DNA of 63,035 nt, filler included, from Lenisia limosa (Eukaryota; Protista; Breviatea), in assembly GCA_001655205.1 (NCBI GenBank). It is 7 parts of 7 records of this genome, joined end to end, with 100 filler letters (N's around TTAATTAATTAA, not from the genome) between each part and the next. Parts side by side here need not be neighbours in the genome. Positions count along the whole stretch, not along the records: positions 55,067 to 63,035 come from LPNZ01008997.1; 6 more parts are not named here. One strand, 5' to 3'. Positions 1 through 63,035 of this stretch are shown here, piece after piece. The notes below the pieces were generated by a model. That model was not told the DNA's origin. It worked only from the letters and a program-made list of their open reading frames with translations, and did no database searches. Numbering within the stretch: the first letter of the stretch is position 1; every line of letters begins with the position of its first letter. Position numbers and translations under genes: made by a program.

Positions 1-3000
1 CCATCACCTCTTCATTAACATTCACTCCATCCCATCTGGGGGTTCCCTACGGTCCCAAAAAAGTTTGAATTTCTCGATTAATCCTCGATAAATATCGAGA
101 TTTTGCGGTCCTTTCGGATAGTAGATAAGCCTTTATCTCACCTCGTCATTAACGTTCACTCCGTCAATGGTGCTGTTCATGATGGAATCAAGGTATCGGA
201 GGCCGTACGGGAAAACCTTGGTTGACATCGCGGGGACAAGTAGTGACGTCAGCAAACGGAGAGAGGACTCTGTTCTGTGGGCCTGGGTAGGGTGAATAGT
301 GCGATTTGGATAAAAAATTGAAAGATATCATACTATGTAGGGATTCCAGCAGTACTGCATCGATTTTTATTGGATATATTTGAAGAATATGAAACCCAGT
401 AATCCGACTCACTTCAACAGATTCCTGGAAGTTGAACAGAGCACGCTTCATCAAAAACGGCACAATAAGACCGGGGGCCACGGCTGGGGGGGGGGGGGGA
501 AAANNNNNNNNNNNNNNNNNNNNNNNNNNNNNNNNNNNNNNNNNNNNNNNNNNNNNNNNNNNNNNNNNNNNNNNNNNNNNNNNNNNNNNNNNNNNNNTTA
601 GGGTGAAGAAACGACAAGGCGGACACGGAGTCTTTGAAGCAACACCTATTATCTCTAATAGCTGTAATTATATGTATGTCTCGTTATCCAATAACTTGAA
701 CTTTTATACCAATACAAAGGAAATCCCCCCCCCCCTCATACCACTCAGATTGGATATAGCGGTGAAGGCCGCGTTGAGCACCGACTTGCTGGGGTGGAAG
801 ATTGCGACTTCGAGGATTGGACGCACCAATAGAATGAACTGTCTTATGTCGGATTCTGTGACGTTAGAAACTGTCGTGTGGCATGTTTGATGTTAGTTTT
901 TCTCTTGTGGAATGTTTTGAACAGACTGAACAAAATGGTATCACGAGTGGAAATGAGAAATAAAACAAGGTAGCATCTGGACGAACGGAATAATTGAAAA
1001 CTAAAAGTCGGTTTAAAAAGCGAAGAGGGACTTCACAGCTTAATGGAGTAGAATTCCTCATCACTTTTACGAAGAATATTGACGATAGATATCATATACT
1101 GTACATCCAGACCGGGATAAGTCTGATTGATTGTCCTTGGGAAATCATAGAGCAAATCCGTCAAGACTTATCCAGGCCACTGAATATAAATATATAGCTA
1201 TCAATCTTAGGATATAATACATACAATATCATGTTACTATTAATACCTATTTCAATATCATGTTACTATTAATACCTACCCGATCATTTGCCTTACAATT
1301 CCCAAAATCATCCGTTTACCTTCCCCCATCCCACCAGTCAAATGAACGCGCACAGGCACACGCGCAATATCGGCTTGTTCCCCGCCGCTGAGATGCACAC
1401 GCGTCCCGGATTCTACACTGTCAAAAGGCCAATTGCAGCCACACTCCGATCCGCTAGATCATTATGTACGAACCTGGTTTCAATAGAGACAAGACCGTAA
1501 TGCAAAAACAAAAAAACTAATAAAAAAGAAATGCAAAATCAGTATCTATCGAGGATTTCTTGAGTAAAAATAATATAGAGTGACCGGTTTAAGTCTTCAC
1601 CGATTTTCCTTAAAAATCACATTCCAAATCGGTCAAGGCTTATCCCGGTCACAATATTTCTTAAAAACTGCGGAGGGGTAAAGAAGACTTCAGAAGCAGT
1701 ATGATAATGACAAACCGGAGTAGACGCGCGACACAAAGTGACTGGTCAAGTTGAGAAGGAACTTAGAAAGACGCTTGCTGCACCCGGGGGCGTAGCTGGG
1801 ATGGAAATTGCCCTCAATGGCTCGGATCTGAATGGTCATCCATGTCTGATACTGCAGGATGCAGGAATCAACATCATAATGAATTTGTTGGAAAGAGTGA
1901 GTGTCAGCGGGTTCAAGCATATCACTCGATAAATCACTGATAACACTCGATAAACCACTGATCGTTTTCGTACCGCAGTGAAGTCCTACTTTTTACAGGT
2001 CCTATTCAAACCCAAGTATAGCCAAACAGAGAAAGCCAGGGTTAGGGCGCGATTGATTAAAAATAAGGAAAAATTGTTAGCGCGATTGATAAATATTTTA
2101 AAAATTTATTTTTTAACTATTTTAATCTACCTCCTCTGGATATAATTTTAGTTAAAATTGTACCGAGGACCGAGGATACATTTTTTTCACCTATTTTTTT
2201 TAAAGAAAAATAATCAATCGCACCTTCTTTATCCCGTCATTTGTGGGCAGAGCAAGAGAGTAGACTCACCAGTTTGGGAAGATAGGTGTAGAAAGTCGGG
2301 CATTCCGGTGTGTGTGAGAAGGCAATGAAGCGCGCAGCTGAAGTGACTGGGTTGATTTTCTAGGGGGGGGGGGGATATGTATGATATGAATATAAAAATA
2401 AGATAAGAAAACCGACATCAAATCTCTATCGAAGATTTCCTTCACTGCAATTTATCCTCGACTTCGGTGCTGGTCCCGGCACCCACCTTGTCGCCCATGC
2501 CAAGGAAAAAGTCAATTTCCACGGCAACGTTCTCCAAAGGCTGGAATACTCCACCGGGGAAGGTCACATCTGGGGGGGGGGGGGNNNNNNNNNNNNNNNN
2601 NNNNNNNNNNNNNNNNNNNNNNNNNNNNNNNNNNNNNNNNNNNNNNNNNNNNNNNNNCACAATCTACATGCACTGAAGGCGATAAGTCTTGACACGATTA
2701 CTAAAAAGAAAGCTCAATATCGGTGTCAGGACTTATCGCGGTCAGTGTATAATTATGTACAAGACAACACAAGAGGTGTTAAGGTACGAAAGGACCATGG
2801 GCATACGAAGTAACTTGAGGAGTCTTGAGAACACAAAAGGCATGTATTGTGAGAAGTCGACCGCGCCGATAGAGTTGACGGACAGGTCTGACGCAAGCTG
2901 GAAGAAGGCCCTCTGCCAATCCATGTTCGACTCTAAACTGTCACTTGTCATGAGGGAAACTCAAAAGTATTTGAACTAGGTATACACGGAAACATTACGG

Positions 3001-5381
3001 AGAGACAAGGCTTTCTCCAACCATTCCCGTTGTGAATGGCTTGCAACGCTGTGAACCAATTATTCAAGTTTCGGTCCAACGCTTCGATAGCACGAAATAT
3101 ATCGTAATATTTGATATGTAGTAGTATATGTAGTCTCTGGGGTATATTGATATAACATAAAAATGACCGTCTTAAATAATTTATTCTTCAATATTTCATG
3201 AGAAAGGCTACAAATACCCCAACTTGAGCCCACGACCTCACCCCCCTCCCAATTACCATTCCAGGTCCAAAAGGCCATGGTTTTGGGGAGCCAATTCAGT
3301 CCGCACGTGCGGTAGTTGTGAGTGGGTAGAAAGGCTGTGAGAAAACCTGATTTGTGAGATGGGGGATGTGTGGCGAGCTCAAAATCATGTTTGACGGGAT
3401 GGTAAGATCCTACCAGCAGCGACAAAAGACACCACATCAACGGGACACATGCTCTTTGTAAACCACTCCCAGATTTCCCTGCAATTGTAAAGCCTTTTCA
3501 AGTTTGTCTTCCATATTCTTAACTGTGCGTTATTAACATTAAGATTTTGCTTCTATCATTCCTTACCTCCCTTTCTTCATCATAATCTACTGTTCAACAT
3601 GATCGTTAGATTTATGACCCTATGTCCTCTATAACCAACCTTGTTGACCCTTCGGGAAAGTAGGCACGCGCGTATTTCACAGTCGTCAACAATGTCGCCG
3701 AATAAGACCTAAAAGGTCAAGGAGAATAGCAATGAAAAAAATATCATATGACAACAACAATACGGTTTATTGGTGTTGTTTAAGCAGCCGCTGACATTGA
3801 AGGAGTGACGCCTGTGTCTCGAGCTTTTGTGAAGTAGAGTTTGTCGATGAGCGCATGAAGCGGTCTCCATGGGAGGGACAAATCAAGACGTTCATGGATA
3901 CTCTTGTATCTACAGTGTTATTTATGTGGAAATGCGTGGGTAGCATAATGTCTAGCTGATATAATATACCCGTTCGAAGCCGACCACACCATCACGTTCA
4001 AACAAAGGATAGGAGATCATATTGGTTGTAGATTAAGTTCACCAATCTTGCCACACAGCTCCGTTACAGTTAAATACCGATCTGGACCTCATATACAGAA
4101 ATATCTCCCAACAACAAAATCAAAGCAACTCTTCCCACTTTATGACAAGGTTGAATGCCCTGAGGAAAGCGACCTGAAGAGTAAGGAAATATAGTGTTGA
4201 CATAAACGCACATATAATACACATTATGCGTATTTTCTTCTATCATCATGGAATATACAGTGACCGGGATAAGTCTTGACAGATTTGCTCGATTTCCAAA
4301 GGAAAATCAGTCAAGACTTATCCCGGTCACTGTGTTTAATATCTTGTTTTGTTCCTGCACAAACCTGGGCGCCAAGAGTGATGCCTGGGAGAAAGGCTGC
4401 AGAATAAAGGATAGACGAGAAGGCGCAGACGTCACCACATGACATGGGGCCACCATAGTCCACGTATCTAAAAGGTCAATGCTGTGTACAACGGAAAATA
4501 GACATTCCGGTTTTACGTTTTTGGCAACCACACTCAAAATCACCCCTAAGCTCAAATGTTTTACTCATCATTTATACAATTGTTTTTAATCCTAAAACTA
4601 CAAAACTGCGCAGAAGTGTTTAGAAGGGCTAAAAAATTCAAACACTGGACATGATCCTGCTCAGACAACTTGAAAGAACCTTGTCATAGGCCGAACCTGC
4701 AGGCTTTTGACAGCCCTCGATCCTCAGCAAGTCAAACTTGCCTTTCCTTTCAGTATGCGCTAAGGTTTCAACCCTTACCACTTGCATGTTTGTTAGACTC
4801 CTTGGTCCGTGTTTCAAGACGGGTCGAAAAACCCATTTTGCCAGTATCCTGACGTTGGAGAGTGGTTAACGCACCTCCTCCTCATACAGCCCTGAAAAGA
4901 CCAGCCTACTGAAGCAGGCTTGAGGCCCATTGAACAGCGCCATTGTTGCCGTCATAGCTTCCAATCTAGGCAGAGTAAATCAAGACCTAAAATAAAACAA
5001 CCCATCTTCACTTCGTATCAACAATCTTGGTTCATCTTGTCATCATTCTGCAGCTAAAACCAAAGCACATGCCCCCATTATCGAAACGGAAACTCCAACA
5101 GCCCCCACCTGAAGACTGTAACTGAGTCCGACAGAGATCGCCTCCAGCCATGCCAGGCTTTCCTCCACAGACGAGACGCGCTGCAGCTCCGGCAGGCAAC
5201 TCACGGCCGAGTTGGGATGATGGCGCTCTTGTGTTGTTGAAAGAGGGAAACCTCCATGACCTTCAGCGATCGAGAGAGTCTGTTTGAACTCCGTTGGTGG
5301 GCTGATTTGACTAGGGCTGTCAGGAGATGGTCTCCTTCTTGAACGGCCAGCAACTGGCGATTCCTCTCTTGTTCGTTTCAT
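1..5381 (-). CDS. PSME4: Proteasome activator PA200/Blm10, N-terminal part, about 13 exons, runs off window start
   Basis: Hand-spliced exons: 5381-5109 (MKRTREE..LSYSLQ), 4965-4910 (IGSYDGNNGAVQWASSLL), 4467-4365 (YVDYGG..), then VAFLRAFNLVIK / YKSIHERLDLSLPWRPLHALIDKLYF / TVKYARAYFPEGST / EIWEWFTKSMCPVD / FLPTHNYRTCGLNWLPK / SIGAVDFSQYMPFVFSRLLKLLRMP / IEGNFHPSYAPGCSKRLSKFL / VTESDIRQFILLVRPIL / HRTESSLRLL..DGVNVNDE. These are collinear with recalled human PSME4 motifs (LELPWRPLY, CRPYFP, MCPFD, IGYIDWDPYVPKIF, SFYHPSN, GVDPND). Confidence 0.9.
1104..1182. mobile_element. MITE family C
   Basis: GACCGGGATAAGTC..GACTTATCCAGGCCACTG. Confidence 0.7.
1578..1654. mobile_element. MITE family C
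   Basis: TA flanks, decayed TIRs. Confidence 0.7.
2671..2747. mobile_element. MITE family C
   Basis: GCGATAAGTCTTGACAC..GTGTCAGGACTTATCGCGGTCAGTG|TA. Confidence 0.75.
4258..4332. mobile_element. MITE family C (subtype a)
   Basis: Perfect 23-bp TIR CAGTGACCGGGATAAGTCTTGAC; flanks TA/TG. Confidence 0.85.
4658..4851 (-). rRNA. 28S (LSU) rRNA fragment, D2 end to D3 region, inside PSME4 intron 2 (4468-4909); non-functional insertion
   Basis: Minus strand reads CAGGATACTGGCAAAATGGGTTTTTCGACCCGTCTTGAAACACGGACCAAGGAGTCTAAC, containing the universal eukaryotic LSU motif. The downstream conserved GGGACCCGAAAG is absent. Confidence 0.9.
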
Positions 5382-5677
5382 TGAAAAGGGAAATGTCAAT
5401 ATTCGTTCCAAGGGTCCAAATACGACCACACCTTGTGGATTACGTTTTTCTTAGTTAAACAGTGTGATTCCTCTTGCTTTTTATCTTTTTATTACTTTTG
5501 CTTGGTTTTTTTTGAGAACCCCCCTATTTAAATTGATTACTTTGTAATAGTAATCATTTATTTGCTTCTCTTGCCTCTTAGGCCTCTTAAAGTCCCAGAA
5601 AACAGTCAAATATTATTTATCAATTGTATTATTGTATTAGTTGAAGAGCGCACAATAAAGCAGCTGAACCTGAAGAA
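5382..5677. promoter_or_regulatory. Short head-to-head intergenic region, candidate bidirectional promoter
   Basis: 296 nt between the PSME4 ATG (5381, -) and a signal-peptide ATG (5678, +); AT-rich; inferred from gene geometry only. Confidence 0.45.
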
Positions 5678-6812
5678 TGTTGATACTCCGCCTCACAGCA
5701 CTTCTCAGTGTCCTTCTCAGTCTCTGTTGGGCTTCTCCGTAGGTGGTTTATTCAATAATACATGCTATCCGTTCGCATACCTTACTGACCTCTTGGTCTC
5801 CAATCATAATGAAATTCCAGGATACAGATTGATACAGAGGGACTCGCGGTGATGGAAGTAGTTCAAGCTACTGAAAACGACCATCCTGTCCGAAAAGTGG
5901 GCTGAAAAATAACATTTATTTTGTCGGATTTGATCTCCATACTTGTGCTCACGCTTTAGATCGACTTTGACAGTGAGCTGAGGTGATAAGTCTTGATATG
6001 ACGTTCTCCGAGTCTTAATAGAAAGGACAGTAGATAGTGGATTATGATGATGATCAAAATCAACAATCTGAAAGTCGTTAGATTTGCAGCACCTTGATTT
6101 TATTATTCGGCCATATGTCTCATAAGTTAATTGACAATTTAATTTCAAAATTTGAAGTGGAACATACTGTAAAGAGAACCCTATTCCAGAAACTTTATTT
6201 CTAAATTTGTCAATTAATTCCCTCAAATAATTAATGACACGGAGCCCTACTTACAATCTAGACAAGCGCTTCGAAGTTCTCTTTGAGATCCGAGGTATGA
6301 GGATGATTTACTACTTTGCCACATCAATGTTATTCATTTTAAACACAGTTCATCCACATCGCAGAACATTAACAACTCTCACGATTTAGAGATGAAGAAC
6401 AACCTCAGTGGTATGGAGGCAGTTAGGTTGAATGTGATAGTGGCGGTCAGGGATCTGGTCTTATATTACTGTCATGATTGAGCATCCCTAAAACATTTCT
6501 TAAAATTTAATTTGAATTGAGAAATTGGCTCTTTTTTGGGAATGAAGGGCAAGTTTGTTCTTTTTTTGGAATCCCCTTCTCAACGCTGTATTCTTTTGTT
6601 CCCAGTGTCGTGTTCAGCCAACGAGATGAGGCTACTTAAAAGGATCATCTCTGTAGGTCAGCCATGTAACATCATTGAGGGGCCAATAGAGATCCAGACA
6701 CCTGTGTTTGTGAGCATGCTTGACACTACCACCGTCTACACTTGCACTGGTGATAGTTCTGCCCAAGACTGCACACTCAAATGCAGTGGTGTTCTCACCG
6801 GTGAGGGGGATT
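5678..6812 (+). CDS. Secreted Cys-containing protein of unknown function, multi-exon, 3' end unresolved
   Basis: MLILRLTALLSVLLSLCWASP (signal peptide) |GTAGGT, then IQIDTEGLAVMEVVQ.., NINNSHDLEMKNNLS, ..YTCTGDSSAQDCTLKCSGVLT |GTGAG. Confidence 0.55.
6115..6249. mobile_element. MITE family B, left end decayed
   Basis: Core GAGAACCCTATTCCAGA, right end CACGGAGCCCTA. Confidence 0.7.
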
Positions 6813-7030
6813 CCTTTTTCTATCGTAGATACAGTATTGCTTCTATGATATATATAAAACCGTTTATTCCACTTTACCAACCCCCCCCCCCCTTTCGATG
6901 AACTTTAGGCGGGTTATGCAAAGCTATTTTTTTGGTCAGATTTTCTTACTCGGCGTCACATTTTTACATTTTCTGTTGACGAGTTACAAATTGCCACTTT
7001 TTACTGATAATCATGATGCAATTCAGCCTG

Positions 7031-10000
7031 TTAAAGGATCTCTTCGTCAGATTTTATCAAGAGGCCTGGAAACAACCTCAGATTGACCTCATTTGATGAC
7101 TATAATTGGAGGAGGGCGGGAACTATTAGAGAAAGCAACTACTTTGCTTTGCTATTTACAACTTTAGTGATGTAAAATTAGTTTATTTGATAACAAAGCG
7201 TTTAGGTTCAAATCTTTACAGGGGGGAGGCAGACGATTTAAAAAATAGGGGGTGGGGACCCAGCGGTTTGGCACTCTTTGAGCTCTTTGAGCTCTTTGAC
7301 AAAATGCGACGCGGAGTGAAATGAAATTCGTCGTTGCATTTTTTACCCCTCAAAAATGCGACAAGTGGTATAGGTATTTCTGAAAATCTGACCAAAAATC
7401 CGACGAGAAAGATGCGATGCCGAGTAAAAATAAGTGCATAATCCACCTTGCTGGAGAACCTTCTTTGCTTGGTATGAAACTTCCTATTTGAGCTTTGTTG
7501 AACCATACCTTCCAAGTACCACGGCTGAAATAATGTTACTCGATGTATTGATATTATTAGATCACCAGCAATCAGATATCTTTTCGCTTTGAAAGCTACC
7601 TCGTCATCGTTGATTGGTGATTCCCCCCCCCCCCACAATTTCCTGATTGTCGCGACCATAACCGGTTTAGGCGGGCCGTTTTCCTGTACATCAGCAGCAG
7701 GATGGGATGTCATCCCTACGTGTTTGTAATACTCTGTGTTTGGTCTGTAGCTCTGTATCAGAGAATAAATTCATCTCCTCTTCCAACCCAAACAGACTCT
7801 AATTAGGGCTAGACTGAAATTCTCGATAAATCCTCAAAAACTATCGTTTTTTCGAACCTAAGTGAAGCCCTAGCTGTAATTTCTGTTGTCTGAAGTTGAT
7901 GAATTTCCGAGACTCTCTCAAAACCAATACATTGAAACATCACACCATTACCATACATACTAATACTCTTTCACATTAAATACGGGCCTTTTGAGGTCTT
8001 AAATACGTTTTTGGACTAAAATTGTTAGCCGTTAAGAGCACCAATATCGTTAACATGAAACAAAGTGTTTGTGGTGCTCACTTCATTTAATCCGGAATAT
8101 GGGCCACGCAGGGAGTGGCGGGGTTTTGCTATTCGGCTAGTCTCCTGTAGTCGCCTCTGTGAAGTCTCCCTAATAGGTGAAAGGACTCCATTAATAAGAT
8201 AAAAAGAGGACCCTGGAAGCTGTCCACACATAAACGATATACAATTACTTCGGAACAGACGGGACTAGCTTACCTTTTTGAGGGTGGAGCTGAGTCTTGA
8301 AAAATGGAAACATGCAACAGGTCTGAGCGGTCAATGAGATGATTAACAGTTGCAAGGTACTTTTAGAAAAATATCACGAGGAGCACAAGTAGAAAAAAAA
8401 AGACAATATCGCGAGGAACTAATGTCAGAAACTCAAACCTTTGGATGCCTTTTGTTTCGGCTTGTCGCGTTTTGCTGATAAACCAGGCCCCACAGGCGCC
8501 TCATTCATCTGAATTATCAGGCTTTAAGAAGATGATCAACATGTAATTTTGTATGTATAGTCTCCTATGTATTTATTTGACCTAGATTGCTTTATGGTAA
8601 TCTTTGCTAATGGTCTCCATGTATTTTTCTTCAACCTCTACATTATATTAAATAGTATCTTGGTCACAACTTTTAGATCCTACTGCTGAGACCTTGCTTC
8701 CACCCAAACATTAACAGATTAGTACCGTTACGCCAATATTCTTCATCGAGAATCCTTCTTTGTCCTCCCCCCTCCCCCCACCTCTCTCCTGGCCCGAGCA
8801 GCCCTAGCCTCTTCAACCATGGGGTCCAGACCCCGGGCAATCCACACGCGGCGCTGCAGCCATCGTGTCGCTTGTGCTGAGCCTGGGGGGGGGGGGNNNN
8901 NNNNNNNNNNNNNNNNNNNNNNNNNNNNNNNNNNNNNNNNNNNNNNNNNNNNNNNNNNNNNNNNNNNNNNNNNNNNNNNNNNNNNNNNNNNNNNNNNNNN
9001 NNNNNNNNNNNNNNNNNNNNNNNNNNNNNNNNNNNNNNNNNNNNNNNNNNNNNNNNNNNNNNNNNNNNNNNNNNNNNNNNNNNNNNNNNNNNNNNNNNNN
9101 NNNNNNNNNNNNNNNNNNNNNNNNNNNNNNNNNNNNNNNNNNNNNNNNNNNNNNNNNNNNNAATTTATCGATCGCTATGAATGCCAAGGTACCTGGGGAG
9201 AAGGACGACGCCAGGTCGCTGAGTTCCATGAGAGCTGGCGTCCATGTTACTGACAGCTTATTGAGGTATGCCTCCATTGGCGTTGGTGCAGGCTACAGAG
9301 TAACAATGGTAATGGGGCTGATGGAAAACTCCAAAGAAATATTTGAAATAAGATTTAGAACTATCTTATCATGACATGAAAGATGAGAGAGTCCCCCATA
9401 CCACAAATGACTGCGGCCCCGGGGGTTTCCTCTTGATCGAAACGTGCGAAACATTGTCTCCTTCGTCTTGCGCCAAGCCAAAGCCACAAGGAACTTCTAA
9501 ATTCGTAAGCATTGATTCACTGTGGGACGGAAAGATCGCAGAACCTATGATTTTGAAAAGCACACTTGCGTAAAATGTTATATTTTGTGGGGACATGACA
9601 GATGAACACCAGTTACAATTGTGTACAACTTTCATCTCATCCAATTACACTTCATAAATACCCCCAACCATAATGGTCTGAGCTCTGGAGAGACTGTTTG
9701 TACTGTGACTCCTTCTGATCCCACACGACGTCCTCAACCTCATCAGGGTCTGGGATGTCCTGCGTTCGTCAGGTGTCCAAGAATAGGGCTAAACGTTTTC
9801 ATAAGGATATGAGCGGAGCTGCGGTTGTCGTTCAAGTCACAATATAGCAAGTCTTTGAATTTTTTAGTGTAAAACCGTATTTGTTCAGACAGACCGTTTT
9901 CCTCTCCAGCTCGGATCTTAAGGCTCTGACGGCGTCCTCTTCGTCGCTGTTGTCCAGAAGGGCGTCAAGATCTGACCATGGCTGGGCGTGGGGGTTTGGC

Positions 10001-11386
10001 CATCTAGGTCTGTGAGGGGCGTATTACTAGGGTTTTTTTTTATTATTTTTTTTGGGTGGGTTGGGGGATTATGATTAAGGTGGGGGACGGAGTATCATTT
10101 GGCGTGGGGGCTGGGCCATGTGTGGTGGTGAAGNNNNNNNNNNNNNNNNNNNNNNNNNNNNNNNNNNNNNNNNNNNNNNNNNNNNNNNNNGAGTAGGGCT
10201 TCACTTCGGTTCGATAAAAGACTGAATTTCTCGATAAATCCGCGAAAACTATCGATATCTTATCGGGGTTTTTTGAACCGAAGTGAAGCTCTAGTAGTGA
10301 GGTGAAATATGAAAAACTACTTACGAACCCCCTGCCCCCCACGTTCTCTTTTTCTTTTCTTTTGGCGGTTCCGGCATAATAGGGTCATCCACAGGTACTG
10401 AGGGAATGTGAATAACCTGGGGTGGTAAGCAGCCGAGAAAAAACATTCAAAAAACATATCAATTATTGAATGGGTTAACCATTTTCAGAAATAATCGAAT
10501 CTCTATTTAGAGTCTATTGCTAACAAAACAAACCTCCACAATTGGTTCCTTGTCCATTCGTCGCACTTTGCGTTTGCGTGGCATTCGTGGCTGAGGCGGA
10601 CTTCTATATTTGAGAGCTTCTGAAGTCGGACTCGCCTCTGTAGTTGTCTTTTTAGGAGGTTCACGAGGGGTGGTTTGTGTGGTCATTGCCTTATATGGGT
10701 TCAAAAGTCGGTCCAGTTCGTCACTGGACAGGGGTGACGTGGCAACAGAAGCAGTTGGCGGCTTGAAAGTCATTTGTGGCGGCGGCGTGGGCTCTTTTTC
10801 TGGTGATGCGGGGGTGGGGACTTCTTCTCGAGGTGCTGGGCTGGGGTGTAAGCCTTTTGACATAGTAAAACCCATTGTATAGACAAGTTAAACAGTCTTT
10901 GATTGATATAATAATATAAAGCATACAGTATCAGAGGTAAGTGTTGATCATTTTAGTGTTTACAATTAAAGCGATCAACTTTCTCGGATAGTGTTTTTAA
11001 TTGCTACTTCATCAAGATATATTTTTCTCTCAATAAAAGCGCAAAATATTTAACGATGCGCAATCCATCTAAGATAGCCAAGAATTATGTTGCAACAAAA
11101 CGCGGAATAGAACGCATCATGAATGGGGAACAGAATCAACAACTGCCTGAGAAAAGAAATCCAAACGAACAAGGTTGAAAAAGACATACCTGGTGGACCG
11201 TGGAGGACTCTCCAAAACCGAGGGCTCTGCGGTGATAGCGGATAGTTGGCTCATGCTGAGGCGGCCGGAAGCGGCAAGGTCAAGGTCAGAGAGACCCGGG
11301 TCGGGGTCACCGAGGCTCGACAGCTCACTGACCATAGATCGCTGAGATAGTTCGCTTACAAGCGACCTGGGAGGTGAGAGTTTCAT
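7031..11386 (-). CDS. Unknown multi-exon protein with Pro/Ser-rich low-complexity parts; may extend upstream to about 12960
   Basis: Exons with GT/AG boundaries: MKLSPPRS..PPRSTR (11386-11190), PAPREEVPTPASPEKEP.. (10875-10540), WPNPHAQPWSDLDALLDNSDEE, SAQATRWLQRRVWIARGLDPMVEEARAARARRE (8882-8783), ETSQRRLQETSRIAKPRH, PWYLEGMVQQ. No family recognised. Confidence 0.55.
7804..7872. mobile_element. MITE family A, internally deleted
   Basis: TAGGGCT..AGTGAAGCCCTA; flanks ACTCTAAT/GCTGTAAT (6/8). Confidence 0.75.
10194..10293. mobile_element. MITE family A
   Basis: Full TIRs; left flank mostly in gap. Confidence 0.8.
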
Positions 11387-11520
11387 GCCTTTTGTTGTGT
11401 GCTAAAGGTCTCAAAGAAAACAGGTTTTATAGATTAATCTAAGCTGAATATCAATACGTTGTCAGACTATTTACGACCCTAGGAAGCCACTAATAACAGC
11501 AATCCTAGCGTGGCAGTACT

Positions 11521-11618
11521 TAGGGCTTCACTTCGGTTCGAAAAAAGACTGAGTTTCTCGATAAATCCTCGAAAACTATCAACATTTTACCAAAAATTTT
11601 CAGACCACTGAAGCCCAA
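11521..11618. mobile_element. MITE family A
   Basis: Flanks GCAGTACT/ACAGTACT (7/8). Confidence 0.85.
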
Positions 11619-12490
11619 ACAGTACTGATTCCCATTCAACATACAAGGTGTTTTGTATTCCTCGAATGTAATACGCTATGATGAGAGCCTTAGCTAACCT
11701 GTGTGATTGAGATAGTTTCGGCGGTCGCGGTGAGAGGTCACTGAGCGTGATGGGCAGGGATGGCTCCGAAGGCTGAATGGTGTTAATGTTATTGATGTTA
11801 ATGTTATTGATGTTAATGTTATTGACGTTAATAGATATTGATGATAGTGTTAACGGTAATGTTGTTGATTGAGTTTTGATGGTAAAAGCAATTAAATACA
11901 CTGACATGTCTGGCATAATAAATTGAATACAGAGGACCCCTCTCTCATAACACAAATCCCACAGTAAAGTTGACCTCCTCAAAATCGCTGATGCTTGGCC
12001 CCGTATCGTGCACGTCAGACTGGTCCGCAGACTACAAAATAAGAAATAAAAAAGGAATATCTTCCGATGCCGCCCATATTGTCCTTTCTAAAAGTGATAT
12101 TGCCTACTTTGTTCATACAGTGGGCAGATGAAAGTGTTTTTCGAGGGAATAAATCAAAATATGCTCTGCTTTACGACATTTCATTGATTATTCCGAATAN
12201 NNNNNNNNNNNNNNNNNNNNNNNNNNNNNNNNNNNNNNNNNNNNNNNNNNNNNNNNNNNNNNNNNNNNNNNNNNNNNNNNNNNNNNNNNNNNNNNAGACT
12301 CATGCACAGGTGTCTCAAGTTCGTCTGCCCCGGGCCGAACGTCCTAAACCTATCAGAAACTAGACCCCTTTGGTTCAAAAAAAAAATACTTGAGTTTTGA
12401 TTCTCAATAAATCTCGATTATTTATATAGGGGTATTGAATAGAAAGTGAAGCTCTAAATCGTGTGCTTTACCTTAATTGTGTATTAGAGA

Positions 12491-12614
12491 TAGGGCTTCG
12501 TGCATTGGAAATTAATTGCCGAATTTTGAAGTGAAATATATTGTCATGGGAACTCTATTTCAGACACTTTAATTTCAATTAATTTCTTCAAAAAATTAAT
12601 TGCACTAAGTCCTA
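12491..12614. mobile_element. MITE family B
   Basis: Flanks ATTAGAGA/ATTAGACA (7/8). Confidence 0.8.
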
Positions 12615-12752
12615 ATTAGACACGCTTCCACATGTTGAACAACCAGTCTGAAATAAGGCCTGGTTTTGGATGCAATGCCAATATATTACTCAAAAAAATT
12701 CCAATCAAAAGGCAAGACAAACACAGAATAGTCTAACAATATCAATGATGAC

Positions 12753-12850
12753 TAGAGCTTCACTTCGGTTCAAAAAAGACCAAATTTCTCGATATATCCT
12801 CGAAAACAATCGATAATTACTGGTCTTTTTCAAACCGAAGTGAAGCCCTA
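12753..12850. mobile_element. MITE family A (a more decayed copy lies at about 12361-12456)
   Basis: TAGAGCTTCACTTCGG..CCGAAGTGAAGCCCTA. Confidence 0.8.
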
Positions 12851-13160
12851 ATCACGGCATACCCCCCACCCCAGTCCGTTACTAACAGGCCCGCCGACTT
12901 CCTCAACTTGCTCTGGCACCGGCGATGGCACGCGACCGCGCATGACGTCATGTCCATCCTTTGAATGTAAGCTTGCGGCTTTACCCAGGGGCACCAAAAA
13001 AAAAGGGGGGGGGGGTAAGGATAAGAAAAGAAGGCAAAATTAACATCATCATAAATTGCATTGACAATTGAAAGCTGTTTTGGTGATTCGAATTTGGAGA
13101 ATAGCAGCTTAAAATAGCAGAAAACAAATGTGAATATAATCTGAAAAGATAATACATAAT

Positions 13161-14974
13161 ATGTGGGTCCTCAAAGCTCCGGACATCATTCAAAATTTAC
13201 CGGACACATCAAAACTCCCGGAAAGCTTGAAGTTGACACCTTGTATAGGCCAATGTCAGTGTTTGTTTTTAAAAAAACTGCTTCGACAGACACATAGAGA
13301 AATTGACCTCCTAATGTTCCCCAACTTTTTTTTTTCAAGGATTTTTTTCTGAATCTTACCCTCTTTGAGAGTTAAGAAAAAAAAAAAGCACCCATCGGAG
13401 TAATTGGTTCCGGGTTCCCCTTTGCTTTGGCTATGTAATGGTGAATTCTGAGAGAAAAAATGCTCAAAAATAGCACTGTCTACAAGGGTGAACTTTCCCA
13501 GATAGTTGCCATTTATTCCTTGAATGATGGCCTTTAATAACGGTTTTGCATGTTTTTGACAGTATTTGGACCGTAAATAGAGAGCTTGGGGACTTAATTT
13601 GGTTTGATTAGACAATATATGAAGTAGGCGTTTTATCCTTTGATTAAGATTGAAATTACTTTCGAAAACAAAAGGGAAATAGGTTTATGATGAACTCAAG
13701 CTGTCCGGGAGTTTTGATGTGTTTAGTGAATTTTGAATAATGTTCGGAGCTTTGACTATACATATATTTATATATACAGACTTTACCGTAAAGGCATGTC
13801 AATGGAAAAGTGGACTGTTAATCCTACTGCAGAAGAGGAGATCGCCATGGGAAAATGGGATGATGCTTTTAGCTCCAGTGAGTTGTTATTTTACTTAAGA
13901 GTTATACACGCGCTTCTCTTTATACTTTTGGAACTATTTCTGATCATCAGTACGATGCCTGCTGTATTAATTGCGGGATACCTGTTTGTCTACTTGTTGA
14001 AGTATCATTCTAGTACTCTTCAGAACCGACAATGGTACACGTTGACGTCTACGGTTTCAAGGGTTGTACCTTATCACCAAGGGAGTACGTACCGCCTTCC
14101 CTGTGAAGGTGCGTTGAATTTGGTAGAACTGTTATAATATGATAGTAGAATCATATACAAAGTATTTATGACAGTGTTCGTTGTCAAATCCCCAGAGGAT
14201 CATCAAGGCAAACCTAATCCTGAGCGATGATGAGTACACGCTCAAGGCTAAAGGCCATTCGGCTGGCTCTGCCAAAGGTTGAGATGCCTGCCCGTTGGTA
14301 TGCGGGTCAAAAAACTACGTATTTTTTCAAAATTAAATATCTCTTCTCATTTAGACAGACGAAGCTATCAAGGTGAAACTCGGGGCAATGCGTGATCCCC
14401 CCACTCCTCTCTAAACCGTTTCTTGTTTCAGATTGTGGGTCTGATTAGATTGTTTTGATTGTACTTTTATGTTGCTTTGCTTTTATGAATTTTCAAAATG
14501 CCATCGAGTTTGAATATGTTATCCAAATATTTGGCGATAAAGACTGTCCTTTTTTTTGATATCAAGGTTGTCAGCATTCAAACTGCCTGCGTTATGCGAT
14601 GGGGGTTTTACAACATTGGTACGGATAATGCGCAGCAGGACCACGCCTATGCGAATGCAAAGATGGCGGTTCAGGCCAATCCGCTATTCAACAGCTCCTT
14701 CCCTCCCTTCGCCTCAAGCTTCCCTCCCTTCGCCTCAAGACGGTTGTTCGATCCAGACTCCCCTTCGCGCCCAAAATCGGACCCAGCCCCAAGTTTTAAT
14801 CAACTGATTACCCAGGGTAGGATAATAAACAAAGAGGGAAAGATAAAAAAGAACATGAAGGGAGGAAGGAGACATATCGAAAATAAAGAATGTGCCTTGG
14901 TGGAAATAATAAAAAGTATAAAAAAGGGGGGGAGTAATATCAGTCCAGAGCTGTCCACATATTATGAATTATAG
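13161..14974 (+). CDS. Possible unknown multi-exon gene
   Basis: Candidate exons MWVLKAPDIIQNLPD, PIGVIGSGFPFALA, VYDELKLSGSFDVF|RLYRKGMSMEKWTVNPTAEEEIAMGKWDDAF, RIIKANLILSDDEYTLKAKGH. Phases only partly reconciled. Confidence 0.35.
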
Positions 14975-17900
14975 CTGTGCCATATGGTAGGATATATATA
15001 TATATCATGTCGCTATGGTGATGTACCTCATCATCTGTTTCACTGAGTTCTTCATAGAAGCTACTCATAGAATCACCCAAAGACGAAACGTTCCGTCTAA
15101 GGTGTGAACAAAGGGTCAAAGATCTAAAAGTACTACGAAAACTAAGAATAAAAAAATAAACTCGTGTTTCAAAAGTAACAACCACAGGCTACACTGTGCA
15201 TAATATATCCAGGGCTTCACCTCGGTCGGTTCGATAAAAGACTGAATTTCTCGATAAATCCGCAAAAACTATCGATATTTATAGGGTTTTTTTTAACCGA
15301 AGTGAAGGCCTAAATATAGTATCCCAAACCCTTGCATGTGCTTCATATTGGCATACGAGGAGAAAGCCGGTGGTGCAGCTGGAGCTGGAACGCGAATACT
15401 CTAAATATTAAGATAAGAGACAAGGGAACTAAACTAAAAAAAAACAATGGAAAAAAATTGAAAAAGCACAGGGAGAGGGGGGAGGGACTTGTTTTGCTGT
15501 GTTGTAACGTAAAAAAAGGAGAGAGAGAGAAAGAGAAAGGCGATCCTAGTATAAATGACCCACTCCCACCGGCCCTTCATCGTCACTCGACATATCAAAA
15601 GTTTCCGAGTCTAAACTGATCAGATTGTGGTAGAAAACAAGAGTCATAAAGATCTGGTCAAATTGGATATTTGGAAGAAGCCTCACACATCACCATTTTG
15701 AATTAGCAATAAAATATGAAATTGGACAACTTACCCATAATAACAGGCTTTAGTGGGGCTGTAGATGACATTTCTACACAATAAGAAACGATAAAAAGTA
15801 AACTACCTTGTCCTGATTCAGCAACCACTTTCAGGATCTTTCTCTTCTGCTCCCCTTTGAGAATTAGGGACTCCAGCTGGAGAGCTTTACTCAGACGTTC
15901 TTTAGAAGGATCTCGACTCACTAAAATGTAAGTACAAAGGAATTTTGATACCACAAGGCTGAGCAAAACAAAGTATATGCTGTCGTTTCTATATACTATA
16001 TGAATATGTATGAGATTATATAGTTTTGATCCTAAGAACCGTCGTAACCCTACACCCGAACCCAAAAACGAAACCCATTTGCATATGATATGCTCTTCTC
16101 AGAGGCACAAGAAAAACCAAGACCACCTCCATAAACATTAAACGAAACTTAAACCGAAATGATAAAACGGGACACACTCACTTGAAGTTGGCGAAGTTGG
16201 GAGCTGGTAAGTTGGCGAATGCCTTGGCGAAGACACTGTCAAGTCAGAGTTGCCTTGAAAAGAGATTCACTTTAGTAGAGACTATCTCTGAGCTTTACTA
16301 TCAAAGATTTATCAAAATACTAGGCAATCAGTAATGCTAACTAAAAAGCCCTACACTTGGTATTGCATATTAAGCTACGCATTATTCAATAGCCCTGTTC
16401 CTTTATCACCCCATTTTCCTCGTAGCATGGAGGTCATCCTTTTGCACGCTGACACCCACCTGTGGTGCCCGGTGCAGACGGCGGAAGCGGGGCGTTAAGT
16501 GGATTCGGGCTGAAAGGGGGGACAGTCGGTGATGGTTGGCGCACAACAATCTCGACAGGGGGCGGTAGACTCATCTTGCGTGAGGAAGCCTGGACAATTA
16601 AAATTAGGGGATTTCACTTTGGTTCACAAAAAAATCGGGAAATATCGATAGTTTTCGAGGATTATCGAGAATTTCAGTCTTTTTTTTGAACCGAAGTGAA
16701 GCCCTACTTTGAACCAAAGTGAAGCCCTTGTTAGAATTCATTGATGGTGGAGAATACAATACTATCAATCCGCATCCTTTACCAACGGGATTGTCTTTTG
16801 ACCAAAGAGAAGTCTACCCCCTCCCCCACCTGGGGCCGCGGCATCCAAGCCTGGAGGGGGGCTGGGTTGATCATGGAGGTGGCTCTTCTAACTGGGTAAG
16901 TTGGTGTCAAGCCGTGTGGAAGAATCAAGGGAAACGCCCGATATTATAATTTTCTTGCGGTGGAACGCGCATTGAAACTGATTTACATAATGGTACCAAT
17001 TAAGACTCAGAAAACGGCAACAAATGTATTTCCCAGGCAAGTTTCAACAGTAGTCAATACGCAGTAATAAACAAGGAATTTCCACTCGCCGGTGATCGAG
17101 CATCCCCCCCTCCCAACCGCCTCGTCGTTATGACGGCTGCGGGTGTGAGAGTTGCAGATAAGTCCTCAGCCGTGGCTGGCCTAAATCTTTGATTAGCGCG
17201 TATTAGATGCGAATAGATTTTCAATTACCTCGAAGGATTTATTGCAACAAAACACATATCGTATACAATACACATTGATCCCATTACAGTCCCTCACATT
17301 TGCGTTGGGGGAGAGTTTCTAACAAGGGGCTGTTCCTGGACCGGCTCAACCTTGGGAGTGATTGGGATAAAAGGGATATGGTTGGGGATAAAAAAATGGT
17401 AAAGTTGGGAATACAACTAGATGATTTGAAACCCAGTAAGAACGCACCAGAGTTGGGACGTTGTTGGCCTGGTGCTCAGTCGTTGTAACTTCCGAAGCAA
17501 GAGAAGCGTCAGTTTCCCCTATAGAAGAGGGTGCAAGGTTGGAGCCATCCCTCTCGAGAAGGCTCGGTAATGACCCCTGTTTGGCCTCGCGACGGGCAAG
17601 ATCCTGACCCAGGCGCTGGGCGGAAGTGTCACGTGACATTCCATCAGAAAACTCCGACCGCGCGGCCGTATTGGATGTCGAACTTCTGAGGTCCGCTGGG
17701 TTAACAAAGCCGGCCAGCTTCGACTCTGAGGGGGTTAAAGGGTGTCGTCAGGGTTGTGGCGATGCTCTTTGCTAATACACAGAATATTAAAAAGAAAAAT
17801 AGTTGCTTTGGTCAATATTATGCAGAAAAAGGAATACTCAAAAGGTAAGATAATCACATTGTTGTCATCAATTATTTAAAAGAGAATAAATATTCAATAT

Positions 17901-20714
17901 CATATTTCAAAAGCCTTTTTGGAAGAGAAATGAAGCTCCGCTCCAACAATGGGCTTTGATACACAAACGCCAACTTTGGAGATTAAGGAAGTCGATTCGA
18001 CTTGTAATCTCGCTGACTTGATCGTTGACTGCCCGAGCTGTGTCATCTGGAGTATCATCAATGAATCAATGATTATTATTATCAGAAAAAACCAACTATC
18101 GAAATTGAACAGGGACTTTATCAAACGAAGTGAATCCACAATGTCTTCACTCAGAGTTTATCAGCTAGGTACCCCCTCCCCACCATCATCAAGGTCCTTG
18201 AGGTGCTTGCTCTTTTTCCTTCTGAATTCCTTTGATTTTGCCGTCACTAGTGTTTCCAGCTGAAGAATCAGATACTAGGGATTCCTTAAGGTCCCAAAAG
18301 AACGTAGCTCATTGCACAATAGTGCTATGATTCGAAATTAACTTTACCGTGAGAATAAATCGTATTAGAAGCAGGATTGACCAACCTCTTTCTTCCTTGT
18401 TTCAGCCTTGTCCTTATACTTGGCCATTTGTCTGAGCTTAGCAGCCTTTGTCTGTCGCGGAACTAACTTGCCTTCAAAGTGAGAATCATCTTAAATATGG
18501 CTACAACACCACTATCACCTATCATATAAATGAGGTTCAAAGGTGAAAGAAGATTATTCCTAACGAAAGCAATAAATACACCAACAGGTTATTTTGGATA
18601 TTTATTCATGAAACTCGTTTCCCAAATTGCCAAGACTCTCACCGATGTTTTTGCTTTCCTCTTCTTTCTGAATGTCTTCAATGAGGAGGCTGAGAGAGGC
18701 TGAGAGCCGATGCTGCTGCCTGAGGGAGTGTGTGTATTCACGAACTTCCTTATCAACTGTCAATCTTGCCTGAATTACTGTCAGGTGACATAACACTTCA
18801 TGATATGCACCAAACCACCTACATTTTTAAAACGGACAACCTCATCTTCCCTCAGCTTCTTCCTCTCCTCTTCCAACTCGAGAATTTCGAGTTCGGTCTC
18901 GTCCACAGCCTTCTGCTTGATTCGGCTCTGCTCGCGCTGCTCCTCTCTCATCTGCTTCAATCGAGCCTCTCGAGACCTGCAATGACATTCAGCGCAAAAT
19001 AAAATCTCTCCTGCTTTCTAGAGGTGTCTGTTCATATCTTCATCTTAAGATTGAGGGGGGTGTGACAATTCCACTACAAGGAGAAGAAAAGAGAAATATG
19101 TAGACATATCATCGATACTTTGGTGTACATCACCAGACAATACTGAAGCCCAGTAACAGCTTTGCCGTACCTTTTTTCCCTCAGCTTCTCCTGCTCAATC
19201 TCAGGTTGTCTCAATGATTCCCTTTGCTAAATGTGTTAAAATAAAGAGGGGTGCTATATATAGGAACCGAAAGAAGCCTAAATACGTTATATCCATGATG
19301 GATACTCATTAGGAAGGAAATAATAAAATTCAAAAATACATGAACAGGAATCTTCAGATTCAAAACAAACCTCTTGGTCCAGCTTTTTGGCTTTTAAGAT
19401 GGCAGCGTCTCTCTTACGAATGCGCTCCTTTTCCTAATAAGTCAGTAATTATCTGTTGCTAATAGCAGGATCGCTTATAGTTAACAAACCTTAAGCATTG
19501 CTAAATTGGCTTCTCGTGCAGCTGCTTCCCGCTCCAACCGCTGGCTCTGAACAGTAACTAAGGGGATGCAGATCAAAATTGGATGCTGAGGAAGGAGGGA
19601 TTGTTTTTTTTTTTTGCAAAGTAGTATATCATATGCATATACTACACCTTGGACTTCACTTCGGTTCGAAAAAAGACTGAATTGCTCGATGAATCCTCGA
19701 AAACTATCGATATTTCCCGAACTGAAGTGAAGTCTTAAACACTCCTTTTGAAGACAGACCAAATGTTGGTACTAATGCCAGCCACTTACCTCAAGCCTGT
19801 CTTCCTCCTCCTTTGCTCGTCGAGCTTCCTCCAAACGTTGTCGTCTCTTTTGTTCAATTTGTTTCATTTGGAACTCCCTATAGAATCAACCACATTGTTT
19901 TACACAGTTCATGCCAAGCAGTAAATCCACCTTTCTTCCTTCTGTCGCTCTAATAACTGCTGTTGCCTCAATTCCTCCTCCTCTTGTTTTTTCTTCTCAG
20001 CTCTCTCGCGTAGAATTCGTTCCTGGACACTCAGAGACACAATTAAGGAAGGACGCAATGAAACCAATGGAAACAGCCCAAAAACAACTTCCAAGGTTCC
20101 ACCTATACCTTTCTTCGAAGGTCGACCGGTGAGCTAGTCACTGTCACCTTACGAGCAGAGGCTATAGCAGGACTCAAAACACTAGCCCAGGTTAGACAAC
20201 AGGAAACGGGTGCTATCATGTTTTTTACCTATCTTATTGGATTTGGTTGTATTTTACGCTTCAAATATTAAAAATACAGCGTCTATTTTATTTCCTCATT
20301 GAGAATGACTCTTAAAACAAATGATATATTTAGTTAAATCCGAGGCTCACGAATATTTCGGCGTTTTGGGTGTTTTTGATATTTTTGGCGATGGAGTCCA
20401 CGGCAGCTCATCAGAAGAGGGCATATCCGACACTTTGCTGAACGTCCGCGGTGAAAACACCGGCTTTTCCTGCCAGATTATTACAGTCATTCGATGGGTG
20501 TTCTTTTGGACAAAAACGATCAGTAAAACACCGGTATTTATCGGCAAATTCCGCCTTTCGGAAGTCTTAAGAAGATGTTTTTCGAAAAAAAAGAAATCTA
20601 ATTTTTACCCCTTCAACAAGCGACACACATTGTCTTCTTTTTTGTGGATGACAGTGACATCCGATTGGGCTGAAGCGCAGGATACGGGAGAGGTTCGCCC
20701 GGGCACCTGCGGGT
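14940..20714 (-). CDS. Coiled-coil / charged-helix protein with Pro-rich and acidic C-terminal regions, many exons
   Basis: Exons ERILRERAEKKKQEEEELRQQQLLERQKEER, SREARLKQMREEQREQSRIKQKAVDETELEILELEEERKKLREDE, SSRKMSLPPPVEIVVRQPSP, SFYEELSETDDE with canonical splice sites. May be one gene with the next feature. Confidence 0.65.
15210..15312. mobile_element. MITE family A
   Basis: Flanks AATATATC/AATATAGT (6/8). Confidence 0.8.
16605..16729. mobile_element. MITE family A with duplicated right TIR
   Basis: ..GAACCGAAGTGAAGCCCTA CTTTGAACCAAAGTGAAGCCCTT; flanks ATTAAAAT/GTTAGAAT (6/8). Confidence 0.8.
19649..19737. mobile_element. MITE family A
   Basis: Degenerate TIRs, conserved core. Confidence 0.75.
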
Positions 20715-20868
20715 AAGAAATTGTGCTTCCTGATGGTTCTAAAGAAAAATAATCGATAATTTCTTGAAAATATACATTTATCACATGTCAATAAAACACT
20801 TCTATTTAGGAGCGAAAGTGAAGCAAGTAAGAACATGGCTCCCGGAGGCTCAGGTAAGGAGAATAATA

Positions 20869-20945
20869 CAGTGCCCGTGATAAGTCAGATATGATATACT
20901 ATATGGATCTTTAGTCAATCATGTCAGGACTTATCACGGTCAATG
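20869..20945. mobile_element. MITE family C
   Basis: TA|CAGTGCCCGTGATAAGTC..GACTTATCACGGTCAATG|TA. Confidence 0.75.
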
Positions 20946-21125
20946 TATGCATTAGGTATGCATATTTCTGAGTATTTCAGCTGTTTTACCATTGTGAATC
21001 GTTACATCAAAAGAAAACATGGATAAAAAGGTAAAATAAAACATAAAAACATTTGTAAAAATGAGAGAAAAACCCAACGAAAAACATTGAATTTATCGAA
21101 AAAACACCTTTGCACAAATTAACAA

Positions 21126-24100
21126 TCAAGGAAAATCGAGTTGCCAGCCTACTAAAAGCGAATCGGTTTTGCTTTGGGCATTGAGAAAGTCAACAGTGTC
21201 GAGGTCTGCCAAATCAAAAGACGCGTTCTTAACGGTTAATATACTTTTCACTCTATTGCTTTGAGTACAGTACCAGGAATAAGATATGATACCCATCCAA
21301 AAAGGTGAAACTGAAATTTCCACATTCCTTGCTTTGGACTGTTCCACCATTGCATGTAGCTCAAATGTTTATCCAATCAAGATATTCGCGATTACTATTC
21401 GAAATGAAAGGGGCAATAACTCAATTATTTACCAATACCCATCCCCCCACAGACACAACANNNNNNNNNNNNNNNNNNNNNNNNNNNNNNNNNNNNNNNN
21501 NNNNNNNNNNNNNNNNNNNNNNNNNNNNNNNNNNNNNNNNNNNNNNNNNNNNNNNNNNNNNNNNNGCGTCAGAAGGTTCAGATTCTTGATAGGAGGAATA
21601 GTTACCATCATCGCCATCCACTACGACTGTGAACAGTATCAAAGAAAGGACGGCGGATCTAGGATTAGAGGATGACAAGAAGTAATAAAACTCGCTCTTG
21701 CTCCGAGGACGACCCACAATCAAGGCATCACTTCGGTTCAAGAAAAGACAGTACAATATCGATAGTTTTTGAGGATTTATCAAGAAATTCAGTCTTAGTT
21801 CGAGCCGAAGTGAAGCCCGACTCACAATCAAGGTCATTGACGAGCTGCTCGGCAGCATGGATGGAAACTGCTGTTCGGAACTGATCGCTTTTCAGAAACC
21901 CCCAGCTAGGCTTCGGCTAAAGGGTCATTTGACTATAGCGCTCTTGAGAACTAGATGAAATATCTATGAATACCCCTTGCCTTCAGCGGCTAGAATTTTC
22001 TATTGTGCTACTACTTGATTTCTTGTTGATTGGAACTTCAACATGTATTCATGAAGAAGAAACCACATAATATTTTAAAATTCCATGAGAAAACAAATGT
22101 TTGTATTTGTTGGAACCAAATTTAGCCCAATCATTCCACACCCACTTTGATATCGAAGGCCTTGCGGACCTTGTCCCAACCGCTCATTGTAACGGCCTAC
22201 ATCAAGTGAGAAGGAAGTTGTTCATATGTGACGAGAAGCGTGATAAGGTGACATCGTCAACTCACCAAGGCGATGATAATACCGACTTTGATGAAAAACG
22301 AGATAAGTATAAATGGAGAGGATATATTGATACATCAAAGAAATGTGGGAAAGCTGTTGTTTTAATTTGTTCTTTTTTTTTTTTTGATCAAGAGAAATAA
22401 TAAACATTAGGGTTATGGAAAGAAGTGTTCAGCANNNNNNNNNNNNNNNNNNNNNNNNNNNNNNNNNNNNNNNNNNNNNNNNNNNNNNNNNNNNNNNNNN
22501 NNNNNNNNNNNNNNNNNNNNNNNNNNNNNNNNNNNNNNNNNNNNNNNNNNNNNNNNNNNNNNNNNNNNNNNNNNNNNNNNNNNNNNNAGATGCTTATCTA
22601 AGGGAGGGTTACTTAATTATCCAGAACGTGGGAGATTAGGAGAGAACACTTTCTTGTGAGAAAAGAGGCATACCCATAGCCGCTTTCTCTTTAATTTTTC
22701 AACAGGCACTTGATGCACTTGACTGAGACGAGCAAAGGTTGTTGCCTTGATCGTAAATTACGTTTCTGCTTGCTTGTGGAGCTTAATGGTTAGCTGTTCC
22801 CCCTTTTTGTTTACAACATTAGCTTTGCTTAATATATATAACTCATAGAGGACAAAAAAGGCAAAAATATAAAAATAAAAAATAAAAAAAAAAAAAAAGN
22901 NNNNNNNNNNNNNNNNNNNNNNNNNNNNNNNNNNNNNNNNNNNNNNNNNNNNNNNNNNNNNNNNNNNNNNNNNNNNNNNNNNNNNNNNNNNNNNNNNNNN
23001 NNNNNNNNNNNNNNNNNNNNNNNNNNNNNNNNNNNNNNNNNNNNNNNNNNNNNNNNNNNNNNNNNNNNNNNNNNNNNNNNNNNNNNNNNNNNNNNNNNNN
23101 NNNNNNNNNNNNNNNNNNNNNNNNNNNNNNNNNNNNNNNNNNNNNNNNNNNNNNNNNNNNNNNNNNNNNNNNNNNNNNNNNNNNNNNNNNNNNNNNNNNN
23201 NNNNNNNNNNNNNNNNNNNNNNNNNNNNNNNNNNNNNNNNNNTCAGGGATTGTGAGATTTCACCAATGTTGCCAATACTATCATATCTGCTATGATATGA
23301 TATGCCATACATTTATAGAGTATGGTATGATATGCTGTCCCATATCTAGCAGTGACACATTCATATGATAGGCTTTCCATTCGAAATGATGAAAAGGTAT
23401 AACAGAGGGTTTATCAGTGTACAATTGAGATGTGTTGCTCAAATACAACACGAAATGACGTGAGGTATTATAAATATTCCAGGGTGGAAAATGAAAGTTC
23501 ACACATGAAATACCTAGTTACACCCGCACATTTGGGCTTAACAATGTAAATCAGGACCCCACCCCCACCCCGGGTGGTCAGTGCCCGAGAAGGCCAGAAG
23601 CTCTGCGGAGCCGCGAACGGAATATCCGATCAAGTCATTAATAGAGTCCATGGAGGAGAACTCAATTCCGCTCGATTGTACTAAGTTGTTATGGTACATT
23701 GTTGCATTGTTATGTTGTTACATTGTTTGTTATGTTATTAAATTGTAACGTAGAAAGCTATGCAGTATGATGTATTGATTACACTATCTGTATTGCAGCA
23801 ATAAGTTAAGGTATTCGGGGAACTGGTGCAATGAATATAGCTATTCAGCAATGAGAAATAAAAAATAAAGTCATATTTATACATATTATCCGTCAGTCTG
23901 ATCAACTGACACAGTGACCGAGATAAGTCTGAACCGATTTGCTGTATGATTTCCCAAGGAAAATCGGTCGACTTCTCCCAGTCAGTGTATATATTACAAG
24001 ACAATACCTTTTTAGTACAGATGCCCCCCCCCCCCTACCCAAAACCTGGGTCAAACTGTCACCAACCTCCACCAGAGATTGTATCTGTTCACCAGACATC

Positions 24101-25060
24101 TACAAAAATAAAAAGAAGGCCCATGTAATACTATTTTCATAATGCATTCCTATCATATTTGATTAGAGAGAGGAAAATAGAAACAAATGGAGTTGCAACT
24201 ATGAATATGATAAAGAATGAATGTCAATAGAGCACAATAAAATTTGTGAAACAAAAAGAGCCCAAATCAACTCTGTTGGCTAACAACACACGAGGGTTGA
24301 GAACAAATGCCCCCAAACCGTGACAGTCAGCAAACACGCAGCTTCCTCGTCATCAGTCTCACCCTGTCGCCCGCAAACCTAAACATCATAAAAAGAGAAG
24401 TTCCTTAAACATCATAAGTATTCCTTGGTGGGAAACAATTGAAGGACTTCATACATTCTCAGAAACAATAAATTCCCAGATAATCCTCTATGAATGGAGA
24501 TCGGAGTAATCAAGCAATCCTGAGCCCAACCTGACACGTTTCGTATTGCTTAGCAACTGCACTGGTGTGCACAATAGGAGGGCAGGTGGAGCATGAGTTC
24601 AAGGCCTCCAACACAACATGTGTGATGACAAACTCAACCTGCGAGATGAAAGACGAATTCAAGAGAAAAGAACAAAAGCATTCCCCTCTCTGTTTTCTGC
24701 TCAAAAAATGGTAAATAAGTGGTGGAGGCGTAAAAGCATTATATCGGGTTCTAAGAGCAAGACAATACATTCAATCAAAGCTTTAATATGGGGATACAAT
24801 AGCATGGGAGAAAGATACCAATTGCGTACCTTTTGTGCAACCCAAATTGAGGTGGAAATTGGAAGCTGACCCTAAATAATGAGACACTGAAACTGAGTGG
24901 CTCGAGGAGGCTAAAAATATTGGTGGGACCTGAACCTTATCGAAACAGTCCAATTCTTATGGCTAATTGCCTCTTGATAGTGTGAAAAGGACTCACGGTT
25001 CCTGAACAAAGAGACGCAGAAAGCTTCTTGAGGGACGGGTCAATCAGATACACCGGCAGG
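21126..25060 (-). CDS. Unknown multi-exon protein, 5' truncated at scaffold end
   Basis: Exons DFSAALPVYLIDPSLKK, VEFVITHVVLEALNSCSTCPPIVH, GETDDEEAACLLTVT, IEFSSMDSINDLIGYSVRG, AVTMSGWDKVRKAFDIK, DQFRTAVSIHAAEQLVNDLD. Confidence 0.55.
21721..21820. mobile_element. MITE family A
   Basis: Flanks CCCACAAT/CTCACAAT (7/8). Confidence 0.85.
23912..23987. mobile_element. MITE family C
   Basis: CAGTGACCGAGATAAGTC..CCCAGTCAGTG|TA. Confidence 0.75.
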
Positions 25061-25094
25061 GCTGCGCTGAAGTCTGAAGGAATAAGATGAGGGC

Positions 25095-25214
25095 GAAGGC
25101 GGGGGGGGGGGGGGNNNNNNNNNNNNNNNNNNNNNNNNNNNNNNNNNNNNNNNNNNNNTTAATTAATTAANNNNNNNNNNNNNNNNNNNNNNNNNNNNNN
25201 NNNNNNNNNNNNNN
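25095..25214. other. Artificial scaffold-joining linker; also at 32654, 36276, 39138, 42383, 55011
   Basis: TTAATTAATTAA (stops in all six frames) centred in N runs, typically about 44 N per side; the genes on either side are unrelated. Confidence 0.93.
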
Positions 25215-25239
25215 ACGTACGGGGAAATAGTATATCACG

Positions 25240-28200
25240 AACCTGTACACTGGAGTACTGACTGAACACAGTGAGAGCGACAACCACACTCAACTGCCGC
25301 GTGACTATCACCACTTCCCAGGCAACAAACGTGGGGTTGTATCTCGAGATCAGGAAGCCGGTTCTAGGGGGGTGAAGAGAGTCTCCAGTAACAGCGAGAT
25401 TTCAAATGGATAAAAGATACAATTTGGAAGGAAAAGAATGTCACCCCCCCCCCCCATCTATGATGCNNNNNNNNNNNNNNNNNNNNNNNNNNNNNNNNNN
25501 NNNNNNNNNNNNNNNNNNNNNNNNNNNNNNNNNNNNNNNNNNNNNNNNNNNNNNNNNNNNNNNNNNNNNNNNNNNNNNNNNNNNNNNNNNNNNNNNNNGA
25601 CTTTGCAAAGATCTTCTCCTCATAAACGTCCTCGGGCAGCAGTGTAGCCGCAGCGACGAGGACAGGGATGCCAGCCGCAACAAACAAGGCAACGACGATA
25701 GCGACTGGAAGGCCCTCCTCGTGCTCTCCAGACCAGCATTCAAGATCAGGATCAAGGTTCCACAACCACCTTCCATCCCTACATTGTCAAAGGTACGCCA
25801 ATGTTAGTGATTCATTTGCCTCTGTAAGCATTCCCCTCTCCCCTCTCACGATTTGTAGCTGCAGTTGAAGTAGTCTAGACTCTGCCAGCATAAGCCAAGG
25901 TATGACGCGACAATGAAAAGAAAGCCCGCTCGGATAGCGGCGTTATTCAGTACCGATGACGTTTCAATCTGGGGAGAGAGGGATTATGAGATAGAAGGAT
26001 GATGAAAAAAGTCTTTTAATAGACTTCACCAGGTTCAACAGGAGCACTCTGGTCCGCCATTTACGTTGCCACCCTTACCTTGAGTTGCCTTTCCAGCATC
26101 CCACCCTTACCTTGAGTTGCCTTGCCACCATAAGGATGAGAAAAAGAGACAGGCCAACAACAAGGGGAATAGTCTGTCGCGCCAGCCAGTATTGGTATGA
26201 AGACAACTAATCCGTCAGAGGCTTGACGGAAAAGACAGAATTCTTCAGAGAAATTCGGCCTTTTAGTAGCTACTATTAACCAAGTCAGTCAAACACCCAC
26301 AGCGTTGAAGAAAGAGCATTCGGGGGAAACACTCTGGAAGTTCAGCGTCAGGATGGAGAGAGCTGAGAAAATGGTGTTGAGCTCGGCAGGCCATGGCAGG
26401 TTGAATCTTCCGTATAGCGCTGTAATCTGGGGTATTAGTACTGTTGACCGGTAATAAGTAATAAAATAGGGCAATAAAGTAAGATCATTATGCCAACTTG
26501 GAGGAAAGAAATGACAGTTCGGATGCCGGCGAATTTAGTGTCCATTGTAGGTCGCATTGAGATGGCAAACAGCAAGACGAGCAGCAGGAAGAGGAACAGA
26601 ACAAAGAGCGGAAAGAACATCTCCTGGCTGCTGTGTAAGAAGGGTCCAAGCCAAATAACCAAGTGAGAAGGGTCCAAGCCAAATAACCAAGTGAGAAGGG
26701 TCCAAGCCAGATAACCAAGTGTCTAACCCCCCCACCCCTCGTACCTAACAGTGCACTCCTGACACTCGTCGTTCGACTGGTACCATCCGTTGCTGCACGT
26801 GGCACATAAATTGCCTTCGTAGCCGTCGGCACAGGTTCCGCCTTGGTTGTGAGTGCGGCTCAAGGATTATGCCTGGTAGTGTTCCTATGGATGATATCTA
26901 ACAATGATACCGTATTATCGACATCCATCAAACCAAGTAGGCACCCTCGGGACATGGGACACTCCAGGAAGACGCCGTTCACAGAACCCTCGTAATAGCC
27001 TTGTGACGGGACTGGTGTCGATGAACCGCCGGTGCAAGTGGCTCCCTGTACGGTAAGTTAAAGTTCCCTAATACGGTAAGCGATATTTCCTAATACGGTA
27101 AGTCAAAGTTGTCTCAGATACAAAATCGGATTAATTGATTGTTTTTTGACAGTTTTCAAGGATTGCATCAAATAACCGACACGAGAACATAGTATCCGAA
27201 GTTGGGCTTCACTTCGGTTTGAAAAATTCGATAATTTTCGAAGATTTATCGGAATTCAGTCTTTTTTCGAACCGAAGTGAAGGCATCTTAATTCCCTCGC
27301 ACTTCGGGGCAAGGAACACATTCGGAGTCGACCAAGGTGAAGTCATCGTCACACAGACAGAAGGCCTCGTTCGTGGCACCGATCATCGCATTTTCGCTAT
27401 TCAGAGGGCAAGTCGTGCATTCAGCAAGCCCAGGATCAGACCTAAAACCATCAACAGTCTGGGCTACAAGGTATGGGGTGAGGGGGTATCATGATCAGAA
27501 AGAACGACAATATCAAATCTGTCAAAATGGTCCGCACTCCACCCACTTGTAACTACCCGGCGAGCACAATACACACTCCACCGTTGAGGGGTCCAGTGCA
27601 GAGCCCGGGGCGCAGGTGCATTCTCCATCATACTTGTCAAATGTCGGCATGCATATGCAGGCACTGAGGGTTAAAGAGGGCAATATCAACGTATCCAAAC
27701 ACAACCACCTGAGAAAACGTCCCCAACCTTTCACTGGAGGACCCGGAGTGTTGGGTGGTGACATAGTCTCCAGGGCATGATGCGCATTGCGTGAAACCTG
27801 GCGCGTTGGCGTAGCGTCCAATGGGACACAAAGTACAAGGCAGATCGGAGGCTGCGGCCGCAGTACCAACAATGCACTCGCACACGCCGTCAACATCCAA
27901 AGTGTCGGCTCGGATATCCAGACAGGAGGCAACATTTATGCCGGCCTGAGGGGATTAGCGTCGGGTTTTAAGGCTAGTACCCCAAGAGACAACCCTTCTC
28001 CCCCACGAGAACAAGAGGCGTTTTGACGTTGAAGGCCGAAAACTCGATCTAAAAGGTTAGCATGGGACAATATCAATATGAAGAAAAGGTAAACATGCGA
28101 CAATATAAAGATAAGCAAAGAGAAAGGTGAATATAAGACAATATTAAAATCTAAAAGGTGGGCACGGGGCAATATTAAGATGAGCAAAGAGACAAGTGAG

Positions 28201-31200
28201 AATGGGGCAATATTAAGATGAGCAAAGAGAAAGGTGAGCACGGGGCAATATTAAGATGAGCAAAGAGAGAGCGACAACAGTATAACGCCTACACTGTAGG
28301 TGGCGTCTTGCAGTCCCTCGAAAATGAGACTGTCGAATACGGCCCTGCCATCCGAGTCTGTCTCCACGTTCACTCCGGAGGCGGGTGTGGAGTCGGCCTA
28401 AAGGGGTAAAACGAATGAAATTTCGATGAAGAATATTGGCGTAAAGGTACTAATCACGAACCGAATAATCTGAAACNNNNNNNNNNNNNNNNNNNNNNNN
28501 NNNNNNNNNNNNNNNNNNNNNNNNNNNNNNNNNNNNNNNNNNNNNNNNNNNNNNNNNNNNNNNNNNNNNNNNNNNNNNNNNNNNNNNNNNNNNNNNNNNN
28601 NNNNNNNNNNNNNNNNNNNNNNNNNNNNNNNNNNNNNNNNNNNNNNNNNNNNNTAAATTTTGATCATAAAAATAAAAAAAAATAAAAAGATCCTCCACTG
28701 GCATACCCTTCGGTGCAGTGAACGGTCTTGAGTATTCCGAGTTTCCTTCTCCCTGCTGGTGTTGATTGGAATGTGTCGAGCATACGCCAAAGCGTTCAAG
28801 GTGGCTTCAGTTGGTTCAAAGGGAACCTAGGGGATCAAACAAGTAGAAATAGGGCAAATCTGCAACCCAAATAGCCACTAACGTCGAAAGGATCATCATT
28901 GGTAAATCCTTCAGGTGCTTCAACAAAGTAGGGAACCTGTTTTCCCTCATTTGCAAAGACAACCAGCTCCTCGTATGCGGGGTGGGGAGCAGGCTAAAGA
29001 GGTGAAATGTTTAGGGAAAAGACGCATCAACAGTTTAAGATTGTATGGCCTTCGATGCTTCTAATTCCAGATATCCAACGTCATTCGTCACCCCCCCCCC
29101 ATCTCTCACGCCCGGAATCGCACCTCAGGCACAACAGCAGCAACGGCAGGGGCCACCACGTCGTTCATGACCCATTCAGCGTCCCGTCGGCCTCCCTCGG
29201 CCATGACCGTGGCCGTCACTACCACTCCAGACATCGGAAGCGGCTCGGATGTCGCCGATAACAGCTGTGAGGTGATCTCAGATGTGTAGAATTACAAACA
29301 TAAGGTAGTATCAAGCGGAATTTCGACTATCACGTACTGAGAGTTAAATATGCGTAGCAATGAGAAATACAAAACAAGGTTGTTTCTAACCGAAGCCGTC
29401 CACACCATCATGCTATGATATCATAAAGAGACAGGCGTTCCTTGGACTAACCCCATCCACCCACTTGGATTTCGATTGCGGGTTCCAGCGCCTTCAGATT
29501 GTACGTGGTGCTTGGTGCTGTGGAGTTGAGCCGCAGCCCCATGTCTCCAATAACCTGGGGGGTTACGAAAGGTGAACATGTGAGAGAGAAACTAATAGAA
29601 GCAGAGAAAAAGAGCCACATGATCTAAAGATCTGTAACCCTGCAAAATACCCCCCCCCCGGCCGCCTACCGATACAAAGAAGTCCTCATTATACTGACCA
29701 GGCCACACGGCAAGGGTTATTGCGATTTGATAATCCGGCACGGATGCAGGTACAGCGCACCGACAGACTGATGTTGAGTAGAACACTACGGTCGCGCAGC
29801 TAGGGGGGGGGGTAACCAAATTGAATATTTTTATGAGCTTAAAGCAGGTCTCCAAATAAGAATCATTATGTAATCTTAACCGAGCCTCAAATCCAAATTT
29901 CCATTTCCTTTTGTTTGTTCAATTATTTAATAAATGTAAAGTGATATAAGAAAATGAAGAGGGCTACATTGAATCATGCAGTGAAATCCTGCTTGAGGCA
30001 TGTGATGGATGTTCTTTTACTATTAGAAAGCACACACCCTTGTATTTACTCATGGAACAAGGTTTATCAAGCTCTAACTGCGCGATTTGGCTATGTTTAT
30101 GACAAAACCCCAAATCTATGGTCAAAAATTGCCAAAATCTAACTCCCTCCAAGCCCCATATCCATAGAAAAAACCTTACACTCCGAGGTTTCATTTAAGC
30201 ACCCCAGACTCCAGTCCCCAGACCTGCCAGCAATACAGCACTCCATATCAGTCCCCAGACCTGCTAGCAACACAGCATTCCATATTGGGTCGGAAGTTGA
30301 CCCCGCTGATGATGACGGAATTCGGCAGGTTGTTTTGGTCCAGAGATGCCGGGGTGACTGACGTGATGGACGGCCTGGGGGAGGGGGGTAAAACGAGGAA
30401 ATTTCGATGAAGAATATTGGCGTAAAGGTACAAACGGGGCAATTCTTGCAGTATATTACTCCAAACATCACCCTCATAGCGACAACACCATGATATATTG
30501 TTGGAAGACTTATATAAAGAATCCCACCTTGGCTTGATATTAACCTGGATTTTAGTGCCGCACGGGGCCTCCGTGCCGGGGAGATGGGCGTCACAGTCAG
30601 TGGTCGAGCTCCAGTGTGACGTGTATTTGTTGCCGCTAATGGAGGCGTAGATGTAGTAATCGTCCTCAGGCAAGTCCGGAACTGCAAATGGTCAATATGG
30701 CCATGATTTAGACCCCCCAGATATATTCAATATGGCCATGATTTAGACCCCCCAGATATATTCAATATGGCCTTGAATAGACCCACCAGTTATAGTCATG
30801 CCCATTCTGTCGGGATCCACTGTTGCTTTGGCTGAAATGCTGTAGCCGCCTCCCTGCATAGTCAGTACAAACTGCAACAAAATGGATGGACAAACTGCAA
30901 CAAAATGGATTATAAAAGGATGCAACAAACTCCCTCGCCAACGGAGAAGTAGATAGAAGATGCACCGGCCTTCTCATTGATGAACGTAGTGTCAACGTGC
31001 AGCTGCATGCCGGACGTTATGTCCAGTGCTGTCGTGTTCTTGAAGTCGATGACGTACACCACATCCACGTCACCAATCTTGTAGCGCGAACCCCCAGTGT
31101 ACAACTGAATCGTGAAGGAGTACACCTATACATATAACAATCCATTCAAGTGCTAGGAATAAACTGTCCTACTGTTTTAGAGAGTGAAAGTCCTCATCAC

Positions 31201-32572
31201 TCACATAAAGAGTGGTGTATGAGAGTTAAAGTCCTCATCACTCACATAAAGTGTGGTGTATGAGAGTTAAAGTCCTCATCACTCACATAAAGTGTGGTGT
31301 TAGCAGCGTGTTTGTAGTTAATGAGAGCAATTGCGTAGAAATCTGAAATGCCCTTATACACTGGGAGATTGACCTACGCAGATTAGGAATTTACAGAGAA
31401 TTTTAAGGGTGTTTCAAAACAGCTTATCCCACGTGAAGGAGCTTGGTAAATAATACCATAGAAGAAGAAACATGATGAGAACATATGCTCATAAAATAGT
31501 CATGCTAAAACAAGCAAGGAAATGCAAAGAAGGCCGCGCACAGTGTAGGATTTTGGCTCGTCCGTGATGGTATCATAAAGTGCAAAATAGAGGAACTGAT
31601 CCGTGATCCACTCCAGGGTAATCTCAACCCTCAGGATAATGGAGGTCTTGGCTATCGTCCAAATGTCCCGGAGAGGCGAAGGGAAGGTCTGCTCAAAAGG
31701 CGAGTCTGAGGTGGGGGGGGGGGGGNNNNNNNNNNACAAGAGCTTAAAACAACAATCCAACCCCACAACCGCAGGTCAGCAGCTTACTTTGGAGCCCGAA
31801 GAGCATTTCCTCGTAGGTTTCGACTAACGTGACTGAAGGAAGGTCCTCAATGATTGACGAGTGATGTGTGGTCAAAACAATCTTGTGCGTGATGTCTGAG
31901 GGGGGGGGGGGNNNNNNNNNNNNNNNNNNNNNNNNNNNNNNNNNNNNNNNNNNNNNNNNNNNNNNNNNNNNNNNNNNNNNNNNNNNNNNNNNNNNNNNNN
32001 NNNNNNNNNNNNNNNNNNNNNNNNNNNNNNNNNNNNNNNNNNNNAATAGCATCTGATATGATATGAGAAATGTAATAAAACAGAAACACATGAGGTAGCT
32101 TATCAGAAAACAGGAACACATGATGGTTCTCAAACCAATCATCGCAACAGCTTACCAAACAGCAAATCTCCATTGTCCACTAGAAGGGTAAAAATGGAGA
32201 TTGGTCTGACAAAACACGGGCCAAGTTGGTATAACACTTACCACAAGCTTTGTTGCTATTGGAGTTGTCAAGAGGCCCGTTGGACTGACAGATGCTTTGT
32301 CCAAAGTGTTCACCTGAATGGTCAGCAGGTGAAATAGTCAAGGTAATAGGATGTCCCTAATATGGCTGATCGTCTTCACAGCAATAGTACCCCATCACGC
32401 CAAACCTTCAACAGTGCAATAGTACCCCATCACGCCAAACCTTCAACAGTGCAATAGTACCCCATCACGCTAAACCTTCAACAGTGCAATAGTACCCCAT
32501 CACGCCAAACCTTCAACAGTGCAATAGTCGCCGATGGGATACGGTATGCCATTCATCTTCGGAATCCATCGC
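25240..32572 (-). CDS. Large cell-surface protein: IPT/TIG-like domain, GCC2_GCC3/ephrin-receptor-like Cys repeats and C-terminal multi-pass TM domain; both ends truncated
   Basis: RPSITSVTPASLDQ..VIISGVNF (TIG-like); CTLCPIGRYANAPGFTQCASCP, CVLCSPGSYK, CTTCPLNSE, GATCTGG..GYY..FLECP; TM exons FFPLFVLFLFLLLVLLFA, FNLPWPAELNTIFSALSIL, LDPDLECWSGEH, GFLISRYNPTFVAWEVVIVTRQL. Confidence 0.8.
26069..26123 (-). repeat. Direct duplication (period 32) containing a GTAAG donor
   Basis: CCACCCTTACCTTGAGTTGCCTT twice. Confidence 0.85.
26638..26720. repeat. 28-bp tandem repeat x3, intronic, next to an acceptor
   Basis: AAGGGTCCAAGCCAAATAACCAAGTGAG. Confidence 0.9.
27202..27286. mobile_element. MITE family A
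   Basis: GGGCTTCACTTCGGTTTG..CGAACCGAAGTGAAG. Confidence 0.75.
28170..28270. repeat. Imperfect ~40-bp tandem repeat x3, intronic
   Basis: GGGGCAATATTAAGATGAGCAAAGAGA. Confidence 0.8.
29357..29413 (+). repeat. Unclassified dispersed repeat K (about 60 bp, about 9 full or partial copies)
   Basis: GCAATGAGAAATA..AACAAGGTTGT.TCT..CCGAAGCCGTCCACACCATCA.GC. Confidence 0.7.
30212..30285 (-). repeat. 37-bp tandem repeat x2 spanning a donor site
   Basis: CAGTCCCCAGACCTGC(C/T)AGCAA(T/C)ACAGCA(C/T)TCCATAT. Confidence 0.85.
30375..30435 (-). repeat. Intron-associated repeat subfamily J at an acceptor; also 28398-28460 (-) and 8722-8782 (+)
   Basis: GTACCTTTACGCCAATATTCTTCATCGAAATTTCCTCGTTTTACCCCCTCCCCCAG. 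Confidence 0.75.
30693..30772. repeat. 35-bp tandem repeat x2.3
   Basis: CAATATGGCCATGATTTAGACCCCCCAGATATATT. Confidence 0.9.
31180..31300 (-). repeat. 41-bp tandem repeat x3 spanning a donor site
   Basis: GAGAGTTAAAGTCCTCATCACTCACATAAAGTGTGGTGTAT. Confidence 0.9.
32381..32528 (-). repeat. 35-bp tandem repeat x4 spanning a donor site
   Basis: GCAATAGTACCCCATCACGCCAAACCTTCAACAGT. Confidence 0.9.
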
Positions 32573-32709
32573 CACTATAAAGATCAGATAAATTCATCCC
32601 TCACCCCCTNNNNNNNNNNNNNNNNNNNNNNNNNNNNNNNNNNNNNNNNNNNNTTAATTAATTAANNNNNNNNNNNNNNNNNNNNNNNNNNNNNNNNNNN
32701 NNNNNNNNN

Positions 32710-35700
32710 AGCGTATGCAGCACCGCATCCCACCACTCCAGCGTATGCAGCACCGCATCCCACCACTCCGGCGGCGGTGGGCAAATGGGTATCATACAAT
32801 AAACCGCAACAAAACGTCAATTTGCTCCATTTTGAGACGCTGATGTGATCATGGAGGCTTACCGCCAGAGTTGTAGTTGACGTCTACACGCGAGAACAGG
32901 AGTTCGACTCTCAAGCGTTCTTCAGTGGTGTGTTTGATGTAGGAGGGTGGCGCTCCGTTGAACTGATAATATTAACATGAGTGCAGCAGAGATGATGGTT
33001 AACATGGGTGCAGCAGAGATGACAGTGAACATGAGTGCAGCAGAGAAGATGGTTAACATGGGTGCTGAATGCACGGCTTATACTTGGGGCCAATAGAGGT
33101 CCACCCCCTGTATACTGGTGAATAGGCCCTATGCTACGTTCAAATCAACACAGTTACAGGTTCTTTATGGGTATAAAAGGAGGTCTGTCCACGCCATCAC
33201 GGGAAGAGATACTGGTTGACTCACCCTGCCATTGATGTTGTGGTTGGCGTAAGCATTGGCGTCGGCAAGGTCCTGGAAGACCATCTGTCTCTCGGAGGCG
33301 TAGTCGTAGAGCTGCGAGCTGCCATCGAACTGGTTCTAGGTGTGTTATGAGTGTATTTTGTAGATCAAACAGTGACAGAAGGGCGCCAGCCAACCTGCTT
33401 GATGACCATCTTGTCGTGGTAGATCACACCCATGCGACCAACTCCAGGGATGACTGAAAATGAGTTGCAATAAAGGAAAATGAGCTAACAACCATCATAA
33501 TACTCCTATCAGTTCCATAGCAAGCAGGACAACCATCATAATACTCCTGTCAGTTCCATAGCAAGCAGGACAACCATCATAATACTCCTGTCAGTTCCAT
33601 AGCAAGCAGGACAACCATCATAATACTCCTGTCAGTTCCATAACAAGCAGGACAACCATCATAATACTCCTGTCAGTTCCATAACAAGCAGGACAACCAT
33701 CATAATACTCCTGTCAGCCCCATAGTATGCGCGCACTTTCGGAAGGATTGTCAACCTCAAGTCCGCCAAAGCCGCCAGGAATTGTGGTGGAGCGGGGGTG
33801 CTTCGAGAGAATAACCTAAGATATTAAGGATGTTTGGAAAGAAAAACCTCACATATCGGTCATGGTCTTTTGTCGAGTACTGTAAAGCTCCCCCCCCCCC
33901 ACCGGGTCCTCCCAGTTGGACACCACAAAGTGGAAGCGGTTGGCCATGAGGCGGAAGTCGGCAATGTCCCATCCGTCGGAAAGAAGGGGGTATCTGTAGT
34001 CCGCAACACCGTTTGTGGTCTGGGGGGGAGTGAAATTGGAATAATTTTGAAACAAAAAGCCCAAATTAACTCTGNNNNNNNNNNNNNNNNNNNNNNNNNN
34101 NNNNNNNNNNNNNNNNNNNNNNNNNNNNNNNNNNNNNNNNNNNNNNNNNNNNNNNNNNNNNNNNNNNNNNNNNNNNNNNNNNNNNNNNNNNNNNNNNNNN
34201 NNNNNNNCTGCAATCAGGGCTTAACACTCGATGAACGTAAGGTTGAAAAAAGGAAGCAGCAAAAGCAAAATAGCAATCCCGCACCTGCTTGTAGTATTCG
34301 AAGTCGAAGTAGATTGGGGCGGTGAAGCGTCTGGGGTCACAACCGTCCATGATGGGGCTAATAAGGGGGACTATTTCAACATGCGTGATGTTGTAGGCTG
34401 CGGTTTCTTCCTACGCGGGTTATTGCCTCTATTAAGCGTGATGGTGTGGACGGCTTCGCCCAGATACAACCTTATTTCTCATTGCTATATATGTTATTGC
34501 TGGGATGCTTATTATCAATTAATGCCTTTGATTTTCATTGAGTGTTCTCAAAAGAGCTTCCAACCCCCCCATCAAAAGTCCAAAACAGCCAGAAGAACCC
34601 ACGATATTTTCAGCATAGGTGGCAATTTTGACCTCATCACCATCGGCGTCAAGTTTCAGACTGAATAATTAGCGTGAGGACCTTGGAATGGCTTCAAGTA
34701 TCAGTAGTAATAATGAGAACCCGCATCCAACTTAGTTTTGGAAGGCTTCAGGCCGGGCACCAGGACGGAAGAGAAGAGGACGTCATATACAACGGGCTCG
34801 GAAAAGAGGCGGCGCGGGGTGGAGGAGCCCGTACTGGGTGCCACGAAGGTGATGTCTGTAGACAGGAGCGCAAGACCGTTTTTCAGGGTATTGCTTCCGT
34901 CAACGTTGATCTGGACAGTTAAAGGATTGAATATGGACAAGAGTGCTTGGTCACAAAAAAACTGGGTTACTCCACAACTCCCCCGTCCCCATGAAATAGA
35001 CAAACATCAAGTAACACAATTTCAAGCTTCAGACTCACAAGGAAGTCAAAAGAGAGTTGTTGACCCGAGGCAAGGCTCTGCGTTCCGGCCATACACTCGT
35101 ATCTACAGTGTCAAGAACTGTGTTGTACCCACAATGCTGGGCTAAAAGTAGGCTTCACTTCGGTTTGAAAAAAAAGACTGAATTTTTCGATAAATCTTCG
35201 GAAACTATCGATATTTTACCAATCTTTTTTGAACCGAAGTGAAACCTTAGCTAAAAGGCAACAGTATCACCGCGTTTGGAAAGAACCTCACCATCCTCCA
35301 ACCTGTTGTCAGCATCAAGATAAGACGAAGGCGGGCTCTCGCCATTATCGACCTTGGAGCAGCCAGGGGGAGTGACGTGGAAGGTGCAGCCGTCACAGAG
35401 GAAAACTACGTAGGAGTTGATCGTGATTGTTTGGTCGTCAAGGTTGACAGCACGGCTTCTAACCTGGGGGGTGAGGCGGGCTTTTAACCTGGGGGGTACT
35501 ATGAAGCTAGGCTATTATTGTGTTTTGAATGCAAAATAAGAGGAATAATACAAGAGGGATGAAATAGTAGAGGGGGTAACGGCTTATGGGAGCTAAGATA
35601 GTATGGTTTGTGGAAGACCAGAATTATTTCAAAAAAAGAGAGCTGAGACAGGAGGTCAACACCATCATTAAAAGAGAGCGGAGACAGGTATCATTATAAG

Positions 35701-36160
35701 AGAATCTTCCGCTGATGACCGACGTTCATTTGGATGCCTTCACGGGCCGGGGCGTATTCATAGTCAAAGTCCAGGGTGTTCTGCACCCAAAGCGGCTCCA
35801 AGGATGCGGCAACATAGGCGTTTTGGACGTAGTTGTAGTACGATGATGAGCTGGGGGGGGGGGGNNNNNNNNNNNNNNNNNNNNNNNNNNNNNNNNNNNN
35901 NNNNNNNNNNNNNNNNNNNNNNNNNNNNNNNNNNNNNNNNNNNNNNNNNNNNNNNNNNNNNNNNNNNNNNNNNNNNNNNNNNNNNNNNNNNNNNGTATCT
36001 TCTAAACTATTACGTTTAAAGGGAGTAGGACACACTATGATGACCCACTATGCAGCATCGGTGGCAGTGTAGATGACCTTGCCACTTCCGTAGTTGGAGT
36101 ACATGAGAAAAGGAACATCGAAGGAGTCAGCAAGAGGTGTGTCATTGAGAACTCCTAGCT
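32710..36160 (-). CDS. Unknown multi-exon protein, probably secreted, both ends truncated
   Basis: Exons FDVPFLMYSNYGSGKVIYTATDAA, YYNYVQNAYVAASLEPLW, VFLCDGCTFHVTPPGC, DYRYPLLSDGWDIADFRLMANRFHFVVSNWED, NQFDGSSQLYDYASERQ; several preceded by CCCCCAG acceptors. Confidence 0.6.
32973..33065. repeat. Imperfect 27-bp tandem repeat x3-4, intronic
   Basis: AACATG(A/G)GTGCAGCAGAGATGATGGTT. Confidence 0.8.
33489..33716. repeat. 41-bp tandem repeat x5.6
   Basis: CAACCATCATAATACTCCTGTCAGTTCCATA(G/A)CAAGCAGGA. Confidence 0.92.
35149..35249. mobile_element. hAT-type MITE family A, reference copy
   Basis: TIR TAGG(G)CTTCACTTCGGTT..AACCGAAGTGAA(G)CC(C)TA; perfect 8-bp TSD GCTAAAAG. Confidence 0.85.
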
Positions 36161-36331
36161 GGAGTGAAGGGAATTTCTGAATATGAGTGTATCTCCCCAA
36201 CATAATACAGTGCTCTGCACTTGAGCCCCCCNNNNNNNNNNNNNNNNNNNNNNNNNNNNNNNNNNNNNNNNNNNNTTAATTAATTAANNNNNNNNNNNNN
36301 NNNNNNNNNNNNNNNNNNNNNNNNNNNNNNN

Positions 36332-39076
36332 CAAATCGGTTCTGTTCGGACGTGAACTCAGCCGAGGTCCATCCGTGGGCTGGGGGGGGGGTTCAAAATG
36401 GAAAAATGATGAAACAAAAAAAAAGCCCGAAATGTGGTCCCAGTCTTAGCGACTTCTATGCAACAAACATCCCATTTACCTGCGAAAATTCCCTGTGTAT
36501 GGGACTTTGGGCACATTCGCATGAAGTTCCCCAGGGAAAGCTGAAATAATGAGACCTTTGTAGAACCGTTTTCATGAAATTCGACATATTCTCAAATATT
36601 GATAAATCCTCAAAATGTCGATAAATCCTCAAATGTCGAAAAATCCCCCAAAGTTGAATATATTATAGAGATGAGAAATAATAAAAGTTTATATCATACT
36701 AATATATCCCGACCGATTTTCTTGGGAAATTACATAGCAAATCGGTCAAGACTTATCCCAGTAACTGTATATAATTACATACATATATATTCATGAAGCA
36801 TAGTAATGATGTACATACACCTAATCTTTAGTCTTGTTATGTTCGCAAATATATGTCGTAGAGATGAAGAATAAAACAAGTTGTATCAGTCCGAAACCGT
36901 CCATCTCATCACAGGTCTCAGAGGAGTTACATATCCACCAACAAGAAAAAAACAAAGCGCTTATTCTTGTTTTTGGAGCCTGCCCCCCTCACGGCATTCT
37001 TAGTATTTTTGCAAAGGTTGGGAATTGTGCCCCTTTGACTGATCATCTACAGTGGTAAATTGGGAATTGCATGATCCCCCTCCCACAACAACAACAAAAA
37101 AAAAACTTAGAGGTGAGGGAGTAAAAAATGAACACTAAGGAAGATATGTCACAAGGCGAAGAACCAATAGGGCTTCACTTCGGTTCGAAAAATCACTAAA
37201 ATCTTCGATAAATCCTCGAAAACTATCGAATTTATACTGGAGTTTTTCGAAACAAAGTAAAACCCAAGTAGAAATGGTTAATTGATGACACAGCCCCCCC
37301 CCCCTTCTCTAATTTGTTTTTTTNNNNNNNNNNNNNNNNNNNNNNNNNNNNNNNNNNNNNNNNNNNNNNNNNNNNNNNNNNNNNNNNNNNNNNNNNNNNN
37401 NNNNNNNNNNNNNNNNNNNNNNNNNNNNNNNCTGTTGTCCAGAGAGACACCAGGTGCTTTCATCATCTGTAAAAAGGTCAACATTTCAAAAAAAATCTCA
37501 AAAATGTCATAAATGTCATAAAGAGGGCAATGCAGAGGATCAACAGGCGAAGTGAAGGAAAACTTAGAATTGTTTTAAATGTTATACAATACACATAATA
37601 CACTACAAAAATGACACAATTGGGGGAAAGTTTAGGATCTTTTATTCAACAAAAGAGAGTACATTATAATAGAGTACATTATAAATCTTGGGGATTTAAC
37701 ATGAAGTGAATGTAATGAGGCAAATAAACCAACATTTATTAGACATAATAGAGCATGAAGTGTATCATAGAGTATTGTATTATTTTGATGAATACTCAAT
37801 AGTCCGCGCTGACAGAATCGAAGGAAACCGCCTTCGCTTCCGGTGGAGGATCAGTGGTAAATTTGCTGTACAGAAGAGGCATGCCGTAACGGGCGATGTT
37901 TGGACTTAGCCACTCGAAGACAAAATGGAACACGCGGGGAGGGGTGGTTATGAAAGTTCTACTAAGATCTTCGCCGGTCCGTTCTTGGGAATGGTGAGGA
38001 AATACACTGAGTTTGATGGGAAGTTTTAGAAGAAAAAAAAATTATTTGAAGTGTCGAAAAAACTATTTTTATGTTCCACCCCACTCACCCCTGTGAATCT
38101 CAAAAGCGTCCTCCATGGCTCCCCGTCGAGAGGCCAGTGCAGTGAATTGAACGTGCTTCGGGTTTTCGTAGTCACACTGTTGGGGAAATGATGGACATGT
38201 TATTGACCGACAAGTCTAATGATACTCCGATACACTCCATCGTGATATCTTCGTTCATCATTTCTTGAAAGTCGGTCATATGATCAGATCACTTGTGGAT
38301 ATGGGTTAACATATCACATTTTGAGATTAATCATGTCAGTGTACATAATATAACGCAATATATTCCTTGAAAAATAAAGTTAAAAATTTGAAGTGTGACA
38401 TACTGTAATGAGAATACCATGTCAAGAACGAGTCCTACAAATCACCCACCATATTCCAGGAATACGGTACGGAGTTGAGATCGACCTGCGGCACATTGGC
38501 TTCATATTCCGGCCTGGGGTTGAGAAATTCCTTATACCCAGCCTCGTCTTCGAAGAAATGGACGGCCGTGCAGCCGGACGCTGGTTTGGTTCTGAACCAG
38601 TGAAATGCCGAACAATACCCCAGTTTTTGAAATTCAAGAAAGCGATATGTGAATGAAATATAGCAATGAGCAATAAATAATAAGATTTTATCTGGTTGAA
38701 GCCGACCACACCATTACGCTTATAAGAATAACTTCCTTTGTGATATGATATATGATCGTTTTTTTTCAGTCATCCTGTCGAATTATTGTTTCGATACGAT
38801 AAAAATTGAGTCGTACGACCCCATTATCCCGGAACCATATCTCCTATACCCTCTTGAGCTTCCCTACGGTCCGAAAAAGATCGATATAATATCGATATTT
38901 ATCGAGGATTTATCGTTCTTTTCAATCACTACCAACATTACACTATTAACACCCCCACATTGGACTTTTCACCTGATAATCTGGGGGTACGACGCCCATT
39001 GTTCCGGCACTAAAGATTCGTCGGTCCGTTCGTGGCATCATCGGGATCCCGCACCCTTTTGGGAATGAAAACATTC
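36332..39076 (-). CDS. Unknown multi-exon gene fragment
   Basis: Candidate exons MFSFPKGCGIPMMPRTDRRIFSAG, TAVHFFEDEAGYKEFLNPRPEYEANVPQ, CDYENPKHVQFTALASRREPW, HGWTSAEFTSEQNRF. Confidence 0.45.
36700..36767. mobile_element. MITE family C, left end decayed
   Basis: ..GGTCAAGACTTATCCCAGTAACTG|TA. Confidence 0.7.
37168..37267. mobile_element. MITE family A
   Basis: Left TIR intact, right TIR decayed. Confidence 0.75.
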
Positions 39077-39257
39077 TGGGGAGGGGGGGGGGGNNNNNNN
39101 NNNNNNNNNNNNNNNNNNNNNNNNNNNNNNNNNNNNNTTAATTAATTAANNNNNNNNNNNNNNNNNNNNNNNNNNNNNNNNNNNNNNNNNNNNCCCCCCC
39201 CCCCCCTTTATCCTTTAACGTATTATGTCTCCCCATTCCCCCTGACTCGCCCTTCAG

Positions 39258-42200
39258 GTGCTGGACTACGGCCACTGGTACGACCGTTCAAAGCTGACGT
39301 GGGAGAGGGGAAGAGTGGTCGTCTGATATATCATATCCCCATGGGCTTTTTTTTTATTCATAAATTGTCCAATTATACTCACCCGTACCCCCAGACTAAG
39401 AGACGTTATCAACGTACAGTTCATCGCCGCTCTCAACCCCACAGCTGGCTCTTTCACTATCAACCCAAGGCTTCTGAGGTTAGGGATGCTTCTTCTTCTT
39501 GTTATTAGTGTTGAGACAACATAGTTGATTTTTCGCAGACATGTCTCTCTCCTGACCCCCCCCCCCAGGCANNNNNNNNNNNNNNNNNNNNNNNNNNNNN
39601 NNNNNNNNNNNNNNNNNNNNNNNNNNNNNNNNNNNNNNNNNNNNNNNNNNNNNNNNNNNNNNNNNNNNNNNNNNNGTTGGGTTTTTTTATTGAACAAGAG
39701 GAATAATTCCATTAGAAATCTACGGAAACGATAAATACATGGGGATACCAGAAACAAATCACTCTACGTCTGCGGCAACCCCCGCTTGAAGGCATGATAA
39801 GAGAAATCATAGAAATTTCCGCCAAAAACCTTTTTTTTTTGAACAAGAGAAGACATGACATTAAAAATCTAGGGAAACAAAAACAACATTGAGATACCAA
39901 CAAATATTACCATTACAAATATTATTACAAATACATGTATATACTCTGTGATATTGATTTCATCCCAGGGCTTCGCGCAACCTGTTTTCAAAATGTGCGA
40001 GCGTATTGTGAAGGCGACGTTGAACCTCCATACCAAGGTTTGTTACCATAGTTTTTTTTTTGTTATTTTATTTTTTTGATTATGATTTTTTTTTTTTTGT
40101 ATGTGTGTTTCTTGTTTTCTTATTTACTGTTGTCTTTGACTTGACAGTTGATATGGACATTAGGTGTACCGTGTTCTAATACATGAGCTTAGTGTATATA
40201 CAGTGACCGCGAAAAGTCCTGACACGATTGATTAAAGATCCGTCCGTGTAGGACTTTTCGTGGTCACTGTAGTATCCATAGTAAATGCCATAACCTATAT
40301 TATAAAACATATCATATGAACATACCCTAGTAGTCTTATGCCTTATTAATATCTCTTCGCTGCAAAATACTACACGTATTTCACCCTTTCAGGTCTCCCG
40401 TGCGTTCCTTCCCACAGCTGTGAAGTTCCACTACAGGTAAAAAGGGCTTCATGTTGCCTTTATTCAAGCTGAAATACTGACCTTATATAGTAACTTTCAG
40501 ACTTCCTTATATGGCAACTTTGACCCTATAGTTTCAACCTGAGACACATGTCGGCCGTATTCAGTGGCCTTCTCCAAGCCAGAAAGGACATTATTCAGAC
40601 TCCACTCCAAATGACTCGACTCTGGTTGGGCGGGGGCCTTATTTGAGCTTTTATTGTTCTTCTTTGTCTTGTGTTGTTTTATTCTTCTTGTTATGTAAGG
40701 TGACACGTAGTTGAGTTTGAAGAGGATAGCTATGCTTTCTTTTATGGTCAGATCTCTCTGAGATGTTGTTTTTGTCTTATTTTCAATATTTTGCCCCACA
40801 TATGCCAGCCTTGTGTGTTTCTCAGTTGTTTGTTTTGTTATGTGTCTTGTTTCATATTTTTTTTTCCAATTTTACCCCCCCCCCCCCNNNNNNNNNNNNN
40901 NNNNNNNNNNNNNNNNNNNNNNNNNNNNNNNNNNNNNNNNNNNNNNNNNNNNNNNNNNNNNNNNNNNNNNNNNNNNNNNNNNNNNNNNNNNNNNNNNNNN
41001 NNCTCCGAAGACATTACGGGAGTATCGGCTGTTATTGATAAGGTGAGCACTACACTACGGCGCATTGACTTGGGATTCTTGTGAAAACGTTGGGATTTCC
41101 ATGTTTTACACGGGAATCCCATGAAATTTTATGGAAATTCTAAGTAATTTATGGGATTCCCAAAATCGCCGCTGTGTAATAATCATATCGCACGTCCTCG
41201 GTTTTTTGTTGCCCTAACTCCCCAAAATAACGACGTAGGTTGCGGGTGAACAATTCCCTGAGATGCAAAAGGACCTTCTGGCGACGCCCAATATCCATGC
41301 TTCTTTCGCCAAGGGACAGGGCGATGGCATCTACAGGTGAGAGGGGATATTGAAATTTTTGGCTGTTTTTTTTTGTTTTAGAAATGTCCTTCCTTTCACC
41401 CCTCACAAGAATTTTCTTTGTATTTTCTTCGTTTTTTTTTTTTTTTNNNNNNNNNNNNNNNNNNNNNNNNNNNNNNNNNNNNNNNNNNNNNNNNNNNNNN
41501 NNNNNNNNNNNNNNNNNNNNNNNNNCCTCCCAGGTTGATTTTTTCTTGTTTCTTAAATTTTCCCATTTTCACTCCCCCAGAGAAGCAGCCGACTACGCGT
41601 CCCTCAAAACCGTCCTAGACGAGGCCCTCTCAGTTCACAACGAATCCAACGCCGTGATGAACCTCGTGCTGTTTGACGACGCTATCAGCCACGTTACTCG
41701 GCTTATGCGCATCATTGAGAAGCCTGCTGGCAACGCTTTATTGGTATGGGTGATATACGGGCAGTTTATGACTTTATTTGGTTTATATATTTATTATGGC
41801 GCGGAAGTGTGGTAAATTGTTAATGGTATCCCTATGTATTTATTTGTTTCCCAAGATTTCTACTCTTGTCCAATATATTACTTAATTGGAGAGGGGGGGG
41901 GGGGTAGNNNNNNNNNNNNNNNNNNNNNNNNNNNNNNNNNNNNNNNNNNNNNNNNNNNNNNNNNNNNNNNNNNNNNNNNNNNNNNNNNNNNNNNNNATCC
42001 AAATTTTACAGGCTTTTTTGTTTTCATAAATGTTCCTTTACCTTATCGAAATTTCTTTTGTTTTACTCCCCCAGGTGGGAGTGGGCGGTAGTGGTAAACA
42101 GTCCCTTGCTCGCCTGGCAGCTTTCATGGCCGGCTACGACGTCTTCCAAATCCAGCTTAAGACCGGATACTCTATTGCCGACCTCAAGCTGGACTTGCAG
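39258..42200 (+). CDS. Axonemal outer-arm dynein heavy chain (beta-type, DNAH9/17-like), AAA3-AAA4 fragment
   Basis: [14 protein letters not shown]|[64 protein letters not shown]|[28 protein letters not shown] (AAA4 P-loop). Confidence 0.93.
40201..40269. mobile_element. Tc1/mariner-type MITE family C (subtype b), reference copy
   Basis: TA|CAGTGACCGCGAAAAGTCCT..AGGACTTTTCGTGGTCACTG|TA. Confidence 0.85.
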
Positions 42201-42438
42201 GTTGGAGGTCTTCTGTTTTTTTTTTGTTGTTGTTGTTTTGCTTTTATTATTTGTTTTTTGTTTATGTGTGTATAAGCCAACAGAGATTTAGAATTATTTT
42301 ACTGTTTTTGTTTCATAAATTGTCTTTCTCCCCCTTCTNNNNNNNNNNNNNNNNNNNNNNNNNNNNNNNNNNNNNNNNNNNNTTAATTAATTAANNNNNN
42401 NNNNNNNNNNNNNNNNNNNNNNNNNNNNNNNNNNNNNN

Positions 42439-45400
42439 GGGATGACAGGGTGCGAGTTAATATAACCGCCGATTGCGTTTGCGTATGTGACACGCTGGAA
42501 TGTCCACTCTCCAATTGGCATGGGTTTCGTGATGTATGCTGTGGGGGGCGGGGGGAGTAAAATTGGAAAATTTATGAAAAAAAAAACCCAAATCAACTCT
42601 GTTGGTTTAGAACACACAAGGGTTGTTAACAACAATACAAACAATGCCCAGGCCAGTCGCTTCTGCAGCACCACATCCGGTTAGATTTTGATGCAGTATT
42701 AATAGGGCTTCACTTCGGTTAGAAAAAGACTGGTAAAATATCGATAGTTTTTGAGAATTTATCGAGAAATTCAGTCTTTTTTCGATCCGAAGTGAAGCCC
42801 TTGCCACTAATGTTATGAAAAATAGTATAATTTATTGCGCTCCATGTAATTAATTGACAAATTTATTTCAAAATTTGAAGTCAGGCATCAAATAACGAGA
42901 ACCCATTTCCTCAAAAAATTAATTGCACGGAGCCCTAATAATTGATATAGAATATGCTGTATGATATTGGACGGCCGCCCTTACAGGTTTGCATTGTTCC
43001 GCTAAGTAGTTTAATAAATATGCCCATAGTCGTTGGGACTCCAGCTGTAATTTTCATCTGAATAGGGTGAGACGAAAATGAATGATATAAAAATCACGCT
43101 TATAGTATACATTGATGAAATTGGAAAGGAAGTCTACACTGGAGTATGTAGCCCAATATCACCCTTACTTGTGAATATGGTCCAATAATTGTTGATTTCG
43201 CAGGATTGGTTTTGACACAAGAGGCTTTGACAATCTGCGGGGTTACCAGATGGCAGAATAATAATACGAAAATAAAATTCCATTCAAGATGACATCATGG
43301 GCTCATTACTGGCTCAAGTCGTCCATTAATTATATTTTATACGAATTACCGCAGCTCTTGGATGGAAAGTTTAATGATACGCAGAAGAGAGAGAACTGAG
43401 GGGAACGGGAGGGAGGGTGAACAGAATAGAATTGTGTTATTTCAAAAAAACATAATCACAGAGAAAACCGAATATTTACGAAAGCAAACGCTATTCAAAC
43501 CTCGAAAGATTGAGCAATGTAGATAGTATCCCGTCCCATCAGGGTAAGAAGGGCCTCGGCTACACGGAATAAGGATGGAAAGTGTGCAGATCCTTCCGAA
43601 GAGTGAACGACTGAATTTCTCAAAATTCCCTCGACATTACATATAGTTGACTGTAATTTTCGAATTGAAAGTCCATTGGCATCAAGTGAGTTATAAGCAC
43701 AGACTCATTATGTATCCCAAGGGCTTCATTCGAAAAAAAATTGAATTTCTATAAGTCCTCAAAATCTATCGATATTTTACCGATCATTTTTGAACCGAAG
43801 TGAAGTGTATCCCCACACCGTTAGTAACACAACATAACATGTCCATCCCAGAAACCACCATCAGCAGTAAATACCCCTCAAACATAATATATATATAGTT
43901 AAAACCGCGAACATGATTAAAACCGCGAACATGATTAAAACCGCGAACAAAAAGGAGGCTTTTCATTCAATTTTTGAGTCAATACGCTCATTATTTACGC
44001 CTCTTTCGCATTTTTTTTGCAAATTATCGCCCGAAACACTCCTTTATACANNNNNNNNNNNNNNNNNNNNNNNNNNNNNNNNNNNNNNNNNNNNNNNNNN
44101 NNNNNNNNNNNNNNNNNNNNNNNNNNNNNNNNNNNNNNNNNNNNNNNNNNNNNNNNNNNNNNNNNNNNNNNNNNNNNNNNNNNNNNNNNNNNNNNNNNNN
44201 NNNNNNNNNNNNNNNNNNNNNNNNNNNNNGCATTTAAGTAGAGAATAAGAGACAAATAGGCCGAAAAATGAGCGTAAATTTCCCATAAATGGGCGAAAAT
44301 ATGATAAAAGATGTTAATAAATCAAGCGAATTTGACTCTTACCTTTTGTGCCGTTCCAGAACGGTAAATGGGTTATTGACGCAGAATATACTTTAATCAG
44401 ACGTCTATTTCGTCCATTGGCTCTATTATAGAGACTGAACAAGGAGAATTCTTGAAAAAACCGTCACAAAAGTTGACTTAAATACCTCAAAACCACTACA
44501 TTTTCTCCAAAAATGGACTTCAGATTCGAATTCTCCTTAAAAAATCGCGTTTCTATGGTGGGGCACTTTAATAGGCTCAAAATGCTATTATTCTGAAAGA
44601 GGGGGGTTTCAAAAAATATTTTCGCGTAAAGGAAACTGGGTGACCCCGGCCGGGTCGATTCTGATCAAAAGATCTTTTTTTTCGATTTTTCTATCTCCTC
44701 TTTTTTTCTTCTTTTTGCTCATAATTTCTTTGTTTTGATGTTATTGATAGTCAAGTACTCAAAGCTGCCGAATTTCACACTAAAAAGGGTGTTATTGAAG
44801 CGATTTATGTCGAATATGCACATACACATAGTCTAACTACTTAACCCCCTAAAAACCGCAAGGTGACTCACAAACTTGTGATGAGGCTGAAAAGGCTTTT
44901 GTGAACGTAGTGAGTAACATTAATGACCCACATACCATTAGCAGTGCGTGAAGAAGAGCTCGTCACCTCCTCCACCGCAGTCCATGTGCATGTCACGTCA
45001 TTATATTGTTTATACCAAGCCAACGGTTCTTGTGTGTTGGCTGTAGGGAAGATAAAATGCGCTTGTTCTGAGGACTTCAAAATGTCGATATTTATCGAGT
45101 TTTTATCGAGAAATGTGGTCTTTTGGGACCATACGGACCCTACTTGTTGACACTACAAAAGGCTTACTTGTGCGGGGGTAGTACATGGGTAAGGGGCGAC
45201 GAGTTGGCATAGCATAAGCACGGCTCTCTATGAGTGCGTAAGATATCGAGGGTTTATTGAGAATCCTGTCATTTAGAGCAACAACTGAAACTCTTGGTTG
45301 AGAAGTACTAATATTAAGTCGTCACTTGCAATCTACATGATATACAAAAATACAAGATATTGAGTCTAATACAAGATATGCCAACCAATTGCTTCAACCC

Positions 45401-45873
45401 TTGCAAGAAGTGCCTGGTATTCGGCCATTGTTGGTCCGGCTGAATCGACTACGCTTGTCAAAGACAATATACATTGATTGTTATGTACATATACAAAGGC
45501 AATATAAAAACCATTTGTGTTGAGTGGAACTGAAACAAAACAAAGTGCTTGAAAAAAGAGGCAATGTCTTGATCTGTGTGACCCAAATTTGTCGCTGCTA
45601 ATAGCTAATAGTGCAAATGTCAATTACCTGAGACNNNNNNNNNNNNNNNNNNNNNNNNNNNNNNNNNNNNNNNNNNNNNNNNNNNNNNNNNNNNNNNNNN
45701 NNNNNNNNNNNNNNNNNNNNNNNNNNNNNNNNNNNNNNNNGAATGTTTTGGACGTCTAAATTGTCCGAAAGCGTAATCTGCTCCTGTGCATCCATCTTAA
45801 GCGTTGCCAAAGCCCCAAAAAAGAGGGAGACGAAGAGGAAGAGGAACTTGGTGGGTTGAGAGATAACACCCAT
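42439..45873 (-). CDS. Secreted protein of unknown function, 3' truncated
   Basis: MGVISQPTKFLFLFVSLFFGALATL (signal-like), then exons VDSAGPTMAEYQALLARVEAIG, ANTQEPLAWYKQYNDVTCTW, HLPFWNGTK, SAHFPSLFRVAEALLTLMG, YITKPMPIGEWTFQRVTYANAIGG. Confidence 0.55.
42539..42642 (-). repeat. Intron-associated repeat family I; this copy makes up essentially a whole 104-nt intron
   Basis: GTTTGT..AACCCTTGTGTGTT..CCAACAGAGTTGATTTGGGTTTTT..TTCATAAATTTTCCAATTTTACTCCCCCCGCCCCCCACAG. Confidence 0.75.
42703..42802. mobile_element. MITE family A
   Basis: Full TIRs; 33 bp from a family B copy. Confidence 0.8.
42835..42937. mobile_element. MITE family B
   Basis: Flanks ATAATTTA/ATAATTGA (7/8). Confidence 0.8.
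43719..43805. mobile_element. MITE family A lacking the right terminal 5 bp
   Basis: Perfect flanking TGTATCCC on both sides. Confidence 0.75.
43900..43949. repeat. 19-bp tandem repeat x2.6
   Basis: TAAAACCGCGAACATGATT. Confidence 0.85.
45067..45144 (-). mobile_element. Divergent MITE-A relative (TAGGGTCCGTATGGTCCCAAAAG end); similar copies at about 38-125 and 38856-38935
   Basis: Shares the TCTCGATAAA..CTCGATAAATATCGA core with a variant terminal repeat. Confidence 0.6.
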
Positions 45874-46918
45874 TGTGCTAACTATGTCTGAATCTACCTT
45901 AAATCGGTTACTGTTACTACTGATAACAACTGGTTGAAATATAAAAACAGGGGGCCTGGCTTGTGGTGGCCAGAAGGATTGGGGTATAAGGGGAGATATA
46001 TACACCCCATGTGCCAAAACCACAGATTAAACCCGATAGTCAAGTTTCGATTTTTTTCGTAAACCAATTCTCTGTACCACACATGCTGGGCGCAAAGGGG
46101 AACTTTGCCTCTTGCTCCATTGCCCCTTTCACCCTTTGCCCCTCTTCAATCCCTCTTTGCATCTTTCAACAAGTATAAAAGTGATCTAAAATTAATATTT
46201 GGTTGGACTTTCGGTCAAACTTGTTATACCTCCACAAACCCTTTTGGATCTTGAAGCTTGAAGTTGCTTGACTTTGTTGAACACAGGAATTAGGTGAGTA
46301 GTTAGTGGGGACGTGGGGGTGATGCATGGATGCAAGTTGTTGGAGTATTGGTTGGATCTATATCGAGTGAGGGTAATACTGTAATATGTTAGTCTAATAT
46401 ATCCTTGATCTACCCGAAGACATCAGATAGTGATTACTAACTAACTGTACCCTTATCTTTACAATTGGATCATAAAGTGTAGCTTGATTTATAGTAAGGT
46501 GACATTTTATATTCCACTCTCACAAAAAAAAAAGGAAACACTTGAGAATGTTAAATCTTAAGAATTTCATATCTCAATCCGTGTTTATGTTGAACCGTAC
46601 CTGCATTTTACTGTCGTTATAATTCTCTCGTGTGACTTTCATAAATCTGGCAGAAATCTTCTTGGACCCCATGCCATCAATTTTTTGAAGAAATAGGATA
46701 AAAAACAGTTGATATTAAATGGAGAAAATGTCCTACTTTTTATTTCCCAAAAGGGTACCTCTCTCCAAGTCTGATAGTTTCCCCTCTGAATCCACTAGAT
46801 ACTTAGATACGAGTTTTTCAGGTCTGAAAGATACTGACGGCCCCTCGGTAGGAACTTTTTTTTTCTCTGACCGAGTGGCCCTTCTTTGTTCACTGTTCAG
46901 CGGACGTTAGACGTTGAA

Positions 46919-49900
46919 ATGGCGTCTACGCCTCCTCTGGTGGCTCCTCTCTCACAGCTATGTATGGCGGCTGGTAACACTCCAAAAATGTACAACTTCA
47001 TCTTTATCAAGTCTAGTTCACGTCTAACTGAATCCAGTCACACCAAGACCATGGTCTAGTGTACTTGATCACTTTTCAGACAGCTTTTTTCGATTCCAAA
47101 ATACGGGGGAAATATCGATGTTAATCGGGCTTTATTGAGAATATTTTGATTTTTGGATGTATTGAAAGTCTTTCTGGAAGGAAGTGATTTACAGTATAGC
47201 CAGTCGAGTTGCCCAGAAGCAATCCAGTCAACACATTCCTGTACGCCGGGGGGGGGGGGNNNNNNNNNNNNNNNNNNNNNNNNNNNNNNNNNNNNNNNNN
47301 NNNNNNNNNNNNNNNNNNNNNNNNNNNNNNNNNNNNNNNNNNNNNACCTTGATGAAGAACATTGACGCAATCATGGGTATTATAATCTACATATGATATC
47401 CAAACAAGTATGTATGAGGAGGGATATCAATAACTATTGCAGATAAATGTTCACCCATGACATTTTAATGAATGAAATGGCATGAGGGTGCGCGTTAATT
47501 TATGAGGGTGGTGATAGTTTATCAAAATAGTCCGAGAAAGATGTCGCGGAAGGCAGAGACAAAGTCAATCAAATGGCAATCAAAATTGACCGATTGGAGC
47601 CTCAAGTTTGGGAGGTGGGTTGGATGTGTTATATTATAACTCTCATAAAATGAAACTTACCCGTGAGACTGTTAAAGCCGATCAAACAACAATCTATATT
47701 CATTATAATACGTTAAACCCTGTCCTTAACAAACCATTAGATTGTTGAAGCACGATCGTTAACTGGCCGAGCTGATAACATCGAGATCGCTGCAAGGGAA
47801 GCTTCAGAACTGGCCGAACAACTCAGTGGGGGGGTTCAATACAAGAGAGAGAGAGTAGGGGGGCTTCAGTTTGCGAGGGAGGGGAGGGGTGAAAAGTATT
47901 TGACAAAAGTTTCAACGTTGACTTTTTGAAATTCTAACTAGCCAGACTCTGAGAAGATATTCCCCAACAAGATGATATCGCGCGTGTTGATGTGCCACGG
48001 AATATGCCTATGGCTCGCTGGTGATGCCAAAATCGCCTACAAATACCTTGAGAAAGCCGTGGGTATTCTACTTTCCCATATTCCCTCATGTCTTGTGTGT
48101 TGTCAGCCAATAGAGTTGATTTGGGCTTTGTTTTTGTTTCATATGTAACTTTTCCAATTTACTCCCTCTCCATAGGCCAAGCTTGACTTCAAAAACGCCA
48201 GACTATGGGCGCTTCTAGCTGAGTACCACTGTGAAGTCTTTGAGTCTCCAAAAGTTGCCTATTCCTACCTCTCGTCTGCCTTAAGAATGGTGGGGAGTTG
48301 CAGGATAATACTCAGAGAGATACCTAAAACAAACTACCTTCCAGCTTTAAAATTCACTTCTAATATGAATGATAATGCATATTTTGCATGTGTGTTCCTA
48401 ATAGCAGTTCTTGCGATCTCACTCACAACAAAAGTCTACTACCTCTTTTGAATTTTGTAAATTGGAGTGGATCTTAGTATAACAAACAATTGTTATTATA
48501 CAGGGGCTATTGTCCTTATTCATGAATCTAATCCTTGTAGGTATGCTGGGGAGGCACACAGAAGTGTTCATAGAGTTGTAAGGCAAATGATTGGGTGCAT
48601 TAATATTCTACTATAATCCAATATCTCTTATAATAAGCGTGATGGTGTAGATGGCTTCGGCCAGATACTACATACCTTATTTTTTTTTATTTCTCATTGT
48701 GAATATAACAAACAATAGTTTCAGAGTATGGAGTCCTACCTGTTACCCGTTATAATGGTTTAGAATCGAACTTATCGACTGTTGCGTGAGCAGAGTCAGG
48801 TAGGTCATTACCTTACATATTATCAGCATGCATGTATAGGAACACAGATAGCTGTGCAGAGAGTTGTCAGGCAAATGATTGGGCGAATTAGTATTTTTTT
48901 GTGTGATGGTGTGTCAGGCCTGATAAAATCTTCTTTTATTTCTCATCTATACATATCATATAATGCCCATGTACGTTTTTAAAATGACTGGCATGTTATA
49001 TCTATTGGAGTCCTAATAGGCTTCAGTTGACCCGCCTGAGTCTGAGCCCCTCTGCAACCAAGGCGGAAACTCAAAAATGCCAGGATGTTAGCATCGACTT
49101 AGCTAAGGAGGCAATATCCCTCAATGCAAAGGACGGGCTGTCATGGTGTAAGTGGGCGATCATTTACATTGCTTTTGTTCAAGCTGCAATTAATATTAAT
49201 ATTAATATTAATAATGTGTAATATTATTTTGTTAAATAGTACATCCTGTTTTCTGTAGCAAATATCATGAAAGAATAAAAGAGGTCCATGATTAGCATCC
49301 GTATTTTGAGAATCCTTCAGCCGCCGCAGCCCCCCCCCCCCCNNNNNNNNNNNNNNNNNNNNNNNNNNNNNNNNNNNNNNNNNNNNNNNNNNNNNNNNNN
49401 NNNNNNNNNNNNNNNNNNNNNNNNNNNNNGACAGTGTTGACTTTTTGAACAAGTCCGTCAAGGCTTTCAAAATGGCGGTTTGCTTATTTTTTGTACAATC
49501 CCTTTATTGAGTATATTCTAATTTGGGGGCTTGACGTTGTGTTGTTTTTCTTGAGCTCCCTTGTGTCGATTCTAAAAATATTAATGGAAAATTACTGAGC
49601 TTTTTAGTACACATTGGGTGTGAGGCATCCAGATTTCGGCCTAAATGCGAGCAAGGTAAGGTACCACCAACTTCCAATACGGTATATTTGCAACTCTCCT
49701 TACTCCTTACTCGGAACTCTCCTTACTCCTTACTTGTCATTTTCACGACCGTTTCGTTAAATGTTCAGGCTGTTGTCCTGAGGGGCGACTTTGCCTTGTC
49801 GCTGAAGTACCTTGACCTTCCCTGTTCATTCCAACCCATACCGGGTCTTGCTATTGAGGAGTCTGTCAAACTCGTTGGGGGGTTTATACATTTATTACAT

Positions 49901-51597
49901 TTTTTTATTGGTACGGTAGGGGGGGGGGGGCGCAGCAGCTTCCACNNNNNNNNNNNNNNNNNNNNNNNNNNNNNNNNNNNNNNNNNNNNNNNNNNNNNNN
50001 NNNNNNNNNNNNNNNNNNNNNNNNNNNNNNNNNNNNNNNNNNNNNNNNNNNNNNNNNNNNNNNNNNNNNNNNNNNNNNNNNNNNGAGGGAGAGGTGGGGT
50101 TGTTTTGCTGAAGTGAATGTAAGAGAGGGAGAGGTGGGGTTGTTTTGTTATTATGACCCATTTCACCTTCAGGGAGCTGAAGGCCGCACTGCAATTCACA
50201 ACCTTCTTGTAGAAGTCTCAAGTGCCACAAAAGCCTTGGCCAAGAGAGTGGGGCAACTGTATTTCATATGAAATTGATAATATTCACTCTTCTCATGATA
50301 TGTTGAAATTCGAGGATTTCCTGACTTTGTGGTCTGGTATGGACTTCGTATTTGTATGTTACAGTTTTGTGTTAATAAGAAGCAGTAAGAATATCCTCTA
50401 TCAAAGAGGGATAGAGTTCATTAAGTAAGGATTCGACAAGTTTCGATGCCTTTATTCCCCAAAACACAATTATTATCTTTTTATTAATTTAGTTAAAACA
50501 GAGAATACAGGTTACCGTGAGTTTTTGCAATTGATTCTTACCGTTTTAGCACTTTCCCTCCATTAAAATACCAAGAAGTTTGAAGTGAGTTTTAAGGGAT
50601 TAGGATACATATAATGATGGTGGATCGAGATCGTAATACTAGAGCCCCGTGTAATTGATTGAAAAATGAATTTCAACTTTTGAAGTGGGTCATATTTTAA
50701 CGAGAACCCTATTCCAGACTCTTTAATTCCTAATTTTGATAATTGCACGGAGCCTTACATAATAGCAATTCAACCCCAAACCCTATCCTTCTGTAACTGG
50801 TTCAGTGTGCAGCCAATGAAGGAAGGCAAACCAGAAAGAAGAGCATTTGTTCTACTAGGCCAACTTGCCCCAGTATCACTTCACATACCCCAGTTGGCAA
50901 GGGGGTGGTAGAAAAGCTGTAGACTTGGCGCATAGTAGTATCTGCTGACTTCTTGATGCTCCTTTTTTATTTCTCAATTTTACATATGATGCATTTATTC
51001 TCAAATAATAATAGTATTATACATGATATTAGTATTTTACATAATAGCATTACATACTGTTTAATACATGATACTGAAGTGATTTTTTTACTGTTGATTA
51101 AATTTTTAATTTGAATTTATACTTATACTCACGCACCCCCCACCCCAGAGCGTATCTTGGCTATGACGCCACAAACCCGAAAACACGGGTTGTTGTCACT
51201 TCAGCCCAGTTTACCTCTGTGGACCTCCCGCTGTCAAAGCCCCTCATTGCTGATGACTGCGCTGTCCTTCATCAAAGCGTGGTGTTCAATGGCAAGGTCA
51301 GCAAGTCTTACAGCAAAACATAACAAGATGTACATTTATCATCACCTATCACCAACTTTTTCGGATTTCTTTGGAAAGTATGCACATGCATTTGCATATG
51401 AAATAGTATATCATCCTGCACAGATACAATATGCATATCATATACTATTTTAGCAATATGGGCATTTGGAAAGCACATATTTTCCCCCAGTATAAACAAA
51501 CTCAAATAAAAACTGCAATTGAACCGAATTCATACAGCAGAAAGTGGAATTTCTTAGCGCTTCAGTTTCATCGTTCTCTTCATTGAAGGTTTTGTAA
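46919..51597 (+). CDS. TTC5: TPR protein, TTC5-like (TPRs plus probable C-terminal OB fold); start and end approximate
   Basis: Exons MCHGICLWLAGDAKIAYKYLEKA|AKLDFKNARLWALLAEY, SIDLAKEAISLNAKDGLSW, DFLNKSVKAFKMA|YTLGVRHPDFGLN, ..LHQSVVFNGK match recalled TTC5 motifs (AKLAVQMDVHDGRSW, NPDLHLN, LVVNGK). Confidence 0.6.
48059..48175 (+). repeat. Intron-associated repeat family I; makes up most of a 117-nt TTC5 intron
   Basis: GTGGGT..CTTGTGTGTTGTCAGCCAATAGAGTTGATTTGGGCTTTG..TTTCATAT..TTTTCCAATTTACTCCCTCTCCATAG. Confidence 0.75.
50640..50757. mobile_element. MITE family B
   Basis: Flanks CGTAATAC/CATAATAG (6/8). Confidence 0.8.
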
Positions 51598-51825
51598 TAT
51601 TTATTGCTTTTTCTTGTATTTTAATTTGTATTTGAGGCTAATGGTTGCTTGCAATGAGCATTGTATTATATATATGTTTTTTTACAAGAATGTGTTCTCT
51701 ACATCATATATTATAATATGTGAGGCGTAGATAGAATGAGATTCAAAAGTCTTGAGGTCGATTGTGACAGTTGAAAGAGAGGAGCGTCACGCTCCCGCAA
51801 ACAAAATACAATAAATAGGGGTTGG

Positions 51826-54800
51826 TTAGTTTGACATACACTTCTCTACTGTGGCTGGCCAGGCATCCGCGTTGTAACACTCAAAAGTCTGAAAAATGAG
51901 AGCTGTTCAAAAGAATGTGAAATGAAGGGAAGTTTAAGTCTGTATCTAGTTTCACTTTAGTTCGAAAAATACCAGTAAAATTGATAGTTTTCGAAGCTTT
52001 ATCGAGAATTTCAGTGTTATATCGAATCGAAGTGAAGCATGAGAATAGAGGACTTTAGACCGCAACGGTAACATATTTCCTATTCAGTTCTCAAAAGGAA
52101 AACTGATGCATCTCGAAAATGCCCAAAATGAAGTTATTCGACAAACCTTCCTGTTTCGGCCACCATTATTGCCGGTGTGATAGTTCAGTCGCCACTCGTC
52201 GAAGAGCTCACTGTCCTTGAGAGCCGCCGGAACAACATCCAACCACGACTTCATATGTTAATCATAGGAAGGGGGAGTAAAAATGGAAATGTATGCAACA
52301 AAAAAGCCCAAATCAACAACAAAACAAAGATGAATTCAGTCAAGCAAAAACATATTAAATCAATTACTATTTCAATACAATCATACCTGGGGGCTCATTG
52401 AGTTAATTCCGAGTTCACCTGGCACGGTATAGGCCTTGCGCCATTGCGGCCGAGAAGAAGCGTCAACATCAACAACCTAACATGTGTAACTAATACGATT
52501 TGTGATTTCTAAATGGCAAGTTTAATCAATGCATAACAGACAGAAGAGCATTTGACAATAACTGTTATTGCCCAATTGAAAAAGCCTCAGAAGGATATAA
52601 ACATATCTAGGGACAACATGTCTATTAACCAAAAGAGAGCTCAATGTGAGTATCCCAAAGTGCACCCACATTTCCGCGGTATTGGTGCATCTTAACAGGT
52701 CTCCAAGTCTACAGACTATCAGAAGGACGTTAAGGAATATAAGATCACTTGTCAATAAAATCCTTGAATTCTTCTCATTTTACAACACCCCACCACTCCG
52801 TAATAAAAAGCGGTTTAGCATCATAACCCCACGCACAGTCGGTTCAAATTCGAAGATTCTGAATGAGGGGTTCTTGTTGGTGTCTGTGGTACCGGACGGT
52901 GCAACCCAGTCTTAAGAGTGGGTTAAAAGTAAGGCTCCGTGCAATTAATGGAAAAATTAATCTCAAAATTTAAGTGGAACATGTTGTAACGAGAACCCTA
53001 TTCCAGACACTTTAATTTCTAATTCTAACAATTAATTTCCTCAAAAAAGTAATTGCCCAAAGCCCTAGTTAAAAGGCTTCAATACATTGAACTATTTCAC
53101 AAATTAAAAGTAACGAGTATTTGTTTCTCATAAAGTGACGTCATGAACCGAATCACCCTTCCCCTCCAACTTTCCATATCCACCTCTCTCATACCCATTG
53201 AGAGTCTTATCATCAAATATTTTCAGAACAAGAATGAAAATGTATCAATTAATTAGGGAAGAAAAATAGAAGGAATATTACACATTCTGTACAAAGTGGA
53301 TATTGTGAACATCTCATACTATTTTAGTATTAATTTTTTGAGAGAATTAATTGATATAATTAGAAATTAAAGTGTCTGAAATGGGGTTTTCGTTACAACA
53401 TGTCCGAATTCAAATTTTGAAAATTAATTTGTCAATTAATTGCATGGAGCCCTGATATTTATAAAATATGACGAGCGGATAGCATATCACCGGAGTTTAC
53501 TCATCCCTGTCAATACCATCATGATCATTCCCAAAATCAGCCACTAAATGTCCAAAGAAACTCTGATACTCGGATGAACCCTTGTGTTACACTCCCCACT
53601 TGTGACAATAGGAGTACCATGTCCGTCAGTAACACTTTGCCAGTGATCACTGTGGGTGTGTCCGGAGAAAATCGCAGTGACCGTGTTGGGGTACTTGCGA
53701 ATGATCACCTGTGGAGAGGGTAAAAACCTGGCATCATATTACGGGATTTTGAGAGTATAATAAGAAAATAGTTCTTTTACTCTGGGCAATCAATTCTACA
53801 AGGGATCATCAAATGAAAAGGGATGTTTATGATATGATATACAATATCATATATATTATATGAATAACAATTATAATACCCTTAGCATACACACACACAG
53901 CTTTCATATGTATAAAATAATATAATATATAATAAAGCTTTCAAAGAGCCTTGAGTGTTTACCAGATCAAAGTTTCCTTCACCATAACGCCTACCTGAAG
54001 GTCAGCGGAGTAGTCAAGATCAACGTTCGCACCAGCCAAGGTAAGAGGCATGTGGTGTAACAGTATGACCTACGGCGGTGATTTTGGGGGTATTTTAGGT
54101 TGAAGGTGGCGCAATGTGCAATTAAATCTTGAACACAAAAACGTAGACAATAAAAGTGTTGGCGGCGGCGGCGAGGGGGAGGGGGAGTAAAATTGGAAAA
54201 TTTATGAAACACAAAGGCCCAAAATCAACTTGGTTGGCTGGCAACGCAGGAGGGTTGATAACAACANNNNNNNNNNNNNNNNNNNNNNNNNNNAGCGTAC
54301 GACAAGATGACTGAACAAACAAACCACTAACTTTTTCTCCAGCGTTTTGGGCCTTTTTCAAAGTTTCTTCAAACCTACACTATATTAGAGCTATGGACAT
54401 TTTCATCTTACAAAATGATTGTAATGTATATAATTATTACCTACGGTATGTACAATTTGGTACAGCATTCTACAACATTACGAAATAGGAAGAGCTAAAT
54501 GATGTCATCATACAGGTGTAAGGAGGGAAAAACGATTAAAAACACAAAACACCCCAGAACAAGGGAAATTATCACCCACCATTGTTTCATTCCATAAGGG
54601 TCCTCCACACCCCGATGCGTCCATACAAGACGCCAGAAGTTCATACCTTGAGCGTTATGATGGGAAATATGGCAATGGATGTAAAATGGACAATAGTGGG
54701 GGGATCTTCAAACACTGCATCAAGCAGTTTAGCCTTAAGGATTCTATTGTGACGTTTTCCAAATCTCCAAATTGATATTCTTTGAAATAATAGTCATCAC

Positions 54801-54891
54801 ACACACCACGTAAAATGAACCTAAGAAGACTCTCAAACTCACCGTCAGGAATGTTGCAGTTCAGGACCGCTACCCTAAGGCCGGGGGCGAT
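51826..54891 (-). CDS. Acid sphingomyelinase-like calcineurin-like phosphodiesterase (SMPD1/SMPDL3 family), C-terminal half, 5' truncated
   Basis: IAPGLRVAVLNCN|MNFWRLV..EDPYGMKQW|FEETLKKAQNAGEK|VILLHHMP|..YPNTVTAIFSGHTHSD|WVAPSGTTDTNKNPSFRIFEF|..PQWRKAY follows the family motif order. Confidence 0.85.
51947..52038. mobile_element. MITE family A, decayed
   Basis: TTCACTTTAGTTCG..CGAATCGAAGTGAAGC. Confidence 0.65.
52930..53067. mobile_element. hAT-type MITE family B, reference copy
   Basis: TAAGGCTCCGTGCAATTAAT..AATTGCCCAAAGCCCTA; perfect 8-bp TSD GTTAAAAG. Confidence 0.85.
53322..53454. mobile_element. MITE family B, inverted relative to the 52930 copy
   Basis: Reverse core AAAGTGTCTGAAATGGGGTTTTCGTTAC, end TGCATGGAGCCCTG. 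Confidence 0.7.
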
Positions 54892-55066
54892 CTGAACAGA
54901 TTACAGCTGATGTTACAATATATCATATTTATCATATCATATATATTATTAATTAATTCTCTTTATNNNNNNNNNNNNNNNNNNNNNNNNNNNNNNNNNN
55001 NNNNNNNNNNTTAATTAATTAANNNNNNNNNNNNNNNNNNNNNNNNNNNNNNNNNNNNNNNNNNNN

Positions 55067-57630
55067 ACTCTTCCGACCAGAGCCCCACGGAGAAGAAGAA
55101 ACCGCCGCTCCTGAGGGGAGGTTCAAGTGAAAAGGTGAGGGATATTTGGGTGACAATTTGAGGGAGATTTGGGTGAAAAAGAAAAGAGGAAGTAGAAACC
55201 GAGATATTATTACGAGATTAAAGTCATTTTTACTAATTTGGTGGTATTCTACTAGATTTTTAAGTTAGTGATATCGTGTAATATTAGGGACTGGTGGTTT
55301 CGTGCACCTATTAAGGTCCATTTTCTAATATTAAGGAGTATTTACGATAATTTGCGGGGTTTTTACGATATTAGGTAGTATCGCCCAGACCACGACGATT
55401 GTCCAGCTTCCAACGGCCGCGCAGGGAGTCGGAAGTTGTCATTGGTGAGGGGGTATGATTCTTGAGAAGGGGGGTTTATACGATTAGTGTGGGGGTTATC
55501 AAGCTATATGATGATGATTAGGGAGTTTAATGGATTAGTGGGGGTGGGGGGAGTTATGTGATTGTTATTTGAGAATGGTATTTGTGGTTTCTATTTGATA
55601 GTGGGGGAGTACCGCTGCATTAGAACTTTCCGAGCCCTTCTCACTTCCACAGGTCCAATCGAGTGACCCCATAGTAATTTTTGATACGTTTTTGTTTTGC
55701 CCCTATTATGTTTAATGTAAGCCCGTGTAATTACAAGAGGTAGACAATTTGGGAGAAAAGTGCTCATATAAATATGTGGCTTTTGTTGAGCTTCTGAAGT
55801 AAAACTGAAAAAAAGTAGGGCTTCACTTCGGTTCGAAAATAAAAGCTGAATTACTAGATAAATCGTCGAAAACTATGGTCTTTTTCGAATCGAAGTGAAG
55901 CCCTAAACACAAGTGATAAAAGTGGTTTTTATGAATCAGATCAAAAAAAAATATCAATTTTGCAACTAGAGACGTGTTTTTAATAGGCCGAAAAGCCAAG
56001 AAGGGATGCTCTAAAGGAATACTAGATAAAACTTCAATACTTGATAAGATGAATGATGGTAGTGATGGTAATGGTTATGGGGTATCATCCCCTAGTATGG
56101 GGAATAGGGGGGGGGGGGGNNNNNNNNNNNNNNNNNNNNNNNNNNNNNNNNNNNNNNNNNNNNNNNNNNNNNNNNNNNNNNNNNNNNTTTTCGTCACTCC
56201 GAGGAGGACCCGGGAGCGGGTCGGGAAGATTGCAAACCAAAAAGATGTTCGGATTGTTCGAGTGAAAACTAACGATTTGATAATGTTGAACAGCTTTCGT
56301 AGTCAAGGCGGATTACATGGGTGGAGAAAGAAGATTGAGCATATTGGAACCAAGAAGGGGAAAGATGATATATGTATATTCTAAGCCAAAGTAGTGACCA
56401 TGATATTACAGTAAAACTGTCAAGATCGTGTCATTGGAAGATTGGTGATTGAACTAGAATGGACACAAAGTCAGGTTTTACATAGAAATAAAATAGTCGA
56501 AATGATGAGCGAAGATAACACGAGTGCTTATGAAGAGTGCATTAGAGAATCATCTTGTCGGTCATACGAGTGGACATATCCCTGTTAGAAAATGATTGTT
56601 TACGTGAGAATGAATATTATGGAGAATCTATTGAAGAATGATACAAGACCAACACGACTCTCAATAATACTGATATTGGCAAACAGTAAGATAGCATTCA
56701 AACCAATATTCAAAGTGGGCAGTTTGTCATGAGTGACAATGAGAAGGAGACAGTGACAGACAAACCAGAGAAGATGAATGATTGTGATGGTGATGGTTAT
56801 GAGGTATCATCCAAGGGGGGGGGGGTATTCCCTCTTCTGGCTGACAACAGCTGAGGCGACTCTGGTGTTCTGGTGGTTTGCTGCAGGAGTGGGGGTGTGG
56901 GTGGTGTGGTTTGGTAATTTGGACACATTGGTTGGTTGGACCAAGTTGGACCAGGTTGGACAGGGAAGGGAGGGCTGGGGGTTCCCTACAATGTACGATA
57001 CCCCAGGTTCTCAAAATATTCGCTGATTTTTTCGTCCCTCAGATCTGCTTGTCTTATATCGTGCTTGTAGTATCAATCATCATAGCATCATTATCAAGTT
57101 CATTTCCAGCTTTGAAAAATCAAATCAAGGAGGGTGAGGAGTTTTCTTCTTCGTGTGTCTTCTTCAGTTAGTTTAAGCTGAGTCCAAGTGTTCATTAAGT
57201 CTCCACCACAGAAGAAGAGGAAAATGATGACGGTTTGTTCATTCTGGTTGTATACGAATGCTTCTAAGGCAGTATGCTTGCCCAAACCCTCACCAAACCT
57301 TTCTTTTCCCTATATAAACAAACTCTTGATATCTTGTAAAACCTTAGGATTATATACTCCCTAGGGGGAAGCAAACTTGTTGATATAAATACCTCTAGGT
57401 TAATGCACAAAGGTAATCTCTGTGAATAGCTTCTTCTTGGATTGAACTAACTTTTTGCTGAATTCAGGGAAAGTATATGATCCAGAGTCAAATAGTGTCT
57501 GGCTTTGTTCGTCCTCCCCCCCCCCCCAGGNNNNNNNNNNNNNNNNNNNNNNNNNNNNNNNNNNNNNNATATGGGCTATTTTTGGGTCTTGTCTCACGGC
57601 ACAGATTAAGGAATTATTTTCAAGAGTTTT
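55067..57630 (+). CDS. Possible membrane-protein gene fragments
   Basis: Candidate exons FVTPRRTRERVGKIANQKDVRIVR, ICLSYIVLVVSIIIASLSSSFPALKNQIKE|GTGAG, IWAIFGSCLTAQIKE. Strand and joining not firmly resolved. Confidence 0.3.
55816..55905. mobile_element. MITE family A
   Basis: Flanks AAAAAAAG/AACACAAG (6/8). Confidence 0.8.
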
Positions 57631-57939
57631 GGGGGTTTCCACCATTACTGTATTTTCTCTGGCAAACTATTATATCCACTTTAATCCAACTCCAGTGTTA
57701 TCCACTCGCCTTGTTTTCCTCGCTCGTACTTTTTCGGTAGTTTTTAAACAAAAAAAAAAACGGAATCCCTTGGCAAACCAGTATTTCTTGGTCACAAAAA
57801 TTAAAAACTTAAGAATCCACTCCCATTAAAACAATCATTCCAATACGAAAACCAACCAACCGCATTTTTTAACGCTTTGAATGTGGCTGAAAGATTGGGG
57901 TCGCTTTTATGATTGAGGTACTTCATGTGTAACAACATG

Positions 57940-60500
57940 CCGTATTAGAATTTATGTAGCTATAAGATGATTTTAAATATGGGTGGTGAATTACCTCATG
58001 CAGAATGGGTATTTGTTGTGATTATCAGGATGGCCAATAAATGAAGTCATGCCTATAATATGTTAAAAATAATGTACAAGGAGAATTTGGATGTATGTTA
58101 ATTGTTCAATATCACATAATCAATATATTGTCGTCGTTATTTTTGAGTTGTGTTTCACCTAATTAGGGCCGAACTCCCATTCTTGCTGCCAGTCTGGACG
58201 GTCACATTGAAGTGGTTAAGTATCTCGTGTCAAATGGAGCAGACATCCACAAACCAACAAATGATGTGGGTGGGAAATCCCTCATAAAGACGTCAATATG
58301 CTGCTAATGGGCGGATACTGATGAAAGTGAAATTAATCTATATGTGTATTTATGTAGAGTACCGGATAATAATGTATTAGAATTTATGTAGCTATAAGAT
58401 GATTTTAAATATGGGTGGTGAATTACCTCATGCNNNNNNNNNNNNNNNNNNNNNNNNNNNNNNNNNNNNNNNNNNNNNNNNNNNNNNNNNNNNNNNNNNN
58501 NNNNNNNNNNNCTTGCTGCCAGTCAGGACGGTCACATTGAAGTGGTTAAGTATCTCACGTCAAATGGAGCAGATATCCACAAACCAATGAATAATGTGGG
58601 TGGGAAATCACCCTCATTAACATGTGTTGGTATGTTTGTTAATGGTTGAAGTTATAGTAACCTATATGTGTGTTTCTGTCAAGTGCCATACGATGTGGAA
58701 GGTGAGTTTCTGGTAATACGATTAATTTTTCCTATATCGTTGGGAAATTACCTCATACATAAGATCTGTTTATTGTGATTATCAGGCCTATAACAGATGA
58801 TTTTAAATATGGGTGGTGAATTACCTCATTCAGAATGGGTATTTGTTGCGATTATCAGGATGGCCAATAAATGAAGTCATGCCTATAATATGTTAAAAAA
58901 ATGTACAAGGAGAATTTGGATGTATGTTAAGTGTTCAATATCACATAATCAATATATTGTCGTCGTTATTTTTGAGTTGTGTTTCACCTAATTAGGGCGC
59001 AACTCCCATTTATGTTGCCAGTCAGAACGGTCACATTGAAGTGGTTAAGTATCTCATGTCAAATGGAGCAGATATCCACAAACCAATGAATAATGTGGGT
59101 GGGAAATCACCCTCATTAACATGTGTTAGTATGTTTGTTAATGGTTGAAGTTATAGTAACCTATATGTGTGTTTATGTCAAGTGCCATATAATGTGGAAG
59201 GTGAGTTTCTGGTAACACGATTATTTTTTCTGATATCGTTGGGAAATTACCTCATGCATAATGTCGTTTAGTGTGATTATCAGGCCTATAACAGATGATT
59301 TTAAATATGGGTGATGAATTACCTCATGCAGAATGGGTATTTGTTGCGATTATCAGGGTGGCCAATAAATGAAGCCATGCCTATACAAGGAGAATTTGGA
59401 TGTATGTTAATTGTTCAATATCACATAATCAATATATTGTCGTNNNNNNNNNNGCTGCCAGTCTGAAAGGTCACATTGAAGTGGTTAAGTATCTCGTGTC
59501 AAATGGAGCAGATATCCACAAATCAACAAAGGATGTGGGTGGGAAATCCCTCATAAAGACGTCAATATGCTGCCGATGAGCGGATACTGATGGAAGTGAT
59601 ATTAATCTATATGTGTATTTATGCAGAGTACCGAATAATAAAGTATTAGAATTTATGTAGCTATAAGATGATTTTTGATATGGGTGGTGAATGACCTCAT
59701 GTAGAATGTGTATTTGTTGCGATTATCAGGACGGCCAACAGTTGAAGTCATACCTATGTAATGTTACAAATAATGTACAAGGAGAATTTGGATGTATGTT
59801 AATTGTTCAATATCACATAATCAATATATTGTCGTTGTTATTTTTGAGTTGTGTTTCACCTAATTAGGGCGCAACTCCCATTTATACTGCCAGTCAGAAA
59901 GGTCACATTGAAGTGGTTAAGTATCTCGTGTCAAATGGAGCAGATATCCACAAACCAACAAATGATGTGGGTGGGGAATCCCTCATAAAGACGTCAATGT
60001 GCTGCTGATGGGCGGATACTGATTAAAGTGATGTTAATCTATATGTGTATTTATGTAGAGTACCGGAAAATTTGATATTAGAATTTGTGTAGCTATAAAA
60101 TGATTTTTGATATGGGTGGTGAATTTCCTACTACAGAATGAGTATTTGATGCGATTATCAGGACCGCCAATATTTAAGTCATGACCTATTTAGGGCGAAA
60201 CTCCCTTTTATATTGCCAGTCAGAACGGTCACATTGAAGTGATTAGGTATCTCGTGTCAAATGGAGCAGATATAAACGAACCAATAAAGGATGTGGGTGG
60301 GAAAATCCTCATAAAGACGTCAATATACTGCCATGCAGGGCGGATAATGGTTGAAGTGATATTATTTACCTATATGTGTTTTTATGTACATTATCGGAGA
60401 ATAGGGAATTAGAATTTTGTTGCAATAGAATTATTTTTGATATGGGTGGCGAATTACCTCATGCAGAATGTGTATTTGTTGCGATTATCAGGACGGCCAA
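57940..60500 (+). repeat. Tandem exon+intron duplication units (about 330-500 bp) underlying the ankyrin array
   Basis: Intron blocks such as GATTTTAAATATGGGTGGTGAATTACCTCATGCAGAATGGGTATTTGTTG and GTGTTTCACCTAATTAG recur in near-identical form between exons. Confidence 0.9.
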
Positions 60501-60903
60501 TATTATTAACTACCCGGGAAAGTTTGGTCCTAGCTGGAAATATTACCGACTATTTAATTAGTAATAATGTCGACCAGAATGATATGACACCTCTACATGC
60601 GGCAGCTATGAATGGACATTCGGACGTTGTTGAGTATCTCATTGCCAATAAAGCTGCTGTTACCTCCACCAATAAGGTATGTATTGTCTTCATATGTGCT
60701 TCAGTTAGAAACTGTGTTTAGTGTTTTTGCTTTCTATATCTTTAACATATGCTATATTAGCTATATATAGTGTATATTCATATTTCCGTCGGGTGTAATT
60801 TAAGTATAAGAACACACCTCTACACATTGCCGCTTCAAAAGGATTTTTGGAAGTTGTCAGGCATCTCATTGAGGCAAAGTCAATTAATGACTCCAGTAAT
60901 CAG
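58167..60903 (+). CDS. Ankyrin-repeat protein, one 33-aa repeat per 99-nt phase-0 exon (8 exons); start and stop exons not identified
   Basis: Exons 58167-58265, ~58497-58595, 58996-59094, ~59436-59534, 59868-59966, 60194-60292, 60578-60676, 60805-60903 (5' ends of exons 2 and 4 lie in gaps). Consensus GxTPxxxASxxGHIEVVKYLVSNGADIHKPxxx; donors GTGGGT or GTATG. Confidence 0.92.
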
Positions 60904-61072
60904 GTATGGTCATGAGTACTTAATATGATATCATGAACGTGTTAAATATTTCACAATTTACTTTGTTTTTCAATGCCGTTATTTTAATCTTTGAAAGACA
61001 GTGGACATCAGTACCACATTTAATTGAAAACAGTATTTTATTTAAACTCATTTGACAACCAAACTTAATATA

Positions 61073-63035
61073 GGTCAGTGCATAAAAAGGGGCCCAGTGC
61101 ATAAAAAGGGGCCCAATTTTTGAAAATTGTATTTTCTAAAATACGTATCATCTAGTTCCTCTTATTATCTATTTGTTAAGCTTAGAGGCGATAAATGATA
61201 AGTGAAAAATGTATTTAAAAAACATAACAAGGGAAACAATGCAATCAAAAAGCTATTTTCGAGAGCGACGGCCTAAAATAGTTTAATCTAGTATACATAA
61301 AAGAGATAAATTTTTCATCAATATGAGACAAACCTTTTTTGTTGGATTGTTTAGCTGGGGTTTCCGTTTTGCGAGCTAAGTAGAGTAAGTAAAACCCGAA
61401 TAAGTAGCTCTTACCAAGAATCTTGGCATTCTCTTTTTCTGTCTTTTTTACAGCTCTCTGAGCTAAATAATCAATTGATGTAATGAAAATCCTGACACTC
61501 ATCCTCAAAATTTGATTTTTTTTTATCCCTTTTAAGTGAAATCCTACCAATAGTATTGACGCGCTGCTCCTCCTTTTTCTTTTGTATTATATCATCCGCT
61601 TCCTTCGGTCTTCAGGCGTAATTATTGTGATTTTCTCGCGAACAGTCACTGCTTCATACGCAATAGGAACTGTCTGCTTGACATTCTGACGGTTCGCACA
61701 GGGTAGGACATCGGGATGGGAATCATAAAAAGCAACCTCAGCTTCTGTCAACTCATCTCTCACCAAAGTTATTGCTTCCCATCCTTGCCGGGAAATAGCA
61801 GGATCTTGAGATTTGGCAACTTTCAGGTGCTGAATGATGATGGGAGTGTTTATCACACAGGAGTAAAGTGCAGAACGGGGTAGAGGGCAAAGAGGTAAGG
61901 AAAATGCGCCTTCGGGATTGGGTAAGTGGGCAGCAAGGCGAGAGGGGTCGATCGTCACTTCATTTTTGCCGCGACTTATTAGAATTCCAGCAGCAGAGAA
62001 CGCGTTGTCTACATGATCAGGATGAGTTGTAATATAAAACGCTCTTAAGCGCGCAGCAGCGATTGTGGGTAGTTTTGTGACTCCTTCAGGGATTGGTGAT
62101 GATAGTAATTGAGTAAGTTCGCTTCTCATTGACCTCTTTGTGGTTCCAAATGTTCGTAAATCCAGTGGCTGTGTCACTTGTGAGGTGTGGGAGGGGAAGA
62201 GGTAAAGGTAAATATGATGATGCAGAAGGTACTCCAGTGCCAAGGCCAAAAGGCGAGATACATGTCCGTCAGTTATGAGTGCGGCAGCGGTATCCGGTGG
62301 CAGGTTGAGTTGACGGCGCTTGGCCTCAACTGCAGGGACGAAGTAGTCATGTATCCAGGTACAGAATGATTCACCCGTCTGAATTATGAAAAACCGACCA
62401 AGTAGATATTCTCTATTTATCACCACAAACCTGCCAGCCATTTGGAGATTCGATAACCTTCGCTGAGTTAGTCTCAAGAATTGTTCGCTCTGTCGAAACG
62501 GTCTTCTGGCCAAGCAACAAGACAGGAGGGACCCTCGCATCATAGTAGTGTGAGAGCTAGAAGAGTAAAAAAATTGTGATAACTTTACCCCAAGTAACGC
62601 TTACCCAATTGTGCCAATCAAAGTGATGTGGTTGGGAGGTGTAGGTGCTCTTGCGTAAGTCTTCGTTGCTTCGGCAAGAGTGACCACCTTGGTAGCGGTT
62701 TCACTGGTGACGTCAACCATGCTCTCATCCATGTTCCAAATAAGTGAAGCGTTGATGCTAAGCTCGTCGAATGATTTGCTGAGGGAGTTCACGTGCTGCA
62801 TGAGGCGCTCAGGTGTGAGTGCCTGTTCTCTTGCTTTATCAAGGCGGTTGGGGGTCTATGACGAGTGAGACAGAGCATACTTTAATATTGTAATTTACAC
62901 AACATTTGCCCATCATACTATGACTTTGAAAACATCAGCATATTGTTCCATGAACTATTTAAACCACTGCTTTGGCGGAGGTGCGGAGGGTGGGTTAGCA
63001 GAGTTTTTCTTGCAAATATCAAACACCTATATATT
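61073..63035 (-). mobile_element. pogo/Fot1-like DNA transposon (DDE_1, DD35D), partial; transposase has introns and is probably a pseudogene
   Basis: IWNMDES, VPPVLLLGQK, SPNGWQ|TGESFCTWIHDYFVP, LITDGHVSR..FPSHTSQVTQPLD (35 residues between D2 and D3). In-frame TAG at 62955-62957 (QWFK*FME). Candidate terminus TA|GGTCAGTGCATAAAAAGGGGCCCA with internal direct repeat at 61073-61116. Confidence 0.85.

Follow-up and report, generated by a model that had tools for sequence, protein, structure and literature searches.

The Lenisia limosa window, the 63,035-nt stretch of joined genomic DNA that we analysed, contains an array of ankyrin-repeat (ANK) exons that most probably makes up the C-terminal ankyrin-repeat portion of a gene that an intron-rich eukaryote expresses and splices, with a binding face that has been diverging since the repeats expanded; we put the probability of this reading at roughly 55%. 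Judging from its sequence, the array would encode a protein-binding module whose binding face, after expansion, is diverging fast, most likely through relaxed constraint combined with probable positive selection. We regard the locus as an ordinary kind of repeat expansion in which the divergence of the binding face has left a fairly clean trace. This signature suggests a fast-evolving binding surface; it is not unprecedented, and it does not demonstrate an immune receptor.

Organization of the exon array

The array consists of eight phase-0 ANK exons on the + strand, seven of 99 nt and a last one, E8, of 93 nt. All eight are open, their AG and GT sites are intact, and no exon contains an indel. 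The preliminary description had proposed eight phase-0 exons of one 33-residue repeat each; the phase and the one-repeat layout hold, but E8 comprises 31 codons and starts at 60811, not at 60805. The same description had placed the 5′ ends of E2 and E4 inside assembly gaps, and L001, a contig that runs through this locus free of gaps (ENA ERZ3820729 NODE_1671), bears this out, filling both exons to 99 nt in frame. Six exons (E1, E3, E5, E6, E7 and E8) score 30.5–38.1 bits against Pfam PF00023 Ank (cut-off 21.1), and E2 and E4 align in register with the other ANK repeats. A six-frame HMM scan of both strands of the piece that carries the array found no ANK exon beyond these eight sense-strand ones. 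The piece is AT-rich (~30–48% GC). The features are as follows.

58075..58166, +, 92-nt 3′ end of the cassette intron, copy 1, nearly invariant
58167..58265, +, E1, ANK exon of 99 nt, phase 0, GRTPILAASLDGHIEVVKYLVSNGADIHKPTND, open reading frame between AG and GT, Pfam Ank 32 bits, no RNA contig over E1
58266..60577, +, cassette introns I1–I6, defined by alignments, two 5′ types
58434..58511, no strand, assembly gap of 78 N; in L001, 6777–6956 (180 nt), holding the 3′ part of intron 1 and the first 15 nt of E2
58512..58595, +, E2, 84 nt visible of a 99-nt ANK exon; sequence uncertain, identical to E3 in L001
58904–58995, 59384–59443 (cut by a gap), 59776–59867 and one inside the gap 58434–58511, +, further copies of the 92-nt block, by alignment
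58996..59094, +, E3, ANK exon of 99 nt, GATPIYVASQNGHIEVVKYLMSNGADIHKPMNN, spanned entirely by RNA record 9 with spliced flanks
59444..59453, no strand, assembly gap of 10 N; in L001, 7889–7938 (50 nt), holding 32 nt of intron 3 and 18 nt of E4
59454..59534, +, E4, 81 nt visible of a 99-nt ANK exon, ..AASLKGHIEVVKYLVSNGADIHKSTKD, RNA joint 59534->59868 with GT..AG ends
59868..59966, +, E5, ANK exon of 99 nt, GATPIYTASQKGHIEVVKYLVSNGADIHKPTND, joined to E4 in RNA
60194..60292, +, E6, ANK exon of 99 nt, GETPFYIASQNGHIEVIRYLVSNGADINEPIKD, last 9 nt joined to E7 (RNA record 12)
60578..60676, +, E7, older ANK exon of 99 nt, NDMTPLHAAAMNGHSDVVEYLIANKAAVTSTNK, RNA record 12
60811..60903, +, E8, final ANK exon of the piece, 93 nt, cap-like, NTPLHIAASKGFLEVVRHLIEAKSINDSSNQ, RNA joint 60676->60811

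Transcripts and flanking sequence

Contigs of polyA RNA confirm the splices E3-E4-E5 and E6-E7-E8. In addition, E3 follows an exon end of the KPMNN type in the RNA contigs and is itself followed by an exon start compatible with E4, and RNA record 11 supplies the gap-hidden 5′ end of E4 together with a CTG codon. E1 and E2 are without RNA contig support. At the 3′ end, E8 is spliced in RNA to a further exon that reads SYRF and then stop, and the open reading frame appears to end four codons past E8; a pattern search of the window did not find this exon. Exon skipping had been put forward as a source of diversity, but the RNA contigs, a format that drops rare isoforms, carry only consecutive, constitutive joints and no skipped form.

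The preliminary description had also pointed to NACHT, kinase or TM domains in the flanks. In the available sequence, 6.5 kb of L001 ahead of E1 and 2.1 kb of the window downstream of the array, no NACHT, NB-ARC, ROC-COR, kinase, TM or other signalling domain was found, nor any convincing coding sequence; the gene may begin further upstream. Gene calls in the upstream part of L001 are interrupted by stops and include low-complexity stretches, and they were not treated as coding. A pogo-like transposon lies directly downstream of the array; its transposase has only two relatives in ENA, and its neighbours in the Atlas are scattered across taxa.

Cassettes and their introns

E1 to E6 are young tandem copies, each duplicated with its intron as a cassette of 330–500 nt; cassette alignments thus uphold the earlier proposal that the first six exons and introns are recent tandem duplicates. 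E6 is the most diverged of the young copies, and it is matched without a single difference by a DNA contig. The 5′ parts of the introns come in two diverged forms, type A following E1, E4, E5 and E6 and type B following E2 and E3, and the ~200 nt at the 3′ end are common to both. The final 92 nt contain 2 variable sites among the four complete copies. Specifically for this invariant block, we obtained no Rfam match above threshold (two weak, miRNA-like chance matches fall elsewhere in L001), no significant inverted repeats and, by eye, no conserved C/D-box motifs; the intron folds no better than shuffled sequence (z = 0.8).

Variable-site density is 0.16–0.17 in the exons, 0.165 in the mid-intron and 0.14 in the A-type introns, and divergence between the A and B 5′ parts reaches 0.48, far above the exon density. 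As a general claim, 'exon more variable than intron' was rejected, since the exons exceed only the final 92 nt (Fisher P 0.0005–0.0009) and not the mid-intron and final 92 nt combined (P 0.12).

The mosaic identity of the cassettes, and a block of ~110 nt (intron 3′ end plus exon start) with hardly any differences among five copies, point to a model in which the cassettes would have multiplied through unequal crossing-over between homologous introns, with gene conversion keeping them partly homogenised.

Substitutions among the young repeats

The other young repeats are 85, 79, 85, 85 and 70% identical to E5, with a mean column identity of 80%, and E1 and E3 share 24 of 33 residues. Among the variable sites of the young exons, 21–22 change the amino acid and 2 are silent. 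A recount agrees with the differences reported earlier for two pairs: E3 and E5 are 7 nt apart, all in residue-changing codons, and E1 and E5 are 9 nt apart, with 1 synonymous. At the intron-derived kappa of 2, the ratio of 21–22:2 has a binomial P of 0.03–0.04 (about 0.03 for 22:2); three codons carry adjacent double changes, possibly single mutational events, and counting each once gives P ~0.06. Furthermore, pN exceeds pS in every pairwise comparison. GY94 omega is about 4.8–6.3, with omega = 1 worse by 2.7–3.6 lnL units (likelihood-ratio P about 0.01–0.02), values that derive from 2 synonymous changes at ~26 synonymous sites in 33 codons of 5–6 non-independent, recombining sequences.

Positive selection in the young repeats is suggested, not shown, because exon variability is that of the mid-intron and only two changes are silent; with equal exon and mid-intron densities, dN is close to the intron rate and hence only about neutral by the intron yardstick. 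The diversifying selection proposed in the preliminary description has evidence on both sides: the ratio of 22:2 and an omega of about 5 speak for it, and the lack of exon acceleration relative to the introns and the 2 synonymous changes speak against it.

Among E1–E5, the variable sites are concentrated in a small number of codons (P 0.0035). All six positions randomised in DARPin libraries vary (6/6; positions 2, 10, 11, 30, 32 and 33 in exon numbering), with a hypergeometric P of 1.9e-4 for E1–E5 and 0.0045 for E1–E6; nine further positions (5, 6, 7, 17, 18, 21, 28, 29 and 31) vary as well, and variation is thus not confined to the library positions. Framework changes are conservative (I/F, V/I, K/R, V/M/T), and surface changes are radical (R/A/E, L/Q, D/N/K, K/E). 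The claim of a near-fixed core stands, the framework being constant and variation concentrated at canonical ANK surface positions.

Alignment to DARPin and ankyrin chains predicts an ANK solenoid fold for the repeats. On such a fold, the changes would occupy the beta-turn, the last part of helix 1 and the loop between repeats, regions that together would make up the concave ligand-binding face. The structural framework (TP, AS, GHIEVVKYL, SNGAD) has stayed fixed. Nearly all of the divergence since duplication consists of substitutions that change an amino acid, and some of these are recurrent. In the four-gamete test, 9 of 15 informative site pairs fail, adjacent nucleotides included, with violations at 1–5 nt spacing, indicating recurrent hits or very short conversions. 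Homoplasy is in excess (P 0.009–0.04), and homoplasy at adjacent nucleotides and multi-hit codons exceed neutral simulations even when only 33–45 sites are free to vary.

Agreement between assemblies

L001 and the window disagree at 7 nt, each within a variable codon of E2 or E4. Five lie in E2 (58512, 58513, 58516, 58527, 58558), which in L001 equals E3, and two in E4 (59454, 59464), whose 5′ end in L001 equals that of E5. For E4, RNA agrees with the window version. For E2, the DNA depth in run X1 (52 on the E3-type contig, against ~27 for unique DNA, i.e. 2x) fits L001. The assignment of variants to repeats is therefore partly assembly-dependent, and the repeat sequences quoted in the preliminary description are affected unequally: the E2 reading (..LAASQDG..) is not secure, and the E4 reading has the backing of RNA. 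The depth of the shared intron block (126 against ~27, ~4.7 copies) fits about five copies and thus indicates no large repeat collapse. L001 and run X1 may share reads with the window and are not independent support, and all locus data come from one locus in one sample.

Alternative explanations

Mis-threading of a collapsed repeat in short-read de Bruijn assemblies could have produced the six cassettes, or the way in which variants are combined within them. The window gaps fall exactly at two cassette junctions, Logan contigs are fragmented over the array, and the assignments of E2 and of the 5′ end of E4 differ between L001 and the window. However, both assemblies contain six cassettes of the same lengths in the same order, the depth of the shared block fits ~5 copies, RNA contigs give independent evidence of E3, of E4 with its L-K combination and of the joints E4-E5 and E6-E7-E8, and the key four-gamete violations are 1–14 nt apart and phased by single reads; we thus consider such an artefact quite improbable. 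Decay of the array as a pseudogene free of constraint was already disfavoured and is the least credible account, very improbable indeed: overall exon divergence is about that of the introns and a pogo-like transposon adjoins the array, but none of the eight exons has lost its open frame or its AG/GT sites, none carries an indel, spliced polyA RNA is present, and substitutions avoid the framework and favour canonical variable positions (P 0.0002–0.005).

The remaining accounts concern why the binding face varies. A purely neutral aftermath of recent expansion, in which the surface drifts, the framework is held by purifying selection, and omega above 1 reflects noise, multinucleotide mutations and conversion, would agree with nonsynonymous variability close to intron variability, with a test carried by 2 synonymous sites whose P ranges from 0.01 to 0.06 by method, and with the generally faster 'horizontal' divergence of new repeats (PMC5120217). 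It sits poorly with pN above pS in all pairs, with adjacent-nucleotide homoplasy and multi-hit codons beyond the simulations with 33–45 free sites, and with variation at 6/6 library positions, and we hold it to be doubtful. Doubtful to much the same degree, and speculative, is a dedicated, immune-like recognition receptor whose cassette exons are skipped, shuffled and converted under diversifying selection, an ANK analogue of the Ectocarpus and fungal NLR arrays; 'recognition receptor' is a conjecture. Equal-length phase-0 exons would keep any skip or swap in frame, omega exceeds 1 with recurrent hits at binding-face codons, the near-identical ~110-nt block at each intron-exon junction could be a substrate for conversion or recombination, the repeat profile places fungal NLR-like and NACHT-containing proteins among the nearest relatives, and both published precedents bear the same signature (PMC3341825, PMC4986451). 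Against this, the 6.5 kb upstream and 2.1 kb downstream contain no NACHT, NB-ARC, ROC-COR, kinase or TM domain, the RNA contigs (in which rare isoforms are lost) have only consecutive joints, the introns are free of the inactive or antisense repeat exons found in Ectocarpus, the evidence covers one locus in one sample, and the likeness to NLR ANK repeats is a generic, consensus-like similarity, with no match closer than ~47 bits per repeat. Bolder still, the array might be a purpose-built protist diversification device, with the ~110-nt junction block as the substrate for conversion, recombination or splicing choice and ANK repeats swapped, converted and skipped, as a counterpart of the lamprey VLR, ROCO-LRR and fungal NLR systems; we consider this quite unlikely.

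Significance

Under the preferred reading, a C-terminal ankyrin-repeat domain with a diverging binding face, the locus, one short stretch in one sample, is at present of value mainly because it illustrates cleanly, and at a young stage, how repeats expand when exon cassettes duplicate. Its rare advantage is that the co-duplicated introns provide a built-in neutral yardstick. That arrays of repeats act as evolvable binding surfaces is a rule documented up to now in brown algae, for LRR/TPR exons, and in fungal NLRs, for single-exon ANK/TPR/WD arrays; if the signal holds, the locus would carry this rule over to ankyrin repeats and to an unsampled eukaryotic lineage. The locus is also a pointer toward the rest of the exon family in the same organism.

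Comparison with known systems

Among 1.84 billion representatives, a search with the repeat profile found nothing beyond giant ANK proteins of a generic, consensus-like type (fungal NLR-like, beetle Zophobas and JGI proteins), none of them near-identical. The gene product is absent from the protein library, in which only an 86-aa ORF around E7 is present. In metagenome DNA, an exact 27-mer of the exon core had no match, and a degenerate GHIEVVKYL pattern found 120 loci, none close at the DNA level and none with one exon per repeat.

The membrane-binding repeats of ANK1/2/3 are largely encoded by 99- or 198-bp exons. These canonical ankyrins, represented among our structure matches by PDB 4rlv and 7tw3, share with the array the exon-equals-repeat layout and the 33-residue period, but their repeats are ancient and individually conserved between species, and their introns did not arise by recent duplication.

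DARPins likewise combine a fixed framework with a variable surface. The library of Binz et al. 2003 is said to randomise positions 2, 3, 5, 13, 14 and 33. An alternative set comprises 2, 3, 5, 10, 13 and 14 (PMC3308923), and the variation seen here takes in all six library positions and the alternative set. The top solved-structure matches are DARPins or consensus-designed ANK proteins (PDB 6mol, 5le2, 4gpm, 1n0r), and the PDB alignments show exon positions 2, 10 and 11 on DARPin variable positions. The resemblance arises because DARPins were designed from natural ANK variability. In contrast to DARPins, the gene here is natural, nine additional positions vary, including the histidine position of TPLH (L/Y), and only about 55–60% of residues match the DARPin module in the PDB alignments.

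More generally, protein repeats evolve biphasically (Persi, Wolf and Koonin 2016, PMC5120217) and expand through internal tandem duplication (Bjorklund et al. 2006, PMC1553488). The array behaves in the same way, with new copies diverging fast under relaxed or positive selection, internal repeats duplicating, and the terminal E7 and E8 remaining distinct. There is no difference in principle; the locus is particularly young and clean, and it has kept its introns as witnesses.

In Ectocarpus, ROCO-LRR and NB-ARC-TPR genes devote a separate exon to each repeat (Zambounis et al. 2012, PMC3341825), and PMC11378527, to judge by its title, deals with these genes too. As here, each repeat occupies a phase-0 exon of constant length, exon and intron have duplicated together recently, and nonsynonymous changes are in excess at ligand-face codons. 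The Ectocarpus repeats are LRRs (72 nt) or TPRs, whereas those in the array are ANK repeats (99 nt); Ectocarpus introns contain inactive or antisense repeat exons, and the six-frame HMM scan found none here; the Ectocarpus genes have a linked GTPase or NB-ARC domain, and none was found in the available flanks of the array.

Fungal NLR/STAND proteins contain highly internally conserved ANK, TPR and WD repeat arrays (Dyrka et al. 2014, PMC4986451). Their tandem ANK repeats are, as in the array, near-identical and consensus-like, shaped by concerted evolution, with concave-face positions (inner helix and beta-hairpin/loop) that are hypervariable or under positive selection, and fungal NLR-like proteins are among the best profile matches to the repeats described here. 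The fungal repeats lie in a single exon beside NACHT or NB-ARC and have documented repeat-number polymorphism, whereas each repeat here has its own exon and a co-duplicated intron. Repeat identity is also lower here (70–88%), short of the at least 85% inter-repeat identity over at least 100 residues by which fungal NLR arrays are defined, and the available flanks contain no NOD domain. We conclude that the closest parallels to the array are the fungal NLR ANK arrays and the exon-per-repeat LRR/TPR genes of Ectocarpus.

Layout, expression and assembly of the ankyrin array

The locus is an expressed ankyrin (ANK) array that grew by recent duplication of an exon cassette. It was proposed in the preliminary description to consist of eight one-repeat exons of 99 nt, which is borne out except that the last exon is 93 nt.

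ANK exons of the array
E1, 58167-58265, +, open, bounded by AG and GT, one ankyrin repeat
E2, ?-58595, +, open, one ankyrin repeat, 5′ end inside a gap
E3, 58996-59094, +, open, bounded by AG and GT, one ankyrin repeat
E4, ?-59534, +, open, one ankyrin repeat, 5′ end inside a gap
E5, 59868-59966, +, open, bounded by AG and GT, one ankyrin repeat
E6, 60194-60292, +, open, bounded by AG and GT, one ankyrin repeat
E7, 60578-60676, +, open, bounded by AG and GT, one ankyrin repeat
E8, 60811-60903, +, open, one ankyrin repeat, 93 nt, start set by the RNA joint from E7

The complete exons score 30.5–38.1 bits against Pfam Ank, each above the gathering threshold of 21.1, and across the entire piece that contains the array, a six-frame HMM scan finds no ANK-like segment beyond the eight exons on either strand. 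RNA evidence comes from assembled contigs of one polyA RNA run of the same study, whose coverage of the array excludes E1 and E2. Specifically, E3 is complete in RNA, between the end of an E2/E3-type exon and the start of an E4-type exon; E4 is joined to E5 (59534 to 59868, GT..AG), the end of E6 is spliced to 60578 in E7, and E7 is joined to E8 (60676 to 60811), which fixes the length of E8. After E8, the RNA continues with 64 nt absent from the window, reading SYRF and then TGA, so the repeats appear to form the C-terminal part of their protein. No exon-skipped form is seen in these RNA contigs, an assembled product from which rare isoforms are lost.

Starting from the ORF around E7, a word search returned an 86-aa product that the window encodes; the look-up of that product gave L001, a second assembly of the locus (contig NODE_1671 of ENA ERZ3820729; 10,128 nt without N), collinear and near-identical with the piece. 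In L001, the gap at 58434-58511 is 180 nt (the remainder of intron 1 and the first 15 nt of E2) and the gap at 59444-59453 is 50 nt (32 nt of intron 3 and 18 nt of E4); with this fill, E2 and E4 are each 99 nt and in frame. Differences between the assemblies within the array sit exactly next to gaps. In particular, E2 differs at five positions (58512, 58513, 58516, 58527 and 58558), the L001 version being the E3 sequence, and E4 differs at two (59454 and 59464), its 5′ part in L001 being the E5 sequence. One RNA contig, with a KPMNN-type exon end and an E5-like start carrying two differences, including CAG>CTG, supports the window's version of E4. The DNA contig over E3 from sequencing run X1 has a depth of 52 versus ~27 in unique flanks, which fits two identical copies, i.e. 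the E2 of L001, so the E2 sequence is not secure; L001 and X1 possibly derive from the window's own reads, and their agreement is no independent replication. The earlier observation is essentially right, with two amendments: E8 is shorter than stated, and the sequences of E2 and of the 5′ end of E4, where L001 differs, are not secure.

Outside the array, L001 differs from the window by one substitution and a 2-nt indel (61284 and 61328-61329), so that even unique sequence is not byte-identical between the assemblies. Long homopolymer runs of G or C (56100-56119, 56814-56824 and 57516-57530) lie at or near two of the assembly gaps, 56120-56187 and 57531-57568, which are 47 and 22 nt in L001 versus 68 and 38 N in the window.

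Cassette duplication and the intron ends

E1–E6 with their introns are tandem copies of one exon–intron cassette of 326–499 nt. The intron 5′ parts come in two diverged types: A follows E1, E4, E5 and E6, and B follows E2 and E3. Variable-site density in this region is 0.48 among the first four introns; the 3′ ~200 nt are common to all. This mosaic of intron types with shared 3′ ends points to unequal crossing-over, by which the copies would have arisen, followed by gene conversion. E7 and E8 are unique repeats, older than E1–E6, so the expansion was internal, as is usual in repeat proteins (PMC1553488). The B-type introns (58680-58790 and 59180-59285) hold an extra internal copy of the motif 'GAATTACCTCAT...GATTATCAGG', a partial intra-intron duplication that A-type introns lack.

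At its 3′ end the cassette intron is near-invariant over 92 nt (2/92 sites variable in four complete copies), and the DNA depth of this block, 126 versus 27, corresponds to ~4.7 copies.

92-nt intron-end block
58075-58166, 58904-58995, 59384-59443 and 59776-59867, intron 3′ ends

Conservation in the block far exceeds that of the exon or the remaining intron, and its near-identity extends into the first 18 nt of the exon in all copies. No Rfam match, significant fold or inverted repeat was found that would account for the block; candidate explanations are a recent conversion tract, an element acting in splicing or a substrate for recombination.

Diversification of E1–E6

Of the 33 codons, 17 vary among E1–E6 and 15 do so with a change of amino acid; G1, T3, P4, A8, S9, G12–V16, Y19, L20 and S22–I27 are invariant. 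Changes at framework positions are conservative and those at the surface radical. The original DARPin library, that of Binz in 2003, is said to have randomised positions 2, 3, 5, 13, 14 and 33, which correspond to exon positions 32, 33, 2, 10, 11 and 30 (DARPin number = exon position + 3, a register seen directly in alignments to DARPin chains). All six vary here (P 1.9e-4 for E1–E5, 0.0045 for E1–E6), in agreement with the variation claimed at DARPin-randomised surface positions, and so do all those of an alternative library, 2, 3, 5, 10, 13 and 14 (PMC3308923). The likeness is genuine yet close to circular, since it was from the natural variability of ANK repeats that DARPin libraries were designed.

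The predicted binding face is diverging fast, which the preliminary description ascribed to diversifying selection. The variable sites comprise 22 nonsynonymous and 2 synonymous (21:2 with the L001 exons), the binomial probability of so few synonymous changes being 0.03–0.04 (kappa ~2, from introns), and pN exceeds pS in every pairwise comparison. A GY94 codon model gives omega of 4.8 (five secure exons) or 6.3 (six exons), with omega = 1 worse by 2.7–3.6 log-likelihood units (P ~0.01–0.02), in a test that depends on only two synonymous changes. Adjacent double changes in three codons are possibly single events and, counted once, bring the result for omega > 1 to P ~0.06. Variable sites are clustered, two each in six codons of E1–E5 (P 0.0035). 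Furthermore, the four-gamete test is violated by 9 of 15 informative pairs of sites, among them sites 1–5 nt apart, and parsimony homoplasy exceeds neutral simulations (P 0.009–0.04), indicating recurrent hits at the same sites or shuffling by very short conversion events.

Against selection stands the density of variable sites, 0.16–0.17 in exons versus 0.165 in mid-intron and 0.14 in A-type introns: measured against introns, the exon is not fast. Its variability exceeds only that of the invariant 92-nt block (Fisher P 0.0005–0.0009), and the odd element is this block, not the exon. In addition, fast 'horizontal' divergence of new repeats under relaxed and positive selection is a general rule (PMC5120217). 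Positive selection is therefore unproven, given the exon rate close to that of introns, the two synonymous changes, the double changes, this general rule, and tests built on few, short, recombining sequences, two of them assembly-dependent. Diversifying selection at the array is plausible, at roughly even odds.

Flanks, relatives and known systems

Just downstream of E8 lies a transposon-derived feature.

Pogo/Tigger-like DDE_1 transposase, 61587-62801, −

Its 318-aa ORF (61587-62543) matches PF03184, and a separate 66-aa ORF upstream of it (62601-62801) carries an 'NMDE' motif; a frameshift or an intron therefore interrupts the transposase. Its place within the ANK gene is probably the last intron or the 3′ region, and only two relatives were found in ENA (82% and 43% identity). 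Upstream of E1, 6.5 kb of L001 contain only low-complexity ORFs, and the gene calls there (1-492, 2024-3196 and 4969-5535) are not credible, having internal stops in the standard code. At L001 2279-2665, a low-complexity tandem region reads on one strand as GGYLGG and IIWG(R) repeats, on the other as PPDN repeats. Sub-threshold Rfam matches to MIR319 (4190-4291, −; 30.8 bits versus gathering 54) and mir-1249 (3046-3146, +; 28.4 versus 83) in L001 are most likely chance.

Of the receptor domains expected to flank the array, none was found in the flanks examined: there is no NACHT, NB-ARC, kinase or TM segment in the 6.5 kb upstream (L001) or the 2.1 kb downstream (window). Close relatives of the repeat were found neither among 1.84 billion representative proteins nor in metagenome DNA scans. 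A recognition receptor with exon shuffling or skipping finds no direct support so far.

Ectocarpus ROCO-LRR and NB-ARC-TPR genes, with positive selection on ligand-face codons, share the phase-0 exon-per-repeat cassette layout, but also carry inactive exons in their introns and signalling domains linked to the repeats (PMC3341825), two features that did not turn up in the introns and flanks examined here. Fungal NLR ANK arrays differ in lying within single exons, adjoining a NOD domain and having documented repeat-number polymorphism, but they resemble the present array in their signature of a fixed framework with hypervariable concave-face positions and in their concerted evolution (PMC4986451).
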